Below are positions 1-64,000 of a stretch of DNA of 64,000 bases, piece by piece. Where the stretch lies: the IMG/VR virus record IMGVR_UViG_3300035659_001474, positions 21,110 to 85,109 of that record. One strand, 5' to 3'. The notes under the pieces are model-generated. The model ran no database searches, was not told where the DNA came from, and saw only the letters and a list, made by a program, of their open reading frames with translations. Positions within the stretch are counted from its first letter, which is position 1. Each line of letters starts with the position of its first letter. This stretch comes from a virus (Duplodnaviria; Heunggongvirae; Uroviricota; Caudoviricetes). The translations under genes and the position numbers were made by a program.

Positions 1-370
1 TTTGCACACTATCAATCATTCTGTCATAGTCATCATCAATGTCTCCTTCGTCATCTGTTCCTTGTTTCTTTAATCTTCTTATAAGATCGTCTATAGTGTC
101 TTTACTTAACAAATGTGAAAACTTGGGAACTTCATCTTTACCTTCAGATTCTATGGCTAATGCAACATTTATTGCACCGGATGTATTATATTCATTATTC
201 ATCCGTTTAATTTGTTTTGCTACTAATTCATTAATGTCTTTATTTTTCTTAACAGCTTTAGCTAATTTGTCAACGAATTCAGCAGCCTCGTCACTATCAC
301 TCCAGTGTTCCAATCCCATGAACCCTGACATTTTCAAGAACTCTCTTTGGATTATAGCTAAATGCTTCAT
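1..370 (-). CDS. MKHLA-leader family protein, partial (C-terminus lies beyond the window start); begins MKHLAIIQREFLKMSGF
   Basis: Manual translation of the minus strand from the ATG at 368-370 gives MKHLAIIQREFLK... and stays open to position 1. The reverse-complement of the upstream sequence is AAGGGAGGATCA-ATG, a Shine-Dalgarno site. Confidence 0.5.
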   Translation of the reverse strand, partial: MKHLAIIQREFLKMSGFMGLEHWSDSDEAAEFVDKLAKAVKKNKDINELVAKQIKRMNNEYNTSGAINVALAIESEGKDEVPKFSHLLSKDTIDDLIRRLKKQGTDDEGDIDDDYDRMIDSVQ

Positions 371-381
371 TGATCCTCCCT

Positions 382-1470
382 TTAGAGACTAATATAGTCT
401 GCAAATGTTGCAGTCATGAAATTTTCTTTGATGCCTTTGTTTGTTAGAAATTCTTTTAGACCAGGTGTAGTATCAAGGTAATTTTTTGCAACATCATAGA
501 CTGCATCATCATTGTACATGTCGTCAGCTTTTAGTTCACGAGCAATTTGTCGACCTAGACGTCTGACTCTTTTTTCGTCAAGTTTTCTTTCTTTTCTGGG
601 TGGTCGATTTATCTTTTCTTGTTTTCGTTGTTCCCAAGCTTTGTTTTCTTCATCTGTAGCACCGATGAATAGTTCAACGCCCGCATCTTCATACGGACGA
701 CGATTTACAGTGACTCCTTTAGTATTCTTAACATCAGCTAATCCTACACGATAGAATTCACTAACAATTACTGGTGCATTATCAATGTTTCCTCTAGCTA
801 TTCTCATTCTCATATGAGTGCTCATTAATATGCCCGGCTTTGCAAACTCATGTCCTTCACTAGAAAAGTCCATAATTGCTTGTCGAGGTTCATCACCTGA
901 AGTCTGTTCAAATACTGGCACTAGCTTTAATTTGTCAACCACATTTTCATAAAATTCTCTACCATCATCACCAGAAACGTATTCACTAGCTTTGTCATCA
1001 CCAACACGCATAGCATCATTTACCATAATGTATTTGATGGGTTCTTTTAGTGTATTTAATTGTTGTCGTATTTTTGAACCGTAATTGAAGAATAGTTCTT
1101 TGTGTTCATCGTCATCAGATGGTGACAATGGTGGCAGTTCATTAATAATATTGACCATCTTCATCTTTTTTGCATGTTTGCTAAAATTTTTGAATCTTTT
1201 ATAAGCTTCCATTGCTTCTGGAGTAGTGTCAGCAAATGAATGATTGTCTTTAATGTGAGACAATACCTTGTCTCTATCAACAAACTTAGTACCACAGATA
1301 GGACACATTTGTTGACCCTTGTCAGCTATTGGAGGAGTAGCAGTTATCCTCTTAGTAGTTTTTGGATGAGTTTGGATGTAATGACGTTGTTCAAAGTAGC
1401 TAAGATCATCCCAGTAATCTTTAGCGACTTTTTCAACAAATTCTTTGCTAATAGTAGCCAAGTGTTTCAT
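382..1470 (-). CDS. MKHLA-leader family protein with a C2H2-like zinc finger (CPICGTKF..H..H)
   Basis: ORF track. The N-terminus is MKHLATISKEFVEKVAKDYWDDLSYFEQRHYIQTHPKTTKRITATP. A Shine-Dalgarno site (CAGGAGATATC) precedes the ATG. Confidence 0.6.
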   Translation of the reverse strand: MKHLATISKEFVEKVAKDYWDDLSYFEQRHYIQTHPKTTKRITATPPIADKGQQMCPICGTKFVDRDKVLSHIKDNHSFADTTPEAMEAYKRFKNFSKHAKKMKMVNIINELPPLSPSDDDEHKELFFNYGSKIRQQLNTLKEPIKYIMVNDAMRVGDDKASEYVSGDDGREFYENVVDKLKLVPVFEQTSGDEPRQAIMDFSSEGHEFAKPGILMSTHMRMRIARGNIDNAPVIVSEFYRVGLADVKNTKGVTVNRRPYEDAGVELFIGATDEENKAWEQRKQEKINRPPRKERKLDEKRVRRLGRQIARELKADDMYNDDAVYDVAKNYLDTTPGLKEFLTNKGIKENFMTATFADYISL

Positions 1471-1522
1471 GATATCTCCTGGTCATTGATCGTTATGCAG
1501 ACAATGAACGAAGATGTAGTAT

Positions 1523-2050
1523 TCAATCCCATATTCCTGGTTCATTTTCTTTCATCCATGATTTATTGATAGCAGTTGCAATTTCTTTTAGATCTTTGTA
1601 AGTTTTACCAACATCACCAAGATTAATATCGCGACTATAACCTTCAACAATGGCTTCAAAGTTACCCTTCGGCATTAACTTGAATGACATTGAAAAACCT
1701 TTTTTGTTTGTAACAGAGAATATGTTATTATCAAATTCTTCATTTACTTCAAACTTATCTTTTTTGAATTGACTTGATAAATCAGTAAGTTTTTTGAGTT
1801 TCTTTTTTTGTTCAGGTGTTTGTGATTCAAGTTCTTTCTTTTTAGCTTCAAGCTGTTTTATTTCAGCATCAATATCAGCAGTTGACATTTCTCTCTTTTT
1901 ATGCTGCAAATCGCTTAAAGTTTTTCCAGTTATTTTTCTTTTAGACTTGGGATGTCGTTTCAAATAAGCCTTTTGATCTGCTTGTGACATATCATCCCAT
2001 TTACGAGCTGACTTCAAAAACTCTGACTGAATAACTGCTAGATGTTTCAT
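1523..2050 (-). CDS. MKHLA-leader family protein with a K/E-rich coiled-coil tail
   Basis: N-terminus MKHLAVIQSEFLKSARKWDDMSQADQKAYLKRHPKSKRKITGK. Its start (ATGA) overlaps the stop of the upstream gene. Confidence 0.6.
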   Translation of the reverse strand: MKHLAVIQSEFLKSARKWDDMSQADQKAYLKRHPKSKRKITGKTLSDLQHKKREMSTADIDAEIKQLEAKKKELESQTPEQKKKLKKLTDLSSQFKKDKFEVNEEFDNNIFSVTNKKGFSMSFKLMPKGNFEAIVEGYSRDINLGDVGKTYKDLKEIATAINKSWMKENEPGIWD

Positions 2051-2307
2051 TTACTAACTCCTTGTAATGTATCCATAGTTCGATTAGTTTTTACATGTCG
2101 AGTTTTTTCATTTTTGTGAATTTTTCGATATTTAGGTTTTAGTCTGTACTTTTTTCTTTTTGATGGTTTTGCATTTACAACTTTTTTTGAACCAGGATGA
2201 TCTTCAAGATATTGCCGTTGCTGCTGCATATTCATCTTAAGCCATCGACGACTATATTGCTTTGCCTGAATCAAAAACTCATGTTGTATAGTAGCTAAAT
2301 GTTTCAT
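2047..2307 (-). CDS. small, very basic MKHLA-leader family protein (86 aa)
   Basis: N-terminus MKHLATIQHEFL..YLEDHPGSKK, followed by a K/R-rich tail. Translationally coupled to its neighbours. Confidence 0.55.
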   Translation of the reverse strand: MKHLATIQHEFLIQAKQYSRRWLKMNMQQQRQYLEDHPGSKKVVNAKPSKRKKYRLKPKYRKIHKNEKTRHVKTNRTMDTLQGVSK

Positions 2308-2309
2308 GA

Positions 2310-4067
2310 CTAACGACTCATGGCTTTAGCTTGTTCTAAGGCTCCCCAATACTCTTTGTTACTTGGCTGTATTTTACACAATCTCTCAATAGCACGAATA
2401 ATCATAGCCTTGTTATCACTGTTTAACATACCTCTTCCGATCATAGCATATCCGAATCCTTTCATCAAATCTTCGCCCGTAGGTCCGCTTTTATGTATTT
2501 CTAGAAGTTCCACGTCAGTTGGTTCGCGATACTTCGTGCCCTGGAAGAAACTTGGTTTTAACTTCTCGCCTATAGCTATTTTCAAAAATTCAGCTTGGTT
2601 TTTTGCAATGCGTGACTGACTCTTACTTTTCAAGAACTGATAGAGCAATCTCACACCATAACCTGTAGCATTATGTGGTAAATCACCATGTGAATGATCT
2701 ATCTCTTCGCACATGTCTTCATTAAATGCAACATTAGACATATCAACATGTGCCCAAGGTATATTTCCTACAAACTGTTTTATGAAAGATGCACCCATAG
2801 CTGATTTTGCTTGTTGTTGTTCAAATGAATTCTTGAGATCAGCGATATCACTTTCTACTGATTTGTTGTATTCTGGATATAATGGTAATCTCCAAACTCT
2901 TTCATTAGCAACTTTTCCAGCTCTATATAAATCATTAGCCAATTGGTTATTGTTTGCGAATAATCCAGCAGCTGATTTACCAAATATATTGAGAATTGTC
3001 TTTGTCAGCGTAGCAAGATCAACTAAAACTGTTGGTTTAAACTTCTCAACACAATAAGAAACTGCATCTGCAAGAATGAGGCGACCTTCAGCATCAGTGT
3101 TATCAATTTCGACTGTTTTACCACTGTAAGACGTGTAAACATCACCTGGTAAATACGATCGACCATCTATAGAATTATATGTCAATGGCAGCACACCAAC
3201 AATGTTGACAGGTAATTTCAATAATGCTATAGCTTTCATGACCCCTATAACTGCAGCAGCTCCGGCAACATCTTTTCGCATCGTCCTGATACTCTCAAAT
3301 TCTTTTAGTGCAACTCCGCCAGTGTCAAATATGATTCCTTTGCCAACTAAAGCAATACTTGAAGTAGATGATTTGTTACCAGTATATTGAATAGTGACTA
3401 TTCGTGCAGGATAGGGAGAACCCTCAGCAACAGCCTGAATCAGTCCGAAGCGTGACATTAATTCGTCAGGTAGTATTTTAACGTCAAGACCAATAGTCGT
3501 CAATTCATTTTTGATATAGTTAGCAAATATATCAGGATGCTTGTCTTTTGCATTACGATTGACCAAGTCTCTGGCATAATTTGTGCATTGACAAACTATC
3601 AATGATTCTTTAAGCTCATTATCTGTAATTTTATCTGTAATGATTTCAATTGTAGATAGATGATGGTATTTTTTGGTCTTGTATTGGTCAAATTTGTATG
3701 ATCCTAAAACTATTCCTTCAACACATGCAATAGTTAATGATTTGTCAAACCAATCAGGAATGATTATAGAAAGTGTTGGCCAATTCAAATACTCTGCTCG
3801 TTGGATACCATAAGCTACAGTCTTACTTACTATTGCAGCTGTTGCAGTCTCACCGCAGCCACAGCATATTGTCAAGATATCGCCTTCAGTCCGAACATTT
3901 ACTTCGTCTACTTCAGCATTGAAATCAGCTGCGTTGTCTTGAGTTCTATAAAAAGTCAATCTTGTTTTAGGCATTGACATATCAGACGGTTGACTTGTCA
4001 AATGTATGTCTATTTTTTGTATTGCTAATTTGACGAATTCACTCTGTATTTTAGACAAGTGTTTCAT
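2310..4067 (-). CDS. M17-family leucyl aminopeptidase carrying the MKHLA leader
   Basis: Contains the M17 signature NTDAEGRL plus GKGIIFDTGG and DVAGAAAVIGVMKA, which match the LAP catalytic domain. N-terminus MKHLSKIQSEFVKLA. Confidence 0.8.
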   Translation of the reverse strand: MKHLSKIQSEFVKLAIQKIDIHLTSQPSDMSMPKTRLTFYRTQDNAADFNAEVDEVNVRTEGDILTICCGCGETATAAIVSKTVAYGIQRAEYLNWPTLSIIIPDWFDKSLTIACVEGIVLGSYKFDQYKTKKYHHLSTIEIITDKITDNELKESLIVCQCTNYARDLVNRNAKDKHPDIFANYIKNELTTIGLDVKILPDELMSRFGLIQAVAEGSPYPARIVTIQYTGNKSSTSSIALVGKGIIFDTGGVALKEFESIRTMRKDVAGAAAVIGVMKAIALLKLPVNIVGVLPLTYNSIDGRSYLPGDVYTSYSGKTVEIDNTDAEGRLILADAVSYCVEKFKPTVLVDLATLTKTILNIFGKSAAGLFANNNQLANDLYRAGKVANERVWRLPLYPEYNKSVESDIADLKNSFEQQQAKSAMGASFIKQFVGNIPWAHVDMSNVAFNEDMCEEIDHSHGDLPHNATGYGVRLLYQFLKSKSQSRIAKNQAEFLKIAIGEKLKPSFFQGTKYREPTDVELLEIHKSGPTGEDLMKGFGYAMIGRGMLNSDNKAMIIRAIERLCKIQPSNKEYWGALEQAKAMSR

Positions 4068-4071
4068 TAAT

Positions 4072-4437
4072 TTATCCTTGTGGCATTTCTGTTTTATCGA
4101 TTAATATGATGTCTTTGCTGACAAGATTTTCTTGTTCGAGTATTATGCTTTGGAACCACGGAGCATCTAATTTGTACTGTCGAGTTTTTGCATTATAGAA
4201 AGAAGCCATACAATAGACAGTTTTTTCAGATCCGTATTTCTCTTGATATTTGACCTTTAGAACTTTATCGGGTGTAGCAGAAGATTCGAGTTCCCAGTCA
4301 TTTTTTTCTACAGCAGTATTTTGAGGCACTACTTCTTGTGTACTATTAACAAGTTTTCGAGCACGTATTTTAGCGATGAGTCGTTTGATAAAAAGCATAT
4401 AACTCCCGTCTACCGAAATTGCGTTCTTATCAAACAA
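4072..4437 (-). CDS. hypothetical protein
   Basis: 121-aa ORF co-oriented and tightly packed within the gene block. Confidence 0.4.
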   Translation of the reverse strand: MFDKNAISVDGSYMLFIKRLIAKIRARKLVNSTQEVVPQNTAVEKNDWELESSATPDKVLKVKYQEKYGSEKTVYCMASFYNAKTRQYKLDAPWFQSIILEQENLVSKDIILIDKTEMPQG

Positions 4438-4835
4438 TTATTTTCTTATGTTTTTATTGTAACTACACTATTATGAGAGTAAACCCTTCTGCTCCAGTGT
4501 TTAAATTGCCACCTCAAGTAGTACAAGGCGTAGTGTTTTCAGAAAATGTCAGAAATGAAGCTGCTATTAGAAAACAATTTATACGAAAACTGTTTCGTAA
4601 GAAAAAAGAATTTGATTATCGTCAGACCGTGAGAAAGCGAGTGCAGATAATAAATGAAGATTTAGCGAATAAAGGTATGAGGTACGAATTCGAAGTGAAA
4701 GACGATGACAATGATCTTGTAATAAATCTATTAGTGGACGGATTGACAATATATAGTAGAAGAATCGATAATGACAATTTTGGAGAGATACTTGACAAAT
4801 TATCAAACGGCTCAGGCTTTATATTTGATGATTAA
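4419..4835 (+). CDS. hypothetical protein (lone plus-strand ORF inside a minus-strand block; true start possibly the internal MRVNPS)
   Basis: 138-aa ORF that fills an otherwise non-coding gap. Confidence 0.3.
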   Translation: MRSYQTIIFLCFYCNYTIMRVNPSAPVFKLPPQVVQGVVFSENVRNEAAIRKQFIRKLFRKKKEFDYRQTVRKRVQIINEDLANKGMRYEFEVKDDDNDLVINLLVDGLTIYSRRIDNDNFGEILDKLSNGSGFIFDD

Positions 4836-5638
4836 CGCCACCAATATAAAGGGCCATGAATTAGTCTTGCGTTGTTCGCAATTAAATCTTTAATTGCTCT
4901 TGGAATTCTGCGCACTTGTTTGCGCTGCTTTGCTTCTGACAATAAATCATTAAATTTCTGTAATGCCTCTACTGCAGCTTGTTTAGTTTCAGGAACCTCA
5001 GTCATAGCAAATACAGCTGTTTTAGCTGTATGATATGCATCCATTAGATTTTGAGATGATAGTTCTTGTCGTTTTTGTTCTATAGATTCAACTACATTTT
5101 GTGGGCCGTATTTTAGATCAAGATAGTTGTAAATGTGTTCAATTTTTGGTAGTAATTGGCTTGATGATTTTTCAATCAATTCTGTCGTATTTGGTTTGAA
5201 AATACCAATATATGATCCATGTGACTTATCAGTAAGTAATGCAATATCAAATGACTGCCCATTAGTTAATGTATAGCGTGATGTTGTCCATCTCTTTTTG
5301 CCTAAACTTTGCATATCATTTGGGCCAATGATGTCTAATCGTCGGAAATGATCCATTGCAAATTGCCAGTCGCCCTTAAATGGTGCAATGCCATTACCAT
5401 ATCCCATAAAACTTGCAGAACCGGTATGCACAGTACGAGGATGCCATTGTAAATACTGTGTAAAATTATCTGGTTTCATTTGTTCAGTTATAGGTCGACG
5501 AATAACTGGTCTAGCCGTTATTCGATGTTGTGAACCAGGATGATCTCTAAGATATTGAGTTTGTTCTTCAAATGTCATATCATCCCAATCACGAGCAATT
5601 TTCAGAAATTCACACTGGATTTGCGCATTATGTTTCAT
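4832..5638 (-). CDS. MKHLA-leader family protein (variant start MKHNAQIQCEFLKIARDWDDMTFEEQTQYLRDHPGSQHRITARP)
   Basis: N-terminus matches the leader family. The C-terminal 220 aa carry no recognisable motif. Confidence 0.55.
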   Translation of the reverse strand: MKHNAQIQCEFLKIARDWDDMTFEEQTQYLRDHPGSQHRITARPVIRRPITEQMKPDNFTQYLQWHPRTVHTGSASFMGYGNGIAPFKGDWQFAMDHFRRLDIIGPNDMQSLGKKRWTTSRYTLTNGQSFDIALLTDKSHGSYIGIFKPNTTELIEKSSSQLLPKIEHIYNYLDLKYGPQNVVESIEQKRQELSSQNLMDAYHTAKTAVFAMTEVPETKQAAVEALQKFNDLLSEAKQRKQVRRIPRAIKDLIANNARLIHGPLYWWR

Positions 5639-5687
5639 GCAATCTCCAATTTTTGAATGATATTAGAACTGAGAGATTAAAGAAGTA

Positions 5688-6542
5688 TCAAAAACACTTA
5701 TTGTAATAATCTTCATACTCTTCTACTGCAATAGCACTAACATTCTCAACTATTGCAGCCATGTTGCAACCATATAGTCCAGCGCAGCTAAATGATCCTA
5801 TTTCTAATAACCAATAATCATCGTCTTCATCTTGACAAACATCAATCGTATACACTGGATCAGGATTATACTTAACATTTGCTATCTCTTGCGCTTTAGT
5901 CCAAGCTAACGAATCACTTCTAACTTCTTGATACTGTGATTGTCCATTAATCTTATATAGTGAACCCGTGATGATTTTCTCTCTAGCAACTATGAATCTC
6001 CATTCAGCTTTAATATTCTTAGGACTTGAAATTACAACTATTTGGTCTAAGTCTGCATTTGCAAAACTTAATGCACAATCCCAGTCTTTTTCAAACGTAT
6101 TTTTAATAAACACTTGACCCGTGAAAGTCTTAAATCCAGAACTTGGTCGAATAAAAATAGCATCGTACATAGGAAACAATTCATCTTCCGACAATTGAAA
6201 GTGCAATATTCTGCGCACAACATCACCGATTGGTAACATAATATAGTCATTATTGAATAAGAACTTACCTAAATGTGCATAATATGACATGCACTCATAC
6301 ATTTTGAGATTGAGCCAACAATTCGGCACCCACTTCTTCTCTCTCAACAATTGTCGTGCCAATTGTAATGAAGCTTGGACAATTACACACTCTTGTATAT
6401 TTGGGTATACATTGTATGAGCCGCTTTGGAATGGTATGTACTTGATAATTTCACATGTCATGCCTTGTCGTTTGACTTCAGCTGCCAGCTCGTCAAACTT
6501 ATTATCTTGCGCAAAGTCTTCAATCAACCATTTTGGTTTCAT
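5688..6542 (-). CDS. hypothetical protein, possibly an ATP-grasp-fold enzyme
   Basis: The C-terminal EWRFIVAREKIITGS...YWLLEIGSFSCAGLYGCN weakly resembles ATP-grasp B/C-domain motifs. Confidence 0.3.
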   Translation of the reverse strand: MKPKWLIEDFAQDNKFDELAAEVKRQGMTCEIIKYIPFQSGSYNVYPNIQECVIVQASLQLARQLLREKKWVPNCWLNLKMYECMSYYAHLGKFLFNNDYIMLPIGDVVRRILHFQLSEDELFPMYDAIFIRPSSGFKTFTGQVFIKNTFEKDWDCALSFANADLDQIVVISSPKNIKAEWRFIVAREKIITGSLYKINGQSQYQEVRSDSLAWTKAQEIANVKYNPDPVYTIDVCQDEDDDYWLLEIGSFSCAGLYGCNMAAIVENVSAIAVEEYEDYYNKCF

Positions 6543-6545
6543 TCT

Positions 6546-6604
6546 TCCTTCTTAATAATTCGGTGGAACTAACTTCAACTTTTGATTGAACTTCTTCTTG
6601 TTTT
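6546..6604 (-). repeat. copy 1 of a ~59-bp direct repeat (5' leader and RBS region of gene 5688..6542)
   Basis: Differs at only 3 of ~59 positions from the copy at 6904..6962. It sits immediately upstream of a start codon and ends in AAGAAGGAAGA-ATG. Confidence 0.7.
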
Positions 6605-6611
6605 ATGCTCA

Positions 6612-6893
6612 CTATCTTTCTTTGCGCCCACCCACTGTTGTACGAAGTTTAATCGCATTCCTTAATGTCCTCCGGGGCGCACGGGTTAAAGGGCACCATT
6701 TGGGAACATCTTCCTTTCTGTTTTCTGCTAAAGGCTCATCTCCACGTACGCCTGTGTTACTATTAGGCGTTAAGCTTTCGGGGAGCTGAGGAGCTTTTGG
6801 ATGAAAACAATCGTTTCCATAACATCTAATATATCGGTAATATGGGCATTCAGCACAATCTAACTTAATTTTAATACAGACTTTTCGTGACAT
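6612..6893 (-). CDS. small Cys-rich hypothetical protein (true start probably the ATG at 6891-6893)
   Basis: ORF track 6612..6899, which begins at a TTG. An in-frame ATG lies two codons downstream. Cys-rich motif CIKIKLDCAECPYYRYIRCYGNDC. Confidence 0.4.
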   Translation of the reverse strand: MSRKVCIKIKLDCAECPYYRYIRCYGNDCFHPKAPQLPESLTPNSNTGVRGDEPLAENRKEDVPKWCPLTRAPRRTLRNAIKLRTTVGGRKER

Positions 6894-6903
6894 AATCAAT
6901 CTA

Positions 6904-6962
6904 CCCTTCTTAATAATTTGGTGGAACTAATTTCAACTTTTGATTGAACTTCTTCTTGTTTT
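6904..6962 (-). repeat. copy 2 of the ~59-bp direct repeat (upstream of gene 6612..6893, overlapping the 3' end of a 58-aa ORF)
   Basis: Near-identical to 6546..6604. Confidence 0.7.
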
Positions 6963-7083
6963 CTCTAACAAAAGTACTACATACAATTTTAACTGGATCA
7001 GAGAAGACTTCTTTTTTGCCACACTTGACACGCCAATTGTAAATAGCACTTCTACCTCTACCACCTCTTATATCTGATGGCAT
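6907..7083 (-). CDS. small hypothetical ORF (58 aa, MPSDIRGGRGRS...NKKKFNQKLKLVPPNY)
   Basis: Manual translation. Its ATG overlaps the stop of the radical-SAM gene (TAATG). It is below the length cut-off of the ORF track. Confidence 0.25.
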
Positions 7084-7985
7084 TATTTCATCCCGACTGC
7101 TAAATTGAAATCACACTTGAAATCCATGCAATAGTTACTACAAATAGGATCACTCTTAGGCACGTGATTCTCGTACCACTTCAGCCGATCTGCTTTAATA
7201 TCACCTGACATATCACCAATAGCACTACCCTTTTCTCTTGCATAAACTAAACAAGGATAATGCTTCGTACCTACTATAGAGATATCACTCTTTGCAATCT
7301 CGCATTTGAAATTAGCATTGATACCACGCATGCTCTTGCCTTGTTTAAACCGTGACACACGATAATTCAAAATAGGATACTTTGAGTAATCGTAATTACC
7401 ACTAAAAACAGGCATCACTTCATCATGAGTCGATACTGACAATTTAATATCATGCACGCCAAGCATGAGAACAAATTGAATAATCTGTTCAATCCTATTT
7501 TGATTGATTGAGTCAATTACAATACCAACATTCACATACTTCAATTTGGATAGTGCCTTTATGTTGTCAATAACTTTCTCAGGATTTTCATACCCTCGAT
7601 TGATTAACACTCGAGTGTCATAATCATCAAGTGATATTGAAAACATATCCACATGAAGATCTTCATACAAGTCTAACGATGCTGAACCATTTGTTGACAA
7701 TCCCAACTTGATCTTGGTCGGTTGAGCCTTTATGAAATTGCACAATTGCCACAAATAAATACTCTTTGTAGGTTCTCCACCAGTCAACTGGATATGTCGT
7801 AAAGACGATCGTTCAGCATAAATGAATTTGCGAATAGATTCATAATCTATTTCTGATCGAAGTCTGTTGCAATACTTACAATGAAAGTTACATTCTCCTG
7901 TCAAAGCAATTTCACAGTACCAGAAACCATTTCCTGCATACTTCACTCGTTCTTCAGTTATTTCACTAAATCCAGTGTTTAACAT
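7083..7985 (-). CDS. radical SAM domain protein
   Basis: CxxxCxxC motif (GECNFHCKYC) followed by the GGEPT motif. Confidence 0.7.
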   Translation of the reverse strand: MLNTGFSEITEERVKYAGNGFWYCEIALTGECNFHCKYCNRLRSEIDYESIRKFIYAERSSLRHIQLTGGEPTKSIYLWQLCNFIKAQPTKIKLGLSTNGSASLDLYEDLHVDMFSISLDDYDTRVLINRGYENPEKVIDNIKALSKLKYVNVGIVIDSINQNRIEQIIQFVLMLGVHDIKLSVSTHDEVMPVFSGNYDYSKYPILNYRVSRFKQGKSMRGINANFKCEIAKSDISIVGTKHYPCLVYAREKGSAIGDMSGDIKADRLKWYENHVPKSDPICSNYCMDFKCDFNLAVGMK

Positions 7986-8209
7986 TCGTTGACTTCTTCA
8001 CATTGACTTTGGTTGACAATTGAACCATCATCCATCAAATACGCTAGCTTTCCTGAATATGGATTCGTAGTGACTGAAATTACTGTGCCTATTTTCTTTC
8101 CACTCTTGAATGGCTTTCTAGACTTCTTTTGAACTTTCATCTTTTCCTTTGTCCTTTGACATCTTCTGAAACTTTGAAATCGTAGCAGCAAGCTCTTTCT
8201 TGACTTCAT
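7979..8209 (-). CDS. small basic hypothetical protein
   Basis: ORF track. Partly overlaps 8118..8351 in a different frame. Confidence 0.3.
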   Translation of the reverse strand: MKSRKSLLLRFQSFRRCQRTKEKMKVQKKSRKPFKSGKKIGTVISVTTNPYSGKLAYLMDDGSIVNQSQCEEVNEC

Positions 8210-8351
8210 CGGACTGTCCCAAAGCAGCTGCTGTACTTTCCAAAACTACAAAATGTTTGCCGGCTTTGTCTTTGTTACCAGCATCAACTGCTGCTTTGAA
8301 ATACTTGATAACTCTACCCAATGCACTTTTGCGTCTAGCATCACGTCCCAT
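8118..8351 (-). CDS. small hypothetical protein
   Basis: ORF track. Confidence 0.3.
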   Translation of the reverse strand: MGRDARRKSALGRVIKYFKAAVDAGNKDKAGKHFVVLESTAAALGQSDEVKKELAATISKFQKMSKDKGKDESSKEV

Positions 8352-8372
8352 TTGATACCTCCAAGTTAAGTT

Positions 8373-9383
8373 TTATTCGTCTTCTTCACTAGCTTTCATG
8401 TTATGAATTGGTTTGATCTTATTCAGAATTTTTGCTGTAGGTTCTATAGCTTGCTCAATGAATGTTGAATCTTTGTACGCTCCTGGAGACTCATCAAGAG
8501 TAGCTTGTCCTACCGATGTAGAATAAATGCCTTCCATTTGTGATTTGAATGTCTCTACACTTAATTTTCTTTTAGCTTCTCCACGACTCAAAACTCTACC
8601 GGCTCCATGTGGCGCAGAAAAATTCCATTCTGGATTTGATTTACCTTCACAAACCAAAATACCATCTCTCATATTAAATGGAATAATCATGCGTTCACCA
8701 ATATAAGATCTAATAGCACCCTTTCGAATAATGAAGTCATGAAAATCGATAAAATTATGAACAGTGTCTATTTGATCTACGGGTGTCACTTTCAAAATGT
8801 CACATATAATAGACACTATATATTTTCGATTAACTTCAGCATAAATCTGAGAAAATATCATGTCAAACAAATACCCGGCAGCATCTTCTCCTTCTAACCA
8901 TTCACATCCCTTCATATCAATGTTAGGTTTAGCAACTGCTTTCAAAGCTTTGATCTTAGTATATAATTCTTTACCATCTTGAACAGTTTCTTTCAAGACT
9001 TTAATTTGCTCTTGAATAATAGACTGTCTGTCACATTTATGAAATTTCTCAGCTTTATTTTGCCAGTATTCACAAATACGTTTTCCAAAATTGCGACTGC
9101 CAGTATGAATCGTAATCCAATAATCTCCGTCATTACTAATGCCTGTTTCAATGAAATGGTTTCCTCCACCAATAGTGTCAATAGAATTTATTGCACGTCG
9201 AGTACTTCCACCAGTTGACTCATATTTCTCTAAAAACCAATTCATATCGTATTGAACTGGAGAAATGTCCCCAAATTTCTCTCGATATGCTAAAGCAAAT
9301 TTCTGAGCCAACACATTAGCCTGATGCCACGGAAATTCCTTTCTCCATATTGATGACAGAATTTTCATGCGTTTGCATGCCAA
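8373..9383 (-). CDS. rtcB: RtcB RNA ligase, C-terminal two thirds (in a different frame from the N-terminal part)
   Basis: RtcB motifs GGGNHFIE, HTGSRNFG and SAPHGAGR. The frame already matches RtcB at 'CKR', upstream of the annotated TTG start. Confidence 0.7.
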   Translation of the reverse strand: MACKRMKILSSIWRKEFPWHQANVLAQKFALAYREKFGDISPVQYDMNWFLEKYESTGGSTRRAINSIDTIGGGNHFIETGISNDGDYWITIHTGSRNFGKRICEYWQNKAEKFHKCDRQSIIQEQIKVLKETVQDGKELYTKIKALKAVAKPNIDMKGCEWLEGEDAAGYLFDMIFSQIYAEVNRKYIVSIICDILKVTPVDQIDTVHNFIDFHDFIIRKGAIRSYIGERMIIPFNMRDGILVCEGKSNPEWNFSAPHGAGRVLSRGEAKRKLSVETFKSQMEGIYSTSVGQATLDESPGAYKDSTFIEQAIEPTAKILNKIKPIHNMKASEEDE

Positions 9384-10785
9384 ACGGCACTCTTTGCCTA
9401 ATTCTATGATCTAACAACTCAAGAGTAATAGAAAGACTTTTTCCTATATTAAATGAAGTCATCCCGCAATTATGAACAAATACACCTGCAGCTAGTGCAA
9501 AGTTGCTATACTCTTCAATTGTCAAACAATATACATCTGTTGGTAAACAATCTATTAGTTCAATATTTTTTACAGAATGATTTTGTACCCGTTTAAAGTC
9601 TTTGAAAACTAATTTTAGATGCGCTGCATCAGTTTTTAATGCTTTTAGATGATTAAAGACACCAAAAGCGCTTTTAACTTGTGCATGACATATTGGACAT
9701 TCATATAGTCTATTACCTATTTCTGTAGACTTCTTTATTCCTTTTTCTGATTTAGAATAAGCAATCAAATATTCTCTGCCTCGTTTTCCGGCTAATTTTG
9801 CCATTTCTTTAAATTTATCTGTTTTACAAAATTCTTGAAATGTCTTAGCTGCTCTAATTTTTAGATTTTTGGCAAATTCTGGATCTTTGTGTAATGCACT
9901 CATTTTTTCTGATGACATTTTTGAAAATCTATCTCTATGCTTTTGCCACGTCCTTGTCCAACCGCCACTACCATCTTTATTTGCGATTAATGTATGACTA
10001 GCATGCAAAGTTCGATGATTAGCCCACGACATTCTGACAATATTTGTAGGATTATTATTATACTTATTAAAGTCATCGTGATGTCGAATAAATTTCGATG
10101 TTAATGCAACCATTCTATGACGAACATTGTAATCGTCCGCAAGCAAATGTATAAAATCATATAAATTTGTATATGGATTGTAAACTACAAAATACTCTTT
10201 TAACTTCCAACATTTATTAATCTTTGACAATTGTTCACGAACAACATCTTTCACTTTCACAATATATAATGGTAGTAATGACTGATTAACTGTTAATTGA
10301 TCAGCACGTGTTTCTTCATTGTTTCTCGTATAAAAAATCTGATCAATAGTAGAATAAATTGTTTCATTATTATCTAATGTAACTTTCGCAAGTCGATCGA
10401 CTGTTCTTGTTTTCTTGACAGATAATATTTTCGTAATTACAATATTGCCATGATCATCTTTAGCAAACACATAATTATCTTTATTAGCATTAAAATCATC
10501 TAATAATTCTAACATAGTTAATTCTTTATTATTTGCTAATTTAACTTTTGTATCTTGAGTAAAACATCCAATATCTACGCCCACAACATTGGGAATTGTT
10601 TTATCAGTCATTGGCATCGTAAATCCAATAACAGATCCTTTGCCTGCATGAGTATCAGGCATGATTGCAATTGGATTTGTAAATGCTGGATGATTTACAA
10701 AATTAGTAATCTGAGCAGCGCAAGACTGTTCAATTTGATCAATCATGACTTTTGCAGTTGTGTATTTGCCAGGATATTCAATCAT
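9316..10785 (-). CDS. rtcB: RtcB RNA ligase N-terminal extein, a ~366-aa intein, and a 50-aa C-extein segment
   Basis: MPDTHAGKG and VGVDIG are followed by an intein with an N-terminal Cys (CFTQDTKV...) and the C-terminal ...VFVHN|CGM junction. The C-extein reads CGMTSF..IRQRVPFG, matching RtcB DIGCGM...VPHG. Confidence 0.7.
   Translation of the reverse strand: MIEYPGKYTTAKVMIDQIEQSCAAQITNFVNHPAFTNPIAIMPDTHAGKGSVIGFTMPMTDKTIPNVVGVDIGCFTQDTKVKLANNKELTMLELLDDFNANKDNYVFAKDDHGNIVITKILSVKKTRTVDRLAKVTLDNNETIYSTIDQIFYTRNNEETRADQLTVNQSLLPLYIVKVKDVVREQLSKINKCWKLKEYFVVYNPYTNLYDFIHLLADDYNVRHRMVALTSKFIRHHDDFNKYNNNPTNIVRMSWANHRTLHASHTLIANKDGSGGWTRTWQKHRDRFSKMSSEKMSALHKDPEFAKNLKIRAAKTFQEFCKTDKFKEMAKLAGKRGREYLIAYSKSEKGIKKSTEIGNRLYECPICHAQVKSAFGVFNHLKALKTDAAHLKLVFKDFKRVQNHSVKNIELIDCLPTDVYCLTIEEYSNFALAAGVFVHNCGMTSFNIGKSLSITLELLDHRIRQRVPFGMQTHENSVINMEKGISVASG
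9469..10566 (-). mobile_element. intein inserted in the RtcB DIG|CGM motif, with an internal putative homing-endonuclease region (possibly HNH-like)
   Basis: The intein's splice-junction residues are a Cys at residue 74 and a terminal HN before the +1 Cys. The 366-aa insert contains a central basic, His/Cys-containing domain (ECPICHAQV..FNHLKA). Confidence 0.6.
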
Positions 10786-11210
10786 TTCTTAATTCCAACT
10801 AGAATAGGATCAGGAATTGGTATTTCAATTCCTATTGGACGCCATAAATGTAAACAATATGGATGTTGATTCACATATAGACTTTTTGGTGGATGAAATT
10901 GAAATACTGCATCTTCATCGTCCCAAAATAGATCTTTTACTTGACTCATTTCAATCCAATTCGGACATCGATTCTGCAATGACACTGAAACATGCTCCCA
11001 ACCAAGACCGTCACTAGCTATAGTAGTTACTACAGTACCAATCTTAGTCGGTATGTAAAATGCGCCATTGTTACCATAAGAGTCATCACTTGCATAATCG
11101 CCATCACCTCGTATTCGATGTCTATTTGGTACGTGAAACACGCTTTGTCCAAATGTTGAAATTACTGAGTTTGTATAATGAAATGACTGTATCAATGACT
11201 TCTTGATCAT
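10782..11210 (-). CDS. hypothetical protein
   Basis: ORF track. The ATGA overlaps the rtcB start. Confidence 0.35.
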   Translation of the reverse strand: MIKKSLIQSFHYTNSVISTFGQSVFHVPNRHRIRGDGDYASDDSYGNNGAFYIPTKIGTVVTTIASDGLGWEHVSVSLQNRCPNWIEMSQVKDLFWDDEDAVFQFHPPKSLYVNQHPYCLHLWRPIGIEIPIPDPILVGIKK

Positions 11211-11787
11211 CTGTGTACTTTGTATAAAGCATAGTCTTCAAATCAGGTTTGTTTCCAACTTTATCAGAACCGTCTTTGATCTCAGTTTTTCTGTTCTTGA
11301 AAGCGTCCACAAAATCGCAAATAGATATGATTGTGGAAATCTCTAGAACTTTTTTAATAGTTGACGGCGACCAATTCTCAGGAAAAGCATTTTGATCTAA
11401 ACCGTACCCAGCTTTGTAAAGATTATGATGCAAACCCGCGCAAAGTGCCGTAAACATGTGAAGCTTTTTGAGAGCCTTATAACCTGCCTGAGCATGAGTC
11501 TTGACATGATCATACTCTATAGCATCTATATTGCGTCCATCAAATAGTTCTGCAGGCAATAGAAGCTTGCCGGCATCATGTAAGAGACCTGCAAAGAAAG
11601 CCGCTTTTGCATCTTTACGTAGAGCTTTTGCAGTGGCTTCTGCAAGTAAAGCTACTCTTTCCAAGTGATCTTTTGTAGAAGCATGATTGACGTCACACAT
11701 TGCTAGAATCAAACGAGCAGTATGAGCAAGATCACCCTTTGGATTGTATGTTCGAATTTTTGATTCAATCAACGTAGATCGCTTCAT
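11122..11787 (-). CDS. HD-domain phosphohydrolase
   Basis: H..H...AGLLHDAGK motif and a downstream HH pair. Confidence 0.55.
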   Translation of the reverse strand: MKRSTLIESKIRTYNPKGDLAHTARLILAMCDVNHASTKDHLERVALLAEATAKALRKDAKAAFFAGLLHDAGKLLLPAELFDGRNIDAIEYDHVKTHAQAGYKALKKLHMFTALCAGLHHNLYKAGYGLDQNAFPENWSPSTIKKVLEISTIISICDFVDAFKNRKTEIKDGSDKVGNKPDLKTMLYTKYTDDQEVIDTVISLYKLSNFNIWTKRVSRTK

Positions 11788-11788
11788 A

Positions 11789-12442
11789 TCAAAATTCCTT
11801 TGGATCGTAATCCAAACATTCTTTCTTCAAACGATTTAGTTTCTTTGGACAATATGGCATGTCGAATCCAACTTCTTTAAGTATTACTACATTTTTGCAA
11901 TTTTCACATCGTTCTATTGCATATTCTAATAGTCGAGTTTCCCATTGTTCATCTTCCTGATAAGCTCGACAAAAATCTGGAAATAGTTCGACTTTTTGCG
12001 CACATCGATAAATGGTCTTACCTATTTCTATATCGATCATCTCATGATATTCACAATTTCCACAGCGATCCATTGCTGCATCACGACTTTCATGCTCTAC
12101 TGAATGCATAAGATAATCAGATTTACCCTCATCTGATTCTAGGTAAGTTTGGGCATCTATACCAGCTGACTTAAGCAATTGAAAAGACTGATCAACAAAT
12201 TCTTGCTCTCGTGTCAAAATTTCTTCAGGTGTTTGTTCTAATGTCTTAAATCGAGTTAATCGATACACTCGACTAATCAACTGTGCTTTCAATTCTGCCG
12301 GTGTTTTCTGTGAATTCAAAAAGTTAGTATAACATTGAGGTGAACAGCATCTATAGTTAACTAACATCTCACCATAGACACGAATTATTTCTTTGACATT
12401 AAATTGTTTACTGCAGACTCTACAAGTTAATTGGTTTTGCAT
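11789..12442 (-). CDS. CxxC-rich zinc-binding hypothetical protein (real start MQNQLTCRVC)
   Basis: The ORF-track entry 11789..12712 runs on through a tRNA gene. The tRNA translates as ...LVEQQLLDLRVVGSNPARG, a typical tRNA read-through artefact. The first ATG downstream of the tRNA is at 12440-12442. Confidence 0.45.
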   Translation of the reverse strand: MQNQLTCRVCSKQFNVKEIIRVYGEMLVNYRCCSPQCYTNFLNSQKTPAELKAQLISRVYRLTRFKTLEQTPEEILTREQEFVDQSFQLLKSAGIDAQTYLESDEGKSDYLMHSVEHESRDAAMDRCGNCEYHEMIDIEIGKTIYRCAQKVELFPDFCRAYQEDEQWETRLLEYAIERCENCKNVVILKEVGFDMPYCPKKLNRLKKECLDYDPKEF

Positions 12443-12474
12443 ATAGATATAATCAGTTGAAAAAGCTATGAAAA

Positions 12475-12547
12475 TGCCTCGAGCCGGATTCGAACCGACA
12501 ACACGCAGATCTAGAAGCTGCTGTTCCACCAATTGAACTATCGAGGC
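12475..12547 (-). tRNA. tRNA with anticodon CUA (amber suppressor); isotype not assignable
   Basis: Manual fold has a perfect 7-bp acceptor stem (GCCTCGA/TCGAGGC), a D arm with GG, the anticodon loop TT-CTA-GA, a 5-nt variable loop, the T loop TTCGAAT and discriminator A. CCA is not encoded. Confidence 0.8.
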
Positions 12548-12554
12548 ATTCTCT

Positions 12555-12860
12555 TCATGCAAGTGGTAGAGATTTGAAAATCTCACCAGTGTCATAGCAA
12601 GCCATAGCTGTTGGTCTATTCTCCTGATCTGGTTCAATAAAAGTCGTAGACTGTTTATTTTGCAGACATAAGAGACTTGACCATTGCTCAATTCCACTTG
12701 CAAAACGGACACCTAAAAATATCAAATGCCCATTATTCCACTGATGAAATATTTCAGGATATCTCAGTGCAAAAGCTGCCAATGCATGAGCACCCTGCAC
12801 ACAACGATATGTTTCATCCAGATCACTACGCACAAGCACATACATCTTTGGCTTGTCCAT
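12555..12860 (-). CDS. PTH2-type (archaeal/eukaryotic-type) peptidyl-tRNA hydrolase-like protein
   Basis: KMYVLVRSDLDETYRCVQGAHALAA matches the PTH2 motif KMVLVVRxDLxMGKGKIAAQCSHAA. The start is probably the internal MDKPKM; the ORF track gives 12555..12938. Confidence 0.5.
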   Translation of the reverse strand: MDKPKMYVLVRSDLDETYRCVQGAHALAAFALRYPEIFHQWNNGHLIFLGVRFASGIEQWSSLLCLQNKQSTTFIEPDQENRPTAMACYDTGEIFKSLPLA

Positions 12861-13119
12861 GTTGGATCTCCTGGATGAATTGTTGAACAATGTCCATGTT
12901 CGGTTCATTACCTTCACGAGGCTTCTCAATGCACTCATACGGCGTTCCTCTCAGAATGCAGTAAGCAATATGCTTGAGCCGAATATGTGATTTCATTATG
13001 TGCAATTGACATTGTTTTAATGCGCTTGCGGTAGTGTGAGGTTTTGAAAGTTCGACTTTAGACTGTCGAATCTCGAGGGCTTTAGTCTTGAGTTCATTCT
13101 TAAGAATTGTCAAATCCAT
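12826..13119 (-). CDS. hypothetical protein
   Basis: ORF track. Confidence 0.3.
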   Translation of the reverse strand: MDLTILKNELKTKALEIRQSKVELSKPHTTASALKQCQLHIMKSHIRLKHIAYCILRGTPYECIEKPREGNEPNMDIVQQFIQEIQHGQAKDVCACA

Positions 13120-13214
13120 GATATACTCCTGTTTTATTGTTGTTCGTTGACAGACAATTAACCTAGAAGTATATCAGGAGGTGCTCTTATTAGCACCTAT
13201 GTGAAGCCACTAAT

Positions 13215-13391
13215 CTACAACATAGCGACATCCTTTTTAATGAGTTCTATATCATCATCAAACCAACAGCGAGTCTCATTCATTGAATCTTGCACTACAA
13301 CGACACCACTTGCATGATCAATTTCTTTGATCACACCTGTTTTGTCAAGCTTGACATTCTTGACACAATCATTGATGCTGTAGAACTTCAT
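13215..13391 (-). CDS. small hypothetical ORF (58 aa, MKFYSINDCVKN...)
   Basis: Manual translation of a gap not covered by the ORF track. Confidence 0.2.
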   Translation of the reverse strand: MKFYSINDCVKNVKLDKTGVIKEIDHASGVVVVQDSMNETRCWFDDDIELIKKDVAML

Positions 13392-13394
13392 ACA

Positions 13395-13778
13395 TTACTT
13401 TTTGACTGGAGCAGGGCAACCTTGCTGCTGTTCAATAACATCAGGCTCAGTCTTTACTGCTTCTGCATGAGGCGTATTGATGACTGCGCTTACGCTAGCG
13501 ACAATTTTCTCTTCAACTGTCGCAACCGGCACTGGTATTTCAACACACTTTGATTGGGCCGGACTACAACGCAAACACATTGAATTCGTGCATCTTTCAG
13601 TATGCTCATGCTCAGTTGCATGATCACATGCGATATATGGTTTGTCAGTTTTGTTTTTACCAGCAACAGCTGTCTTGAGTATTCCGCATGTCTTAACATT
13701 CTCACAGATAACCATTTCTCTACTCCTTGTAAATAATTGAAAGTTTCTTAACTTATACTTAATCATGCTAATTATCAA
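13395..13778 (-). CDS. Cys/His-rich hypothetical protein
   Basis: ORF track. Contains CDHATEHEHTERCTNSMCLRCS. Confidence 0.35.
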   Translation of the reverse strand: MIISMIKYKLRNFQLFTRSREMVICENVKTCGILKTAVAGKNKTDKPYIACDHATEHEHTERCTNSMCLRCSPAQSKCVEIPVPVATVEEKIVASVSAVINTPHAEAVKTEPDVIEQQQGCPAPVKK

Positions 13779-13783
13779 TGAAA

Positions 13784-13854
13784 GCCACTAGGAGGATGCG
13801 AGCCCCCGACCGACTGCTTACGAAGCAGTTGCTCTACCAGCTGAGCTATAGTGG
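13784..13854 (-). tRNA. tRNA-Thr (anticodon CGU)
   Basis: Manual fold has acceptor GCCACTA/TAGTGGC, a D loop with GG, the anticodon loop TT-CGT-AA and the T loop CTCGCAT. Confidence 0.8.
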
Positions 13855-13867
13855 CAATTTCAAAAAC

Positions 13868-13942
13868 TGGAGACGGCGGGGAGAATCGGACTCCCGGTAT
13901 CGGTTTTGCAGACCGAGGCTTTAACCACTTAGCTACGCCGTC
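13868..13942 (-). tRNA. tRNA-Cys (anticodon GCA), CCA encoded
   Basis: Manual fold has acceptor GACGGCG/CGCCGTC, the anticodon loop CT-GCA-AA, the T loop GTCCGATTC and a 3' TCCA. Confidence 0.85.
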
Positions 13943-13956
13943 GCATTAATAGCTTT

Positions 13957-14181
13957 TCATCTGTGCATTCCACATTTCATCACAATTTCTGCACAGCTTG
14001 CAACTATCATTGCAAAATAGTCAAATGATTCAAATTCTTTTACTTTAAGTTCATCAAGTTTGCTTAGTATTTTTATTACTTGATGTTGTTCAAATAGTAA
14101 TGGTATCTGTTTAGATTTAGTGCCACAGTGTATACACATTTGTGACATATCATTCACTGGACTGAAAATTACAGATGCCAT
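13957..14181 (-). CDS. hypothetical protein
   Basis: ORF track. Confidence 0.3.
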   Translation of the reverse strand: MASVIFSPVNDMSQMCIHCGTKSKQIPLLFEQHQVIKILSKLDELKVKEFESFDYFAMIVASCAEIVMKCGMHR

Positions 14182-14227
14182 TTTGTTTTCTACAATGAAG
14201 TCTATCTATCCACATAGTATGTCAAAA

Positions 14228-14319
14228 TGGCGGAGAATACAGGATTCGAACCTGTGGAGGTTTTTAAAGTCCTCACTACGTTAGCACCATAGAGCCTTAA
14301 ACCACTCGGCCAATTCTCC
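14228..14319 (-). tRNA. tRNA-Ser (anticodon GCU), type II with a long variable arm, CCA encoded
   Basis: Manual fold has acceptor GGAGAAT/ATTCTCC, a 3-bp D stem, the anticodon loop GT-GCT-AA, a long variable stem (GTGAGG...CCTCCAC) and the T loop TTCGAAT. Confidence 0.85.
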
Positions 14320-14655
14320 GTGCTGAATATGTCGCTTTTCTTGAATTGTTTTTTCATCGAAGTATTTTCTTGGATTACCACATCCCATGCATGAGCAAAG
14401 TTTCGTCGTATGTCTATGACGTCGTTCAGATTTTGTCACCCATTCAGGATGTTGCAATTTCGTAAGCTGACTGTAAAAGTTGACTACACGTTTCTTACTC
14501 TTCTTGACTCCAACAAGAAAACGTTCTTTCCTGTTCACTGGATGTGACATGATGACTCCTTTTGTTAGCGCCACTAAGTGCGCGTTCATGTGGATGCCAT
14601 CATGTACTCCTTTCAGTGTATTTGTCTGTAAAACAATTGCCGCAAGCACTGTCAT
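14281..14655 (-). CDS. doubtful ORF whose C-terminus is a translation of tRNA-Ser
   Basis: The ORF ends ...GELAEWFKALWC, which lies inside the tRNA. Any real coding part would be shorter, or the ORF is spurious. Confidence 0.2.
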   Translation of the reverse strand: MTVLAAIVLQTNTLKGVHDGIHMNAHLVALTKGVIMSHPVNRKERFLVGVKKSKKRVVNFYSQLTKLQHPEWVTKSERRHRHTTKLCSCMGCGNPRKYFDEKTIQEKRHIQHGELAEWFKALWC

Positions 14656-14679
14656 TAAATCGGTTGATTAGCAAATTAA

Positions 14680-14951
14680 CTGGCGAGAAGGGACTCGAAC
14701 CCCCAACCATCTGGTTACACTTATCCACATATTTTTATGTGGCGTGGACTTTCTCTTCACCTTGTCTATTACTAGATTTAGGTGCACCGTGTAAAGTCTC
14801 TACACATAAGAGCTTTTTTTACTCTCTTGCTCGGGATTGCCATAGATAGATTCCTTAGGTTTCCCCGACTTAGCGGCGTGTTCATCTAAATATTTCTATT
14901 TAGAGCTGCGTTTACCCACAGCCAGATGCTCTGCCATTGAGCTACTCGCCA
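14680..14951 (-). tRNA. tRNA interrupted by a group I intron in the anticodon loop. Exon 1 is 14918..14951 and exon 2 is 14680..14717. The best reading is tRNA-Asn (GUU); tRNA-Thr (UGU) is the alternative.
   Basis: The 5' half reads TGGCGAG-TA-GCTCAATGGCAGAGC-A-TCTGG-CTGT. The 3' half reads TAA-CCAGA-TGGTT-GGGGGTTCGAGTCCCTT-CTCGCCA-G. The acceptor pairs perfectly (TGGCGAG/CTCGCCA) and the anticodon stem is TCTGG/CCAGA. The splice site follows a U, and the intron ends in G. Confidence 0.7.
14718..14917 (-). ncRNA. group I self-splicing intron (IC3-like, tRNA anticodon-loop type)
   Basis: The intron contains GGGGAAACCTAAGG, a GGCAATCCCGAGCAAG Q-like element, a GTGTAGAGACTTTACACGG R/P7-like element, CCTAAATCTAGTAATAGACAAGG and GAAAGTCCACG. 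All are close to the Azoarcus and Anabaena tRNA intron cores. A 6-bp P1 can form between exon GGCUGU and intron GCAGCU. Confidence 0.7.
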
Positions 14952-14974
14952 ATAATTTCAAAGAACTATCAAAG

Positions 14975-15050
14975 TGGTGGCTGCGTCCGAAGTTGAATCG
15001 GAGGCCTCTTGTGCTTCAAACAAGCGCTCTACCGACTGAGCTACACAGCC
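14975..15050 (-). tRNA. tRNA-Phe (anticodon GAA), CCA encoded
   Basis: Manual fold has acceptor GGCTGTG/CGCAGCC, D arm GCTCAGTCGGTAGAGC, the anticodon loop TT-GAA-GC and the T loop TTCAACT. Confidence 0.85.
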
Positions 15051-15086
15051 ATGATTCTTCATCGTGTTCATCCCAATAAAAAAGCT

Positions 15087-15117
15087 CCATCGATCAATGA
15101 CCGGTGGAGCTTTTTTT
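15087..15117. terminator. hairpin flanked by an A-tract and a T-tract, resembling a bidirectional terminator, in the divergent region
   Basis: Sequence aaaaAGCTCCAtcg-atcaatga-ccgGTGGAGCTttttttt. Confidence 0.35.
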
Positions 15118-15245
15118 AGTAGAAGATTTTGAGTTATCTATCTACGCAAACTCCACCAGTTCATTTCTGCTATTACTAAAGCAGAAATTACACGTGCAAT
15201 TGCTATTGCTAAACGTGTTGTTGGTGGTAATTCGCATCTTCGTTC

Positions 15246-15274
15246 CTTTAGTGAAAATTGTTCTTGTGTATAAT
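15246..15274 (+). promoter_or_regulatory. candidate extended -10 promoter (TGTGTATAAT) for the plus-strand block
   Basis: ttcttgTGTGTATAATataatc lies ~170 bp upstream of the first plus-strand gene. The -35 element is weak. Confidence 0.25.
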
Positions 15275-15440
15275 ATAATCAAAATTATCAAAAGATGTTC
15301 AATTATTTCTCAAAATATTAATCATATATATAGTCGTAGAAAAACCATTGCTTAATTATTGTTTGATTTCTATCACTCTAAATATGATGACAGTCATAAT
15401 CGTTGTTAAAATATAGCAACATAACTGAAAGGATGTCAAA

Positions 15441-16121
15441 ATGTCAACGCCTACTATCACTAGTCAAAGAGTTAGTCCGATTCTTGCTGGTAAGAACAAA
15501 GTAACCACAATCAACATGACACAGCTGTATGTTGATGATCCTGATTTCCCTGGAGGACTTGGTAAAGATTGGGTAATTGAAGCACAAGCAGGTGCACATT
15601 ATACTGTAGATCAAGATTCAGGTGTAGTAGAATCATTTGACTTGATGCCTACAGCAAATTACACAGGTTCATTGTCAGTGGCAGTGAAATTAAGCAGTGA
15701 TGGTGGTTCGACTTGGAGCTCGTGGTTTGGACTTAACATATTGGTTGTCGAAGTTCCTGTAATTTCAAATCAGACGAGCTTTCCGAAAGTGTATATTGGA
15801 TCTTACCTCACGATCACGCTTAACAATTTGATTGTTGTGACAAGTAAGATATATCCTCAGCAATTCACACTATTAGCTTCTACTGGTATAGGATACTCAG
15901 TAATTTCATCAACCAGTACGTCAGTGAAGATTTTAATTGAAGGTAATTTGTCAACTACTTCACGATCAATACCCGTTCGAGTAAATGATGGATCAATTTG
16001 GAGCGACGCCTACAATTATATCGTTAATGTTGTTGCAAAACCTGCGACTGGCAGACCTGCAGCAATGGGAGTTAGTATAACTGCACCGTCACCGTTTGAG
16101 CAGCCTTTTAGAAGAGTCTAA
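15441..16121 (+). CDS. hypothetical Ser/Thr-rich, beta-rich protein (possible structural or glycosylation-target protein)
   Basis: ORF track. It is the first gene of the plus-strand glycan cluster and is followed by a strong terminator. Confidence 0.4.
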   Translation: MSTPTITSQRVSPILAGKNKVTTINMTQLYVDDPDFPGGLGKDWVIEAQAGAHYTVDQDSGVVESFDLMPTANYTGSLSVAVKLSSDGGSTWSSWFGLNILVVEVPVISNQTSFPKVYIGSYLTITLNNLIVVTSKIYPQQFTLLASTGIGYSVISSTSTSVKILIEGNLSTTSRSIPVRVNDGSIWSDAYNYIVNVVAKPATGRPAAMGVSITAPSPFEQPFRRV

Positions 16122-16142
16122 ACTAATTCATAAATTTGAAAA

Positions 16143-16178
16143 AGCTGATGACATAGAATATGTTATCAGCTTTTTTTG
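16143..16178 (+). terminator. rho-independent terminator
   Basis: A 12-bp stem (AGCTGATGACAT/ATGTTATCAGCT) with loop agaat, followed by T7. Confidence 0.6.
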
Positions 16179-16190
16179 CTCTCTTAATAG

Positions 16191-17243
16191 ATGAAAATTA
16201 TGATACCGAAAAAAGTACTAATTGGTAATGATCCTTGGAGTACTGATTTACTAGATTTCATTAAATCTGGTCCTCATTATTTGACCGCGCAGCAATGGCA
16301 AGAAAATATTGACATACCTTTAGAATCTACTTTCTATTACAAATGGTTAATGTCAATGTTCATAGCTGACGGTGCTGTGTGGGGCGGAATATTGAAAAAT
16401 GAAGATGACATTGTGAAGCAATGTGCTAGATATAGAGCTATGTATTTGATAGCTCCTAAGTGGCAAGAGGAATATAGTACATGGCAAACTGATACGAATT
16501 CTGCACACTATTATGGATATAGACCTGCAAAAATTCATCGTAATGGTGCTATTGACATTTGGGACGGCATGCATAGAATAAGCTTATTGACTTTCAAGCA
16601 GTTGCCTATAGAAGTTACAATATGTGAGCGATTACCGGGATGGGCGGAACTATACAAAGAAATTGAAGATTTGTATCCTAATAAAATGCTATATCAGCCG
16701 ATACCACATCCTGACTTTAGTGATTGGGCCACAGCAATTGACGGCAACAAAGAACAAATTATTTGCGACTTCTTCAAACAAAATAAAATTGACAGTGTAT
16801 TAGATTTGGGTACTTGTCACGGTTTCACTCTTTACAAACTAAAAGATCTGATTAAGCACGGTATAGGCATTGAATCTGACAAAATTAGATTTCAAATAGC
16901 AAGTATACTGCTAAACAAAATAGGGTTTTCTTGTCATAATGCAAATGTAATAGACTACATTGAGACTAGTGAAAGTGTAGATTGCACGCTGTGTCTAGCA
17001 ATGCTGCATCATATATCGAGACTATGTCCTATAGAAGTGTTTGAAAAATTCTTGCAAACAGTAGCACAAAAGACTAAGTTTATAATCTATACATTGCCAA
17101 ATCCGAATGAAGATCAGTTCTCATGGATATATGAATCTAAAAGAGACAATTTTGACGAGTACATATTGCAATTGACAGGCTTCAAAACTAGAGAAGTAAT
17201 AGCTAGTTCTAGAGAAATTAGAATATTAGAAAAGAACCTATAA
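16191..17243 (+). CDS. protein with a C-terminal class-I SAM-dependent methyltransferase domain
   Basis: Motif I VLDLGTCHG and post-I GIESD. Confidence 0.55.
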   Translation: MKIMIPKKVLIGNDPWSTDLLDFIKSGPHYLTAQQWQENIDIPLESTFYYKWLMSMFIADGAVWGGILKNEDDIVKQCARYRAMYLIAPKWQEEYSTWQTDTNSAHYYGYRPAKIHRNGAIDIWDGMHRISLLTFKQLPIEVTICERLPGWAELYKEIEDLYPNKMLYQPIPHPDFSDWATAIDGNKEQIICDFFKQNKIDSVLDLGTCHGFTLYKLKDLIKHGIGIESDKIRFQIASILLNKIGFSCHNANVIDYIETSESVDCTLCLAMLHHISRLCPIEVFEKFLQTVAQKTKFIIYTLPNPNEDQFSWIYESKRDNFDEYILQLTGFKTREVIASSREIRILEKNL

Positions 17244-18055
17244 TGTACGGCGTAACATACGATCAAGAAAATAGTACATTAAGTCTTGACAAACATGATT
17301 GTGGTTTGTTATCTAATGCTAGTGTGACATTTAAGAGCCTGCTATCAATACACAAAGATGCGTCAAGACTTGTGAAAATATTATGGCCATATACGTCAGC
17401 TTGGAACAAACCTGACAGATTAAGTCGAAATGTTTATGATCTATATTTTACGACAGTTAACAGTGATATTAAGACAGGACAAGACATTTATTTTAATGCA
17501 ATGATTGGTGATTGTAATAAGTTTGATTTTAGTGCACTAAAGCCAATTAGAGATACATATTTCAATTTATCTAGTGAAGTAATAGCTAGACAAGAGTCAT
17601 TCATTCAAAAGTACCATATAGACTTTGATCGTACTATTGCAATTCTTTATAGAGGTACTGATAAAATTCTTGAAGTGCCAAGAGTACATCCAAAGTATTA
17701 TTTGAACCCAATCAGTCCGATTAAGGACATTTCAAATTATAGGGTACTTATACAGACAGATCAACAACAGGCATTAGACTATTTCAATCACGAGTTACCT
17801 AATTCGTTTCACATTGAAGAAATGCCGTTGACAAAAACAGATCAAGTGATGCATAATTTACAACGTGATACAAGAATGAGTAATTACGATTTGGGCGTCA
17901 ATTATTTGGCTGCGATTGCTATTTTGAGTAAGTGTAAGTATGTAGTTTATGATACTAATAATGCAGGATTATGGATATGTATTTTACGAGGTGACATTAA
18001 TAACATGTGTCAAATACATGCAAGCGTTAACACAATGAATAGATTTGAGTACTAA
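17243..18055 (+). CDS. hypothetical protein in the glycan cluster
   Basis: ORF track; its ATG overlaps the upstream stop. Confidence 0.4.
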   Translation: MYGVTYDQENSTLSLDKHDCGLLSNASVTFKSLLSIHKDASRLVKILWPYTSAWNKPDRLSRNVYDLYFTTVNSDIKTGQDIYFNAMIGDCNKFDFSALKPIRDTYFNLSSEVIARQESFIQKYHIDFDRTIAILYRGTDKILEVPRVHPKYYLNPISPIKDISNYRVLIQTDQQQALDYFNHELPNSFHIEEMPLTKTDQVMHNLQRDTRMSNYDLGVNYLAAIAILSKCKYVVYDTNNAGLWICILRGDINNMCQIHASVNTMNRFEY

Positions 18056-18066
18056 AAGAAAAAATC

Positions 18067-18645
18067 ATGAACAGAACAGACATCATCAACTTCTATACTA
18101 GCAAAAAACAAAACTGTCGTTATCTTGAAATAGGCATTGGAAACGCATCTGCCAATTTCAATAAAATCTTTGCTGCCGTAAAAGACGCAGTAGACCCTGT
18201 CAATCCCTGTAATCATCTTATGAGTTCTGATGCATTTTTCTCAAGTAATACTCAACAGTATGACGTCATTTTTATAGACGGTGATCACAAAGCAGCTCAG
18301 GTCATCAAAGACATTTCAAATTCACTAAAATGTTTGAGTGCTGATGGAATTATACTTTTGCATGATTGTAATCCTGAATTAGAAGTTCATCAAACAGAAA
18401 GTATTACCGTATCTCATTGGAATGGATCAGTTTGGAAAGCAATACTATTTTATAGAATGCTTGATCCTAATTTATCAATCTACACTGTTGATATAGATGA
18501 AGGTATTGGCATAATAAAGCGCGGACAACAAGAGCTATTTGAGTGTAGCGAAACAATGTTTGACTTTGCTTTTCTTTGCAAATATAGACAGAAAATACTC
18601 AATTTGCTAACCGTGCATGAGTGGCAATTGATGGAGCGACAATGA
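18067..18645 (+). CDS. class-I SAM-dependent O-methyltransferase (CmcI/TylF-like)
   Basis: YLEIGIGNASAN followed by DVIFIDGDH and ILLHDC. Confidence 0.55.
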   Translation: MNRTDIINFYTSKKQNCRYLEIGIGNASANFNKIFAAVKDAVDPVNPCNHLMSSDAFFSSNTQQYDVIFIDGDHKAAQVIKDISNSLKCLSADGIILLHDCNPELEVHQTESITVSHWNGSVWKAILFYRMLDPNLSIYTVDIDEGIGIIKRGQQELFECSETMFDFAFLCKYRQKILNLLTVHEWQLMERQ

Positions 18646-19571
18646 TCTATACTATGTCTTATTGGCATTGGTACAAGTACTGTAGTATTCAAGTTAAAAA
18701 TATTACAGTTGACGTTGAACCAAGCAAAGATGACTGGTTCGTTGTATTTCAGCCTTATGATGCTGCTCGTAGAGAACTAGTGTCGACTGTTATTGATAGA
18801 TTTGATTACTCTAAAAGAGTGCTGATTCATTATGAGGGTCGATATCGACAGCCTCACGGATTTAGACTAAGATATCAGCAAAAGTTTGGAAGAATCTATA
18901 CTTACAATTCAACTGATGTCGACGGTGACACTGTCAAGTACATGCCAATACCACTATGGATTACTGAAGAAGAATGCTACCCAACCGGCAATCGATCAAA
19001 ATTCATTGGTACTGTCATAACTAACTATTTCCGAGACGGTGAGCCAAGAAATACAATAATAAACAAATTCAAAAACTTAGGTATGGACGTTTACGGAAAT
19101 TCAGATAAACCTGTGCCATTAGACATTAAACAGCAATCTAGTGATACTAACTTACCTAGATATTCTGCTAAAGTGAAATTGCTATCAGACTACACGTTTG
19201 CTTTTACTATAGAAGGTCAATTAGACTTAGGTCACTTGACTGAAAAACCATTTGACTTGATAGCAGCAGGCTGTATACCTGTTTATTTAGGGCCAAAAGA
19301 TGCATCAACGTTTATTCCTAAAGATTGCTATATTGATTATAGAGATTTCTGGTCTGAAGCTGATCTAATGAAATATCTTAAAAGTATGTCACAGCAAAAA
19401 ATTCAAGAGTATCAGCAGTCAATTGCAAAACATCAAAAAGTTTTAGTAGGCATGAGAACCTTTGAATCATGCATGAGATTTCTATGTAAAGATTTGGGTT
19501 TTGACTGTCAATCACCTTATCATGATCAAATACTAGAACTATCAAATATACTTGCAACAAGGACAAAATAA
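18621..19571 (+). CDS. GT10-like (alpha-1,3-fucosyltransferase-like) glycosyltransferase
   Basis: YTFAFTIEGQLDLGHLTEKPFDLIAAGCIPVYLGP resembles the GT10 motif FxLAFENS..GYVTEK...IPVV.G. Confidence 0.45.
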   Translation: MAIDGATMIYTMSYWHWYKYCSIQVKNITVDVEPSKDDWFVVFQPYDAARRELVSTVIDRFDYSKRVLIHYEGRYRQPHGFRLRYQQKFGRIYTYNSTDVDGDTVKYMPIPLWITEEECYPTGNRSKFIGTVITNYFRDGEPRNTIINKFKNLGMDVYGNSDKPVPLDIKQQSSDTNLPRYSAKVKLLSDYTFAFTIEGQLDLGHLTEKPFDLIAAGCIPVYLGPKDASTFIPKDCYIDYRDFWSEADLMKYLKSMSQQKIQEYQQSIAKHQKVLVGMRTFESCMRFLCKDLGFDCQSPYHDQILELSNILATRTK

Positions 19572-20101
19572 TGAAGTTGCATTTAGGTTGCGGCAAACGA
19601 TATATTCCTGGCTATACGCACATTGACGTTATAGAATATCCTCACATTGATATAGTGAATAGTGTTGATCGTCTACCAATGATTGAAGATGAATCATGTG
19701 ATGTAGTTTATAGTTGTCATGTATTAGAGCACTTTCACAAAAAAGTCATTATAGATGTTCTTCATGAATGGTTAAGAGTACTAAAAGTAAATGGTACATT
19801 GAGAATATCTGTACCTGATATGCAAAGTCTACTTAAAGTGTATGAGAAAACAGATGATCTTTCATTAATACTCGGTCCTATATTTGGCAGGTGCAATTAC
19901 CTATACAATTTTCATTACACAGGATTTGACTTTAAGTCTTTGAAACATGTACTTGAATTAGCAGGTGCTAAAGATGTTAGGCGTTATGACTGGAGACTAA
20001 CAGAACATGCAGACGTTGATGACTACAGTCAAGCATATATTCCGCAAGATAAAATAAACGGGACTCTTATTAGCTTAAATGTAGAAGCGACAAAAGTATG
20101 A
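19571..20101 (+). CDS. class-I SAM-dependent methyltransferase
   Basis: MKLHLGCGKRYIPGY followed by VVYSCHVLEHF. Confidence 0.55.
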   Translation: MKLHLGCGKRYIPGYTHIDVIEYPHIDIVNSVDRLPMIEDESCDVVYSCHVLEHFHKKVIIDVLHEWLRVLKVNGTLRISVPDMQSLLKVYEKTDDLSLILGPIFGRCNYLYNFHYTGFDFKSLKHVLELAGAKDVRRYDWRLTEHADVDDYSQAYIPQDKINGTLISLNVEATKV

Positions 20102-23100
20102 GTGTATTTTTATCTGACTTAACAGTCTTTGTCATAAGTAGTGGTCACAATCCTTGCTATGATGCATGCTTGCAGTCATTAAACTCTCAAACAGTTTCAT
20201 TTAAGATTGAAATTATCAAAGATGTTCATCCGATGTCAAAGGCCTTTCAATGTATGATCGATTCTTGCAAAACTCGATACTATATTGAAATTGATGAAGA
20301 TATGGTCATGAACGCAAATGGTATTGAAATCCTACACAAGTATGCTATTCAATCTGCACCAATGACAGCTATGATTGCCTGTAAATTGATTGATGTGCAT
20401 TTGAATTTTGAAATTTATGGTGTCAAGATTTACAAGCATGACATACTTAAGAGATATCCATACGATTTGTCCTCAATGTCATGTGAAGTTGAACAAATTG
20501 ACAGAATGAAAAATGATCAATATAAAGTCGCATTAATGACTGATGTAGTCGGTCAACATGCGCCTTATTGGTCTAATGAAGGAATATTTGATAGATATCG
20601 CAATTTACTTGACAAATTCAAACAGTTTAGATATCCCTGGACAGGCGATCTACCTGCAAAATTGTGGTCAATGTTGAAAACTCAGCCAACTGAGCAGAAC
20701 ATGTATGCTTTACTTGGTGCATATACTAGTTTGATCACAGAAACTGTTCAAGTAGGAGAGAAAGACTTTAGAAATAGAAATGCGCCATTTGAAACAATGA
20801 GAAGCTTCATGAATCCTCCTGTTAGTGCGAACTTGTATCTAACATCAAAATGTAATTTCAATTGCAAGTTTTGTTATCGTAATTCTCAATTAATTGAACA
20901 GTCTATTGACATGACGCTAAAAAGCGTTAGTGACTTGTTAATAAGATATCCGTCAATTAGAGGCGTTTGTTGTGCTGGCTATGGAGAACCATTTTTATGC
21001 GATAGTCTTTTTGACATCATATCATTTCTAAAGTCAAAAAATAAAGTTGTCGGACTAATAACAAACGGATCACTAATAGTTGAAAACATCAATAGTTTGT
21101 TAGCAAACAGACCGGACTATATATCTATTAGCTTGAATGCGTCTAATGCAAAAATACATAGCGAAATAAACAAGTCATTTACGTTCGATACTGTACTACA
21201 AGGTATAAGACTCTGCGTAAGCAGTGGATTACCTACCTACTGTTCGTACGTATGCACCAAAAGCAATTTACAGTATATTCCTGAATTTTTGAAATTAGTA
21301 GACTCTTTAGGTGTAAAAACTGTGCACTTACTAAATTTGTTGCCACACTTAGCAAGTGACTATGACGACAAATCATTTTGGCAAGAAGTATTGACGAATG
21401 ATGACAGACGCAAAATTGATGCATTACAAGAACTTCCTGAAGCTCATTTAATCAAGCTGTACCCGACGCTAATAAATCGTAACGAAATTCAATGTAATTG
21501 TCAAATACCATGGACTACAATAGGTATAAACGGTAATGAAAGCGTGACATTCTGTGGATCAGTTTATGCGCCAGATAGAGCTAATGGGTCACTTAAGAAT
21601 TTTGAAAATGTTTGGTTAAATAAGAGTGCTAGAGAATTAAGAACTAATTTATGTGATGTCAATACGATGACTGACACGTGTAAAATGTGTTTTAGAAATT
21701 GCAACTCGTATAATCCACCAGCAAAACAAATAGTGTCACAACCTAAGCAAATTCCAAAAAAGCTTAAAGTTTGTAAAATTATTGATCAATTTGGTTGGGC
21801 CTATTACTTTGTTGCGAAAGAACAGCAATTATATTCTTCGCATGACATCACGTACAAACGACTGTTAGATGTCACTGACATCGATGCAGACATAGTATAC
21901 ATTCATGCACCAAATATTGATCACGCTAAAATCAATAGTCTTGTTTCATCATTAAAGCAAAAAGGTATCAAAGTTATTGGTGGTTATGGCGGAGAATCAA
22001 AACTAAAATATGACACTAATCCGGATCTTATAGTATCAATATCGATGAGACATATTGACTGCTTGAACAATATGTACCCCAATAAACCTGTTGTGTTCCT
22101 GCCAGAATCAATTGACACCAGCTTCTTTACTGCAGCTGTAAAAGATGACAATAATTTTATAGTTGGCTGGGCAGGCTGCTTGCGCGATGTAAAACGACCT
22201 CACTTACTAGACAAACTAAAATTCAACGTTGTTAAGAAAAATGACTGGGGCAAGCAGTTTTTCTCTGATGGTAGATTACTAGACGACATGAAGTCATTTT
22301 ATCATTCAATTGATGTACTAGTATTGACAAGTATTAGCGAATGTATGCCAAGAGTAGTATTAGAGGCTATGTCATGTGGATTGCCTGTAGTTTCTACAAG
22401 AGTTGGTTGTATTGGAATGCTACTGGACAAAGACTGGATTGTAAGTGTATTACCTGAAGAAAATGTTATTTCAGAAATGAATCATAAACTTTCATTGCTA
22501 AGTAATAGTAAGTCACTACGACAAGAAGTAGGCAAAAGAAACAGACAACACATTTTGAAGTTTTTTAGTTGGGCAGCTAATCAAAAATTATGGGATAGAA
22601 CATTTGAACTAGTTATGCAAAACAGATTCAAAGATATAGCAGTTCTTAGTGATGAATTTATACAGTCATTACCAAATTCAAACGAATTGCAATTCAATAA
22701 TTTGGACATGCAGACCGAACAAACTAATTTTCCAGAATTAATTCAATGTGAATTAGTCAAATGCGAACCGGTCTTACAGCAACCTAAATTAGAACCTGCA
22801 TCTAATGTAGAATTAGTAAAAATTGAAACTCGTCTTGAACCATCTAAATTCAAAAAACCAGTATTCATATCCTACTACACGAAAAATACGGGTTATGAAA
22901 ACGAATATAAAAAATTGGAATCATCATTAAAACGATTCAGTCTAGATTATGAAATAGTTGGCATTGATTCACAAGGCAGTTGGTTCAACAATTGCTTCTA
23001 TCGCACAACATTTGTCAAAGACATGCTAAACAAACATGGTCGACCTGTAGTATGGGTTGACTGCGATGCAATAATACAACAAGATCCACAGTTACTTTCT

Positions 23101-23424
23101 ACATTAAGCGAGTTTGACTTTGCATTCCACCCAAGAGTTAGATCAAATGGTAGTACTGAACTTCTCGGCGGTACAATGTATTTTAATTGTACTGTCGGTG
23201 CACTAAAGTTGCTAGCTAAATGGACTGAATTAGTAAATGCAGATAGAACAAAATATCGACTCGATCAATCTTATTTGCATGAAGCAGTCAGTACCTTACA
23301 TTCACTGAAAGTTTATTATTTACCAGCCACTTATTGTCAAATATTTGACCTAATGAAAGATGCTGGTAAGCCTGTCATAGAGCACTTTCAGGCGTCAAGA
23401 AAATACAAGCAACATGTTAAATAA
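20098..23424 (+). CDS. 1108-aa multidomain glycan-modifying protein: a GT2-like N-terminus, a radical SAM/SPASM-like domain, a GT4 (Glycos_transf_1) domain and a C-terminal nucleotide-sugar transferase-like domain
   Basis: VISSGHNPCY (GT-A-like); LYLTSKCNFNCKFC (CxxxCxxC) with downstream Cys clusters; ECMPRVVLEAMSCGLPVVSTRVG (GT4 E-x7-E); VVWVDCDAII (DxD). Confidence 0.6.
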   Translation: MSVFLSDLTVFVISSGHNPCYDACLQSLNSQTVSFKIEIIKDVHPMSKAFQCMIDSCKTRYYIEIDEDMVMNANGIEILHKYAIQSAPMTAMIACKLIDVHLNFEIYGVKIYKHDILKRYPYDLSSMSCEVEQIDRMKNDQYKVALMTDVVGQHAPYWSNEGIFDRYRNLLDKFKQFRYPWTGDLPAKLWSMLKTQPTEQNMYALLGAYTSLITETVQVGEKDFRNRNAPFETMRSFMNPPVSANLYLTSKCNFNCKFCYRNSQLIEQSIDMTLKSVSDLLIRYPSIRGVCCAGYGEPFLCDSLFDIISFLKSKNKVVGLITNGSLIVENINSLLANRPDYISISLNASNAKIHSEINKSFTFDTVLQGIRLCVSSGLPTYCSYVCTKSNLQYIPEFLKLVDSLGVKTVHLLNLLPHLASDYDDKSFWQEVLTNDDRRKIDALQELPEAHLIKLYPTLINRNEIQCNCQIPWTTIGINGNESVTFCGSVYAPDRANGSLKNFENVWLNKSARELRTNLCDVNTMTDTCKMCFRNCNSYNPPAKQIVSQPKQIPKKLKVCKIIDQFGWAYYFVAKEQQLYSSHDITYKRLLDVTDIDADIVYIHAPNIDHAKINSLVSSLKQKGIKVIGGYGGESKLKYDTNPDLIVSISMRHIDCLNNMYPNKPVVFLPESIDTSFFTAAVKDDNNFIVGWAGCLRDVKRPHLLDKLKFNVVKKNDWGKQFFSDGRLLDDMKSFYHSIDVLVLTSISECMPRVVLEAMSCGLPVVSTRVGCIGMLLDKDWIVSVLPEENVISEMNHKLSLLSNSKSLRQEVGKRNRQHILKFFSWAANQKLWDRTFELVMQNRFKDIAVLSDEFIQSLPNSNELQFNNLDMQTEQTNFPELIQCELVKCEPVLQQPKLEPASNVELVKIETRLEPSKFKKPVFISYYTKNTGYENEYKKLESSLKRFSLDYEIVGIDSQGSWFNNCFYRTTFVKDMLNKHGRPVVWVDCDAIIQQDPQLLSTLSEFDFAFHPRVRSNGSTELLGGTMYFNCTVGALKLLAKWTELVNADRTKYRLDQSYLHEAVSTLHSLKVYYLPATYCQIFDLMKDAGKPVIEHFQASRKYKQHVK

Positions 23425-24043
23425 TAGATTAGTGATCATTGGTGGCGGATCAAGTATAAAAGAATTTGACTTAGCTAAGCTTGATCATGAATTCACATTC
23501 GGTTTGAATTTTGTTTGCCACTATTATGAACCCACAGCATTAATATGGATCGATCGCAATTTCTACAACCAAAACCAACAAGCTATAGACAAACTCAGGT
23601 GTGTGAAAATCACAAGAGATAGCCGTGATGTGCCAACAGATGTATTCAAATTAATGTCTGCAAAACAATATCATGGTTTAGATGGATTAACATCTGGTCT
23701 GTACCATCCGTATTTAGTCGGACTATTCTCGTTGTCATTGGGAATAGCACTTAAATTCAAAGAGATTTATTTACTTGGATTTGATGGACGATTTATGAAT
23801 GACAACAGTCATTTCCACGATATAAAGTATCGTGGTACAGAAGATGAAGATGTTTACATTCGTGGCAATAAATACTTCGATGTCTATAAAGATTGTGAAT
23901 CTAAGATCTACAATGTTTCACCTGATTCAGCGATTCATACATTCACTAAAATCACATACAATGACTTTTGCAAAACAATTGATAATGACGATATTGATCA
24001 AATAGATGCAAGAAAATGGCTTGTTAAATCTTTGACAATTTAA
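23414..24043 (+). CDS. GT42/CstII-like (sialyltransferase-like, DUF115) glycosyltransferase
   Basis: LVIIGGGSSIKEFDLAKL and YHPYLVGLFSLSLGIALKFKEIYLLGFDGRF..NDNSHF parallel Campylobacter CstII (VIIAGNGPSLKEID; GVYMCAVAIALGYKEIYLSGID..NDNSHY). Confidence 0.5.
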   Translation: MLNNRLVIIGGGSSIKEFDLAKLDHEFTFGLNFVCHYYEPTALIWIDRNFYNQNQQAIDKLRCVKITRDSRDVPTDVFKLMSAKQYHGLDGLTSGLYHPYLVGLFSLSLGIALKFKEIYLLGFDGRFMNDNSHFHDIKYRGTEDEDVYIRGNKYFDVYKDCESKIYNVSPDSAIHTFTKITYNDFCKTIDNDDIDQIDARKWLVKSLTI

Positions 24044-24294
24044 GTGATTATTTTCTTGCAATGGAATTCAAGCATCAAATACTTGATTAATTTTCAAAGG
24101 AGCTTCGTATGTAGTACTTCATCTTTTTTTTAATATTGATAAACTAATTAAAGAAGTATTGGCGCGCAGAGGTCGTCGTAGCTGACCCTCACAATTTCGA
24201 TAGCAGAAGTAATCGTTGATAGCGCGCTTTCGGCTCGGCAAAACCAGCCAATTATTAGATGTTATAGTTGTTTGAAAATTGGACGTTATGAAAA

Positions 24295-24329
24295 AGGGTC
24301 GGCGAGACTCCATTCGCCGGCCCTTTTTA
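24295..24329. terminator. bidirectional rho-independent terminator at the convergent junction
   Basis: aaaaAGGGTCGGCGA-gactccat-TCGCCGGCCCTttttt, an 11-bp stem with one G·U pair and an A/T tract on both sides. It overlaps the stop of the 24327..25031 gene. Confidence 0.7.
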
Positions 24330-25031
24330 ATGAATAGCGTTTTTGTAGAGAGACGAAAGATTGTCTTCGAGACCACACTTGTTACACGACATGTGTAGCG
24401 TATTTTGTAGCAACTCATCAAAAGAAGAGTCAATAGTACCTATCTTGTGACAAAAGCGTGACTCACCTGCAACAATATTACCATGAATATCAATTGACGG
24501 TGAGCAAATTTTACCCTTCATTCTTAAGAGCATCACGGCTTTTGAAAAGTCTTTCAAAGTCTTACAAGCACTTCTAAGATTGAAACACAATGGTGACATT
24601 CGACCAGCAGGCTCATTCAAATTTCTTGCTCGTCCAATGGGACTAAGAAGATTGATTTTATCAGCAAATAGTACTCGAGGATGATTGATAGGTTCTACTT
24701 TCAGTGGATAATACTTTGGATCATTATAGACTTGAATTGGAATATTGTATGCTAGAATCATTTCTCGAGTCTTAGTATCAGACCAGAATAAGCCGTTGCT
24801 TAAAAGAATAGCATTCCAGTCTTTCAATTCATTCAAAATCTGTTGAATTTGTGGATGATCAGTAGGTTCACCGCCACTTACTAATATAATACGTCGACCA
24901 CTGTATATATGCTCTATGAAAACGAGTGTCTTTCTAAACGTTTCAAGAGACATATGTTCACCGACAGATTTTGCATCTTCCATGCAATGGCTGCAACTCA
25001 TTTGACATTGTGTGGTGATTTTAACCAGCAT
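24327..25031 (-). CDS. radical SAM domain protein
   Basis: TQCQMSCSHC (CxxxCxxC), LVSGGEPT, and C-terminal Cys clusters. Confidence 0.65.
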   Translation of the reverse strand: MLVKITTQCQMSCSHCMEDAKSVGEHMSLETFRKTLVFIEHIYSGRRIILVSGGEPTDHPQIQQILNELKDWNAILLSNGLFWSDTKTREMILAYNIPIQVYNDPKYYPLKVEPINHPRVLFADKINLLSPIGRARNLNEPAGRMSPLCFNLRSACKTLKDFSKAVMLLRMKGKICSPSIDIHGNIVAGESRFCHKIGTIDSSFDELLQNTLHMSCNKCGLEDNLSSLYKNAIH

Positions 25032-25230
25032 TTCTTACTCGATCACAATGATTCAAAAACTTCTTGAGAATGTCTACATTTTGTTTACGTTTGTTATTCT
25101 CATAATAAGACAATAGCGGTTCTGACTCTCCAATAGCAATAGCAATGTCTGCTAAAGTTAAGTTCAAAGATTGACGCATAGTCTTCATTTGTTGACCTAT
25201 ATCACCACGAATGTCGATTTGAATTTTCAT
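25021..25230 (-). CDS. XRE-family helix-turn-helix transcriptional regulator
   Basis: MRQSLNLTLADIAIAIGESEPLLSYYENNKRK matches an HTH_3 pattern. Confidence 0.5.
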   Translation of the reverse strand: MKIQIDIRGDIGQQMKTMRQSLNLTLADIAIAIGESEPLLSYYENNKRKQNVDILKKFLNHCDRVRNAG

Positions 25231-25799
25231 ACTTCCCAGTCAAAACTTGAAGCTGGCGAATGATATGTGATCGTTGGTCCTAGTTTTATGACTTGACCAA
25301 TATCGACTTTTGTCAGAATCAAAGAATGAGTTGCCACTATAATTTGACAATACTGTGACTGCTCGACTAACATGTCACGAAGTTTCACTTGATTCCACGG
25401 TGAAATACCATTTTCAGGCTCATCCAGCAAAGCCAAGTGCTTGTTGTCTTTTGGAATTTTCTTAATCATATCAGTACAGATCATTAAACATTGACCATGC
25501 GACATCCATAGCATGTGCGCTTCAAAGGCAGTGTCAACTCTATGTCTTACTCTTGGATTCATATGTTCAGAATCAAAATAATAGGATTGCAGTTTTTTGT
25601 CACTTGATTCCGAAAGTCGTGCTCTAAATTGCATAACGCTATCAGCTTTACGACTCAATGACTCTAAAATAGTAGATTTGCCACTACCATTTTCACCAAC
25701 TAGAAAATTGATTTGTTTGTCAAACTTGATCTGTTTGCCATTGAGCAATTTGACACGATCACATTTAGTTATCATTATACTTTGTAAGTGCATTTTCAT
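25227..25799 (-). CDS. small ABC-type/AAA_21-like ATPase
   Basis: Walker A GENGSGKST, Walker B LALLDEPENGIS and an H-loop ATHS. Confidence 0.55.
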   Translation of the reverse strand: MKMHLQSIMITKCDRVKLLNGKQIKFDKQINFLVGENGSGKSTILESLSRKADSVMQFRARLSESSDKKLQSYYFDSEHMNPRVRHRVDTAFEAHMLWMSHGQCLMICTDMIKKIPKDNKHLALLDEPENGISPWNQVKLRDMLVEQSQYCQIIVATHSLILTKVDIGQVIKLGPTITYHSPASSFDWEV

Positions 25800-25805
25800 C
25801 CTCTA

Positions 25806-26012
25806 TCAAACTATTAGCCTCATTGATGGAAAATACAAACCCGACGATTCGATGTTCATCCACTGTCTAAGAAGAATACGTCTATGACATTCACTATGGC
25901 ATTCGCCTGTACAACTGATTACTGCTGGATCAGCGCTCAACTGTGTTACTAGAGAAATGATTGTAGCTCTCGTATTTTGTGGTAAATTATGCAGTCTTTC
26001 TTTTATGTTCAT
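25806..26012 (-). CDS. hypothetical protein
   Basis: ORF track. Confidence 0.3.
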   Translation of the reverse strand: MNIKERLHNLPQNTRATIISLVTQLSADPAVISCTGECHSECHRRILLRQWMNIESSGLYFPSMRLIV

Positions 26013-26814
26013 TTTGTTGGACCTGTCCCTCTTTGAATTGTCTTAACAACTTTGCCTTTATTTGCCGAACACGCTCTCTAGTAATGTTCAATTTAGAACC
26101 AATTTCATCTAAAGTTTGCGGTGCTTCATGAAACCCATAATACCACTCAATAATACTTCGATCACGATCAGAAAGACCATCTAGTATTTTTGTGATTTGT
26201 TTTTTGATTTGTGCATCTGAATGATTTTGATTCATTTCATTTACAAAAGTAAAATCACTCAACAAGTCATAACCAGTTCTTGAATCATCGATAGGAGCAT
26301 CTAAAGATTGTGGTTTATTTATAAGTAGCAGTAATGGCCCTATTTCAGTCCCAAGATGAGTTTCTATTTCATGTTGCGTCGGCATCCTATGAAGCATACC
26401 CAACAATTTATCACGAGTTTTTATTACATTTACTAGTTTGACTGTTTGATTGATGGGTACTCGAACCGGTCTTGAATGATCAGCAATACCTTGTAAAATA
26501 GCTTGTCGTATCCACCAAACTGCATAAGAAATGAATTTGAAATTCTTTGTCTCATCAAATCTCTTAGCAGCGCTTACTAATCCTCTATTTCCCATTTGTA
26601 TCAAATCTGGTAATTCAATACCTTGATGTTGATAATTGACTGCCACAGAGACTACAAATCTCAAATTTGATTCTATGAGTTTATTTAGTGCTTTAGTGTC
26701 ACCACGACGAATAGCTTTAGCTAATTTAGATTCATCGTCTGAAGACAATAGCTTGTACTTCTGAATCTGCTTCATGTATATAGCTAAAGTCTCTGCAATC
26801 TCTTTTTGCATCAT
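25987..26814 (-). CDS. sigma-70 family RNA polymerase sigma factor
   Basis: A region-2-like segment (DLIQMGNRGLVSAAKRFD...YAVWWIRQAI) and a region-4 HTH (SDRDRSIIEWYYG...QTLDEIGSKLNITRERVRQIKAKLLRQ). Confidence 0.75.
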   Translation of the reverse strand: MMQKEIAETLAIYMKQIQKYKLLSSDDESKLAKAIRRGDTKALNKLIESNLRFVVSVAVNYQHQGIELPDLIQMGNRGLVSAAKRFDETKNFKFISYAVWWIRQAILQGIADHSRPVRVPINQTVKLVNVIKTRDKLLGMLHRMPTQHEIETHLGTEIGPLLLLINKPQSLDAPIDDSRTGYDLLSDFTFVNEMNQNHSDAQIKKQITKILDGLSDRDRSIIEWYYGFHEAPQTLDEIGSKLNITRERVRQIKAKLLRQFKEGQVQQNEHKRKTA

Positions 26815-27047
26815 ATAGTTTTATGAGTCTTTTTGAAAGATGAGATGTTTTTTGATTTTGGTCGAAGTTCATTTGGCACTACATTATTGCGCTTAGCACA
26901 CGCAATACACAAATCGTAATGAGTGGGATACTTAAAAAACGTTGTTCCTTCCTCTTCTTCACGAAAAGGACCACCTTGACATGATCCACACCAAGTGTAT
27001 TTCTTTGTCTGTCCGTTTTCTTTGTAAAAGTGTTTTCGGATTGGCAA
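26811..27047 (-). CDS. hypothetical protein with a zinc-ribbon-like motif
   Basis: CGSCQGG...CIACAKRN. Confidence 0.35.
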   Translation of the reverse strand: MPIRKHFYKENGQTKKYTWCGSCQGGPFREEEEGTTFFKYPTHYDLCIACAKRNNVVPNELRPKSKNISSFKKTHKTI

Positions 27048-27067
27048 GATGACCTCCTTGTTGAGAT

Positions 27068-27649
27068 CTATTGTCTTAAATTACCTATAGAATCTGCTGC
27101 TTTGTTACTTGTTCGTGGTAACCACTTCACTCGTTCATTTTGAATGCCATTGACTACAGACAAACTGTCATTGTAAACTGTCAATGTTGCATGCATTGTC
27201 AAGCCAAGAACTATTGCTTGACGTTCTGCATCAGAATTGCAATTTACTTCAATGAGTCTTGACTTAGCATCAATGTTCGTGCCGTCAACAACAATAGCAG
27301 CAATTTTTGCTTTGCCATCTTTGAACCCAGAATCTGTGAATATAGCAGATCCAATTGTTTGTGCTGTCTTTTCACATTGATTCATGAATTTAGCGACATC
27401 AAGCATCTCTTGCATTTTTTCGACGCTAGTTTTAACCTCTGCCTTTATATGATTCACAATAAAGCTAAGTGATACTTGCTCATGTGTTTCCCGATCACCA
27501 GCCATTTTGAGTTTGATATATCCTATTTTGCTAATCCAAATGTCGTGAGGTCCTTTACTCGATGTAATTTGTACGTGATATTGTGATCGTACAATAACAC
27601 GATCACCAAAAACTTCTGCCAATCGTTTGACAAGCGTTGTGACATTCAT
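27068..27649 (-). CDS. RNase H-like domain protein
   Basis: The C-terminal AAIVVDGTNID...ERQAIVLGLTMHA..LTVYNDSLSVVNGIQN matches the RNase H D..E..D pattern. Confidence 0.4.
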   Translation of the reverse strand: MNVTTLVKRLAEVFGDRVIVRSQYHVQITSSKGPHDIWISKIGYIKLKMAGDRETHEQVSLSFIVNHIKAEVKTSVEKMQEMLDVAKFMNQCEKTAQTIGSAIFTDSGFKDGKAKIAAIVVDGTNIDAKSRLIEVNCNSDAERQAIVLGLTMHATLTVYNDSLSVVNGIQNERVKWLPRTSNKAADSIGNLRQ

Positions 27650-27897
27650 TTGCCAAGCTCCGTAAAAATTTCACCCAGAATAGCTGATAATCCACGAGTT
27701 CTATCAACTATAACCGACCCTGTTTTGTGCACAGGAGCACACTCATGAACTACACCAATTGTTGGTTCATAATACTCGTAGTCATATTTTCTAATGCTTT
27801 GTTGTTCGTGATATGACGTGGCACCTTTATTTTGTACATGTAGTACACCGACAATGCCACCATTGATTCGAATTTCAGCCGTAAACATCACTCCCAT
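27646..27897 (-). CDS. hypothetical protein
   Basis: ORF track. Confidence 0.35.
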   Translation of the reverse strand: MGVMFTAEIRINGGIVGVLHVQNKGATSYHEQQSIRKYDYEYYEPTIGVVHECAPVHKTGSVIVDRTRGLSAILGEIFTELGK

Positions 27898-28316
27898 CCT
27901 TCCATAAATTTCAATGCTTTCGAATACTTTGCTGTTAGCCTCTGAATTGTTTCAGGCGCCAGTTTGTACAATCGAATGGGACTAGCATTGTCTCGAATAT
28001 CTGCAATTTTGACTTCACGAGCAAGCGGATTTGCTTTCACTCTCTTGAGATATTCGTCATAAGCTTCACCTTTTACTTTAGTTATCGCTTGAACAGCTCC
28101 AAGAATTTCTCCATCAAATCCAGCTGAAACGAAATCAGCAGCAGTTTGCAGCGTGTCTTCAAGAACATCATGAAGTATGGCCACTATCTTAGCTTTTTCT
28201 GATGTAACGCACAACATAACACGAATAGGATGAAGAATGTATGGTTCTCCAACTTTGTCAATTTGATTCTCGTGAGCAATTGCTGCAAAAGCGATTGCTT
28301 TGTCAATTAGTGCCAT
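27888..28316 (-). CDS. SpoT/Mesh1-like HD-domain (p)ppGpp hydrolase
   Basis: AIAFAAIAHENQIDKVGEPYILHPIRVM...VAILHDVLEDT matches the RelA/SpoT N-terminal HD motif. Confidence 0.55.
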   Translation of the reverse strand: MALIDKAIAFAAIAHENQIDKVGEPYILHPIRVMLCVTSEKAKIVAILHDVLEDTLQTAADFVSAGFDGEILGAVQAITKVKGEAYDEYLKRVKANPLAREVKIADIRDNASPIRLYKLAPETIQRLTAKYSKALKFMEGWE

Positions 28317-28324
28317 TTATCCTC

Positions 28325-28738
28325 CTATAGTATTACGTCAGAATATCTTATCAATGCATTAAGAATCTCGCTGTAACCGCCTGAATGACCGTCTTCATAG
28401 GCCTTGCCCATAGCTTTATCAGCTTTGGCATGACCTTTAAGACCTACAAAATCAATTGCATCATCATTGAATTTGTCAGGATGATCTTCATAATAGCCAG
28501 CAGAAATGCGTTCCCAAATATCTCCTGAGTCATACTTACGCTGTCTTTCCTTTTCAACGCACTCAGGACATCGATCAATGTAATTGCAGTTGAGTCTAAG
28601 CGGTGTTCCCTCAACATGCCAGCCTAGTTTTCTTGCTTCATCAAATGTCGCAGTTGTGATACTTGCGCCGCACTTACAACCAATCGTATACGTTTTGTTC
28701 TCACGAATCATAACGTCCTCCTGGAATGAATAAGTCAT
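28325..28738 (-). CDS. hypothetical Zn-binding protein
   Basis: CKCG...CPEC. Confidence 0.4.
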   Translation of the reverse strand: MTYSFQEDVMIRENKTYTIGCKCGASITTATFDEARKLGWHVEGTPLRLNCNYIDRCPECVEKERQRKYDSGDIWERISAGYYEDHPDKFNDDAIDFVGLKGHAKADKAMGKAYEDGHSGGYSEILNALIRYSDVIL

Positions 28739-30395
28739 CCTTAGTTAACCATGCTCTTCGACAAATCCACAATCCAAATGTCTTCACATATTGTATTTGA
28801 CTTTTCTCATGAGCATCAGAACCAATTGCGATTTTGATACCCATTTCTTTACATCTTCGCATCACGTCTTCATCTGCGTCTAATCTATCCGGCTGACAAT
28901 TAAACTCTATCGCAACATTGTGATTTTTACACTCTTGCAAAATGGTTCCAACATTCATGACATGACCAGGTCGTTGATTGATTAATCGGCCTGTCAAATG
29001 ACCTATGATGTGGACTTTACCAGTACGAATTGCTTTGCAATACATTTCAGTAACATCCTGCTTCGTATAAATGTGAATTGACGCAATTACAATATCAAGT
29101 TGGTCGAGAATTTCATCTGAGTAATCAAGCGAACCATCAGATTTAATGTTAACTTCACTCCCCATTAATATCTTTATGGTTGGATATTTCCTCCTCAGAA
29201 CTTCTATCTCGCTAATCTTCTGTTTAATATCAGCTGCCAGTACTTTCGTAGCAATCACTTGAGAATGATCTGTAATTGCTATGCCCTTCAATCCTTGCTT
29301 TATCGCAGCTTGTACCATTTCTTCAATTGTTGATTTACCGTCAGACCATATTGAATGAGTATGAAAATCATACTCAATATCAACAGCTTTTAGCAAATTC
29401 ACTTTTGGCTGATCAATACGATACTTGCCAAACTGAGAGATGTCATCACGATGCTCTGGCGGTATGAAATTGAATCCAAGAGAATTGTAGATACTAGTCT
29501 CAGTACCGCCATCAAGACGATCTCCCGTTCGTTCATCACCAAATCGTCTATAAAGGCCATACTGCGAAAGAATCAACCCTTTTGATTTTGCAATCTTTCG
29601 CAATTCTTCGTTATGATCAGCAGAACCTGTAAGATGCATAACGCCTGACTCAAAAGTATCTGCCTCAAAAATGTAGCAATCGATACGAATACCCTTAATC
29701 CAAACTGATGCTTTCTTCTTACCAATGTCTATGACCTTATCAACTATTGGTAAGTCAGCAAATCGTTGTAAAAAATTGGCATCATTCGATACAACTGCGA
29801 AATCGATATCCCCAATAGTTGATTTTGACCGTCTGAAAGAACCACAAAATTCAATTCTGTCACAGAATTCTTTCAATTGACTATGTATTTGTACCACTAA
29901 TTCCAAAGCTTCATCAATACGAATTCTGCCTCGAGTTGTCTCAAGATACTCTATGCCTTGTTTGATACTTTCAATAGTTTTGTCCTTGAAAACTTGAGCT
30001 AGCGTGCCATTCTCTACAGCAATCTTCAACTCAACTATCGTAGATATTCCAAGTGTCTCATAGATTTTCAATGCCTTTTTCTCACCAATTCCTTCAATCT
30101 TGAGCAACTCTTCGACTTTCTGAGAAGTAGCCAGACAAGTTTGATTATCTACGATAAATTGAACTTTACCAGTAGAGAGGTATTCTAGTATACTGTTCGC
30201 AATCTTAGGTCCAATTCCTTTGGTGGTCGAAAGATCTAATTCTGAGACCGGCGTGGGTAGGTTAGAAATGAATTTAGCAGCTTTTCTATAGGCACCGATT
30301 GAAAATTTGTTATCATTCTGGTGTTGTCTTATTTCAGCAATGTCATAGAGAATCTTGGCAACGTCTTGGTTTATCATGTAATAATAATCATACAA
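28701..30395 (-). CDS. family X DNA polymerase (Pol beta-like) with a C-terminal PHP domain
   Basis: HhH motifs (TTKGIGPKIANSI; IEGIGEKKA), the nucleotidyltransferase motif GSFRRSKSTIGDIDFAV, and the PHP motif DFHTHSIWSDG. Confidence 0.75.
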   Translation of the reverse strand: MYDYYYMINQDVAKILYDIAEIRQHQNDNKFSIGAYRKAAKFISNLPTPVSELDLSTTKGIGPKIANSILEYLSTGKVQFIVDNQTCLATSQKVEELLKIEGIGEKKALKIYETLGISTIVELKIAVENGTLAQVFKDKTIESIKQGIEYLETTRGRIRIDEALELVVQIHSQLKEFCDRIEFCGSFRRSKSTIGDIDFAVVSNDANFLQRFADLPIVDKVIDIGKKKASVWIKGIRIDCYIFEADTFESGVMHLTGSADHNEELRKIAKSKGLILSQYGLYRRFGDERTGDRLDGGTETSIYNSLGFNFIPPEHRDDISQFGKYRIDQPKVNLLKAVDIEYDFHTHSIWSDGKSTIEEMVQAAIKQGLKGIAITDHSQVIATKVLAADIKQKISEIEVLRRKYPTIKILMGSEVNIKSDGSLDYSDEILDQLDIVIASIHIYTKQDVTEMYCKAIRTGKVHIIGHLTGRLINQRPGHVMNVGTILQECKNHNVAIEFNCQPDRLDADEDVMRRCKEMGIKIAIGSDAHEKSQIQYVKTFGLWICRRAWLTKDDLFIPGGRYDS

Positions 30396-30464
30396 AATTG
30401 CATAGAAATAACAGAGAGTTAACTAAATATTTTTAACACATCATCTCTATCGAAAATGTTCTGT

Positions 30465-30650
30465 TTACCAAAATATTTTTCTCGAAAGGTGAACATTCAA
30501 ATCAGTCTTAATTCGTTGCTGTTCATTAGCAGTAAGCTTAGAATATTTTCTAATATCAAACACCGGCTGTAATTTCCCTTGTTTTATCAATCGCTTAACA
30601 GTACTTCTAGACACGTTAAATTCTCTACAGATTTCACGAATAGTTATCAT
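30465..30650 (-). CDS. small HTH DNA-binding protein (AlpA/excisionase-like)
   Basis: ITIREICREFNVSRSTVKRLIKQGKL. Confidence 0.45.
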   Translation of the reverse strand: MITIREICREFNVSRSTVKRLIKQGKLQPVFDIRKYSKLTANEQQRIKTDLNVHLSRKIFW

Positions 30651-30675
30651 ACTTCACAAAAAATCTACGCATTTA

Positions 30676-30691
30676 TCATTGATAAATTTGT
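30676..30691. promoter_or_regulatory. near-palindromic 16-bp site TTGATAAATTTGTCAA immediately upstream of the HTH gene (candidate operator)
   Basis: The site is an inverted repeat with a single asymmetric pair and lies 26 bp upstream of the start at 30650. Confidence 0.25.
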
Positions 30692-31100
30692 CAATGCAGC
30701 GCAAGGCATACCATTATAAGCTGACCATCAGTCTCAATGTCGCCAAACGATCTTGGTCCATTTTGCTGCCTCTATAAAGCGACATCGGGTCATAGAAATT
30801 TACAAATGGTAATTTTGTTTTCATTTGTAAACTTTGATATATTTTCAACGCTGAATCTGTGCTTAAAAACCATGACAGAAATTGTTGTAAATTTACTGTT
30901 TGATTTACACGTATAATACGATGTCTTTTGCCGTCTGAGTCAATAAGGAGTTAGTAGTAAGAAATAGAACTATAAAGCATTGAAATAAAAAAGTGTTGTA
31001 GTCTTCGTCACTTTTGCCAGGATCAGCCAGCATAAAAGCGATTCAGAATCTACAACACTGACTACTAAAATAAATCAAAAACTATTTCTCGAATAGGAAT

Positions 31101-31289
31101 TTAGTCAGTATCACGATCGATTGACTCAATTATTTCATCGAGATATGTACCGTTACCAGTGTCTTTTACTCGAATCACTTTATGCTTGATATCTTGAATG
31201 AAACTCTCTAATCCTTCAATCGCAATAGTTGCTCCAGTAGGCCAAGACATCCATGTCTTTGTTCCTACTTCATTTTGTACTGTCTTCAT
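31101..31289 (-). CDS. hypothetical protein
   Basis: ORF track. Confidence 0.3.
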   Translation of the reverse strand: MKTVQNEVGTKTWMSWPTGATIAIEGLESFIQDIKHKVIRVKDTGNGTYLDEIIESIDRDTD

Positions 31290-31292
31290 AAT

Positions 31293-32702
31293 TTAGCTCT
31301 TCTTGACTTCAGGTTTTTCTACAATTGCAAGTTTCTCAGCTACTTGTCCCAAGTATTCCGGCAATTTCATACCGGCCATGTTGAAGAGGTCTTGCAATGG
31401 AGGAACCGATCCAAGCATTCCGGAAAGGAAATTAGCTGTCGTCGGTTTGCCGTTTCCTGCACCATTTCCCATACCGTCCCAAACAGTAACCTTATCAATC
31501 TTGATGCCCTTAATAGCTTCAACTTGAATTCTGATGATTTCAGGCAACTTATCGACGATCATCAACATTGCTGCTTGTTGAGCCTGTAGTGGACTACTAC
31601 CAGTTGCTGCAACAATCTCTTTCAAACCTTCGGCTTGTCTAACTAACATTTCTTTAAGCCCTCTTGCTTGAGCTTCAAGGTTAGCATAAGTTGCATCAGC
31701 TTGGCCTCTTGCTTCAAGACGCAATTTCTCAGCCTGAGCACCTGCTGCAATCTCAATCTTCTTTCGATCAATTTCAGCCTTGACAACTTCATTAGCTGTC
31801 TGCGTCGCTCTTTCTCTATCAGCACGAGCAGCTTCAGCAATCTGTTCAGCTGCATATGCTTCCTGTAATGCCTTAGCATTTGCAACTTTCTCTGCTGCAA
31901 TGGCTGCTCGTTCTGCTTCAGCTTTCTTCTGCCGCATGTCTGACGTCGAATTAGCAACAGTGACTTGAGCTGTATTCTCACCTTCGACAGCTGTTGCATT
32001 AGCGCTTGCTACATTCACTCTCTTATCTTTGTCGGCATTTGCCTGACCAATAGCTCCGTCACGGTCCTTCTCTGCAACATCTTTCTTAGCTTTATTAAGT
32101 GCTTCAGCTGCAGCCTTTTGACCTAATGACTTGATATAGCCGGATTCGTCTTGAATATCAGTAATATTGACATTGATCAATCTCAAACCGATCTTCTCAA
32201 GTTCGACTTCTACATTCTTATAGATATTCTCTAAAAACTTGTCTCGATCGGCATTGATCTCTTCAATGTCCATCATTGCTACTGACAAACGAAGTTGACC
32301 GAATATGATCTCCTTTGCTATACCTTGTATCTCAGCTGGTTGAAGTCCCAATAGACGTTCAGCAGCAGCTGTCATTATCTCAGGTTTTGTAGATATACCT
32401 ACTGTGAAATTTGAAGGCACATCAACTCGAATATTCTGCTTACTCAATGCATTTTGCAGTGGTACTTCAATTTGCATTGGCGTAAGACTCAAATACGCAA
32501 AGTCTTGAATGATAGGCCACACAAATGCTGCACCACCATGAACACACTTTGAAGTACTTCCCTTTGCTACTTTACCATACACTATCAAGATCTTATCTGA
32601 CGGACACTTCTTGTACCTCGTAATGACAGAAATGAAAAGTACAAACAAAACAATGACACCAGCAGCTGCACTGATTAACCAATACATGTTAACCCCTTTC
32701 AA
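31293..32702 (-). CDS. flotillin-like SPFH/band-7 domain protein
   Basis: An N-terminal TM segment, an SPFH core and a long Ala/Glu-rich coiled coil (AEAERAAIAAEKVANAKALQEAYAAEQIAEAARA...), as in YqiK/flotillin. Confidence 0.7.
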   Translation of the reverse strand: MKGVNMYWLISAAAGVIVLFVLFISVITRYKKCPSDKILIVYGKVAKGSTSKCVHGGAAFVWPIIQDFAYLSLTPMQIEVPLQNALSKQNIRVDVPSNFTVGISTKPEIMTAAAERLLGLQPAEIQGIAKEIIFGQLRLSVAMMDIEEINADRDKFLENIYKNVEVELEKIGLRLINVNITDIQDESGYIKSLGQKAAAEALNKAKKDVAEKDRDGAIGQANADKDKRVNVASANATAVEGENTAQVTVANSTSDMRQKKAEAERAAIAAEKVANAKALQEAYAAEQIAEAARADRERATQTANEVVKAEIDRKKIEIAAGAQAEKLRLEARGQADATYANLEAQARGLKEMLVRQAEGLKEIVAATGSSPLQAQQAAMLMIVDKLPEIIRIQVEAIKGIKIDKVTVWDGMGNGAGNGKPTTANFLSGMLGSVPPLQDLFNMAGMKLPEYLGQVAEKLAIVEKPEVKKS

Positions 32703-33267
32703 CGATTAAAGTGTTGTTTTGAATACTTACGACTTTGACTTGTGAACCAGATGAAATTAATTCCTTAGCAGTCATTGCATTAAGTTCTCGAACTTGATTT
32801 TGAATTATGACATTGACTTTTCCTATGCCAATCATATTTGGAGGTATAGTCAAATAGACAGTTGCTGATTTTCCGATAGCTTCTTGTATATTGACATTAC
32901 CGCTACTTACCATTTTAGTCATCAAATAGAAAAATCCAGCAACAATCACAGCAAATATGCTGCCGATTACAATTGATATTGTTGTGACTAGAATAGGTTC
33001 GTTCAATATTCCTTTTGCATGGATGAGTGCTATTCCGCTCCAACCAAGCATCGTAAAGAATGCCACTAGTGATCGAATGCTTAGTAATTGGAAATGAGAT
33101 TGCGTGTCATCATGACCAGTAGACACATCATGATGCAAATCAACAGAATCATGTGATAGACCGGCAAAAGCCATAGCTGTCTGAATGAGTAAGAGTGTAC
33201 TAGCTATGACTGCAATGAACCAATAAACATGCTCAAACATTGACATGTTTGACCACCATGCATTCAT
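32689..33267 (-). CDS. NfeD-like membrane protein (YqiJ-like partner of flotillin)
   Basis: A multi-TM N-terminus plus a C-terminal beta-rich OB-like segment (GKVNVIIQNQVRE...VKVVSIQNNTLIVERG). It overlaps the flotillin gene start. Confidence 0.5.
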   Translation of the reverse strand: MNAWWSNMSMFEHVYWFIAVIASTLLLIQTAMAFAGLSHDSVDLHHDVSTGHDDTQSHFQLLSIRSLVAFFTMLGWSGIALIHAKGILNEPILVTTISIVIGSIFAVIVAGFFYLMTKMVSSGNVNIQEAIGKSATVYLTIPPNMIGIGKVNVIIQNQVRELNAMTAKELISSGSQVKVVSIQNNTLIVERG

Positions 33268-33295
33268 GCAGCCCTCCTTTTGAAATTTTACACAG

Positions 33296-34021
33296 CTACA
33301 CTGCTATTATCTTCAATTTTCTTCTTATCAATTTGACGTCCATTAATCTTCTAGTAATAGTCATTCGTTTTTGTTTTATCTTTTTTCCCTTATTTAATTT
33401 GACACGACTACTAATTAGCAGTCTTGTTTTTAAAGAATGTGTTTTACCAAAAAAATTATTATTTTCTCCTCTTCGATTTAAACTCATTTTCTTTCTAGTT
33501 TCTAAAGAATGCCTAAATCCTTTTACTGAAGCTCTAATTTTTGCTTTAGTTTCTTCAGACACTATTCTAGTCTTATTAGATTCAATAATTCGTTGTCTAT
33601 GTCGTTTAGTGAGCTTTTTACCATAAAATGGATTATTTGAACCGTTTCTTTCAACTGTCGCAAGTAAACCTTGACCTCCATCAGTTCTATTTACTAGTGG
33701 CCCTTTATTCATGTCAGCACGACCAATTTGTCTTATTAAAGAGATTTCTACTTTGCAACTTTTATTATCAGTAAGACCATGACGTAATATAGTAATAATG
33801 GGTTGTTTTCCTGATCGCAGAATTTTTTTAATTTTATTTATTTTGTGATTACGTATTGAAAAGTTTAATTGTTTTTTTGCACTTTGTAAATGACTTTTAT
33901 ATCGTTCATTAATACCTTTACCAATGTAAAATGGTTCATATAAAAAACAAATACTTCGATATGTATATTGCCCAGGTTTATTAGGATTCAAATATGCATA
34001 AACATAAAACTCTTTTTTCAT
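33296..34021 (-). CDS. GIY-YIG homing endonuclease with NUMOD repeats
   Basis: YVYAYLNP...PFYIGKG (GIY-YIG), then repeated SEETKAKIRASVKG / ETRKKMSLNRRGENN (NUMOD3-like). Confidence 0.8.
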   Translation of the reverse strand: MKKEFYVYAYLNPNKPGQYTYRSICFLYEPFYIGKGINERYKSHLQSAKKQLNFSIRNHKINKIKKILRSGKQPIITILRHGLTDNKSCKVEISLIRQIGRADMNKGPLVNRTDGGQGLLATVERNGSNNPFYGKKLTKRHRQRIIESNKTRIVSEETKAKIRASVKGFRHSLETRKKMSLNRRGENNNFFGKTHSLKTRLLISSRVKLNKGKKIKQKRMTITRRLMDVKLIRRKLKIIAV

Positions 34022-34281
34022 TATATTCGTAACATTACATCTTCAATTTGATATACTAAATCGACAAATTCTGGTCGTCTTTTAATTTCCATTGTTTTTC
34101 CTAAAGTTATCGATAATGTTTGTGGTACTTGAATGCGCTTAATAATTTGTCCAGGATTTGAACTCATAATAAAAATGTCATCACCTAAATAAACTGCCTC
34201 AGCGATATCATGATAAGTTTGATTGACATTTTTCAATTCAATAATGTCACACAAATCTGTGTTTACAAATTGTACAGCCAT
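34021..34281 (-). pseudogene. C-terminal remnant of a NitT/TauT-family ABC ATPase (SsuB/TauB-like); Walker A/B region absent
   Basis: TYHDIAEAVYLGDDIFIMSSNPGQIIKRIQV matches the SsuB C-terminus ([23 protein letters not shown]). The ORF is only 86 aa, and the permease gene abuts it upstream with a 2-nt gap. Confidence 0.55.
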
Positions 34282-34283
34282 GA

Positions 34284-35078
34284 TTACCTAATGTATTTAT
34301 ATTTGAATAGTAATCTATCAATGGACTCTAGTACTTTGTCTTGTAAGAACCCAACCATGATTATGACAATCAATAAAGCAAACACTAGGTCAGATTTTCC
34401 TTGACGTCCAGCTAAAAACACTAGTGGTCCAATACCTCGTGTAGCATTGACCATCTCGGCTACTATTATGTATGTCCAACTTATAGCAACAAGCACTTTG
34501 ATGTCGTCAGATATCTTAGACATTGCAGCAGGTATAAACACATATCGTATTCTCTGCCATAACGATGCACCAAGTGTAACAGCTGTCTGATCATATATGT
34601 TATCAACTTCATTAATACGTTGTATGACTGTCGGTATTAAATATACAATAATTCCAACTGCTAAAAACTGAATCTTCATATTGTTGTCAATACCAAACCA
34701 AGCCATGAATAGGCCAATAACAGCTGTAAGCGGTAAGAACCTTATTGCGTTGACATATTTACTAAACAAACTGTTGACTACTGGAAACAATCCCATTAAA
34801 AATCCAGCAATGAGTGACACAATGACAGCTTCTGCATAACCCGCAACATTCAAGTACATCGAGAAAAACAAATTCCTGACTAATTCATAATGAAAATGTA
34901 ATTGCCCAAATGCAGTAAACACCTTGAATGGTGAGGGTAATATTTGTGGTACTACCCATTTGCAAGCAGTGATGACTATCCATATTGTCATTAGCGAACA
35001 GAATCCAATCAGTCCTATGACAATATTTATCGTCTTACTTAGTTGACCGCGTAGCTCAAATAGATCAGATATTTTCAT
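34284..35078 (-). CDS. ABC transporter permease (SsuC/TauC-like)
   Basis: A multi-TM protein with an EAA-like loop (TLGASLWQRIRYVFIPAA). Confidence 0.65.
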   Translation of the reverse strand: MKISDLFELRGQLSKTINIVIGLIGFCSLMTIWIVITACKWVVPQILPSPFKVFTAFGQLHFHYELVRNLFFSMYLNVAGYAEAVIVSLIAGFLMGLFPVVNSLFSKYVNAIRFLPLTAVIGLFMAWFGIDNNMKIQFLAVGIIVYLIPTVIQRINEVDNIYDQTAVTLGASLWQRIRYVFIPAAMSKISDDIKVLVAISWTYIIVAEMVNATRGIGPLVFLAGRQGKSDLVFALLIVIIMVGFLQDKVLESIDRLLFKYKYIR

Positions 35079-35088
35079 GATAGTACCG

Positions 35089-36666
35089 TTAGTTAGCTTG
35101 AATCATTTCAAACGCTGTGTTACGATTTTGTGCTCGTCCAGCTTCAGTGTCATTTAAAGTAATAGGCTTATCAGAACCATTACCAACAACAATGAATCTG
35201 TTCTTGTCGAATGTGTATGTTGTCACCAAATAATCTACAACAGCTTGAGCACGTTTCTTAGAAAGTGACCGATTAAAATCATCAGATCCAATATTGTCAG
35301 TATTTCCTTCAACTCTTACTCTGAATCCTGCTAAACCCCTTGCGTCATCAGAAAAGTCTCGACTAATAATGTATTTAGCTTCGTCAGATAATGTATAACT
35401 TCCTGATGCAAAATTGATGATGATTCTTTTGGTCGCAACAGCTGGCATTGTCTTCATCTCTGTAGTCGGCTTAGTAAATGTTTCTGATTCTTCAGCAGCA
35501 TGTTCAGGCCCTGTAAATTTACTGCTAAGTGATTGTAGAATACTGATGTCAGAAATATCACGCCAAGGTTGTACATTATCCGGTGCATAGCCAATCTTAT
35601 TGAAAGCTGCAGCCATTTTGGTATAAAGATCTTCACCTTTGACACATTTACAATTAACAGGTAAGATGTTGAAAAAGTTTACATTGTCACCATAAGTACA
35701 AAATCTTGCATTATCAAAATTCATCAATGCTTCAGATACATTAAAGCATTTTGACATTAATGCTGTTGCATTTTTTCTAACTTCAATTGATGAATTTATT
35801 TCTTGTGCACCTTTCAACCAACCTTCTGTAAAAGCCTGAATGTCTTTATATCGTGACTTGAGAAATGCATCTTTGGTATAGAAAATATCTGCAATAACAT
35901 ATTTAGCTTCTTTTGTGCTAATCAAAACTTTTGAACCAGGTATGGCAGAAATACAATCTTCATCATCTGGACTCCATACAAGAGCAGCATCAACTTTGCC
36001 ATTCTTATAGGCAGATGCTGCATCAATTGCCGTATTCATTGATACCACACCGTCTTTAATGTCTGACCATGCGACTTGACCACTTTCAATAGCTCTAATC
36101 AAAAGTGTCTGTGATGGTGAGCTTATTGCAACAGCTATCTTCTTGCCTTTCAAGTCAGCAATGGAATTGATGCCTGGTCGCACAACCATTTTATCTCCGC
36201 CGCGAGACCAGTCTATTTGCATGAACACTTTGGGCTTAAATTGTGAAAAGTTCGGAAGTTCAGTAGAAAGTACATCAGCTGTATTACAAATAATATCGAC
36301 GCGATCTGTTGACCAAGCTATTCTTGAATTACCAAAATCGTCCATCTTAACGAATTGTACTAGCAAACCAAATTCTTTGTAATACCTTGAAGTCTGTGAT
36401 GGTTCAAATCCACCATTCATATATACACCAGGTGCAAATCCTGGCCAAGTGTTAATTGCAACAAGCAATGGTTTTTGTCCACCAACCATAATCGGTTTTG
36501 GCATATCAGCAGTTTGTACATTGTTAGATGGTGCAACTGCTTGAGTGATTTTGCCAAGTGCACCACTTTTCTTTAGTGAATTGATTCCAAAAAATGTACC
36601 AACTAGTACTCCTGCAATAAGAATCACCCAAACGCCCGGCTGAATCACAAACTTCCTACTACTCAT
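35089..36666 (-). CDS. membrane-anchored NMT1/SsuA-like substrate-binding protein fused to a C-terminal OmpA-like domain
   Basis: An N-terminal TM segment; KKIAVAISSPSQTLLIRAIESG and GKVDAALVWSP as SBP motifs; and an OmpA C-like segment RVEGNTDNIGSDDFNRSLSKKRAQAVVDYL. Confidence 0.6.
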   Translation of the reverse strand: MSSRKFVIQPGVWVILIAGVLVGTFFGINSLKKSGALGKITQAVAPSNNVQTADMPKPIMVGGQKPLLVAINTWPGFAPGVYMNGGFEPSQTSRYYKEFGLLVQFVKMDDFGNSRIAWSTDRVDIICNTADVLSTELPNFSQFKPKVFMQIDWSRGGDKMVVRPGINSIADLKGKKIAVAISSPSQTLLIRAIESGQVAWSDIKDGVVSMNTAIDAASAYKNGKVDAALVWSPDDEDCISAIPGSKVLISTKEAKYVIADIFYTKDAFLKSRYKDIQAFTEGWLKGAQEINSSIEVRKNATALMSKCFNVSEALMNFDNARFCTYGDNVNFFNILPVNCKCVKGEDLYTKMAAAFNKIGYAPDNVQPWRDISDISILQSLSSKFTGPEHAAEESETFTKPTTEMKTMPAVATKRIIINFASGSYTLSDEAKYIISRDFSDDARGLAGFRVRVEGNTDNIGSDDFNRSLSKKRAQAVVDYLVTTYTFDKNRFIVVGNGSDKPITLNDTEAGRAQNRNTAFEMIQAN

Positions 36667-36693
36667 GGCACCCTCCTCTTTGAAGTTGAATTG

Positions 36694-37713
36694 TTATTTA
36701 GCAAATAGGTCACTAAATTTATTTGGTCGGTCGGCTTCTTCAGAAACTATTTGACCAATGTCATTTGTTTTAATTGTCGGTACAGACGGTTGATCAGATC
36801 CAAGCAACCATGAATCAGCCTTCTTCTCAAATTCTTCGAGCATCTGCATGCCTTTTTCTTGTAGCACACCGTTGCGCACATCAATATTGTCCATAATTGT
36901 CTCTGCTGATTCAAGCATAAATTCAATTTCACCAACTTTCATGCCCAAATCATTATTGATATACTCTGCAGTCTCTTCAAACAATGCTCTTTCATCTTTA
37001 TTACCCTTAAGAGCATTCTCTGCTGACTTCATTGCACTATAAGCAGCCCTAATAGATATCCATTTGTCTTCCAACAACTTGACCTCTTGCTGTTTATCGG
37101 TCAACAATATTGAAGCATTCTCATACAGTTTATCTAGTACTTTATAATAGATTTGTAGTCGTGAAGCAATTGCTGTCAATTCAACTGCAGCACCTTGCAA
37201 TCGACCAGCTTGATTTGCACTTAAAATTGATTCTCGTTTTATGTTCAATTCTTTTGCTTTTTGTGCGGCAATCAAATTATCTTTAGCTTCTTCTTTGTAA
37301 GTTGAAATCTTCCGTAGTAAATTACTAAGAATTTGTTTTAATTTACTTCGTTCTCCTTCAAATACTTCCAACCGATGCTGACCTCTTTTAATCAATATCT
37401 TCATGACAGCAATTGGATCTGTTTTAATGATGAACGTGTTAATGATCTTTGTCAAAAACAGCTTATATGCTATTGACATTTTGAGTCGCAGATCACTTTG
37501 CGTAAACGGAAATATCAGAATACCGGCAACAATCAACATTGCTGCAAGTGTAATCGTATTGCCCGCCAATATCAAAAGCCAAGGCAAAATCTTGGCCCAA
37601 AAGATCAAACCACCGCCGGCCAAAAACAAAGCAGAAATGACAATGCCAACTTTGCCTTCTGGCTTCTCCCAAAAAGACTTCAAAGCTTTTTTTCCTTCAG
37701 GCATCAAATCCAT
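36694..37713 (-). CDS. membrane-anchored coiled-coil protein (two N-terminal TM helices)
   Basis: ORF track; hydrophobic N-terminus and a long heptad-rich C-terminus. Confidence 0.45.
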   Translation of the reverse strand: MDLMPEGKKALKSFWEKPEGKVGIVISALFLAGGGLIFWAKILPWLLILAGNTITLAAMLIVAGILIFPFTQSDLRLKMSIAYKLFLTKIINTFIIKTDPIAVMKILIKRGQHRLEVFEGERSKLKQILSNLLRKISTYKEEAKDNLIAAQKAKELNIKRESILSANQAGRLQGAAVELTAIASRLQIYYKVLDKLYENASILLTDKQQEVKLLEDKWISIRAAYSAMKSAENALKGNKDERALFEETAEYINNDLGMKVGEIEFMLESAETIMDNIDVRNGVLQEKGMQMLEEFEKKADSWLLGSDQPSVPTIKTNDIGQIVSEEADRPNKFSDLFAK

Positions 37714-38364
37714 TTACTTTCCTCCTGTTAAATACTGTTTGATCTTATCGACATCATTGTTTATTCTGTCAACAAACACTTTCAACGTGGCATAGAAATT
37801 GTTCTTGACTTTGTCAACGTCAGCTGTACTAGTCGCAATCTCATTTTGCATTGCGACTTTCTGTGACTGCAAAGTATTCATCTTATCAGTGATCGACTTG
37901 ATTTGTTCAGCCATTGTCTGAATCTGTTTATCAATGTCTTGTATCTGACTTTGTTTGCCGCCAATTTCAGATGAAACGTGCGTATTCAAAGCATCAACGA
38001 ATTCAGTTTCTTTTTGCTTCAAAACTTTCAAATATGACTGCGCTGAGCTTAATATGGACGGTATTGTTGCATCCATTGACGATGCCATTGCACCAACTGA
38101 TTGAAATCGTAGTGCTTCTGTAGGAATTACTGAAGCTTGAGCATCAAGAGCCCTAGCAAATTCAAAGTAATCAAACCCTGGCAAGTTAGCAGCAGCAAGC
38201 GCAGCAGTCAACTGTTCTTTTATTGCTGCATCTTCTTGACCAATAATAGATGATGTTTGCACAACTGGTTGAGGAACTTGTTGAGTTACGATTTGTTTAA
38301 CTTCTATAGGTTCATCTACAACTTTGAAAAACAAACCACCAATAGATGAAAGAGTCTTTTTCAT
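37714..38364 (-). CDS. coiled-coil hypothetical protein
   Basis: ORF track; Q/E/K-rich heptads. Confidence 0.4.
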   Translation of the reverse strand: MKKTLSSIGGLFFKVVDEPIEVKQIVTQQVPQPVVQTSSIIGQEDAAIKEQLTAALAAANLPGFDYFEFARALDAQASVIPTEALRFQSVGAMASSMDATIPSILSSAQSYLKVLKQKETEFVDALNTHVSSEIGGKQSQIQDIDKQIQTMAEQIKSITDKMNTLQSQKVAMQNEIATSTADVDKVKNNFYATLKVFVDRINNDVDKIKQYLTGGK

Positions 38365-38600
38365 ATTTTCTCCTTGTTTTCTTCTTTCAAAGATTTCATC
38401 ATCTCATTCAAAACAATAATACCAACTTTTCGATCAGGCCATGTCTTAGCATCACTAATCTCAAGTACTAACTCTTGCTGCGTGACTAAACCTTTTTTGA
38501 TTAGCACTTGTTGTATTGCATAAATATTAGCAAGAGCTCTATTGATTTTGTCAATAGATGTCTCCATAAATTTCAAAATAATTTCATTGTCAGTTGACAT
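38361..38600 (-). CDS. hypothetical protein
   Basis: ORF track. Confidence 0.35.
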   Translation of the reverse strand: MSTDNEIILKFMETSIDKINRALANIYAIQQVLIKKGLVTQQELVLEISDAKTWPDRKVGIIVLNEMMKSLKEENKEKI

Positions 38601-38642
38601 TTGTACCTAGATTACTGTAATGAATTATAATCAATTCAGTTG

Positions 38643-39104
38643 TCATTGATTGATAACGTTATTTGTCAACATCAAATACATTGTCTTAGTAAAATACTTA
38701 CCATAACAATCTGAATCATCAATATGTATGTTCAATTTTGCTTTCATGGCATATTTACCTTTTGCTCGATTCCAAAGATCTTTGTCAATCCACGGTCCAT
38801 TCTCATCATATTGAATTTTCGTTCCAATCGACTCATGATACCCAATAATTGAAAACATTGTAGTCCACTCAATACCAAAATCAAGCAACTTTTTAACAAG
38901 TTTATCTGTAATCTTTGCGCCTGTAACAATGTGTATTTCATGACCAGTACGAATCAGTTTTTTAGTCAATCTTGAAAACACTTTTGGATAAGTAGTAATC
39001 ACACCATGCACATCAAGACCAATCTTATATTTACGCTTATCACGTATCATATACTCTAACATTAATGTAACATCATTGATTGACACTTTACATGTTGCGT
39101 TCAT
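38643..39104 (-). CDS. hypothetical protein (weakly HAD-like)
   Basis: IGLDVHGVIT resembles a degenerate HAD motif I. Confidence 0.3.
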   Translation of the reverse strand: MNATCKVSINDVTLMLEYMIRDKRKYKIGLDVHGVITTYPKVFSRLTKKLIRTGHEIHIVTGAKITDKLVKKLLDFGIEWTTMFSIIGYHESIGTKIQYDENGPWIDKDLWNRAKGKYAMKAKLNIHIDDSDCYGKYFTKTMYLMLTNNVINQ

Positions 39105-39279
39105 ACTTCTCCTCTAATGATGCTATTCTCATTTTTAATTCTTGTATCTCTGTAATGGTATCCTGAAGCAATTGAAGTAAGAAATGTTCATTAGCACTCA
39201 GATGATGTTCATCTGACTTCATAAATTGAATCTCATTGATATTATACAATGTTCGATGTTCATTCTTGGGCATAATCAT
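39088..39279 (-). CDS. hypothetical protein
   Basis: ORF track. Confidence 0.3.
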   Translation of the reverse strand: MIMPKNEHRTLYNINEIQFMKSDEHHLSANEHFLLQLLQDTITEIQELKMRIASLEEKYERNM

Positions 39280-39288
39280 CTCCAGTAA

Positions 39289-40110
39289 TTATAATATCAT
39301 AAACTCAAAATTGAATCCCTTTTGTAAACAAGCAGTTCTTTTAATTTCATTTCTTTCTTGATGCAGTCTATATGACCATTTACTCTTAACTTCAATTATC
39401 TTATTTTGCGATTTAATAAAAATATCTGGAAAATATCTATGAATTTTAGACCGATATGTGTATAAGATTTTCCCAATGAATTTTCCTATATCATGAACAC
39501 CAATAACTAAATCTGATTCTTCAAACGTTTGTAAAAGTTGTGCAATTGCTCTATCTTCATATCCTTGTACTTTTACAATTTTTCCCGATGGAAGACTATA
39601 ATCTCTACTTTTAGAAATAAACATTCTACTAGCATTGCTTTCATTTTTCCAAAATTTAAGTTTGTCATTAGAAAGCTTAGCTATAACAACAGGATCTTTA
39701 TATGCATCTCTTAAAGCTTTAATTCTTTTCTTTCGACTTTTTTCATTGTTCCAGACTTTTCTCATTTGATCTGAACTAACCTTACGAACTTCTTTACTTT
39801 TGTCTTTATCATTATAAAATGCTGCTAAACTCTCTTTTATTTTACGTTTAACTTCAGGTTTATTCTGAATAATTTTACAAATAGCTCTATGTTTTTCTTT
39901 TATTTCTGGCTTATTTAACGCAGCCTTAATTGCTTTACGTTGTCGTCGTTTAACACTAGGCTTATTCATTGCTAATCTAGTTGCAGCACTGCGTTCTTCA
40001 TGATATTTGTCAGTCAACATATATATTGACTTACATTGTTTAGAACAATATTTTTTTACTTTGTTTGCTGTAATAAATTCTTTATTGCAGCCTTTACAAA
40101 TTCTAATCAT
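39289..40110 (-). CDS. NUMOD-repeat DNA-binding protein, putative free-standing homing endonuclease
   Basis: An N-terminal Zn finger (CKGCNKEF..CSKQC), repeated NKPEIKEKHRAI / NKPEVKRKIKESL NUMOD-like units, and an unassigned C-terminal domain. Confidence 0.35.
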   Translation of the reverse strand: MIRICKGCNKEFITANKVKKYCSKQCKSIYMLTDKYHEERSAATRLAMNKPSVKRRQRKAIKAALNKPEIKEKHRAICKIIQNKPEVKRKIKESLAAFYNDKDKSKEVRKVSSDQMRKVWNNEKSRKKRIKALRDAYKDPVVIAKLSNDKLKFWKNESNASRMFISKSRDYSLPSGKIVKVQGYEDRAIAQLLQTFEESDLVIGVHDIGKFIGKILYTYRSKIHRYFPDIFIKSQNKIIEVKSKWSYRLHQERNEIKRTACLQKGFNFEFMIL

Positions 40111-40856
40111 AAATCATACTTTCCATAATAGCAATATACACATTTATGAAAACAACGACTCCTGCTGCTCAACAATTCTTTTTTATTGCCAAGACATGCG
40201 CAACACAGTCTTTGTTTTGAGAATTTATCGATAAGCTGTACACCAAGTAATTCACAATCTTTAGCTGAAATACATCCCGTACATTCAAAATCAGGTTCAC
40301 CACATACTTCAGGTCGACCAAGTCTTTCCCATGCCTTTTTTCTTAACTTTAACGGTGCATGAAATGTCGTCCACGGCAATTCAACATCAATATCTTTGAA
40401 TCGTTTTTTAACATGGTCATATTGATCGATGAATGACACTCTCACTCGAGTCTTAAATAGTTTCTGTGCTTGACACAAGACATTATACGCAGTATCAATA
40501 CCAGCATCTGTAGGAACTATCGGATCAATGCGTAATACTATTCTTTCTGGCCCTAACAATTTACACAGTTCTTCAAATCCGAGTAGTGCACAATCAACAT
40601 CAGGCACATTTGGCTCGATTATAGATCTAGCAAAACCGGTAATTGTTGTGTGTACGATGATATTTGGAAATCTAGGGTAGACTTCTTCACATTTGCCATC
40701 TTCAATAATGACTTTGATATGATCGAAGAGTTTTAGAGGATCTTTAGTAATCAAAATAGCAGGGTTACCGTCAACGACCCACTGTGTCCACTGACAATCA
40801 ATTGCAGGATCACCACGTTCTGTAATACCTATTTGATCACTCACTAACGAGCTCAA
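40107..40856 (-). CDS. hypothetical protein with a C-terminal Cys cluster
   Basis: ORF track; CTGC...CCAC...CFHKCVYC. Confidence 0.4.
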   Translation of the reverse strand: MSSLVSDQIGITERGDPAIDCQWTQWVVDGNPAILITKDPLKLFDHIKVIIEDGKCEEVYPRFPNIIVHTTITGFARSIIEPNVPDVDCALLGFEELCKLLGPERIVLRIDPIVPTDAGIDTAYNVLCQAQKLFKTRVRVSFIDQYDHVKKRFKDIDVELPWTTFHAPLKLRKKAWERLGRPEVCGEPDFECTGCISAKDCELLGVQLIDKFSKQRLCCACLGNKKELLSSRSRCFHKCVYCYYGKYDL

Positions 40857-40994
40857 CTATGCTTTTTGTAAAACTTATCTCTCATTTTAATCATTTGTTT
40901 ACGTATAATAGCGCCCTGCAGTCGCTCACTAGTATTGTCATACACATCACCATCCATGTGATCTATGGCTTCATTCCATACAACTAGTCTATCA

Positions 40995-41927
40995 TCAATT
41001 TGCCATTGCATCAACTTTTTCATTGTCAACGTTCTTGTAATGCCAATGTGCTTTGAACTTACTAATGTCAGTAACAGTCTTTAGAAACTTCAAATAATCT
41101 TTTGCTTCATCCAATTCAACTCTTGTCGTTCCCTGATATGATATGTAACGAATGCTGACTCCATTTTTAGAAACTGAAGCACCACTCCAGAACAATACAG
41201 CATGACCATCATGTTCTTGCTTAATTAGTCGCTCTATTCTTTTCAATTGTATTGTCATTGCATCTGCGACTTCTAATGCAGTCATGTCATCTATAGGCTT
41301 CGACACTCTTTCTTTCAACTCGTACTTTTCTATCACAGGCAACTGATCTGGAGCAGGTAAAGCTTTTTGATCTGATTGTTGCAACATTGGCGAAATATCA
41401 ACATTATTGACGCCGTGTTCACTTAAAAATATTGCCAATTGACTTTTTGCACATTCTTGCATTGACTTTATTTCTTCAGATGCCTGTTGCACAGTAAAAA
41501 CTGCATTTGACTCAAAATTGTCTTCAATCACTCGAGCACTATGAAGTAATTGTTCAAGAGTTTTCTTTCCAGCTTTTCCTTCATTGAGAGCTTCGTAAAG
41601 ATCTTTTCTTAAATCCTTTATCCTGTTACTAAGTGATTCATGAACTTCACCCATTCTATCAATCATTCGATCACGAACAGATTCAGGCTTTTTCACTTCC
41701 TCAACAATTAAATTACCTTCACAGTCACGATACCGTTCAAGAGTCACAGTTGTATTACATGCATCAGTAAGTATTTGAACAAATTGGTCGTAAGACATTG
41801 ACATACGACACAAAATTTTGCCTTGAGGATCATCAATTTCCAAAGACAAATAATAATGTTGCGCTTGCAAACAATCATTCAAATAAGTACCATTTGAGGA
41901 CACACGAGATAATCGAGCTTTAGACAT
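40995..41927 (-). CDS. hypothetical protein
   Basis: ORF track. Confidence 0.4.
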   Translation of the reverse strand: MSKARLSRVSSNGTYLNDCLQAQHYYLSLEIDDPQGKILCRMSMSYDQFVQILTDACNTTVTLERYRDCEGNLIVEEVKKPESVRDRMIDRMGEVHESLSNRIKDLRKDLYEALNEGKAGKKTLEQLLHSARVIEDNFESNAVFTVQQASEEIKSMQECAKSQLAIFLSEHGVNNVDISPMLQQSDQKALPAPDQLPVIEKYELKERVSKPIDDMTALEVADAMTIQLKRIERLIKQEHDGHAVLFWSGASVSKNGVSIRYISYQGTTRVELDEAKDYLKFLKTVTDISKFKAHWHYKNVDNEKVDAMAN

Positions 41928-41929
41928 AA

Positions 41930-42265
41930 TTATTTTCTCAGTGATCGGACAGTTACTGATTTTATTTTGACCATCGGGTCATTAAGTCTGAGAACACCTT
42001 TCCACGACAATAGTGCATCTCGAGTATAGTCAATAACTTCTTGCATCGTAGCATCAGGTACTGTGATACTTACTTCAAGTCTTTTCTTATTTGATTTGCT
42101 TTTGTCAGGTAGTAATGTTAGATGAGACCAGTTAAAAGTTACTCCCGCTGGTAAACCATGCTCTTTAGCAATCTTACGTATTTTCTGATTTGCATACTTT
42201 CTAATCTCACTATGTACGTTCATTTGCGTCATCCTGTTCAAATAATTCTTGCGGATAACGTTCAT
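41930..42265 (-). CDS. hypothetical protein
   Basis: ORF track. Confidence 0.35.
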   Translation of the reverse strand: MNVIRKNYLNRMTQMNVHSEIRKYANQKIRKIAKEHGLPAGVTFNWSHLTLLPDKSKSNKKRLEVSITVPDATMQEVIDYTRDALLSWKGVLRLNDPMVKIKSVTVRSLRK

Positions 42266-42278
42266 TGTGTTTTTTACA

Positions 42279-43262
42279 TCAATCGTAAACTAAATTTTGT
42301 TGCGATTGTGTGGCTTTTTTTCCATCGCCAACGAAATATGAATTCTTACCAAGGCCACCAATCTTAAGCCAACCAAGATTTTCCAGCATGCTTTCAGATT
42401 TATTAGCTATGTAACCAGTATCATCTTCATAATCGTGATTACCTAACGTTGCCCTTATGATTCTTTCAGCCATGTAAATATGACAAGCATACTCACATCC
42501 GTAAAACTGTCCATCAGGACTGACCCAACCAAATTTTGATTTTAATTCAGAATCAACAATCGGTCGTTCTAACTCTATCTGCTTTTCTTTTGCTTGCTTA
42601 TCTACTTTACGCTCTGAAACTATAACATCTTCTTCATCATATTTCTTTCGAAAAACTATCGGTAGGTCTTCACTGCTATAACGAACAAAATAGCCATCTT
42701 CTTGCAGTCGCCCGCAAGCATTCACTGCATGTTGTGGTATCTTCTCAACATCCATCCAGACCGGCGGTGCTACTGACTGTTCAAACAGTACACAATGCAT
42801 CTCATGATCAGGACATTTAAGAAAGAATATCTTATCTTTAGACTTGTTTTTGCAATAAAATCTTGCCCTAGTATTATGAATTTCTTGCCCTTGTTCAGCC
42901 TGAAAATTCTTTTGACTATCATTGTAATATGAAAAATCTTGATACCCATAAGAAGTCACATAAGAATATGGTATGTACCATTGATGACCAATACGTACAT
43001 AATATCCGTACATCTTATCAAGTTTTTGCATATATTTGACATCTGATTTTTTAGCTAAACTCACACCAACTTTTGAATCACCAGTAAATTCAACGGTGCC
43101 TGACAATACTGACATGATAGTATTGTAGTCTATTCCAATCAGAGACTTGTTCAAGAATCTGACAGCACTTTCCCATTCACCTTCCAAAACTAAATCTCTG
43201 GAATGACGAGTTACAAACTCACCAGTAATTGTAAAACAGACATGCTCTATTGTTGAATTCAT
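42279..43262 (-). CDS. hypothetical protein
   Basis: ORF track. Confidence 0.4.
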   Translation of the reverse strand: MNSTIEHVCFTITGEFVTRHSRDLVLEGEWESAVRFLNKSLIGIDYNTIMSVLSGTVEFTGDSKVGVSLAKKSDVKYMQKLDKMYGYYVRIGHQWYIPYSYVTSYGYQDFSYYNDSQKNFQAEQGQEIHNTRARFYCKNKSKDKIFFLKCPDHEMHCVLFEQSVAPPVWMDVEKIPQHAVNACGRLQEDGYFVRYSSEDLPIVFRKKYDEEDVIVSERKVDKQAKEKQIELERPIVDSELKSKFGWVSPDGQFYGCEYACHIYMAERIIRATLGNHDYEDDTGYIANKSESMLENLGWLKIGGLGKNSYFVGDGKKATQSQQNLVYD

Positions 43263-43576
43263 TTAGCTATTTCTGTTACAGAAATTACTTGCCAACTATA
43301 TGGCACATCTCCAAACTTAGGATGTTTCACATGACAATTCGTAGCAAGAAGTCGCGAATTAACAAACCGCCAATCTTGATCTGAAACTGCTTTTGTAATT
43401 TCAATACAATTTTGCCAATCACCTGTATATTCTGGATATTTAGAATCTGCTACATGTCTATTATACAGCTCTTGCAGCATTTGTTCTTTTGTGGGTGATG
43501 CGTCAAAATACACTGGTTGTTCGAAAATACCAGTGCCTTCATAATTAGTAATCGGAATTGTCACTTTCACTATCAT
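43259..43576 (-). CDS. hypothetical protein
   Basis: ORF track. Confidence 0.35.
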   Translation of the reverse strand: MIVKVTIPITNYEGTGIFEQPVYFDASPTKEQMLQELYNRHVADSKYPEYTGDWQNCIEITKAVSDQDWRFVNSRLLATNCHVKHPKFGDVPYSWQVISVTEIAK

Positions 43577-43592
43577 ATTCAGCTCCTCTCAA

Positions 43593-43943
43593 TCACATTC
43601 TTTGAAACGACACATCACTTGCTTTCAAAACTTCTTTAGCCATCAGCTGTACCTGTTGTATTGTCAGTACGTCATTTGCAATAAATTCAATGAAACTAAC
43701 ATATAAGTCATATTCTCTACTACTTGCTGCTTCAGGATCACCTGAACGATTTTTAATATCCTCAACAGCTTCACGAATGCCCTCTATCGACCAAGGATCT
43801 TTAACATTGATATTGCAATTCTTTCGAATACGTGCAATTGTCGCAACAACTACTTCATCATTGCAAACTTTCTCAAGCAAATCCAAATCACACTTCAACT
43901 GCTCATTTGCTGCTTTTTCGCGTGCCTTAAAACGCATGATCAC
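43593..43943 (-). CDS. hypothetical protein
   Basis: ORF track. Confidence 0.35.
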   Translation of the reverse strand: MIMRFKAREKAANEQLKCDLDLLEKVCNDEVVVATIARIRKNCNINVKDPWSIEGIREAVEDIKNRSGDPEAASSREYDLYVSFIEFIANDVLTIQQVQLMAKEVLKASDVSFQRM

Positions 43944-43950
43944 TCCATCA

Positions 43951-44196
43951 TTATTTTTCTCTCAGTTTACATGTCTCGCAAGAGACTTTAGCTTTTGCTA
44001 AAAATCCCTTGGAATATGCCATGGTAAGAAGTCCACTGATTACAGGGCAGATTTTTTTCAAATTATCATGTCTTTGGAGCCTATTGCTAGAGTCTTCCCC
44101 GGTGAACAGGTAGTTTATTGCAAGAGATATTGCAGGACAAGAATATGCTGGACATTTTTTCTTAGTCATTCTTTGAACTACTCCATCATTTTCCAA
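43951..44196 (-). CDS. hypothetical protein
   Basis: ORF track. Confidence 0.3.
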   Translation of the reverse strand: MENDGVVQRMTKKKCPAYSCPAISLAINYLFTGEDSSNRLQRHDNLKKICPVISGLLTMAYSKGFLAKAKVSCETCKLREK

Positions 44197-46133
44197 AAGT
44201 CAGCTTCGGGTATCACACTAATACCCATCGCACTGGCCTTTGAAAGCTTGTTACTATTCGGCCGACACGCAAGCAAGTAATTCAATTCCTTACCCACTCG
44301 CTTAATCTCTCCACCATTTGCTTGAACTAACTCATACCACTCTTCTCGCTTGTATGCTTTCTGCGTTGTCGGATTAATCTTCGTAATCGGTCCAGTCACT
44401 TGGAATGATTTACCTTGCAGTTTCGCAGATTGCAATGTAATCGCAGCAGGTTTCTTAATCTTAATCCCACAACTCATCAACTTCTCAATCAACGGTCGTC
44501 GTTGTTCCAATCCTTCAACAACATCCTTTGCTCTTGAAGGACCAATTCCAGAAATCTTAGCCAAATCAGCTTCAGTCACTTCTTCCATCAACGCATACAA
44601 ATCATACTCATCAGTGATCAACTCGGCCATAGTCTCACCAAGAGCAGGAATTGCAAGCGCACATAGAAGAGTAACGACGTCCATTTCTTTGCATCGTTCA
44701 AAACCTTCAACAATCTTCTTGGCTGATTTGTCTCCCGACCTATCAAGACTTGCAACTTTTTGCATTGACAAGGTATAGAAATCTGCAGGATCTTTCACCA
44801 AATCTCTTTCATACAACTGTCGAATTGTACTTTCTCCAATATCCGTCAAACTCATTCGCTTCTTCAAAACATCAACCCAATGGCGAAGCTTCCTGAATTC
44901 TTTTCCAACACAATTATCACTCTCACACACCAAATATGCACCATCAGGATCTTTCACCAACGGTCCTTTACATGACGGACAAACTGTCGGTGCTACGATT
45001 TTCTTTCCAACATGTTTGATCACTTGAGTCAGTTTGGGAATAATTTCTCCTGCCTTAATCACCAAAACAGTATCACCAATACCAACACCGAGTCGATTGA
45101 TTTCATCGATATTGTGCAGTGTCGCAGCCTTGACCATCGAACCATCAATATTTACAGGATCCAAAACTGCATTTGGTGAAACAACTCCTGTCCTACCAAC
45201 TTCCCAAATACAATCAAGCAAAGTAGTAGCAACTCCTCGAGGATCAAACTTGAAAGCAACCTGACCCTTAGGATCACCATTAGAATGGATGCCGAGCTCT
45301 TTCGAAGCTGAAATATTATTGATCTTCAGAACCAAACCATCAATATTATACTTCAACTTTGCTCGATCTGAATCTGCATACTGTTGGCGAATCTTGACGA
45401 CTTCTGCTGGTGTAACCAATTTGTAATTGGTCGTCACTAATCCCAACACATTCGACAGATAGTCAAGTTTTTCAGTCTCATAAGAAAACGTGATGTCAGG
45501 TGAAACAATGTCATAAAGAATCAAACTAACATACTCAATGTACTTACCATCGAATCGTTTGAGGATTCCATTTGCTGCATTGCGAGGATTCGAAAATGAT
45601 ACGCCAGGCAAACTAATGAGCTTTTCGAAGTCTGCATTGAGGATGATTGCTTCACCACGAAGACTTGCTGTAATTTTCTCAGGTATCGTCTGCTTGACGA
45701 ACTTCATTGACTTGGCATTAATAGTGACATCATCACCAACATGACCATCTCCTCGCGTTATACCTTGCACAAGTTGGCCATTGACGTAGTTTAATGCCAA
45801 TGATGCACCATCAAATTTGTCTTCAAGAACAATGACTTTACCTTGAATTCTACTTGACTGAACCCACTTGTCATATTCAGGAATAGTCATTGCATTTGCG
45901 AGAGATGCCATGGAGATTGAATGTTCAGCTTTTTGCCAACCATTCTCAGAATCTGGCGGCGCACCCGTCTTCTTCAATTCAGCATTTTCGGGATCAAGCT
46001 GTTTCAAACGCTCAAGAATTGCGTCATAAACTTGATCAGAAATTCGAGGTTCCTTGTTGTAATACAAATACCGATGAAGCCTGATTTCTGAAGTAAGCCT
46101 ATCGACCTCTGCTTTGACATTCTTCTTCATCAT
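44178..46133 (-). CDS. ligA: NAD-dependent DNA ligase
   Basis: The N-terminal Ia/adenylation region (RYLYY), the KxDG motif (EDKFDGASL), a Cys4 zinc finger (CPSCKGPL..CESDNC), HhH repeats and a BRCT-like C-terminus. Confidence 0.9.
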   Translation of the reverse strand: MMKKNVKAEVDRLTSEIRLHRYLYYNKEPRISDQVYDAILERLKQLDPENAELKKTGAPPDSENGWQKAEHSISMASLANAMTIPEYDKWVQSSRIQGKVIVLEDKFDGASLALNYVNGQLVQGITRGDGHVGDDVTINAKSMKFVKQTIPEKITASLRGEAIILNADFEKLISLPGVSFSNPRNAANGILKRFDGKYIEYVSLILYDIVSPDITFSYETEKLDYLSNVLGLVTTNYKLVTPAEVVKIRQQYADSDRAKLKYNIDGLVLKINNISASKELGIHSNGDPKGQVAFKFDPRGVATTLLDCIWEVGRTGVVSPNAVLDPVNIDGSMVKAATLHNIDEINRLGVGIGDTVLVIKAGEIIPKLTQVIKHVGKKIVAPTVCPSCKGPLVKDPDGAYLVCESDNCVGKEFRKLRHWVDVLKKRMSLTDIGESTIRQLYERDLVKDPADFYTLSMQKVASLDRSGDKSAKKIVEGFERCKEMDVVTLLCALAIPALGETMAELITDEYDLYALMEEVTEADLAKISGIGPSRAKDVVEGLEQRRPLIEKLMSCGIKIKKPAAITLQSAKLQGKSFQVTGPITKINPTTQKAYKREEWYELVQANGGEIKRVGKELNYLLACRPNSNKLSKASAMGISVIPEADFWKMME

Positions 46134-46236
46134 CTCTCCTTAGTTATTCCTTATACTATAATCACATAAAAAAGCATAGAATTGACAAAAGAAAAGCTGT
46201 AGACATAAAAATCTACAGCTTTCTTTATAGGCTAAA

Positions 46237-46683
46237 CTACTTTTTCTTTGACTTGATGCCATAAATAGTAGCAATAAGCGTTGAAATTGCGCCAAGTAGA
46301 CCAATTAAAACTTCAACTATTTTTACAACAACATCGAGGTTCTTACGATGTGACTCAGATTGAGATTGCAAATTCTCCATTATTATAGTCATTTTGTTTA
46401 TTGAAGCTTGTATCTCAGTCATGTCTTTATCATATTCATGTACTGTCACAAACTGATTTGTCACTGATAATGTAGATAACGGTGACAATGTAGTAGACCC
46501 AGAACCTCCACTCTTAAACAACTCATCAGGCGGTATTAACGGCATATACTGTAATTTGAAACCAGGCTGTTCAGTAGCAAGATGCTTAGCTCTAGAACTT
46601 CTAGCCAATAATGAATCTAACGGTGTTAATTGTGCACAGACTACAGAACTGCAAACTAAAACTGACAACAATGATAGTCTCAT
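46237..46683 (-). CDS. hypothetical protein with a signal peptide and a C-terminal TM anchor
   Basis: A hydrophobic N-terminus (LLSVLVCSSVVCA) and a C-terminal TM segment. Confidence 0.4.
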   Translation of the reverse strand: MRLSLLSVLVCSSVVCAQLTPLDSLLARSSRAKHLATEQPGFKLQYMPLIPPDELFKSGGSGSTTLSPLSTLSVTNQFVTVHEYDKDMTEIQASINKMTIIMENLQSQSESHRKNLDVVVKIVEVLIGLLGAISTLIATIYGIKSKKK

Positions 46684-47513
46684 GCGTCCTCCTCTTGCAA
46701 CTTTTTCATCAATGCTTTAGCATTCTCATTGGCATTATTATGACAATCAGTCCATGAACACCATTTACAATTATCACTAATTCTCTTTTCAAAGTTATTT
46801 GCTTCTATCGCATCAAACATCTTGTCAACTTTTTTCATCACAACATAATAATCTTCATCTGTAACCTTCACATCAACTATTCTATTCTCTTTCTTGGACG
46901 GATGCACAAACCTCACACAATCTTCAATCATATCAAATTGTCTGGCAATAGCCCAACTATAAAGTATAGCCTGCAATCTATATTTCTCTTCACTATGTTT
47001 TCCTGTCTTCCAATCTAATATATAGACTTTGCCATTTACTTCAATAAGTAAATCAATATATCCGTGAACATCAATCTCAAATCTACTATTATTATATGGT
47101 TGCTTAAATTCAATTTCTGATCCGATTGATTCATGCAACCAATCATTTGCTTTAGCCATCGCAACCCAATTTTTCAATAATGTGAAACCAGAACCTCTTG
47201 CATACTTCAATTCTAACTTTTCAGCTTTCTGAACTTTAACCTCTATATCAAAAAATCTCTGCCAATTCTGGAACAAATCATATACTCTGAACATCTTTTG
47301 CTTGTAAAATGAATCTAATAATTTATGAAATGCTTGACCAAGAACTAATGCTGTACTTGGTACTTGAAAAGTTGGGCGTTTAAGAATTTTGTCTTGCTTA
47401 AACGCCCATGGACATGTACAGAAGTAGTTAATCGTTGATGCAGATAAGTTAAAGTCAAGTTTTTTCAACATTCTTCCTAACTGTGTCAGACAGCCATTTA
47501 GTAGCCTTTTCAT
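46680..47513 (-). CDS. Cas4/RecB-like PD-(D/E)XK nuclease with a Cys cluster
   Basis: GYIDLLIEVNGKVYILDWKTGK (D..E.K), an N-terminal Cys and a C-terminal CKWCSWTDC. Confidence 0.6.
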   Translation of the reverse strand: MKRLLNGCLTQLGRMLKKLDFNLSASTINYFCTCPWAFKQDKILKRPTFQVPSTALVLGQAFHKLLDSFYKQKMFRVYDLFQNWQRFFDIEVKVQKAEKLELKYARGSGFTLLKNWVAMAKANDWLHESIGSEIEFKQPYNNSRFEIDVHGYIDLLIEVNGKVYILDWKTGKHSEEKYRLQAILYSWAIARQFDMIEDCVRFVHPSKKENRIVDVKVTDEDYYVVMKKVDKMFDAIEANNFEKRISDNCKWCSWTDCHNNANENAKALMKKLQEEDA

Positions 47514-48798
47514 GTTTCACAGCTGTTTCACTTGCACGATAATTCGTGTCTTTCTTCAAATTCTCAAGCACGCCCTTAATCTCTTCTTCACTCTTATTAA
47601 GAGTTTTTGCACGACCAACTACAAATTCCTCAACTTCTTCCTTAGATGCTGTGAAATTATTGATCTTACAAACATGATCCAAAAATATCTTCACTTCAAG
47701 AGACTTTTCAACTCGAGGTCTCTTCTGACCATAAAACACGTCTTTACCATTCTTATTCTTCTTCAAAAACTCTTCCTCAGTTGTACCCATACGATACAAC
47801 AACTGGTGCCATTCATTAGCAAGTTCCCACTCAATCATAGCTGTCGGTATCGGCTCAATCTTTGCCTTCAACACACATTGCGTCAATATGTCTGACTCGT
47901 AGTTCTCTTCATCAATACGTGCATAATCAGCTATAAGCTTATCATGAATTGATTGTCTAAATTCGTCTACAGTCTTGCCTTCATCAATAGCCAATTGTTC
48001 AAGAGTCTTTGGCAACTTTGAATTGATCTTGTTAATTTTCACTGTGAATACAGCATCTTTGTCTTGTAACTCTTTTGCATGATAATCTGTTGGGAATCTA
48101 GTAATGACCTTACCTTCTTCATTCAACTTGAACTTGATCATCTGTTCTTCAAACCCACTAATGAATTTAGTCTCACCGACTACAAACCTAAAATTCTTAG
48201 CAGTACCACCTGAAAAAGCTTTACCATCAACTTGACCTGAAAAATCTATTATCAAAACATCGCCAGTCTTAATCACATAATTTGCATCAGTGATATTCTC
48301 AAACAAAGCCTTTGAACTTTGTTGCGCCTTAATCTGATCTTCAATCATCTGCTCTGAAACCACTGTTACATTCTTAACAGCGCTAACTTCATTAATATCA
48401 AATTTCTCAACTGTCGGTTTCAAATATACTGTAGCTTGTATTGTCAATGGTATGTTGTCTTCAAAGGGACCGACAATTTCAAAATCAGAAGCATCGACAA
48501 CGTCAACTCCTAATTGTTCAACCGCCTTCTTATACAGAATATCAAACACTTCTGAATAAGATGTGTACTTATTGAAGTGAGGTTGTTTTTCAGCTACTTC
48601 ACGAGGTACATTACCTTTTCTGAAACCATTTGCTGAAATTGTTGGCTTGATCTTATCGTATGCAACATCAACTAACTTCTTGACTTCTTCAGGACTCTCG
48701 ACTAACCGAATCTTGTAAGGTGTTGCTTGTCTTTTCAATTTAGCTTCCATTTGCATCTCCTCCACAGAGAAATTTGAATTTAGCCGTCTTGTCAACAA
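47455..48798 (-). CDS. tig: trigger factor (ribosome-associated chaperone)
   Basis: An N-terminal ribosome-binding region with GFRKGNVP, the trigger-factor signature, a central PPIase-like region and a C-terminal arm. Confidence 0.7.
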   Translation of the reverse strand: MLTRRLNSNFSVEEMQMEAKLKRQATPYKIRLVESPEEVKKLVDVAYDKIKPTISANGFRKGNVPREVAEKQPHFNKYTSYSEVFDILYKKAVEQLGVDVVDASDFEIVGPFEDNIPLTIQATVYLKPTVEKFDINEVSAVKNVTVVSEQMIEDQIKAQQSSKALFENITDANYVIKTGDVLIIDFSGQVDGKAFSGGTAKNFRFVVGETKFISGFEEQMIKFKLNEEGKVITRFPTDYHAKELQDKDAVFTVKINKINSKLPKTLEQLAIDEGKTVDEFRQSIHDKLIADYARIDEENYESDILTQCVLKAKIEPIPTAMIEWELANEWHQLLYRMGTTEEEFLKKNKNGKDVFYGQKRPRVEKSLEVKIFLDHVCKINNFTASKEEVEEFVVGRAKTLNKSEEEIKGVLENLKKDTNYRASETAVKHEKATKWLSDTVRKNVEKT

Positions 48799-48891
48799 TA
48801 TCTTGTTTAGATTTGATCATTGTAGATTTAACTTTTTGGATATTAGCTTTTGATTGCAATTTATTTGCCATTGTCACTAATTCAGGAATAA

Positions 48892-49551
48892 TTACTCTCC
48901 TTTTCGGCATTTGCGCAATCTCAATACATTATGTTTGTATTTATATTTAATCGGAATCACACCTAATTTTACTAATTCCCTAGCAACGCCATCAATATAT
49001 CCATTTGCAATTACGACACCAACGATCGTCTTCCATTGCTTCAAAATCAATTTTAGTTTAAAGTCTAATAAATATTTTTCAATTTGCGAAATAACGCTAA
49101 ACCTTGCATGACTCTTTTTCACTTCAATCACGTATGTTGTCAAACCGTCTTTAGCTATTATGTCGACTTTTCCATACCTGGTTGGATGTTCTAAATTTGA
49201 AATAAAAAATTGATCAGTTGCGCCAAATAATTGTTTCAAACTATCAGATTCTTTGCAAATGATTTTGACCAAATCACTTTCAAGTGCTACTTGCTCGTCA
49301 TCTTTATTTGGCGCATCAACATTATCATCTTTGTAGTTGAAATTCTTAACTGTGAGGCCATTTTCAATCGCTGTCGACAGTTGTCGTAAATGATCCCATC
49401 GTTCGTCAACTTTCAAAACGTCAAAACTTTTTTCATCAATAGTAAACTCATCACGTAAAAACTCTAAATACATCTTGGCATCTTGACTATTACCAAGAAG
49501 TATGGCATTGTATAGACTGTAATAATAAACTTCTACATCGCCTGATGACAT
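48892..49551 (-). CDS. PD-(D/E)XK-like nuclease (NucS/EndoMS-like or Holliday-junction-resolvase-like)
   Basis: GKVDIIAKDGLTTYVIEVKK core. Confidence 0.35.
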   Translation of the reverse strand: MSSGDVEVYYYSLYNAILLGNSQDAKMYLEFLRDEFTIDEKSFDVLKVDERWDHLRQLSTAIENGLTVKNFNYKDDNVDAPNKDDEQVALESDLVKIICKESDSLKQLFGATDQFFISNLEHPTRYGKVDIIAKDGLTTYVIEVKKSHARFSVISQIEKYLLDFKLKLILKQWKTIVGVVIANGYIDGVARELVKLGVIPIKYKYKHNVLRLRKCRKGE

Positions 49552-49713
49552 TAGGCATCCGTGACTGATTCCACTATGCGAGAAAAATTCTTGATAACGT
49601 AATTTGCCACTTCATCTTCATCGATTTCTTCTTTGCGTTCTTCAACCATAAACAAAATAATTGCAGCAGCAACTATGTCACACACAAGCGCTTTATCAAA
49701 CAACTGTCCTTTA

Positions 49714-51132
49714 TCACTCATCTGTTGATGCCTCTCCTGTAATTTGTTTCATTATCTCATCATGCTCATTGTACTCTTCATCATATTCAATACTCATAAC
49801 ATCAAATTTTCTCTTCAAGAATAATGTAGGTCCTCGACCATCTCGATATTTAACAATATTCATTTTCAACCACTGTTGCTCGTCTGATATTATACCCAAC
49901 ATCACATCTGAATTCTGACCAAGTCTATCAGAACTTGCAGAATCCATGGCATCCATATCTTTACCTTGTAGATGTCTTTTATGTCCCTCACGATTAATCT
50001 GATTTGCAGTTATAACTGGTACATCTAATTTTCTACCTAACAATTTCAAGTCCCAAGATATTGCTCCGACAGGATCATCATCATCTTTATTAGGTTTCAT
50101 CAAATAGATTGGATCAACAAGTACTAAATGTATTTTCTTACCACTTGATTTCTCAAAACTATTAATCCTTGATTCAATGAAGTTAGCATTACACATTGAT
50201 GGTGCATCTAATATCATGTATACATTTTCACGTTTGCTTCGTTCTTCTTTGATTTTTTGTTCAATGTATATTAGTTCTTCATCAGTCAATAGATCTGCAT
50301 TTTTCATTTTGAAGTATGGGACTTTAGTCATTTTCGAGTATAGACGCCGTTTTTGTTGCATTATCGGCATCTCAATCGTCACATATAGTACATTGAATCC
50401 AGTTTCCCAAGCTGCATATCCAAAATTCAATAGTACGATTGATTTTCCTTGACCAGTGCGACCCATGACAGTGATTAAATCACCGCCCATCCAACCGCCA
50501 GTAGCCAAAGTAAGTGGTGGTATACCAGTTTCAACACCGCGATATTTATCTGGGTTGTCGTGTCTGTCTTTTATTTCAGCTATGTCGTCATCAATACTCA
50601 TGAACGCATCTTCTTCAATGATGCGTTCACGAGTGCTTTGATCATTTATCTTGTCAAGAGTGACTTCTAATCTGCGGACTAATGGAGCAGCACTTACATC
50701 TCTAGAGCCTTCTTTTATTGATTTGAGATCAGCTAGTACATTTTGTGTAGCATCGAATATTTGTCGTATGTGGAATAGATTTTTGATTTCGTCAATGATG
50801 GGTTCTAATTCTTGTTGGTCAAATTTCCTATTGATGATTTTTTCAAATAGTGCTTTTGCATCAGCTATCGATTGGTCTTTCTTGTACTTTTTGATTATTT
50901 TCTGAGTGACAAGATCAATAGTGAGTGCCGATGCATACGAATGATAATGCATCATTATAGCAGAGAATAACCAGCTTCTGAAGTCAGTAGTAAAGCATTC
51001 AGGTGATATACAGCTGTCAATAAGTTTTTCTATATTGCGAGCAGCAAATTGTGCGTCAATAGCTTCATGGTTAATGAGGCTCTTGAGTAATTTGTTTTCA
51101 CTAGCTATAGCTGTGAATATTTTTTCAGCCAA
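49714..51132 (-). CDS. dnaB: DnaB-like replicative DNA helicase
   Basis: GDLITVMGRTGQGKS Walker A and a RecA-like C-terminal domain typical of the DnaB/gp41 family. Confidence 0.8.
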   Translation of the reverse strand: MAEKIFTAIASENKLLKSLINHEAIDAQFAARNIEKLIDSCISPECFTTDFRSWLFSAIMMHYHSYASALTIDLVTQKIIKKYKKDQSIADAKALFEKIINRKFDQQELEPIIDEIKNLFHIRQIFDATQNVLADLKSIKEGSRDVSAAPLVRRLEVTLDKINDQSTRERIIEEDAFMSIDDDIAEIKDRHDNPDKYRGVETGIPPLTLATGGWMGGDLITVMGRTGQGKSIVLLNFGYAAWETGFNVLYVTIEMPIMQQKRRLYSKMTKVPYFKMKNADLLTDEELIYIEQKIKEERSKRENVYMILDAPSMCNANFIESRINSFEKSSGKKIHLVLVDPIYLMKPNKDDDDPVGAISWDLKLLGRKLDVPVITANQINREGHKRHLQGKDMDAMDSASSDRLGQNSDVMLGIISDEQQWLKMNIVKYRDGRGPTLFLKRKFDVMSIEYDEEYNEHDEIMKQITGEASTDE

Positions 51133-51865
51133 TTCGATGACCTTTTTTACCAGTGTGGCTTAGTTGTTGTAAGAGTACTTTTGATTGTTCTTGACGAATG
51201 TCTGATCCAATGAGTTTTATTTCTATTAAGTTTGATTTTAGTAGTGTGACAAGTGAATCATTGAAGATAGTTGATGATGAAGTGATGTCATGCATTGACG
51301 TAAGTATAGTGACCTTTTTTTGGTTACATCTAGTGACAAATAGTTTGTCTAAGAATTGTGTTGATTGACTTGATTGTACATGATAATCACGACCTATGTC
51401 ATCTACTACTAGAAAGTCTACATTTGTGACTATGTATTGGTATTTTAGTTTGAGATTGTAGTCTTTCCAGCCAGAAGTTATGAAGTCTACTAGATCAGTC
51501 ATCGATATGAAATAGGCTGTGAATTTTTGTCTTATGGCTTCAAGCAAGATCACTGTGGCAGCTGTTGTCTTTGCTAGACCATGCGTGCCAGATAAGAATA
51601 GACCAGTGCCGTTATTTCTAGCTTTTTCTAAATTCTTGTAGTATAGTATATAGTTTTCTATTGGCTCATCATTAGCTACATCATTACTCCAGATATCAAT
51701 GACATGATCAAAATTGAACGAATGATAGTTTGCGGGAATGTTAGCTAGTAGCAGATGTCGTTTGAATTCGTTATTTTCTTCTTTTATTGCATGTCGAAGA
51801 CCGTCAAATTCTGATAGTTCGAACATTCGAAAGTAATGGTCTAAGAAATGGCGCTTTTGGTTCAT
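51125..51865 (-). CDS. DnaC/IstB-like AAA+ helicase loader
   Basis: Walker A GTHGLAKTT, Walker B LVVDDIG and an ATGA overlap with dnaB. Confidence 0.6.
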   Translation of the reverse strand: MNQKRHFLDHYFRMFELSEFDGLRHAIKEENNEFKRHLLLANIPANYHSFNFDHVIDIWSNDVANDEPIENYILYYKNLEKARNNGTGLFLSGTHGLAKTTAATVILLEAIRQKFTAYFISMTDLVDFITSGWKDYNLKLKYQYIVTNVDFLVVDDIGRDYHVQSSQSTQFLDKLFVTRCNQKKVTILTSMHDITSSSTIFNDSLVTLLKSNLIEIKLIGSDIRQEQSKVLLQQLSHTGKKGHRIG

Positions 51866-51887
51866 ATTTCATACTATACTTTTTCAC

Positions 51888-52796
51888 TTAAGAATTTAAC
51901 CATTCATAATTACAGAATAATTCATCTTCTCTATTTTTAGTTCGTAGAATGTCAGCTCCTATTTTCCACATTCTTTTTAATTCGTCAACATTGTTGTTTG
52001 TTAGTAGTTTCTTGTAAACAGTATTGTCAAGAACACTGCCTATTGCAAGTTTTATAGAAAACCGTCTAGTACTTGATTGCTTACGTTTTTCTGTTTCTCG
52101 TAATTCAACTTCTTGGTCAATATACGGTTGATCTTTCAATTTCTTTAATTTGTTTTCTGCGATCCTGATGATGTATCTAAAGCCTCGTTGTCCGGCTATA
52201 TTAAGATTACCACTATATGTTTGACAAGCTTTAATTACAATGACTTTATCAAAATCAGATATTTCACGTAAAAATCTTGCAATTGTTCCAAATGTAAATC
52301 GCTTGTCTCTGTCAATACAGTGTCTTTGTACTAATTTGACAGTTTGAAATAGCAATTCTATTAAGAAACTGTCAGAACTAGTGAATACTTGTCGAATTTT
52401 TTGTTTTATGGCATCATCAGACATCTTTTTTTGTTTTTCTTGTACTACTTGTTCATTATCAAAAACAGTTAATGTAACATTTCTAAGTTGATTATTGAAT
52501 TGTTGTTGAGTCGACATCTCATTATCTTGTTGAATTTTTTTACTATTCAAAGTATACATTTTTTCATTTTGCCATTTTTTTTCAATAATAAGCTCAGAAT
52601 CAATAAGCTCTTTTAATGCAATCTTAGCAGCAATAACATTAACTCCCACTATTTTTCTAAACATTCTAGCATTATTAATATGAATGTCGTCTTTTGTTGT
52701 TCGAGCAAGATAAATAATTTTAAGTAACACTTTAACAGCATCACCACTTAATTCATTAATGTATTTTTCTAAAACAATTTTTTCAATATTAAACAT
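51888..52796 (-). CDS. hypothetical protein, possible replication initiation/organiser protein
   Basis: First gene downstream of the putative origin region and immediately upstream of the loader and helicase genes. Confidence 0.3.
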   Translation of the reverse strand: MFNIEKIVLEKYINELSGDAVKVLLKIIYLARTTKDDIHINNARMFRKIVGVNVIAAKIALKELIDSELIIEKKWQNEKMYTLNSKKIQQDNEMSTQQQFNNQLRNVTLTVFDNEQVVQEKQKKMSDDAIKQKIRQVFTSSDSFLIELLFQTVKLVQRHCIDRDKRFTFGTIARFLREISDFDKVIVIKACQTYSGNLNIAGQRGFRYIIRIAENKLKKLKDQPYIDQEVELRETEKRKQSSTRRFSIKLAIGSVLDNTVYKKLLTNNNVDELKRMWKIGADILRTKNREDELFCNYEWLNS

Positions 52797-53338
52797 TTCT
52801 TGCTATTTTCTTTCTATGCTTTGACAAATTAAAAACCCATATACTCTTTTTGATTACTAGCGGCTGCGCCGCGGAGCCAAACTATTCTGTGTCGCTTAGT
52901 TTTCTCTCTTTATGTTCTTAAACTTTTTAGAATCATCGTAAGATTGATTGATTTTGCATCTCAATCGATACGATTGTCTTAATTTATTTTCTGCAACTTT
53001 CACGTTATATCTAGATGAAGATAATTTAGATAGTTTAGGTTAATAACTACTATATTCGACGACCTTCAATAATAGTTTATATGTTAAAATTTATCATTGA
53101 TTTTACTTGGCTTATCAGACAATCATGTATTAACCAAGTAATACTTATCTAAATTTCTCATTCTTAGTTGTTCTCAATATTATAGAATATTCTGTAGATT
53201 GTGAATTGCAGTCTGATGACATGCAGAGCATTGCTCGAATCGCTCTATTGTCTTACAATATATTGAGTCAGATGGTGTCGTAAAACTCACTTTTCTTATA
53301 AGTCAAATAGAGTCAAATAGTATCTTAGCTCTATAGTA

Positions 53339-53562
53339 TACACGCGCGAGTGCGTTAGCGAAGTACATTTTTTTCACTTTCGCTGACAGACAGTTATGAA
53401 ACTTAAAAAATACCATTTTCAAGATTTGATTCAATCGTAAATCGAAAATGCTTACGCGCGATATAAATTAACGCGCGGGAATTTGGCGACATTGACAATT
53501 GCTTATTAACTCCACGAGATCAGAAAAATAAATCAAATTTCTTTACGCGCGATACGCGCGTT
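53339..53562. promoter_or_regulatory. cluster of ACGCGCG / TTACGCGCGATA motifs in a long non-coding region (candidate origin/iteron or regulator-binding array)
   Basis: Five CGCGCG cores within ~220 bp of an otherwise AT-rich spacer, plus the tandem repeat agtcaaatag×2 at 53303..53322. Confidence 0.35.
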
Positions 53563-53574
53563 CAAAAACTCGAC

Positions 53575-53604
53575 AATAAAAAAGACACTATTGCTAAGTG
53601 TCTT
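53575..53604 (-). terminator. rho-independent terminator (minus strand) after the upstream gene block
   Basis: The minus-strand reading is AAGACACT-tagcaat-AGTGTCTT followed by TTTTTTATT. Confidence 0.55.
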
Positions 53605-53629
53605 CTCTCTTCAATCAAATGCCAAACTA

Positions 53630-53986
53630 TTACTTGGCTTCAAGCTGATCTGCAGTAACTTCTCTAAGTCCATCATCACCTTCATCACGATACTTCTTAT
53701 CAATTCTCACTGTGATGAGTGCATCTTCTAATGGTGTTGATTTTGTAGTGTCAATAGCTTCAATTTTTCCAAACTCTTCAGGCCAACCCTCACTTTCATT
53801 TGGCTTTAGTCGAACATGTTGACCTTTTTTGAACTTCAACTTTTGTGATCTATCAGGTTTCGCAGTAATTTTTCTCTTACTCTTAGGATGACGCTTCAAA
53901 TATGCCTTTTGTTCACCCAATGACATCTTGTCCCATTTACGCGCTTCTTTCAAAAATTCCACTTGCACTTGAGCTAAATGTTCCAT
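53630..53986 (-). CDS. MKHLA-leader family small protein (real start MEHLAQVQVEFLKEARKWDKMSLGEQKAYLKRHPKSKRKITAKP)
   Basis: The ORF-track entry 53630..54037 starts at a TTG. The ATG at 53984-53986 is preceded by AGGAGGATGT and gives the canonical leader. Confidence 0.6.
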   Translation of the reverse strand: MEHLAQVQVEFLKEARKWDKMSLGEQKAYLKRHPKSKRKITAKPDRSQKLKFKKGQHVRLKPNESEGWPEEFGKIEAIDTTKSTPLEDALITVRIDKKYRDEGDDGLREVTADQLEAK

Positions 53987-54023
53987 ACATCCTCCTATAT
54001 AATTTGCTCTTTTTATCAAATCA

Positions 54024-55487
54024 TTAAAAACTCTCAATTATCTCAAACTCTCTCTCTTGTTCACATATTGCTCTACGTTTTTTATAATGTCCAGCTAAAT
54101 ACCGCAAATTATCCTTGAAATCTATCACTATTGCTTCAGTCTTACCAGGCGACGGTCTCAACGTCCGACCAATCCTCTGTATCACTCTAGTAGGTGACTT
54201 ACCAGCACCAGCTAATATCAACGAATCAAGTGCAGGGATATTCAAACCCTCATCAGCTAATTGTGTAGCAATCATCACATCTAATTGTTTATTTCGTACT
54301 TGATTAATATACTTTTTTCTCAACATCTTATCGACATGACTGTATATAAACTCACATGATATACCATCAATTTCTTTTATCATCTTCAATAACAAATGAC
54401 CATGCTTCTTTGTAGTAACTGTTATCAATATTGATTTATTGAGACTCTTCAATCTCTTCACACAATCTACTATCAGTCGGTTCCTATAAGTATTGTTGAC
54501 AATGTACAGTTTGTAAATAGTATTGTATCTTTTTCGACTAAACTTATAAGCATCATTTTTAGAACCTTGCAAATAGTAAATCTTTGGCTTCACCAAATAC
54601 CCATGCTCAATCAAATAAGATGCTGAAACTTGTGCCACGATACTTCCGGCATATGCTTGCAAAACCATATCGCGACCAGTGCCAGTTTCTGGAGTAGCTG
54701 AGAGACCTCCACGAAACCACGCATGTTTGCAAGTCTTCATTGTTTCAACGTAACTTGCACTGCTGAGATGGTGGCACTCGTCTACTATTACACATTGAAC
54801 AGTTTGCAAAAACTTCTTTATACTATCATTTCGCAAGTAGCTTTTCTTGACAATAGTATCTTCTTCCATCTGTTCTTTTTCGACTTCATCAAATGGCACA
54901 TACTCTTTATTCAACACTGCATGAACGGTTTGAATCATGCAAATATTGATTTTCTTGATATCACATTCACCACCACCAATTTTTCCAATAGGTACTTGCA
55001 ATAATTCTGTCAAGTCGTCATAAGCTTGCTCAAATAAATCACCGGTATGCACTATAAATATTGACGGCATATTGAGTCTTGCAAGAATAGCACCGGCAAT
55101 AATTGTTTTGCCACCGCCAGTAGCAACCTGAATGACAAATCGCTGATGATCAATAGCAGCGTCGATTATGTCAGATTGATAGGACCTGAGTGAATCGCCT
55201 GGTCGCATGTGAATTTTAAGAGATTTGTTAGTAGCAGGTTTAATTCTATTGTCAACTACATCGTAGTCAATGTTATGAGTTTCAAAGACATCAGCAGCTT
55301 TTGAGAATAGTCCCGTTGGAAATGATTGTTTTTGTCTGTTGAAAAGTACATGCTCAATAGTGACAAAATTGAATCCGTTGAATTCGCTTGTCTTGTAAGT
55401 CATCGCGCTGTATAGATCATAGATTACTGCATTTTCAAGATTGCCAATGATTTTACTGTTGACATTATTGACTTCGAGTTTGATCAT
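54024..55487 (-). CDS. superfamily-II DNA helicase (UvsW/XPB/type-III-Res-like)
   Basis: Motif I VATGGGKT, motif II VIVDECHH and motif VI QRIGRTLR. Confidence 0.75.
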   Translation of the reverse strand: MIKLEVNNVNSKIIGNLENAVIYDLYSAMTYKTSEFNGFNFVTIEHVLFNRQKQSFPTGLFSKAADVFETHNIDYDVVDNRIKPATNKSLKIHMRPGDSLRSYQSDIIDAAIDHQRFVIQVATGGGKTIIAGAILARLNMPSIFIVHTGDLFEQAYDDLTELLQVPIGKIGGGECDIKKINICMIQTVHAVLNKEYVPFDEVEKEQMEEDTIVKKSYLRNDSIKKFLQTVQCVIVDECHHLSSASYVETMKTCKHAWFRGGLSATPETGTGRDMVLQAYAGSIVAQVSASYLIEHGYLVKPKIYYLQGSKNDAYKFSRKRYNTIYKLYIVNNTYRNRLIVDCVKRLKSLNKSILITVTTKKHGHLLLKMIKEIDGISCEFIYSHVDKMLRKKYINQVRNKQLDVMIATQLADEGLNIPALDSLILAGAGKSPTRVIQRIGRTLRPSPGKTEAIVIDFKDNLRYLAGHYKKRRAICEQEREFEIIESF

Positions 55488-55588
55488 ATTAATGTAGTCA
55501 ATTCAAAAATCTATGATTTCTCACATAAAAAAAGCTAGTATATTGAATACTAGCTTGATTTGTTGAACAGATTTATGATTGCTATTAT

Positions 55589-55861
55589 CTAAAGCACTTG
55601 AGCTTTTGCATCTTGCATTTTACGAAGCTGTCTTTTTAATTGCCGTAATGTCTTATGATTTGTTTCATGCTTTATACTTTTCTTCAATTCATTTATTGTC
55701 ATAGGTTTAATATCACTTGTAGACTTAGTTGATTTAGCATTTACTCTTCGTTTTGACCCTGGATGTCGTTTCAAATAAGACTGTTGTTGTTCACGAGTAA
55801 GATCTTCCCACTTACGAGCTTCTTTTACAAATTCAACTTGAATTTGCGCTAAATGATTCAT
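55589..55861 (-). CDS. small basic MKHLA-leader family protein (90 aa)
   Basis: MNHLAQIQVEFVKEARKWEDLTREQQQSYLKRHPGSKRRVNAK. A Shine-Dalgarno site (AGGAGGGAATT) precedes the ATG. Confidence 0.6.
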   Translation of the reverse strand: MNHLAQIQVEFVKEARKWEDLTREQQQSYLKRHPGSKRRVNAKSTKSTSDIKPMTINELKKSIKHETNHKTLRQLKRQLRKMQDAKAQVL

Positions 55862-55882
55862 AATTCCCTCCTGAATAATAGT

Positions 55883-58759
55883 TTATCTAATCAACGGTCT
55901 ATTCTTTATGAAATAAAAATCTACACCAATATGAGTAATATCAGCTGATGTCAACTGATTCGTAGCATCATTGTTCGAATATGTCCACGCATACAACACT
56001 AACTCATTCTTCATTGCAAATCCTGTAGAAGCAACAGCTATTCCAAACACTGCTACTTGCTTATGATTTGCCACTACTAACGGCATCATCATTATTGACT
56101 TCAATGATGTAGCTTCATTACCTCCACGCTCAACAGCGTTCAAACCTGAATTATACCTGGCAGTTATTACATCGTCTATCTTCAACACTGATTGTGATAC
56201 ATTTGCATATTCTAATAATTCTGCAACTGTATTGCACACATCATTTCCAATAAATTTACCAAGATTAGCAACTCCATTTATTGAATCACCCTTAATCAAA
56301 TGTTCAACATCTAACGGCGTCGGCAAATATGACACTAATGGTCTAATATATGTCTTACTATCTATATTTGAACTAACATTTGCTGTTCCGTCAGAATGCG
56401 CATATCCCATCATAGCTTTCAAAGTTGCATCTAATTCAATAGCTTCGACCATTCCTTGATATGGCAAATAACTATATGAAATCTTTACTTGAGCTCCATC
56501 ATGAGGTTCAGCAATATAATCCATATCAATCCACAATTGCTGACCATCTACAATTGTAGCATCATCGCGAACTGTTATCCAATTATCTGTCGGCACAACA
56601 CTATTTGTAATATATGCATTAACTCTTGCTGTAGGTATACTACTATAAGACATCTGAAAATCTGAAACATTTGACGACAATGGCGAATAAATAGCACCAC
56701 TACTATTCACTAATATAAACTGGTCAATATCACCACTAGAACTCTGTCGATAAACAGGTGACCAACCAGCAGTAATAAGATCTAATGATAACGGCACATA
56801 AACTACTGAAGTAATTTTTGCAAATGAATACGGTGTATGTGGTCCTGTCAATGGATGTCTAAAAACTTGACCAGAAATCATAGAAGGATTCTGACCAAAA
56901 AATGTTTCAGCTGCAACTTCAGTCACTCCGGTTGATGCTGTATAAATACCACGAATCATCCATACTTTGTTAGTAGCAAATGGTAACTGTATTTGTCTTG
57001 TTGTATTGCTAGTGTTAGTAACAAACATTGTGCGAGTGCTACCATTAACCGTCGTAGTTGATGAAACTATCGGTGCAATACTAATCTGCTTATTACGCGT
57101 CAAAACTTGATAATTAGCAGCATAACTATTAACAGTACCAGTATGAGTGTAATTCAATTGTTTTGAATGTCTTGATAAAAATAATGATGTATCAGATAAA
57201 TTAGTACCAGCTCGAACTATACCACTATGCGGTGAATATGCAACCTGTGCTATAGGAAAGGACGCTGCGTTAACGTAATTCACATTAAGCACTTGATCTG
57301 GTACAAATGTCAAACCATGATTGTTTGGATACTGTATATCATAAGTAATCCAAATTTCTTGATTAGTCAATGAAATGTTAGTACTTAATGTAAATGTCGC
57401 AGTGGCTGTTCCAGTATTTAACCATGATCCAGCGACGTCAGATAATCCAGCATCATTCATGTATACGAATGGTTTTGTTCCTGGAGCTGAATCAGCTGTT
57501 CCAAGAATAATAGTACCAGTAGGAGAACCCGCAGGCACTTTAACTACTATATTATTGCCATTTGCCCAATTACCAATGCCACTTGCTCTATAAAAATCTT
57601 GAGAAGAATCTGTATCAGTAGTATTGAGTCTAATTACATTTGATACTACCGTCGTCTGAAGATCACTAATCACTGTTCTAGTTTTATCAGCAGCACCCAC
57701 TATAGAATATCCAGTAATAGCAACATCACTAAGTGCATCATATTTGACGGTTATAGGTCTACGAACATTATTTTGACCAGTCAACAAGTCTTTTACAGAT
57801 GATTTCAAAATTTCTTCATATGCAACTTGCTGTCCCAAAATTACTTTGTGTCGTAAATCTATAATATCTTGTTGAGCGACTGAGTCATAAAACAAACCAT
57901 CAGGTCTATCAGACACTCCGCCAATAGCGACATCAGATGCTTGTTGACCATTCAAATCTTCATCAATAAACGGTGCACGAGATCTTCTGAATACTAATGC
58001 AATGGGTATAGCATATGAATAACCATCAACACTTTTGAGTTGTAATCTTGAAGCAGCGTCACCATTACCTGCACGCCATAATCCATAATCACCAGTAGAT
58101 GCACCTTGATTTGAAAAACTGAATGGATTTATGGGTAATAGTGCGCCGCCTTGAGCAAATGTAATGGCATCAAATACATTTGAATTTTGAGCGTTTGGAG
58201 CAGCTACATTTTCTTGAATACGAATTCGATATTGAATTTGTACGCGCTTAGTTGTTTCGGGATAAACAGCTGCTATAATTGGATCTATTATGTCATCATC
58301 TAATGTGTCTGTGGTATTTTGTACGTTACCTTCTTTATAGATATGAGTTGCATCCGGCTTATGTTCAGTTGCTCCTCCAGATATCATTGTCTTCCAAACT
58401 TCAAGAAATATGAAGTCATATCTTTGATTACCGCTTCCAAGTGAAGCTGTACTCAGATTAATATTAGAGGTGCCAGATGGTAATATCTTGACTTGTAAAC
58501 CATTTACAATTGCAAAGTCTTGAAGCATTTGAAAAGTATTTGACCAAGTTGAGTTGACAATGAATGATGAAGAGTTTAAGAAGCCGCTTTGAGTTTGATT
58601 TGAAATATATTTTTGAAATTTGTCAGATATGACATCAAATAATAGATTGAGTTCTGAATCAAGGACAGGTTTACCGTCTTGAAACACTAGAGTGTCAAAA
58701 CTATGAAATTCAGGCTGTAATGTTCTTGAAACTCCAGTGCCGTAGTCAAATATTGACAT
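55883..58759 (-). CDS. large (958 aa) S/T/N-rich, beta-rich hypothetical protein, possibly a virion structural or host-recognition protein
   Basis: ORF track. It lacks enzyme motifs, and its composition is typical of fibre or structural proteins. Confidence 0.4.
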   Translation of the reverse strand: MSIFDYGTGVSRTLQPEFHSFDTLVFQDGKPVLDSELNLLFDVISDKFQKYISNQTQSGFLNSSSFIVNSTWSNTFQMLQDFAIVNGLQVKILPSGTSNINLSTASLGSGNQRYDFIFLEVWKTMISGGATEHKPDATHIYKEGNVQNTTDTLDDDIIDPIIAAVYPETTKRVQIQYRIRIQENVAAPNAQNSNVFDAITFAQGGALLPINPFSFSNQGASTGDYGLWRAGNGDAASRLQLKSVDGYSYAIPIALVFRRSRAPFIDEDLNGQQASDVAIGGVSDRPDGLFYDSVAQQDIIDLRHKVILGQQVAYEEILKSSVKDLLTGQNNVRRPITVKYDALSDVAITGYSIVGAADKTRTVISDLQTTVVSNVIRLNTTDTDSSQDFYRASGIGNWANGNNIVVKVPAGSPTGTIILGTADSAPGTKPFVYMNDAGLSDVAGSWLNTGTATATFTLSTNISLTNQEIWITYDIQYPNNHGLTFVPDQVLNVNYVNAASFPIAQVAYSPHSGIVRAGTNLSDTSLFLSRHSKQLNYTHTGTVNSYAANYQVLTRNKQISIAPIVSSTTTVNGSTRTMFVTNTSNTTRQIQLPFATNKVWMIRGIYTASTGVTEVAAETFFGQNPSMISGQVFRHPLTGPHTPYSFAKITSVVYVPLSLDLITAGWSPVYRQSSSGDIDQFILVNSSGAIYSPLSSNVSDFQMSYSSIPTARVNAYITNSVVPTDNWITVRDDATIVDGQQLWIDMDYIAEPHDGAQVKISYSYLPYQGMVEAIELDATLKAMMGYAHSDGTANVSSNIDSKTYIRPLVSYLPTPLDVEHLIKGDSINGVANLGKFIGNDVCNTVAELLEYANVSQSVLKIDDVITARYNSGLNAVERGGNEATSLKSIMMMPLVVANHKQVAVFGIAVASTGFAMKNELVLYAWTYSNNDATNQLTSADITHIGVDFYFIKNRPLIR

Positions 58760-58771
58760 TATTTGCTCCTG

Positions 58772-58990
58772 CTACGATAGAACTATGTTAGCAAATTCTT
58801 TACTAATTGTACAAGAGTGTTTATGTTTTTGAATTGCTCGTTCTTGACGTAATGCTTTTTCTTTAGAAGGATATCGACCAAGTAATTTAGAGCCATCACT
58901 AGTATAGAGACAAATTTTTTGGTCTTTATCAGACCGACTATCTTTGTCTTTTTTCTTACAAGGTTTGATTACTGATTCTATATCTTTCAT
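58772..58990 (-). CDS. small basic hypothetical protein
   Basis: ORF track. Confidence 0.3.
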   Translation of the reverse strand: MKDIESVIKPCKKKDKDSRSDKDQKICLYTSDGSKLLGRYPSKEKALRQERAIQKHKHSCTISKEFANIVLS

Positions 58991-60261
58991 TAGTCTTGAT
59001 ATCCGTTAAGATATAAGTTTTTATGATCTTCAAAAAACTTAGCTACTTGTCTATAATACTCAGGATCTTCAATCTTTTCTGTCCCCAAATCAAAGCCCAA
59101 ATCATTCTTTACATCACCATCTTTTTCTTCAATCTCACGATCAGCCGGTGTTCGTACAACGAAACCAGCTTCTACACCTTCATCTGTTTCAACATTCTCG
59201 CCAGTATCTTTGGCCTTTTGGAAAAAATCAGCTAGATCATTCAAACCCTTTATAAAACCATCCATATCACCAGGTGAGAAAGTCACGGATGCTTCATCTT
59301 TATCATCTTCAGGCTCTGTGAACATTGAAATCTCACCACCAGATTCCCAATCAACCATACCAGAATATTTGTTTTTAGTATTTGGATCGTAAGCATTATG
59401 TATTTTAAGTAATTCTTTAGCTTGTGAGGTTGGAATATTTGCAAATGTTTTCTTGAAATTAGCTAGTGATTTATAAGTTTTAGGAGTAACAGTGATCTTT
59501 GAATCTTGCAATGGCTTTTTTAACTGTTGTTTATCTTTCAATGATCGCTTTATATCTCTTAATTGTTTTACGTTATTAATAGTAGGTCCTGTAGCAAAAT
59601 AATCAGTTGTAGACTTATACTCTTTGTCATGAGGAGTGTCAGTGAATCTCACATAAGTATCAACTTTAATCACTTGCGTGCCGTCATCAAGCGTTGCAAC
59701 TGCAGTATTTTTCTTATAACGTGCAGTGCCACTTTTAGCAGCAGATTCTTCTACATCTAAATTTCTAAATTTAGCAGAATTGAATCTCTTATACAAATTT
59801 TTAGTATCCTTTAATTGTTGAGGCTTATAAACAGCTTCAGTTAAATTTAGTGGATTAGTAAATGAATTTGGGAAATGATTTAACAGTAACGGTATGAATG
59901 ATTTGTCTTTTAGTATCTCTTGCACTTTAACAGGTTGTAATCGAATCCTGATGTTACTTAAGCCAGAGTGATCAAGTATATCACCATCTTTTTCTTTTCC
60001 GGGCATAGAAATACTAGAGACAGCCATCAAATTTGATGACAACCACTTAGGAACATTACTTACTGTCTTTGTTTGATCTACTTTTTTGTTCAACTGATCT
60101 ACTTTTTCATTCAACTTTTTCTTATTCCCCGGTTTAGCAGTAATCTTTCTTTTGCTCTTTGGATGTCGCTTCAAATAAGCTTTTTGATCTTCAAGCGTCA
60201 AATCATCCCACTTACGAGCTTCTTTCAAAAATTCTATCTGAATTCTAGCTAAATGTTTCAT
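58990..60261 (-). CDS. MKHLA-leader family protein (423 aa)
   Basis: MKHLARIQIEFLKEARKWDDLTLEDQKAYLKRHPKSKRKITAKP. A Shine-Dalgarno site (GGAGGATAAGATT) precedes the ATG. Confidence 0.6.
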   Translation of the reverse strand: MKHLARIQIEFLKEARKWDDLTLEDQKAYLKRHPKSKRKITAKPGNKKKLNEKVDQLNKKVDQTKTVSNVPKWLSSNLMAVSSISMPGKEKDGDILDHSGLSNIRIRLQPVKVQEILKDKSFIPLLLNHFPNSFTNPLNLTEAVYKPQQLKDTKNLYKRFNSAKFRNLDVEESAAKSGTARYKKNTAVATLDDGTQVIKVDTYVRFTDTPHDKEYKSTTDYFATGPTINNVKQLRDIKRSLKDKQQLKKPLQDSKITVTPKTYKSLANFKKTFANIPTSQAKELLKIHNAYDPNTKNKYSGMVDWESGGEISMFTEPEDDKDEASVTFSPGDMDGFIKGLNDLADFFQKAKDTGENVETDEGVEAGFVVRTPADREIEEKDGDVKNDLGFDLGTEKIEDPEYYRQVAKFFEDHKNLYLNGYQD

Positions 60262-60265
60262 AATC

Positions 60266-62815
60266 TTATCCTCCAGTTAAGATATCTTGCATAAAATTAT
60301 CACCACTTACAGACGATTTTTTACCTAGTAGTTTTTTGATTCTATCAAGTAATGATTTTTTCTTCTCAGGTGTAACTTCTGTTTTTGGGGCAGTGATTTT
60401 TGTTTCGGTTTTTGGTGCTTCTTTTTTGACTTCACTAACTGGTACAGTTTTTGTTAGTTCGTCTATGTCTTTGCGAGTATCTTCATCTATATTAGATTCT
60501 GGTTCTGTTTTTGGTGATAAGTCTTCAAGATTTACTTCTTCAGGTTCAGCAACTTCGACATCTGATGGTGACCGTTCTTTTTGTCGTTTGATACCAGTTT
60601 GCTGACCTCGAGCTGTTTCAAGCGCTTTTTCACGTTCTTTACGTTGTTTAAGTATTTCATCTATATCAGATTGTGTCTTTGTCGATTCTTCTTCAAGCTG
60701 TTTTGCACGTGCATCTATACTTTCACGTTGTTTTTTAAGACGTTCACGTAATTCATCCATACGTTTACGGAATTCAATACTTACAGTATCTTCTTTTGGC
60801 TCTTCTTCAGGTAATTTAGCTTTTTCTTCAGCTTCAGTTTTTTCTTGTTCAATTTCTTTCATTGACTTTTGTTCAATAAAAGTCTGAGGTCCTTTAAGTG
60901 CTCTTGAAGCTTTATCATTTTCAGCACTAGTCATATGACCAGATTGAACTCTCACTTGGTCAGCTCTAGACTCACCAGTATATATCATATCACCCGCAGG
61001 AAGTAGCTTATTAGCTTCATTGACTCCCGTAGCAGCTGCTTCATCTTCATTTGATACACGACAAACCAATCGACCTTTAAAGTTAGTTTTCAGTCTACCT
61101 GCAATTAGTTCAGATCTTAATGATTGAGTACATCCAACAAAATTAATGTTGCTAGAACGTACTTCAGCCATTAATTGACCTAAGTGATCAGCAACGCTAG
61201 TTTCTTTACCTTTTGTTGATTTGACATATACATTGTCTTTTTCAAGTAAATTCATCATCTCATCAATGCAAACAGCGATTCTCGGTATCACTTTTTTCTT
61301 ATCTTCAGGTATTTTTGCTAAAAATGCTTTATCATCATCATCTAGTTTTTCTGGAGGAGCAGTAATAAATGCGTTCCAATCAGTGATATTTTCAAACGTC
61401 TTTCCTGTCAAATCTTGAATCTCTCCAAGAAACTTCTTACGTTTCATATGTTCTGTTTGCAAATGGTCTAATGTCTTATGTACTTTCTTTAAAAACTCAA
61501 TGTCTGTACTGTCAGCAAGTACTGCTGGCTCTGCTAAATATTTTGACCCAGCATATCTACGAAGCTCTACATTTTTAGGATCAATAACTACAAGTTTCAT
61601 TTCTTCAGGAGTATATGCATGTTGAACTGTATTAATTATACTGTGAAGATTTACAGTTTTACCAGAACCAGTTGTGCCAACAATCATCACTCCCACGTCT
61701 TTAGCAAAATCAATTACTTCTGTCTGACCGTCACTATTCACGCCTATTGGCACGTTAAACGCTGCAGGTTTATTCTTTCGTGCTTCTGTAAATTCATTAC
61801 TAGTAATCAATTCTTTAAAAGACACAGGATCACGATCTTGTATATCAAATCCTTTAGGAAGTTGAATACTAAAATCATAATCTTTCTTTTTATCTAAATT
61901 CTCACTTAAAATAACTCCCCTTGTTTTTGTAAAAGTACTAATAGAATCACCCGTATTAGATGAAACAATTCGTTTCATCATGTTGGCTTTTGCTATAGGA
62001 TCTGTAACTTTCATGTGTACAGTGGTAAAATTCGGACTGTCAACAGTATCTGTTCGTTGTAAATATTTACTAAAACCTAATGCATCAAAAGCTTCATCAG
62101 TATTTTTTATTTGAGTTTTTAGCTCATCTATATTTCGCTGTTTTGGCGGTGTAGGATTATGAAACATATCAACACTATTTACTAACTTATCTTTATTTGC
62201 TGCAACTGCTTCTATTTTGTGTTTATAGACTTCATTTGACTTATCACCAGTCTTATTCAAATCATCAATATGCTGTTGCATTTCCTGATCAATTACTGCA
62301 TCAGCCTTTTCTTCATGTTCAATCTCTTTTTCTGTTTCTATTACGGTAGGCGCAGACTCAATGACAGCATCGATTTTAGAATCATGAACTGTCGTCTCTT
62401 CTTTCTTCTCTTTAAGCTCTTTATCAACCACTATCTTTGTTGTCGGTTTACTAATCTCTTTCTCTTTCTTTTTAAGCTCTTTCTTTATTTGCTTAATATG
62501 CTTCTTTGGCAACTTTGCTTTAACTTTAACCTTTATCTTATCTTTTTTGTGAACTTTCTTAGATTTTGACCCTAACCACTGTTTATACAGTTGCTTAAAC
62601 GTTGCTTTCTGACGTTCGTCACCACTCTTCAATGACTTAATCTTAATAGTAGGATTCTTACCTCTCTTTGAACTCGGATTCTTAACTGTCCGATCGCCTT
62701 CTTCTTTCAAAAAAGACGCAGTTGAAACACTGCGCTTACTTGTCTTTTTTGCAATCTTACGCATATCAGATTGCAATTGCAAAAACTCATTTTGTATCAA
62801 TGCAAGAAATTTCAT
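60266..62815 (-). CDS. FtsK/SpoIIIE-family ATPase with a K/E-rich low-complexity N-terminal region and an MKHLA-type start
   Basis: MIVGTTGSGKTVN (Walker A), VIDPKNVELRRY, RIAVCIDEMMNLL (Walker B) and GCTQSLRSELIAGRLKTNFKGRLVCRVSNEDEAAATGVNEANKLLPAGDMIY parallel the FtsK motifs ATQRPS..IKAN.P.RIAF.VSS..DSR.IL...GAE.LLG.GDMLY. N-terminus MKFLALIQNEFLQ. Confidence 0.8.
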   Translation of the reverse strand: MKFLALIQNEFLQLQSDMRKIAKKTSKRSVSTASFLKEEGDRTVKNPSSKRGKNPTIKIKSLKSGDERQKATFKQLYKQWLGSKSKKVHKKDKIKVKVKAKLPKKHIKQIKKELKKKEKEISKPTTKIVVDKELKEKKEETTVHDSKIDAVIESAPTVIETEKEIEHEEKADAVIDQEMQQHIDDLNKTGDKSNEVYKHKIEAVAANKDKLVNSVDMFHNPTPPKQRNIDELKTQIKNTDEAFDALGFSKYLQRTDTVDSPNFTTVHMKVTDPIAKANMMKRIVSSNTGDSISTFTKTRGVILSENLDKKKDYDFSIQLPKGFDIQDRDPVSFKELITSNEFTEARKNKPAAFNVPIGVNSDGQTEVIDFAKDVGVMIVGTTGSGKTVNLHSIINTVQHAYTPEEMKLVVIDPKNVELRRYAGSKYLAEPAVLADSTDIEFLKKVHKTLDHLQTEHMKRKKFLGEIQDLTGKTFENITDWNAFITAPPEKLDDDDKAFLAKIPEDKKKVIPRIAVCIDEMMNLLEKDNVYVKSTKGKETSVADHLGQLMAEVRSSNINFVGCTQSLRSELIAGRLKTNFKGRLVCRVSNEDEAAATGVNEANKLLPAGDMIYTGESRADQVRVQSGHMTSAENDKASRALKGPQTFIEQKSMKEIEQEKTEAEEKAKLPEEEPKEDTVSIEFRKRMDELRERLKKQRESIDARAKQLEEESTKTQSDIDEILKQRKEREKALETARGQQTGIKRQKERSPSDVEVAEPEEVNLEDLSPKTEPESNIDEDTRKDIDELTKTVPVSEVKKEAPKTETKITAPKTEVTPEKKKSLLDRIKKLLGKKSSVSGDNFMQDILTGG

Positions 62816-62823
62816 ATCATTCC

Positions 62824-63969
62824 TTATTTAGCGTAACCATCTTGCCAATCTTCATCATCTTTGTGCTTAAGCATATACTTCAAACTCTCTATTTCTTCTT
62901 GTCCCATCGGAATTGACGTCCATTTTTTATCTGCAACTGTAAGTTTATCAACCATACTAACAGCAGTATCCAAATATTTATCTTTCAATTTCTTGTCATC
63001 AGTCATTATAGCTTTCTTGAAATTATCTTGCATAATAAACATTGGATCATTCTTCAATATATGCGCAGGCGCTGCATGCTTATTATTAAATACATTTGAA
63101 GCAACTGAATTAAACATGCCATAACTTAACTGTTCAGCAGTCCCATTAGGTCCTTTAGTCAACGGTCGCTTAAAACTATTAGCGACTTCTTTAATTAAGT
63201 CTTTAAATTCATCATGCGTGTAATCACTCTTAACTTTTTTCAAAACTTGAGATGAATCAGATTGAGTTGTCGCAACGTTAGGACTTTCTGATAATTTGTC
63301 AGACAGTGCGTCAATATTACTTACTATAGTATCAAATTCTTTTACATCTTTAACGTCATTAAGTTTATCAATGTTCGATTTAATATCATACTGCATTTTT
63401 AACAGATAACCCTTAGTCTCATACGGAAAAGCAATACTTATTTCAAGCGCATCACCAATCTCTTGATCAAATGACTCTTTATCACCTTTTTCTAAAAATG
63501 ATCTAGCACCAGAAAGTATATCAAGAATGTCACCTATATCTGACTTTGCACTTTCATAATCATGAGGTTTAACTTTATCTTTCTTTGTCACATTTTCAGA
63601 CATAACATCACTAACTAATGCATGTCTTGAAGCATCTAAATAAGTGTCCCAAGTCTTAGAATTTAATATTTTATCTGCATTGCCACCGTCAGATTCTATA
63701 GTCTGCTTCATTTCATCAGTGTTAGCTAACGTTTTCAAATCATCAATAGACATTGTCTTTAACTTTTCAGCATATTTTTTTCTTGTTTTGTCACTGCCCT
63801 CAAGTTTGTCGCTATACAATGGATTAGATTCATCTTCACCTGTCACTTCAATACTACCTGAATCACCTGTCATGCCTGCAATTGTCTGATAAACGTCTTC
63901 TTCACCAGCAACGTTGAAATTATACTTGCTTGCATCAAATAGTTCATCTAACAATGGATTAGTCTTCAA
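62824..63969 (-). CDS. acidic hypothetical protein
   Basis: ORF track. Confidence 0.4.
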   Translation of the reverse strand: MKTNPLLDELFDASKYNFNVAGEEDVYQTIAGMTGDSGSIEVTGEDESNPLYSDKLEGSDKTRKKYAEKLKTMSIDDLKTLANTDEMKQTIESDGGNADKILNSKTWDTYLDASRHALVSDVMSENVTKKDKVKPHDYESAKSDIGDILDILSGARSFLEKGDKESFDQEIGDALEISIAFPYETKGYLLKMQYDIKSNIDKLNDVKDVKEFDTIVSNIDALSDKLSESPNVATTQSDSSQVLKKVKSDYTHDEFKDLIKEVANSFKRPLTKGPNGTAEQLSYGMFNSVASNVFNNKHAAPAHILKNDPMFIMQDNFKKAIMTDDKKLKDKYLDTAVSMVDKLTVADKKWTSIPMGQEEIESLKYMLKHKDDEDWQDGYAK

Positions 63970-64000
63970 TTCATCTTTTTTAACAGCTAAATCTTTTTTA

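Follow-up and report, generated by a model that had tools for sequence, protein, structure and literature searches.

A probable class 1 intein with a nested HNH endonuclease in the frameshifted rtcB gene of a phage-like genome

The 366-codon insert in the rtcB gene described here is very probably a genuine class 1 intein, with Cys1, a terminal His-Asn pair and Cys+1. Nested within it is a putative HNH endonuclease resembling I-HmuI, and its site is that of the P. horikoshii RtcB intein. The window, which is the whole stretch of DNA analysed, comprises 64,000 nt of the viral sequence IMGVR_UViG_3300035659_001474:21110-85109, and positions are counted from its start. Its content is phage-like (a DnaB-like helicase, an NAD-dependent DNA ligase, helicases, an FtsK-like protein and a tRNA cluster), and the host is a large phage-like genome. 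The rtcB gene has a DUF7694 gene and an HD-domain gene upstream, and a radical SAM gene downstream. An ORF at 9316..10785 on the minus strand encodes 489 aa: 73 aa of RtcB, then the insert, then CGMTSFNIGK.... Translation of the insert, which runs from 10566 to 9469 on the minus strand, gives an open frame of 366 codons (CFTQDTKVKL...AAGVFVHN) with no stops; the plus strand of 9469-10566 has stops throughout. A sequence-only reading of this DNA had placed an intein here, between ...VGVDIG and CGMTSF. Its coordinates for the insert are exact, with the minus strand as the coding one, and its identification is borne out by profile matches, the HINT fold and the His-Asn/Cys+1 junction. The features of the gene are as follows.

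10567..10785, minus strand: rtcB N-extein, 73 aa, ending ...PNVVGVDIG (Pfam RtcB match at ORF aa 25-85)
9469..10566, minus strand: probable intein, 366 aa (Cys1...His365-Asn366), in frame with both exteins (PF14890, TIGR01443, fold)
10252..10566, minus strand: N-terminal splicing lobe, aa 1-105, with blocks A (C1-F-T-Q-D-T) and B (pLDDT 95-97, family alignment)
10339..10350, minus strand: block B core T73-I-D-Q76 (Gln codon CAG at 10339-10341)
10003..10083, minus strand: HNH catalytic motif H162 H163...N171...N175...H184...H188 of the nested homing endonuclease
9619..9705, minus strand: C2H2-like zinc-finger motif Y288-E-C290-P-I-C293...H306...H316 (weak Pfam zf-C2H2_4, relatives, model)
9469..9579, minus strand: C-terminal splicing lobe, aa 330-366, with blocks F and G (pLDDT 95-97, family motif, TIGR01443)
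9340..9468, minus strand: rtcB C-extein part 1, CGMTSFNIGK...VINMEK, in the intein frame (aligned to 4dwr)
9338..9342, minus strand: frameshift site, one extra base in 'gag aaa g/ga att tcc' (sequence and relatives)
8373..9339, minus strand: rtcB C-extein part 2, +1 frame, EFPWHQ... to the stop (Pfam RtcB, PHROG 1075)

The N-extein aligns with intein-free RtcB of phage contigs; its terminal Asp is a metal ligand and its Gly is the -1 residue. Part 2 of the C-extein matches Pfam RtcB (E 1e-40, profile positions 134-425) and PHROG 1075, tRNA splicing ligase (E 7e-83), and shares up to 70% identity with RtcB proteins of 434-450 aa that have no intein. The G+C content of the intein is 29.4% against 35-37% for the exteins, and its GC3 is 17% against 23-35%. 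A Megablast search of GenBank phages with the whole gene gave no matches; relatives are reachable at the protein level only. For annotation, the gain is that two adjacent 'RtcB' ORFs and an insert become one interrupted gene.

Curated profiles and the predicted fold both identify the insert as an intein. The Pfam PF14890 (Intein_splicing) score of 55.7 bits (E 6e-15) exceeds its cut-off of 35.8, and TIGR01443 (intein_Cterm) scores 24.4 bits at aa 344-366 against a cut-off of 15.6. The insert also matches NF052663, 'intein-containing RtcB family protein', at profile positions 78-310 with 99.6 bits; the whole-protein cut-off of 1050 is missed because the gene is split. An AlphaFold2 model of the insert, built on a 23-sequence alignment, has a pLDDT of 82 overall and of 95-97 in the HINT lobes (aa 1-100 and 330-366). 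When this model was compared with the PDB by Foldseek, the top 40+ matches were inteins and Hint domains (E 2e-8 to 1e-3), including PI-PfuI, Ssp DnaE, Mtu RecA and Npu DnaE. A phmmer search of PDB sequences with the intein gave a weak match in the N-terminal lobe to the NrdJ-1 intein chain 8ubs and nothing else.

The splicing blocks agree with this assignment, with one exception. The sequence-only reading had proposed an alignment to blocks A, B, F and G: A, F and G are present, and block B is present but has Gln in place of its His. The block A nucleophile is Cys1 (CFTQDT), in a column that is invariant across the family. Blocks F and G read ...DVYCLTIEEYSNFALAAGVFVH365-N366/C+1, with Cys347 at F:4, and contain the family-invariant motif NFAL-x-x-GVFVHN. 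Class 3 inteins have no Cys, Ser or Thr at position 1 and carry Trp at B:12, Cys at F:4 and Thr at G:5. A class 3 (WCT) intein, a candidate prompted by the Cys347 at F:4, was rejected: Cys1 is present, and Trp and Thr are absent, with Phe78 two residues after the block B His position and Val364 before His365.

Homologues of the insert are numerous: a word search found 45, and a full HMMER search over 1.84 billion representatives found 2501 at E<=1e-3. The homologous module is 300-390 aa long, begins with C-F-T-x-D-T and ends with N-F-A-L-x-x-G-V-F-V-H-N, followed by Cys or Ser. It occurs in RtcB and in unrelated hosts, namely GyrA, GyrB, dCTP deaminase, a papain-like protease and a gp25-like baseplate protein, the homologues in unrelated proteins being 25-34% identical across the full 366 aa. 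It is therefore a mobile module and not a domain of RtcB. Other contigs have mini versions of 152-179 aa, without a central domain, at this same position in RtcB. Together with reduced central regions, these mini-inteins establish that decay occurs in the intein family.

The centre of the insert was expected to be a basic His/Cys region consistent with a homing endonuclease, and an HNH motif and a CxxC...H zinc-finger-like motif (aa 288-316) are both found there. The first reads R-H162-H163-D-D-F-N-K-Y-N-N171-N-P-T-N175...H184...H188, and its His and Asn columns are invariant or at least 90% conserved. The AlphaFold2 model has a strand-strand-helix arrangement at aa 159-197, the beta-beta-alpha-metal motif. 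PHROG 7545 (HNH endonuclease) matches aa 160-196 with E 9e-5, and Pfam HNH_3 is found in 10 of the 23 aligned relatives (best E 4.8e-12). In a Pfam scan of the window's own central region HNH_3 falls below significance, so that the HNH assignment is made by homology, through the family alignment, PHROGs and fold comparison. Where HNH and LAGLIDADG had been named as the motifs to look for, these comparisons support a putative homing-type endonuclease of the HNH type, resembling I-HmuI, and not LAGLIDADG. The core is followed by approximately 130 mostly helical residues, which end in Y-E-C290-P-I-C293-x12-H306-x9-H316. The helical region before the zinc finger is presumably DNA-binding. Pfam zf-C2H2_4 matches the finger with E 0.04-0.2, below its cut-off, and the model places a hairpin and then a helix there. 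The finger of relatives is canonical (C-x2-C-x12-H-x4/5-H), and the x9 spacing of the last His in the window is atypical.

Splicing and homing by the RtcB intein are predicted from sequence, and the proposed course of events is as follows. (i) The precursor would be translated through the intein. (ii) The HINT domain would form the Gly(-1)-Cys1 thioester and pass the N-extein to Cys+1. (iii) Cyclization of Asn366 would free the intein and join ...VDIG to CGM..., rebuilding the RtcB active site. (iv) During co-infection the HNH enzyme, free or embedded, would nick or cut an intein-less rtcB near GTNGAYATHGGN/TGYGGNATG, directed by its DNA-binding part, the helical region and the zinc finger. 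The intein-less junction in, for example, loci L002 or L006 reads ...GTTGAYATTGGA/TGYGGNATG.... (v) Repair off the intein-bearing copy would insert the intein, completing homing.

In block B, Thr73 is present, and the expected His is Gln76, giving T-I-D-Q instead of TxxH. A first alignment has His in all 26 aligned homologues. Over 350 N-lobe domains of the family the column holds His in 344, Gln in three, Glu in one, Cys in one and a gap in one. Besides the window, the members without a block B His are P0245, P0311, P0167 and P0177. Gln is found in P0245, a complete RtcB of 711 aa with Gly(-1), and in P0311 (648 aa), the host ORFs of both being intact; Glu is found in P0167, a complete RtcB of 815 aa. 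The block B His is described as the single most conserved intein residue and, with Gly at -1, as essential in Ssp DnaB; the few natural inteins that are without it, a very small subset, compensate for its absence (PMC6333167). Gln76 and Gly(-1) occur together in the window, and so splicing may be impaired. Gln76 makes splicing competence less certain; confidence in homology is unaffected. Judged from its recurrence in the family, Gln76 may be a tolerated variant, and the balance between tolerated variant and lesion is even.

The state of the host gene is a separate matter. The sequence-only reading had also reported a frameshift, and there is indeed a +1 shift downstream of the intein, with two overlapping ORFs. 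One extra base lies approximately 43 codons past the intein ('gag aaa gga att tcc gtg') and moves RtcB into the +1 frame: the 0 frame ends at a TAA at 9316-9318, and RtcB goes on in the +1 ORF at 8373..9383 on the minus strand. With one base removed, the protein reads ...INMEKEFPWHQANVLAQKF... / ...VINMEKEFPWHQANVLAQKF..., which matches the relatives (INMEKEFPWKNVN, VIHMKNDFPWHDANVLAQKF, VIHMEKEFPWHQATTLAQKF). The RtcB motifs D-I-G/C, GGGNHF, HTGSR, VHNF and PHGAGR are all present, the last four retained in part 2 of the C-extein (with PHGAGR as SAPHGAGR). They are divided between two frames, so that full-length RtcB cannot be made from the gene as sequenced. An intron as the cause of the break was rejected: the ORFs overlap and the alignment is continuous minus one base, so the break is an indel. 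TAG recoding, suggested by a tRNA with a CTA anticodon, is irrelevant to the rtcB gene, which has no in-frame TAG (its stop is TAA), and there is no global sign of it, TAG ending five of the 42 long ORFs. On balance, the frameshift is read as a genuine and recent mutation that inactivates the gene, which is somewhat more probable than an error.

The strongest rival account holds that intein and gene are both fully functional: Gln76 would be tolerated or compensated, the frameshift would be an error or a minority variant, and active RtcB would follow splicing. It draws on the intact host ORFs that carry block B Gln (P0245, P0311) or Glu (P0167), on the few natural inteins that compensate for an absent block B His (PMC6333167), and on the intact RtcB catalytic and HNH motifs, the 366-codon intein frame also being open at 29% G+C. 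The indel weighs against it. The extra base is common to the JGI and Logan assemblies, the Logan assembly of SRR11721627 being 100% identical over 9.6 kb with the extra base included, and the two probably derive from the same reads. The site (aaagg) contains no long homopolymer, so a systematic Illumina indel is unlikely, and no split occurs there among the closest relatives listed and read in sequence. The steric compensation described in PMC6333167 is moreover unavailable with Gly(-1). The account as a whole is therefore regarded as unlikely. It is doubtful to a similar degree that the inteins of the window, P0245, P0311 and P0167 splice without the block B His by means of Gln or Glu together with Gly(-1). 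If they do, the phage would still make RtcB, provided that the extra base is erroneous or confined to a minority variant.

The opposite extreme, in which the whole locus is a decaying pseudogene, is slightly less probable again. Here H76Q would have ended splicing and RtcB production, the frameshift and drift of the finger would have followed, and a dead remnant would be left. Three deviations do fall within approximately 1.3 kb (Gln76, the +1 frameshift and the finger spacing as compared with P0166 and others), and the reduced central regions and the mini-inteins at the same site demonstrate decay in the family. The 366 intein codons and both RtcB segments are nevertheless without stops despite AT-rich DNA, the catalytic residues of RtcB and HNH are all retained, and block B Gln or Glu is found in intact genes as well. 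Any decay would therefore need to be very recent. A programmed frameshift, in which RtcB output would be regulated by tRNA-Lys slipping +1 from AAA onto AAG within 'gag aaa gga', is highly improbable: a one-base slip on A-AAG does yield the conserved peptide ...NMEK-EFPW... exactly, but the A site has no slow or stop codon, there is no obvious stimulator, relatives read in sequence have no split at this position, and a simple one-base insertion suffices.

The identification as an intein is reinforced by the position of the insert. Cys+1 is the metal-binding Cys of RtcB, and selfish elements typically target catalytic sites. The 437-aa joined extein, made by removing the insert and deleting one base, can be aligned over its whole length with phage RtcB that has no intein. 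By tblastn, residues 1-431 of the 437 are covered in intein-free phage RtcB, the best value among GenBank phages being 45%, and six IMG/VR loci provide intein-free relatives at 48-62% identity. The matches listed include at least 120 RtcB relatives, which share up to 70% identity across the C-terminal 321 aa; nearly all of these are approximately 435-455 aa long and have no intein domain. Intein-free alleles such as L002-L006, P0047 and P0049 run uninterrupted through VGVDIG-CGM (or DVS-CGM, DIN-CGM). The comparison with such alleles, which had been suggested as a means of defining the homing site, thus places it within a contiguous DIG-CGM. A lineage-specific RtcB insertion domain, previously named as the alternative to an intein, or a non-splicing BIL/Hint domain is so improbable that it can be set aside, since its sole support in the sequence is the absent block B His, and it is contradicted by the presence of the module in six or more unrelated host proteins, bounded throughout by C1...HN/C or S, by the intein fold and the mini versions, by curated intein models above their cut-offs, by most close RtcB relatives, which have no insert and are contiguous over the site, and by a position that is the published RtcB splice junction; BIL domains are not known to occupy catalytic residues in conserved enzymes where a +1 nucleophile follows.

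Cys+1 aligns with Cys98 in D95-I-N-C98-G of P. horikoshii RtcB (numbering counted on the 4dwr chain), and the splice junction of that protein lies at Cys98 (PMC4150793); the insertion site is therefore the known RtcB intein site. RtcB has been listed among intein-bearing proteins with 27 cases in bacteria and 10 in archaea (PMC4760082), and it is among the intein-invaded proteins of actinophages (bioRxiv 10.1101/2025.01.02.630785). The statement that inteins occur in archaeal RtcB genes was thus correct as far as it went; it understated prior knowledge by leaving out bacteria and phages. With inteins at this cysteine already known from archaea and bacteria and listed in actinophages, the present one is a clean but ordinary example.

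Several relatives have features of their own. In the closest RtcB clade, P0048 (locus L010) has a different insert at the same site, ending ...ITGN/CGM; Pfam, NCBIfam and PDB sequence searches with this insert were empty, and the contig is incomplete. Relative L008 has a 240-nt intervening sequence at GGG/NHF, to which an Rfam search found no match. TGA recoding in L007 has no support within its 9-kb locus.

The intein is one of several selfish elements in a single phage genome. A group I intron and a GIY-YIG endonuclease had also been claimed for this DNA, and both are present. The intron lies at 14725-14929 on the minus strand (58.8 bits, the gathering score being 50; detected only when scanning was more permissive) and interrupts a tRNA gene at 14681-14950 on the same strand. 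The endonuclease is free-standing and is encoded by an ORF at 33296-34021 on the minus strand, with GIY-YIG and NUMOD3 domains. Inteins of the HNH type were already known in the 1990s, and the RtcB intein adds little that is new in kind. The block B Gln is its only mildly unusual point, and makes it one of the few natural block B Gln/Glu variants suited to tests of His-independent splicing.

Among known systems, the P. horikoshii RtcB (PH1602) intein and the families NF038162 and NF052663 share the host protein and the exact point of insertion, before the metal-binding Cys and with Cys+1. Splicing of the P. horikoshii intein rebuilds the active-site D-x-x-C motif, as that of the window's intein would. 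The hosts differ, being archaeal in one case and a phage-like contig in the other, and the intein part of NF052663 is matched only partially. The wider architecture is that of the HNH-type inteins of cyanobacteria and phages, in which the HINT domain is interrupted in frame by an HNH endonuclease (Dalgaard et al. 1997, as cited in bioRxiv 10.1101/2025.01.02.630785). GyrB inteins from cyanobacteria and Chloroflexi are among the homologues of the window's intein, which is set apart from the HNH type by the block B Gln, the Cys at F:4 and a C-terminal C2H2-like finger. A 2025 survey of actinophages reports HNH inteins from no more than four types of host protein, of which RtcB is not one (bioRxiv 10.1101/2025.01.02.630785). 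The endonuclease itself resembles I-HmuI of phage SPO1 (PDB 1U3E) at a sequence identity of approximately 16%. I-HmuI is an intron-encoded HNH enzyme, free-standing within a group I intron, whereas the window's enzyme is embedded in an intein.

Inteins of the Tko CDC21-1 type are, like the window's, naturally without the block B His (PMC6333167). They have a bulky Leu(-1) and a characterized compensating residue, in contrast to Gly(-1) and Gln in the window. If the His-independent set described above does splice, it would represent a mode of compensation unlike that of the Tko CDC21-1 type and the mechanism of the bulky -1 residue.

The closest relative, P0166, is an intact RtcB-intein-RtcB ORF of 809 aa, found on seven contigs; for the two largest places listed their length is 326-336 kb, the size of a jumbo phage. 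Its intein lies at the same site (residues 74-438) and shares the HNH and zinc-finger layout. It differs in its canonical block B (T-V-D-H), its canonical finger spacing and its unbroken frame. The two inteins are 52% identical over their full length and the exteins 64% identical; the intein is thus more diverged than the host gene. This divergence, together with a G+C content lower than that of the flanks, is consistent with a mobile element that has had its own history.

Two related contigs have other sequence at or directly before the metal-binding cysteine of RtcB, which forms the +1 residue of the window's intein. The rtcB of locus L007 (IMGVR_UViG_3300028602_000005, a contig of 254,910 bp) carries no intein. 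A TGA at L007:4217-4219 aligns with the codon for this cysteine (VGVDGS*GML) and is the only in-frame stop of the gene. An 8-bp hairpin begins 16 nt 3' of it, and no evidence of general TGA recoding was found at the locus. The TGA could encode selenocysteine, be a nonsense mutation or result from an error. A different, unrelated insert is found at L010:1-590, encoding part of the RtcB protein P0048 (JGI 3300001213), and ends ...WIMRRNGQIAITGN directly before CGML. P0048 belongs to the RtcB clade nearest the window, with 69% identity in the C-extein. The insert is incomplete, as the 1768-bp contig ends inside it; it contains the LAGLIDADG-like strings VMADGHL and FNWDGTR, and sequence searches of Pfam, NCBIfam and PDB returned no match. 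Possibly it represents another intein, independent of the first, in the same position of RtcB.

Loss of the highly conserved block B histidine, replaced by Gln76 in the window's intein, recurs in four other members of the intein family. Glutamine occupies the position in P0245 (an intact RtcB of 711 aa with Gly at -1) and P0311 (648 aa), glutamate in P0167 (an intact RtcB of 815 aa) and cysteine in P0177. P0167 and the window's intein also share the string FY-x-RNNEE after this position. In the C-terminal motif, block F, position 4 of the window's intein is cysteine (aa 347, window 9526-9528). The family alignment places cysteine here (VYCLT) in all members from RtcB and dCTP-deaminase hosts, the exteins of which begin Cys-Gly, and aspartate (VYDLT) in members residing in GyrA, GyrB and several other hosts. 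A redox or disulfide role for the block F cysteine together with Cys1 or Cys+1 would be speculative.

Further features of the window include two tRNA genes, a group I intron, a free-standing endonuclease-like gene and cargo genes near rtcB.

Additional features of the window
2310-4067, minus strand: full-length M17 leucyl aminopeptidase (PF00883, E 5e-103)
5688-6542, minus strand: R2K-type ATP-grasp protein
12474-12548, minus strand: tRNA, anticodon CTA, reading UAG and labelled tRNA-Pyl (ARAGORN; Rfam tRNA, 58 bits)
14681-14950, minus strand: intron-split tRNA gene (ARAGORN fold after intron removal)
about 14725-14929, minus strand: group I intron RF00028 within that tRNA gene (58.8 bits vs gathering score 50)
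33296-34021, minus strand: free-standing homing-endonuclease-like ORF, 241 aa (GIY-YIG PF22945, E 1.5e-11; NUMOD3 PF07460, E 1.2e-17)

The aminopeptidase and ATP-grasp genes lie a few kb from rtcB and are unusual cargo on a phage-like contig. The GIY-YIG/NUMOD3 ORF is flanked by a Band-7/NfeD pair on one side and a transporter-like gene on the other. The tRNA(CTA) is a candidate amber suppressor. TAG still terminates 5 of 42 long ORFs, which gives no sign of genome-wide TAG recoding. The ORF at 11789..12712(-), which overlaps this tRNA, is probably spurious.

Scanning the full window in the default 'gathering' mode missed the group I intron, which a permissive scan detected. Once it is excised, ARAGORN places the 5' and 3' ends of the tRNA at 14950 and 14681; its identity varies with the exact splice site, His(GTG) being the commonest standard call.

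The metal-binding motif GGGNHF is uninterrupted in the window's rtcB. The predicted proteins of several intein-bearing RtcB relatives (P0004, P0002, P0003, P0006, P0012 and P0014) stop just after its GGG. In P0004 (locus L008), an intervening sequence separates ...GGC GGT GGT from AAT CAT TTT (NHF...).

Intervening sequence in the rtcB of L008
L008:6690-6929: 240-nt insert at GGG|NHF

As in group I introns, the last base of the 5' exon is T and the last base of the insert is G, but an Rfam search with this insert gave no match at E<=1. Possibly the gene carries here another selfish element, acting at the RNA level.

Follow-up and report, generated by a model that had tools for sequence, protein, structure and literature searches.

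The stretch of DNA analysed here, referred to as the window, is 64,000 nucleotides of a phage genome. On its minus strand, in a short intergenic gap at the end of an array of tRNA genes, lies a tRNA gene whose anticodon reads UAG. The features of this region are listed below in map order, with the basis of each call in brackets.

8373..10785, minus strand: RtcB RNA ligase (tRNA repair), downstream of the array and split by an intein with an HNH nuclease (PHROG, Pfam, frame analysis)
11122..11787, minus strand: HD-domain protein beside the tRNA block (Pfam HD, E = 1.2e-7)
11789..12442, minus strand: downstream neighbour gene, 217 aa, no family match in PHROG or Pfam (gene call)
12443..12554, no strand: intergenic gap of 112 nt that holds tRNA-CUA (sequence, gene ends, gap list, sister alignment)
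12475..12547, minus strand: amber-suppressor tRNA gene, anticodon CUA, A73, 73 nt, no encoded CCA (ARAGORN and Rfam RF00005)
12512..12514, minus strand: its anticodon C34-U35-A36 within the 7-nt loop U32 U33 CUA G37 A38 (Rfam alignment and ARAGORN drawing)
12555..12938, minus strand: upstream neighbour gene, 127 aa, function not assigned by PHROG or Pfam (gene call)
13783..13855, minus strand: tRNA-Thr(CGU), array member (ARAGORN, Rfam, sister order)
13868..13942, minus strand: tRNA-Cys(GCA), array member (ARAGORN, Rfam, sister order)
14228..14319, minus strand: tRNA-Ser(GCU), array member (ARAGORN, Rfam, sister order)
14680..14951, minus strand: tRNA gene with a group I intron of ~200 nt (~14718-14917), tRNA-Asn(GUU) when spliced in silico (Rfam)
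14975..15050, minus strand: tRNA-Phe(GAA), first in the array, with G37 (ARAGORN, Rfam, sister order)
15410..15439, minus strand: sigma-70-like promoter match upstream of the array (TTGACA, 18 nt, TATATT, with TG), 11 of 12 consensus positions, a consensus match only and no indication of function (consensus scan)

The gene upstream of tRNA-CUA ends with a TGA stop at 12555-12557, 8 nt before the tRNA, and its product gave only weak matches in PHROG and none in Pfam. The downstream gene starts with the ATG at 12442-12440; its 217-aa product, for which no relatives turned up in IMG/VR, is called in exactly the same form on a 128,327-nt JGI contig. An open reading frame at 11789-12712 runs straight across the tRNA, and the original prediction was right to treat it as an artefact, since it uses an upstream GTG start and is merely the extended form of the real gene at 11789-12442. 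The HD-domain gene next to it ends in TAG both here and in the sister lineage described below. Loci linked to RtcB elsewhere are at most 65% identical to this one; two of them carry unrelated suppressor tRNAs with CUA that have U73, and none looks recoded.

Several lines of evidence show that the tRNA itself is genuine. ARAGORN reports a tRNA with anticodon cta at 12474-12548 on the minus strand, and the Rfam tRNA covariance model RF00005 scores 12475-12547 at 58.0 bits (E = 6.4e-10), with a match that spans the model from end to end (1-71/71) and a score that falls within the range of four neighbouring phage tRNAs (50.6-66.4 bits). This is well above the gathering score of 29. Both programs place C-U-A in the same register, at positions 34-36 after U33 in a 7-base loop, and no sense anticodon emerges. 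ARAGORN labels the gene 'Pyl', a label given from the anticodon alone, and draws eight acceptor pairs because the U before G1 could pair with A73.

Read 5' to 3', the tRNA consists of GCCUCGA UA GUUC AAUUGGUG GAAC A GCAGC UUCUAGA UCUGC followed by GUGUU GUCGG UUCGAAU CCGGC UCGAGGC A. The architecture described in the original prediction is all present, namely the 7/7 acceptor, the 4-bp D stem GUUC/GAAC with G18 G19 and the T loop UUCGAAU, together with the 5-nt variable loop GUGUU and the anticodon loop UU-CUA-GA, on which sequence, Rfam and ARAGORN agree. The conserved nucleotides U8, A14, G18 G19, U33, G53 U54 U55 C56, A58 and C61 are also in place. There are oddities: positions 21 and 37 carry G instead of A, C31 faces U39 unpaired at the foot of the anticodon stem, and U50-G64 is a wobble pair; G37 beside A36 is unusual for a tRNA that reads codons starting with U. 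Folded alone, the 73-mer adopts the cloverleaf as its minimum free energy structure (-24.9 kcal/mol), with a modest z of -1.8 against shuffled sequences. The program calls, the covariance score and the fold thus all uphold the canonical cloverleaf with a CUA anticodon, and we conclude that window 12475-12547 encodes a real tRNA with a UAG-reading anticodon.

This gene is the last in an array with the order Phe-Asn-Ser-Cys-Thr-Sup. ARAGORN finds five minus-strand tRNAs in the window, and the sixth is the tRNA split by the group I intron (Rfam Intron_gpI, 58.8 bits at 14725-14929). In-silico splicing of 14680-14951 yields either Asn(GUU) or Thr(UGU), and at this position the sister lineage has an uninterrupted tRNA-Asn(GUU). 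G37 occurs in the window's tRNA-Phe as well as in the suppressor. The extension of the sequence to the left carries 13 further tRNAs, giving this phage at least 19, and the sister lineage has 27 tRNAs in 34.5 kb. Where the sister has tRNA-Trp, this phage has a degenerate 63-nt tRNA (35 bits).

With 35.7% G+C and 94% of its length coding under code 11, the window encodes a set of replication and repair proteins (NAD-dependent ligase, DnaB, a DnaC-like loader, a helicase, PolX and nucleases) as well as a sigma-70 family factor, trigger factor, an M17 aminopeptidase, the HD protein, the intein-bearing RtcB, radical SAM, methyltransferase and glycosyltransferase proteins and an ADP-ribosyltransferase. 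One conserved protein of 525 aa is 37.6% identical to a protein of the 735-kb uncultured phage LR756501 and ~33.5% identical to proteins of Lak phages. This is a huge phage that is distantly related to the Lak phages and the 735-kb phage. Megablast of the window against GenBank phages gave no match, and the exact tRNA-CUA sequence was not found in IMG/VR, JGI metagenomes or GTDB genomes. The same genome is present in Logan assembly SRR11721627 as ~16-kb contigs that are 100% identical to the window over their overlaps, and the window and these contigs were merged into 75.7 kb; window proteins are also present on the 128,327-nt JGI contig. The partial protein at the far right end gave no matches in a homology search. 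The sequence seen is probably less than half of the genome, and no head, terminase/packaging or lysis genes were found in the ~155 kb available from the two lineages.

The sister lineage, which was reached via protein clusters sharing at least 90% identity with proteins of the window, is represented by contigs of up to 113 kb from ENA, JGI, Logan and IMG/VR, and shares 78-90% nucleotide identity and the same gene order with the window. In seven sister contigs from different samples the same five tRNAs are followed, at the same position, by a CUA tRNA, and the gap flanks adjoining it are almost identical in the seven. The sister allele is the same in 7/7 contigs, scores 69.3 bits with the Rfam tRNA model and has a textbook anticodon loop, CUCUAAA, on a fully paired stem, so that its 7-nt loop is unambiguous. 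Between the sister and window alleles 28 of 73 positions differ, and the two share all their acceptor pairs (seven), A73 and the anticodon, the allele alignment showing the bases CUA to be invariant; six stem pairs have changed on both sides with pairing kept, and 97.6% of cells are paired in the two-allele comparison. The sense tRNAs of the two phages are 53-95% identical and have also kept their anticodons, so the suppressor appears to evolve like a working member of the set, the strongest sign we have that it works as a reader of UAG. For the same reason we rejected the idea that the two CUA alleles are unusually diverged. A swap of the window allele's core from the phage's own tRNA-Trp was likewise rejected, that tRNA-Trp being dissimilar. 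An invariant anticodon and acceptor, combined with six compensatory pair changes, indicate that the suppressor is kept by selection as a reader of UAG. Contigs of other huge phages carry CUA tRNAs with unrelated bodies, a pattern that fits repeated independent origins of such tRNAs.

The original prediction had also likened the D arm to tRNA bodies of the Trp/Gln type, and this part stands only to a degree. The best BLAST matches are indeed phage tRNA-Trp genes (~80% identity over 55-59 nt), which the D arm, position 26, anticodon stem and GUGUU loop resemble. The same D arm and T loop, however, also occur in Thr, Gly and Gln tRNAs of bacterial genomes, the exact acceptor stem with A73 is found in phage Phe (7), Ile (6) and Met (3) tRNAs, and among 305 tRNAs compared the nearest neighbours by core sequence are Gln, Trp, Arg, Thr and Phe. 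The tRNA-Trp of the phage's own lineage is not similar. BLAST, the D-arm/T-loop and acceptor patterns and the nearest neighbours thus point to conflicting isotypes for the body.

The identity elements do not favour Trp or Gln either, as A73 and G1-C72 are not the bacterial set for these amino acids. By the E. coli identity rules, U35 attracts both GlnRS and LysRS; GlnRS is favoured by G73, U1-A72, G2 and G3, all of which tRNA-CUA lacks, and LysRS is favoured by A73, which it has. Bacterial TrpRS requires C35 and G73, both absent here, and the bacterial tRNA-Trp body has A1-U72 and G73 instead of the G1-C72 and A73 of tRNA-CUA; the loop GUGUU and a D arm of the Trp type also belong to that body. 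A published library of phage tRNA-CUA genes belongs to the same gene class: of 162 tried in E. coli cell-free extract, 90 showed activity, 28 of 29 tested for the residue inserted Gln or the nearly isobaric Lys, and 42 of the 162 formed an inactive ('orthogonal') class (PMC12636597). Considering its G37, its A73 and its 31/39 mismatch, the window allele could equally be one of the 'orthogonal' tRNAs. The residue inserted would most likely be Gln or Lys.

A suppressor tRNA of this kind raises the question of whether TAG has been reassigned, and we therefore looked closely at how TAG is used. A greedy gene set for the window has 82 genes with 44 TAA, 24 TGA and 14 TAG stops, so that the earlier impression of window genes ending only in TAA or TGA does not hold. 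The merged 75.7 kb give 93 genes with 47 TAA, 29 TGA and 17 TAG stops (~18% TAG), and in two sister segments TAG ends 8/28 and 11/63 genes. Stop-to-stop ORF sets with TAG, TGA or TAA as a sense codon gave no gain for long window genes. The earlier view that no recoding is visible in the window is thereby upheld, as reading TAG as sense lengthens no long gene. Coding coverage of the window is 0.941 under code 11 versus 0.945 with TAG as sense, and no TAG-bridged ORFs were found in the gaps between window genes. Conserved domains are free of in-frame TAG in ~105 genes with one exception, a nuclease gene outside the window. In the ligase gene, TAG is a true terminator, because the match to the family profile runs to the last residues before it; the sister ligase ends in TGA, and elsewhere too TAG swaps with TAA and TGA between orthologues in both directions. 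Back-up stops are no closer after TAG than after other stops in the merged 75.7 kb (Mann-Whitney p = 0.45, Fisher p = 0.20).

Two apparent cases of read-through in the window were rejected. A 72-aa ORF can be joined via TAG to a 958-aa ORF (58772), and this second ORF has its own AGGAG-N7-ATG start. The gene at 27068-27649 is followed after its TAG by 62 open codons, an extension without coding signal in that frame, which the next gene overlaps in another frame. An IMG/VR phage with a similar-bodied CUA suppressor (L016) has no in-frame TAG locally.

Late genes begin just right of the window, where the sister lineage has a baseplate wedge protein (PHROG 6, E = 2.6e-24). The sister tail/baseplate ORFs of 728, 699, 1197, 1881, 154, 494, 1183 and 2157 aa are intact under code 11, and this region, at 98% coding density, contains ~8,500 codons and 0 in-frame TAG. 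TAG serves as the stop in 3/7 genes of one segment of the sister late region (L131), and this phage's homologue of the 2157-aa protein also has TAG at its C-terminus. Across the sister contigs (~80 kb), in-frame TAG was sought with coding scores and with tblastn alignments running over stops, and all that emerged were artefacts, namely frames over tRNAs or antisense frames. Neither a release factor (RF2 included) nor an aminoacyl-tRNA synthetase was found among the ~60 window proteins scanned; RF2 and GlnRS genes often accompany a code change in phages, though they are not required for it. On this evidence the ~76 kb of this phage and the ~80 kb of its sister appear to keep the standard code, and recoding is not supported in the sequence seen; the proposal that the tRNA marks TAG reassignment in the manner of crAss-like or Lak phages thus finds no support in ~155 kb from two lineages. 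For annotation, code 11 should be kept for this contig.

The original prediction had alternatively pointed to specific TAG codons elsewhere in the genome as targets, and here one candidate came to light and no other. When every TAG was scanned for coding signal on both sides, the one credible TAG-interrupted gene was the nuclease gene (contig L001, 13154-13780), 8.1 kb left of the window start, which encodes 208 aa and ends in TAG. The TAG is followed by 79 in-frame codons that contain no start codon and score no lower for coding than the gene body. A database search turned up 116 relatives, zinc-finger proteins with a Vsr/DUF559-like nuclease domain, among which this is the only truncated member; all 21 of the 21 aligned homologues are continuous across the TAG point, and the family-invariant residues ...QVQ(N/T)RD.IK...GY..Y.I.D are kept after the TAG. 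Nucleases of this kind are mobile and common in tRNA-rich phage regions. At the TAG column the homologues have Lys (12/21), Gln (5/21), Glu (2/21) or Asn (2/21), and the two closest have Lys. The tRNA could insert Lys rather than the usual Gln if this mostly Lys column, together with A73 and U35, reflects charging by LysRS.

Judging from these alignments, the nuclease TAG is either read through or a very recent nonsense mutation. In the gene at 42279-43262, a TGA (42279-42281) is aligned with a conserved Trp of the sister orthologue and followed by 22 conserved in-frame codons, and no opal suppressor for it was found in the sequence seen. Because the same genome has this in-frame TGA as well, the nuclease gene may likewise be a recent pseudogene. 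Nor can the nuclease explain why the tRNA is conserved, since the sister lineage lacks the nuclease gene and still keeps tRNA-CUA.

Published surveys link Sup-CTA tRNAs strongly to TAG recoding, and published code-15 phages have in-frame stops in 26-71% of their genes, the replication genes of Lak phages being recoded too (Borges et al. preprint 10.1101/2021.08.26.457843; Mgcod preprint 10.1101/2022.06.29.495998; Peters et al., PMC9523058). Like the code-15 phages (Lak, crAss-like, Garnet/Amethyst), the phage studied here has a canonical CUA tRNA in a standard-coded early region among other tRNAs, and like the Lak and 735-kb phages it is a very large uncultivated phage, with a conserved protein 33-38% identical to theirs. 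It differs from the code-15 phages in that the replication, tail and baseplate genes seen have no in-frame TAG, TAG is an abundant and interchangeable stop, and no RF2 was seen; moreover, its tRNA-CUA is not similar in sequence to a Lak-like suppressor.

The best match is instead with Zeta crAss-like phages, of which clade 8 and ctE7s22 carry Sup-CTA without recoding (PMC12386605), as do standard-code relatives of recoded phages (Borges et al., 10.1101/2021.08.26.457843). What they share with our phage is a suppressor that is conserved over diverged genomes without detectable reassignment. In the Zeta crAss-like phages, however, TAG stops are rare and always closely followed by another stop (PMC12386605), whereas here TAG ends ~18% of the genes with no back-up-stop signal. 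Our phage is furthermore a huge phage outside the Crassvirales, and the metagenomes it comes from have contigs that match environmental JGI samples, not gut ones.

The classical suppressors are E. coli supE (tRNA-Gln CUA), su7 (tRNA-Trp CUA, mostly charged with Gln) and the T4 psu amber suppressors. The tRNA described here resembles them in joining a standard elongator body to a CUA anticodon that would compete with RF1, with UAG kept as a stop and suppression partial. Those suppressors are laboratory or strain mutants of sense tRNAs, whereas this is a conserved wild-type gene, and its acceptor (G1-C72, C2-G71, C3-G70, A73) is without the acceptor identity elements of E. coli GlnRS and TrpRS that bear on supE and su7. 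In tRNA-Pyl the anticodon stem has 6 bp, the variable loop is 3 nt long, and the D loop is small and lacks G18 G19. In our tRNA the anticodon stem has 5 positions, the variable loop is 5 nt long, and the D loop is of standard form with GG; no pyl genes were found in the window.

Our results lead us to propose, with about an even chance of being right, that the tRNA is a suppressor giving partial read-through, in a huge phage that uses the standard code and itself offers few targets. The phage lineage would keep the suppressor within its own set of about 20-27 tRNAs and would transcribe it with the array, possibly from the sigma-70-like promoter at ~15.4 kb. Host enzymes would then process tRNA-CUA, add CCA and charge it, and the charged tRNA would compete with release factor 1 at UAG and insert an amino acid. 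Partial read-through would in this way most likely let a few TAG-interrupted phage genes be expressed, such as the nuclease gene, and the remainder of the genome may hold further genes of this sort, for example for lysis. The cost would be short C-terminal extensions on TAG-terminated genes. This proposal has to contend with a single candidate target that may be a recent pseudogene and with the expectation that ~18% of the phage's own proteins would be lengthened if suppression were efficient, in a genome whose TAG stops have no excess of nearby back-up stops. G37 in place of A37 and the C31/U39 mismatch should weaken suppression by the window allele. The tRNA might also be a neutral passenger or a decaying gene, a sense tRNA that mutated to CUA and is carried without function, and the same G37 and anticodon-stem mismatch would agree with this, as would the degenerate 63-nt tRNA and the nonsense codons in two conserved genes of this genome. 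An anticodon and acceptor that are identical across ~20% genome divergence, with six compensatory stem changes, scores of both alleles far above the tRNA threshold (58 and 69.3 bits) and the textbook CUCUAAA loop of the sister make such decay very hard to believe. We give hardly any credence to the view that the gene is not a suppressor at all, being a pyrrolysine tRNA or having a sense anticodon in another register. ARAGORN's 'tRNA-Pyl' label and a 9-nt loop drawing that the 31/39 mismatch allows are what it has in its favour; the label, though, comes from the anticodon only, the architecture is unlike tRNA-Pyl, CUA is central whether the loop has 7 or 9 nt, and the sister stem is fully paired.

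More serious are the possibilities that concern what the suppressor acts on. Code-15-type recoding, with TAG read as Gln, might be confined to unseen late modules (head, packaging, lysis), and the window would then be an early 'dual-coded' block. The association of Sup-CTA with TAG recoding in surveys, the report that jumbo phages recode only in hallmark-gene regions (PMC13037316), the relationship of the conserved protein to those of Lak and the 735-kb phage, and the position of head, terminase and lysis genes outside the sequence seen are all compatible with such a layout, and 77 of the 82 window genes count as dual-coded by the Mgcod criterion (stop positions <30 nt apart). We nevertheless regard it as quite improbable, considering the ~8,500 sister tail/baseplate codons without TAG, the use of TAG as a stop in the late region too, the lack of TAG depletion (~18% of stops) and its swaps with TAA and TGA, the failure to find release factor 2 or an aminoacyl-tRNA synthetase among the ~60 window proteins scanned, and replication genes that are not recoded here but are recoded in Lak. 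The suppressor might, on the other hand, be directed at the host or at competitors and not at the phage's own genes, where read-through of TAG-ended host, defence or co-infecting phage mRNAs would aid takeover. This would explain conservation in two lineages that share no TAG target, the same idea has been proposed for the non-recoded Zeta crAss-like phages with Sup-CTA (PMC12386605), and the genes nearby include ones of a takeover type, namely a sigma factor, an ADP-ribosyltransferase, trigger factor and tRNA repair. It remains an unlikely explanation in our eyes, as the phage's own TAG-ended genes (~18%, including the ligase and a large tail-module gene) would be hit too and have no back-up stops, unlike the rare and backed-up TAG stops of the Zeta crAss-like phages.

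In broader terms, we suggest tentatively, and with more doubt than conviction, that an amber suppressor has been kept through ~20% divergence for a purpose other than the phage's own recoding, in a genome where 1/5 of the genes still end in TAG. If this is true, the phage could gain from read-through in host or competitor genes, from the timed expression of a few selfish or lysis genes that TAG interrupts, or from the rescue of codons damaged from CAG or AAG to TAG.

Genes of this kind are known, and there is precedent for a suppressor without recoding. A suppressor tRNA in a phage is normally taken to signal an alternative code, and it prompts annotation pipelines to change the code they apply. 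In this phage the signal is genuine and conserved, but all genes open to checking, early as well as tail/baseplate, are standard-coded, with TAG frequent among the stops. To the few cases reported so far of suppressors without recoding, this phage adds a second and unrelated group, one that differs by its abundant TAG stops. Two natural alleles and one candidate target provide a handle on why standard-code phages keep suppressors.

In-frame stop codons were found within conserved genes both in the window and on L001, the contig of the same phage that extends it leftward.

L001 13154-14020, plus strand: zinc-finger/Vsr-like nuclease gene with an in-frame TAG, some 8.1 kb to the left of where the window begins
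Window 42212-43262, minus strand: gene of 327 aa ending at a TGA (42279-42281)

The TAG of the nuclease gene lies within the conserved domain, and all of the homologues that were aligned (21/21) run uninterrupted across the site, with lysine the residue most commonly aligned to it and glutamine the next. This gene is either the sole visible target of the suppressor tRNA (anticodon CUA) or else a fresh pseudogene. The TGA falls in a column that is a conserved tryptophan in the orthologue of the sister phage, a relative with the same gene order, and 22 further conserved codons follow in frame, ending in TAG-TGA. It may represent either a nonsense truncation or natural read-through of UGA as tryptophan, and no opal suppressor tRNA to match it was seen in the phage sequence examined. 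We also considered fusion by TAG read-through at 58760-58990 (minus strand), where the TAG that closes a 72-aa ORF is followed, 12 nt downstream and in the same frame, by a 958-aa ORF. This candidate was rejected, as the 958-aa ORF has its own AGGAG-N7-ATG and the in-frame placing is therefore probably a coincidence.

Several tRNA genes of this phage, besides the suppressor, depart from the usual pattern.

L001 9356-9418, plus strand: degenerate tRNA-like sequence of 63 nt (35 bits with the Rfam tRNA model), missed by ARAGORN
Window 14978-15050, minus strand: tRNA-Phe(GAA) with anticodon loop UUGAAGC
L001 8691-8781, plus strand: 91-nt "Lys(CUU)" tRNA with a long extra arm and an unexpected anticodon
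L001 14297-14383, plus strand: 87-nt "Ile(UAU)" tRNA with a long extra arm and an unexpected anticodon

The degenerate sequence has the acceptor stem AGGCGUG, G73, and an encoded CCA, and seemingly lacks the variable loop together with the 3' half of its anticodon arm; its place is taken in the sister phage by an intact tRNA-Trp(CCA). Across the 76 kb of the window phage, neither a Trp nor a Gln tRNA was seen in intact form. The tRNA-Phe carries G37, as do archaeal and eukaryotic tRNA-Phe but not their bacterial counterparts, which have A37. The suppressor shares this G37, and the remaining local tRNAs that read U-starting codons have A37. Both tRNAs with long extra arms score above 50 bits with the Rfam model, and at the site corresponding to "Lys(CUU)" the sister phage carries a tRNA of 91 nt whose anticodon is UUU. 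Outside both lineages, a 117,793-nt scaffold filed under a bacterial genome, "Prevotella sp. CAG:1092" (HF994194.1), carries 20 tRNAs, a CUA suppressor among them, in an 8-kb stretch of 34% G+C. It appears to be a contig of a Lak-type megaphage placed in a Prevotella bin.

The phage lineage also carries genes related to translation and transcription. This phage encodes a full trigger factor (window 47455-48798, minus strand), a sigma-70 family factor (25987-26814, minus strand), and, in the left extension, an ADP-ribosyltransferase, and the sister phage encodes a fusion of peptidyl-tRNA hydrolase (PTH2) with a zinc ribbon (13203-13718 of its contig L116). One further stretch of the window stands out.

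Window 52797-53629: non-coding stretch of 834 nt, 32.8% G+C

It is flanked by a DnaD-like loader gene and by a 135-aa gene adjoining the helicase, contains no ORF whichever code is applied, gives no Rfam match at gathering thresholds, and could be a replication origin or a regulatory region.

Insertions and nucleases of selfish type recur in both phages.

Window 14680-14951, minus strand: tRNA gene with a group I intron (Rfam, 58.8 bits) interrupting its anticodon loop
Window 8373-10785, minus strand: RtcB RNA ligase with an intein and HNH nuclease (Pfam Intein_splicing, residues 83-439)
Window 33296-34021: GIY-YIG nuclease

The intron, about 200 nt long (approximately 14718-14917, minus strand), was absent from the first whole-window Rfam listing at gathering thresholds, and splicing the gene in silico yields a tRNA-Asn(GUU). 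At the matching position the sister lineage has a tRNA-Asn without intron, and, unlike the window phage, it has a DUF559 nuclease gene between tRNA-Phe and tRNA-Asn. The C-terminal part of RtcB lies in another reading frame, overlapping at 9316-9383, possible causes being a frameshift, another insertion, or faulty assembly. The sister RtcB is an uninterrupted protein of 387 aa, only 29-39% identical to that of the window. The DEAD/ResIII helicase differs among contigs of the sister lineage, occurring as an 842-aa protein with an intein (L123/L124, 16430-18958) or as a 483-aa protein without one (L122, 15886-17337). Taken together, the helicase and RtcB inteins, the tRNA intron, the GIY-YIG nuclease, and the several DUF559 nucleases present show that the traffic of selfish elements is very active.

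Follow-up and report, generated by a model that had tools for sequence, protein, structure and literature searches.

A tRNA-Asn(GUU) gene of a probable large uncultivated phage appears to be split between positions 35 and 36 by an IC3-like group I intron

Group I introns inserted between positions 35 and 36 of tRNA-Asn have been listed as type 'Asn.4Ug' by Williams 2020 (bioRxiv 10.1101/2020.01.27.920355). According to Nakagawa et al. 2026, 25 of 28 introns at this site belong to subgroup IA and 19 come from Patescibacteria, two examples from which self-splice precisely in vitro (PMC13011429). For phages, a 2014 review placed all known introns in protein-coding genes and none in a tRNA gene, though phages carry many tRNA genes (PMC3984707). 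Unclassified 'enigmatic' tRNA introns, of which none had been reported before, were described in the Lak megaphages by Devoto et al. (bioRxiv 10.1101/356790). A full-text literature search in an incomplete collection returned no published group I intron in a phage tRNA gene.

Here we describe such a candidate in a 64,000-nt stretch of viral DNA, the whole of which is called the window. Positions 14951..14680 of its minus strand read as two tRNA halves flanking a 200-nt insert at 14917..14718, as follows.

14918..14951, minus strand: 5' exon of tRNA-Asn(GUU), with the acceptor 5' strand, D arm, anticodon stem 5' strand and loop C32 U33 G34 U35
14718..14917, minus strand: IC3-like group I intron, 200 nt, identified by the RF00028 match and the custom model R1
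14680..14717, minus strand: 3' exon, with U36 A37 A38, anticodon stem 3' strand, variable loop, T arm, acceptor 3' strand and discriminator G73

Read from 14951 to 14680, the sequence is UGGCGAG-UA-GCUC-AAUGGCA-GAGC-A-UCUGG-CUGU / 200 nt / UAA-CCAGA-UGGUU-GGGGG-UUCGAGU-CCCUU-CUCGCCA-G, which places U1 at 14951 and the discriminator G at 14680. An earlier sequence-only reading had proposed this split tRNA, with the same coordinates, the stems UGGCGAG/CUCGCCA and UCUGG/CCAGA and a 200-nt insert, and both our reading of the sequence and ARAGORN bear it out. With introns allowed, ARAGORN places a tRNA at 14679-14952 with a 200-nt intron, labelled Thr(tgt) i(34,200); without that option it misses the gene. 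When the exons are joined in silico, they form a cloverleaf that ARAGORN calls tRNA-Asn(gtt). With a probability of roughly 0.88, we take the locus to be the tRNA-Asn(GUU) gene of a probable large uncultivated phage, split between positions 35 and 36 by a 200-nt IC3-like self-splicing group I intron. This assignment draws on the family match, the helices, the covariation, the splice register, the isotype and the intronless alleles set out below; catalysis by the intron and expression of the gene are predicted from the sequence.

The insert matches the Rfam family RF00028 (Intron_gpI) over the full length of the model (positions 1-253) at 58.8 bits, against a gathering score of 50, with E-values in permissive scans of 1.4e-14 on the local 400 bases and 2.3e-12 on the whole window. 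It is also recognized, at 201 bits and as the only match in the window, by R1, a covariance model built from twelve tRNA-Asn introns and retrieving 75 introns from the fetched loci. The sequence-only reading had assigned a group I intron to the anticodon loop and suggested a covariance-model search for it; the RF00028 score above the cut-off over the insert, the R1 match and the covariation confirm that assignment, and the five core blocks that it quoted are all present in the insert. The default Rfam gathering scan of the 64-kb window missed the intron (14725-14929, minus strand) despite a score of 58.8 against 50, because of the speed filters. No second intron was found in the window by Rfam, model R1 or ARAGORN with introns, and no endonuclease ORF lies within the 200-nt intron. 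The related loci used for comparison are listed here.

L029 and L034: intron at the window site; identity to the window locus (tRNA plus intron) 87% and 81.5%, flanks ~69-80%
L033: 5' exon and intron absent; in their place a 413-aa DUF559 ORF, followed by a decayed 3' exon copy and by another, intact tRNA-Asn
L139: same tRNA, with only a 29-nt insert at 35/36
L179 and L189: more distant introns at the same site

The hand-drawn structure of the window intron consists of the following elements, with helix positions in intron numbering 1-200.

14917..14923, minus strand: P1 5' strand, exon GGCUGU plus intron G1; the U35.G9 wobble marks the 5' splice site
14904..14910, minus strand: P1 3' strand, internal guide sequence CGCAGCU, intron 8-14; the P1 pairing follows the exon across different tRNAs
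14886..14903, minus strand: P2, 7 bp with a GAAA tetraloop, intron 15-21/26-32
14874..14878, minus strand: P3 5' strand CGCCG, intron 40-44
14831..14868, minus strand: P4-P5 domain, P4 50-55/82-87 and P5 59-60/77-78
14804..14830, minus strand: P6/P6a, P6 88-94/106-114; hairpin recovered by the free-energy fold
14793..14800, minus strand: P7 5' strand G-A-GACUUU with A119 bulged, intron 118, 120-125
14785..14789, minus strand: P3 3' strand CGGUG, intron 129-133
14760..14782, minus strand: P8, intron 136-158, GUAA loop, receptor-like internal loop CCUAAA/CAAGG
14746..14752, minus strand: P7 3' strand AAAGUCC, intron 166-172
14719..14745, minus strand: P9.0 enclosing P9; P9.0 AC/GU 173-174/198-199, P9 7 bp 176-182/187-193, loop AAAA
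14718, minus strand: terminal guanosine (omega-G), intron position 200, with the P9.0 GU directly before it

All pairs of this P1-P9/P9.0 model are standard, including those of the P3/P7 pseudoknot helices. An independent minimum-energy fold recovers P1, P2, P4-P5, P6a, P8, P9 and P9.0, and the minimum energy of -61.5 kcal/mol corresponds to z = -4.18 versus 200 shuffles. The sequence-only reading had tied the group I assignment to P3, P4, P6 and P7; all four form, and the assignment stands. The features that it gave for the splice sites were found as well: U is the last base of the 5' exon and G that of the intron, and a 6-bp P1 joins exon GGCUGU to intron GCAGCU through G.U, G-C, C-G, U-A, G-C and U.G pairs. 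By analogy with G264-C311 of Tetrahymena, G120-C171 in P7 would be the guanosine-binding pair. P5 sits within a stretch that reads as the 11-nt GAAA-tetraloop receptor motif CCUAAG/UAUGG, whose role as a tetraloop receptor is well established. The L9 loop is AAAA in the window and GAAA in both L029 and L034, which may weaken a tetraloop-receptor contact and lower activity. We do not claim a P10 between the 3' exon and the guide region: it has at most 4 of 5 pairs, is not conserved in L029 or L034 and displays no covariation; a weak P10 could lower activity.

The helices are also supported by covariation. In the alignment of the 75 introns, which was fitted to the R1 structure and most of whose members were collected through a 19-base core word, 85.3% of cells pair; shuffling the columns lowers this to 66.7%, and sliding the partners to 42.5% or less. 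Changes on both sides occur at 42 of 53 pairs. P2 is 92.5% paired, with compensatory changes at all seven of its pairs (one P2 pair is A-U in the window versus G-C in L034); P3 is 98.9% paired, with an outer pair that is CG in 33, UA in 28 and GC in 7 introns; P4 (98.1%) and P5 (99.3%) use several pair types each; and the P8 base is 100% paired (CG 39, UA 17, GC 14). The base of P6 pairs in 100%, without compensatory changes. P7 is 99.4% paired though absent from the R1 structure; it is nearly invariant and so gives no covariation evidence. The P1 helix covaries with the differing exons, whereas P6a and P9 are length-variable and poorly aligned across the wide family, and the P9.0 columns are poorly aligned too. 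At closer range, the window, L029 and L034 differ by compensatory changes in P2, P3 and P9 of the intron and in the acceptor stem of the tRNA (UGGCGAG, UGGCUCG and UGGCAAG, each with its complement). Conservation of 95% or more in the other 74 introns marks 51 columns, and the window intron departs from the consensus base at none of them; 19 of the 51 belong to the 19-base search word itself.

A U at -1 together with an intron-final G is obtained in two splice registers: 35/36, which leaves the anticodon GUU (Asn), and 33/34, which leaves UGU (Thr). Under the second, the gene would be a tRNA-Thr(UGU) with the same intron two bases upstream, between 33 and 34; this is the register behind the Thr(tgt) i(34,200) label, and the window, L029 and L034 all keep the U at -1 and the intron-end G in it. 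Six agreeing lines of evidence nevertheless support the 35/36 register and tRNA-Asn(GUU): the U.G wobble in P1, P9.0 beside the terminal G, the homologous introns, the U1-A72 and G73 identity elements, a syntenic intronless tRNA-Asn, and near-identical intronless alleles in metagenomes. The P1 wobble is U35.G, while U33 is paired to A in the Rfam alignment, so that a 33/34 site would have no wobble. P9.0 (AC/GU) directly abuts G200 and cannot form ahead of G198. At least 14 homologous introns, compared as aligned tRNA-Asn introns outside the group of the window, L029 and L034, have an intron-end G only in the 35/36 register and end in A in the other; their 3' junctions read ...AUG/UAA, ...AAG/UAA or ...GAAG/UAA in L010, L014, L016 and the aligned introns of metagenome-assembled genomes (MAGs) of Clostridia.

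The tRNA body points the same way. The window tRNA combines U1-A72 with G73. Among the tRNAs of the fetched loci, G73 and U1 recur in 4 of 5 intronless Asn tRNAs, whereas the 14 Thr tRNAs all pair G1 with C72 and have U, C or A as discriminator. L033, a syntenic relative with 80-90% nucleotide identity and the same tRNA order, has an intronless tRNA-Asn(GUU) between Ser and Phe. The metagenome contigs L152 and L132 hold intronless alleles that read ...CUGGCCGU/UAACCAG..., or in the longer form obtained by a metagenome scan with the 3' exon ...GCAUCUGGCCGU/UAACCAGAAGG..., and L152, a 65.8-kb contig with 24 tRNA genes, has its 5' flank in common with the window. An ordinary Thr(UGU) gene is additionally present in L152, L010 and L014. 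When IMG/VR was searched with the spliced junction and T arm, no intronless allele was retrieved. The same two-base ambiguity has been published as a cause of Thr(UGU) calls by ARAGORN and tFind (PMC13011429; bioRxiv 10.1101/2020.01.27.920355). We consider the Thr assignment very improbable, and splicing after position 35 to give GUU rather than UGU, as the sequence-only reading had preferred, is favoured by the P1 wobble, P9.0, the homologues, the intronless alleles and the identity elements alike.

Two side observations concern the tRNA itself. The closest intronless alleles (L152 9989-10065 and L132 101-175) have C33, giving the loop CCGUUAA, and not the near-universal U33. Whole-body similarity to the 162 tRNAs of the fetched loci was tried as a measure of isotype and set aside as non-discriminating, the best matches being Gly, Val and Met.

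For the tRNA-Asn(GUU) gene split at 35/36, the anatomy of the intron and the established chemistry of group I introns suggest the following pathway. A minus-strand precursor would be transcribed within the tRNA cluster, and the intron would fold so that the last six exon bases, GGCUGU, form P1 with the internal guide sequence, U35 lying in the U.G wobble. Free guanosine bound in the P7 site would attack after U35, P9.0 would next set the terminal G200 into the same P7 guanosine site, and the 3'-OH of U35 would attack the 3' splice site, joining U35 to U36 and yielding the anticodon loop CU-GUU-AA. End trimming and CCA addition would finish the tRNA, the latter being needed because CCA is not encoded here; it is encoded in L029, L034 and L033. 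Introns at 35/36 of tRNA-Asn are known to splice precisely in vitro (PMC13011429).

An intron that no longer splices, within a decaying tRNA pseudogene carried along in the cluster, would also account for some of the features seen. The window L9 is AAAA and not GNRA, CCA is not encoded, L033 has lost the 5' exon and the intron and retains a decayed 3' exon beside a different tRNA-Asn, and L139 holds only the 29-nt insert at the same site. Against this, the helices are all intact and the 51 conserved core positions are all kept, the differences from L029 and L034 are compensatory in both intron and tRNA stems, and the window contains no other tRNA-Asn (ARAGORN, default and with introns), yet Asn accounts for 5.2% of the codons in its long ORFs, with AAU making up 78% of the Asn codons. 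On balance, decay is an improbable explanation, and we retain the interpretation of a splicing-competent intron.

The two relatives without the intron have features of their own. At 7329-8652 of L033, the 413-aa ORF with a DUF559 (Vsr-like endonuclease) domain runs into the decayed window-type 3' exon, an arrangement in which an endonuclease cassette seems to have replaced the split gene. The 29-nt insert of L139 (UCGGCAGUACCUAGAUGGACUGCCAAAUG; 4820-5160 of metagenome contig Ga0315274_10041924) is too short for a ribozyme; one neighbour, a tRNA-Gly, has an insert of 26 nt, and in a third tRNA-like gene (about 4930-5030) the insert seems to be ~30 nt long. These mini-inserts recall the 'enigmatic' tRNA introns of Lak phages.

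The split gene lies in a tRNA cluster, in which ARAGORN located these further genes.

12474-12548, minus strand: tRNA CUA suppressor (ARAGORN 'Pyl'), intronless, ARAGORN default
13783-13855, minus strand: tRNA-Thr-CGU, ARAGORN default
13868-13942, minus strand: tRNA-Cys, ARAGORN default
14228-14319, minus strand: tRNA-Ser-GCU, ARAGORN default
14975-15050, minus strand: tRNA-Phe(GAA), 23 nt upstream of the tRNA-Asn in the same orientation, ARAGORN default and Rfam

The suppressor tRNA that the sequence-only reading had mentioned in this cluster is therefore present, as the CUA tRNA. The tRNA-Phe and tRNA-Asn genes are probably co-transcribed; the minus strand also has a promoter-like site, matching at 11 of 12 positions, at 15439..15410. 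TAG ends 5 of the 47 long ORFs of the window despite the CUA tRNA in the cluster, and given these TAG-ended ORFs the standard code seems to be in use in this part of the genome.

The window, with a G+C content of ~35%, encodes DnaB, an NAD-dependent ligase, trigger factor, PolX, an FtsK-like protein and a sigma factor, together with several radical-SAM proteins, homing-endonuclease-like proteins and an intein-bearing RtcB, and several of its proteins have strong matches to PHROG families without an assigned function. No virion gene was recognized in the window. No close cultured phage turned up: neither blastn of the locus nor megablast of the surrounding 20 kb matched any of 50,697 phage records. 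An exact-protein look-up of the window DNA ligase returned no record. IMG/VR includes three relatives, viral contigs of 113, 126 and 416 kb, and these, with the gene content, suggest that the window is part of a large uncultivated phage.

The RtcB homologue, ~4 kb away in the same region, raises the question of whether the insert could be removed by proteins, that is by an endonuclease plus this ligase in archaeal-style tRNA splicing. The insert, however, has all the parts of a group I ribozyme, guide sequence and terminal G included, no splicing endonuclease was found among the scanned proteins, and phage RtcB is usually explained as a repair enzyme for cleaved tRNA (PMC7824862). Protein-mediated removal is thus extremely improbable, and RtcB is not needed for the group I pathway proposed above. 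As an aside, the RtcB gene (8373-10785, minus strand) is broken into a pair of ORFs that overlap but differ in frame (9316-10785 and 8373-9383). An intein splicing domain follows RtcB model position 61 in the first of them, a pattern that suggests an intein together with a frameshift, or else a sequencing error. Elsewhere in the window, the ORFs at 33296-34021 and 39289-40110 (both minus strand) match PHROG families of homing endonucleases or endonucleases; taken with the intein, these matches suggest that selfish elements are abundant in the genome.

The 19-base P7/P3 core, GTGTAGAGACTTTACACGG, occurs in 32 IMG/VR contigs and 38 bacterial-MAG contigs. ARAGORN calls intron-split tRNA genes in 13 of the 32 IMG/VR core matches, comprising Asn, Lys, Leu, CUA suppressor and a single Thr-labelled gene (L028) of uncertain isotype, where assignments outside the window rely on ARAGORN with introns and a reading of the flanks; several further matches show tRNA 3' halves. 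The sequence-only reading had called group I introns in phage tRNA genes rare, which is true of the literature searched; the data show otherwise, with the same core in many IMG/VR tRNA genes. At least 6 of the 32 matches sit in protein-coding genes with an HNH ORF: in L011, L012, L020, L024, L026 and L031, an ORF with an HNH-type motif (CPNCH...FDKG) lies just upstream of the ribozyme core. Because the 19-base core is common to both, the tRNA introns and the HNH-bearing mobile introns share one core lineage.

Amber-suppressor tRNAs (CUA, with a long variable arm) are also split by same-core introns, of ~175 nt, in L005 (7586-7779), L019 (795-985), L021 (5564-5755) and L025 (3224-3413), apparently again at 35/36 (CUCU/...G/AAA). 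Two matches to the intron model lie within a few kb of each other in the viral contigs L028 (1881-2125 and 4801-5035), L004 (3519-3758 and 4686-4886) and L002 (3050-3194 and 3440-3666), so that one phage region can hold more than one intron-bearing gene.

These results have practical consequences, because the standard tools missed or mislabelled the gene: it escaped both the default ARAGORN run and the Rfam gathering scan, and was labelled Thr once ARAGORN was allowed introns. The tRNA sets of large phages are consequently undercounted, as are the suppressor tRNAs used for inferring recoding, and the loss through speed filters in the default Rfam scan is relevant to screening pipelines. With this locus and dozens of IMG/VR relatives, the 2014 statement that phage introns lie only in protein-coding genes no longer holds. 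Moreover, relatives with the intron, without it, with a 29-nt remnant or with an endonuclease-like gene provide a natural series for intron gain and loss.

Whereas same-core introns do occur across viral tRNA genes, any function beyond neutral persistence is speculation. It is rather unlikely, in our estimation, that selection keeps small IC3-type introns as a recurrent feature of tRNA arrays in large uncultivated phages (Asn, Lys, Leu and amber suppressor). Were it so, splicing might gate the timing of phage tRNA activity, or the split anticodon loop might shield the gene or precursor from homing endonucleases or anticodon nucleases. Intron-split suppressor tRNAs, invisible to standard finders, could then also explain recoded phages that seemingly have no suppressor; recoded phages without a detectable suppressor have been reported (PMC7886860), and the split CUA tRNAs may bear on such cases.

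How does the window intron compare with known systems? Its layout is minimal, with a single P2, a short P5, only 2 nt between P3' and P8, and neither P7.1/P7.2 nor P2.1/P5abc/P9.1-9.2. The established subgroup definitions distinguish IC3 by the absence of the P7.1/P7.2 elements of IA and of the P2.1, P5abc and P9.1-9.2 elements of IC1. Of the elements behind the peripheral tetraloop-receptor contacts of Azoarcus (L2 with P8, L9 with P5), the window intron has a GAAA L2 and CCUAAG/UAUGG in P5, but its L9 is AAAA and its P8 loop is only receptor-like. The blocks AAnUCGGnGAAACCUAAG, UAUGGCAA..CCGAG, GUGUAGAGAC and GGUGAAG..AGUCCA recur in what we take to be the Azoarcus intron sequence, and global alignment to that presumed sequence gives ~58% identity. 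The IC3 label of the sequence-only reading therefore agrees with the architecture and with the block similarity to Azoarcus, and we keep it as 'IC3-like', the Azoarcus comparison being a lead only. The IC3 introns of Azoarcus tRNA-Ile(CAU) and Anabaena/Nostoc tRNA-Leu(UAA) are likewise ~200-250 nt long, lie in the anticodon loop, have only P2-P9, and share with the window intron the GAAA tetraloop and 11-nt receptor; they differ in their sites (36/37 and 34/35), their tRNAs and their cellular hosts.

Among phage-borne elements, the classical group I introns (T4 td, nrdB and nrdD; Bacillus and Staphylococcus phages) are also self-splicing, but all lie in protein-coding genes, most are IA2, and they often carry homing endonuclease genes. 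The Lak megaphage introns, likened here from their published description, resemble the window intron in occupying tRNA genes of very large uncultivated phages and in being conserved between genomes; one was likewise labelled Thr(TGT), with an uncertain excision point, and their authors did not classify them as group I. The nearest cellular counterparts found are the Clostridia-MAG tRNA-Asn introns (L037, L038, L046, L052, L054-L056, L063 and L068), which have the same site, P1 (GGCUGU/GCAGC), identical 19-base P7/P3 core and overall helices, and differ in an extra P1-loop hairpin, in details of P5, P8 and P9, in their exons, and in that their records are labelled bacterial MAGs. The published Asn.4Ug introns share the tRNA, the site, the U at -1, the intron-end G and, usually, the lack of an endonuclease gene, but are mostly IA and in Patescibacteria, whereas the window intron is small, IC3-like and in an apparent phage genome. 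What is new is thus the apparent phage location and the IC3-like form at 35/36; the principle was already known.
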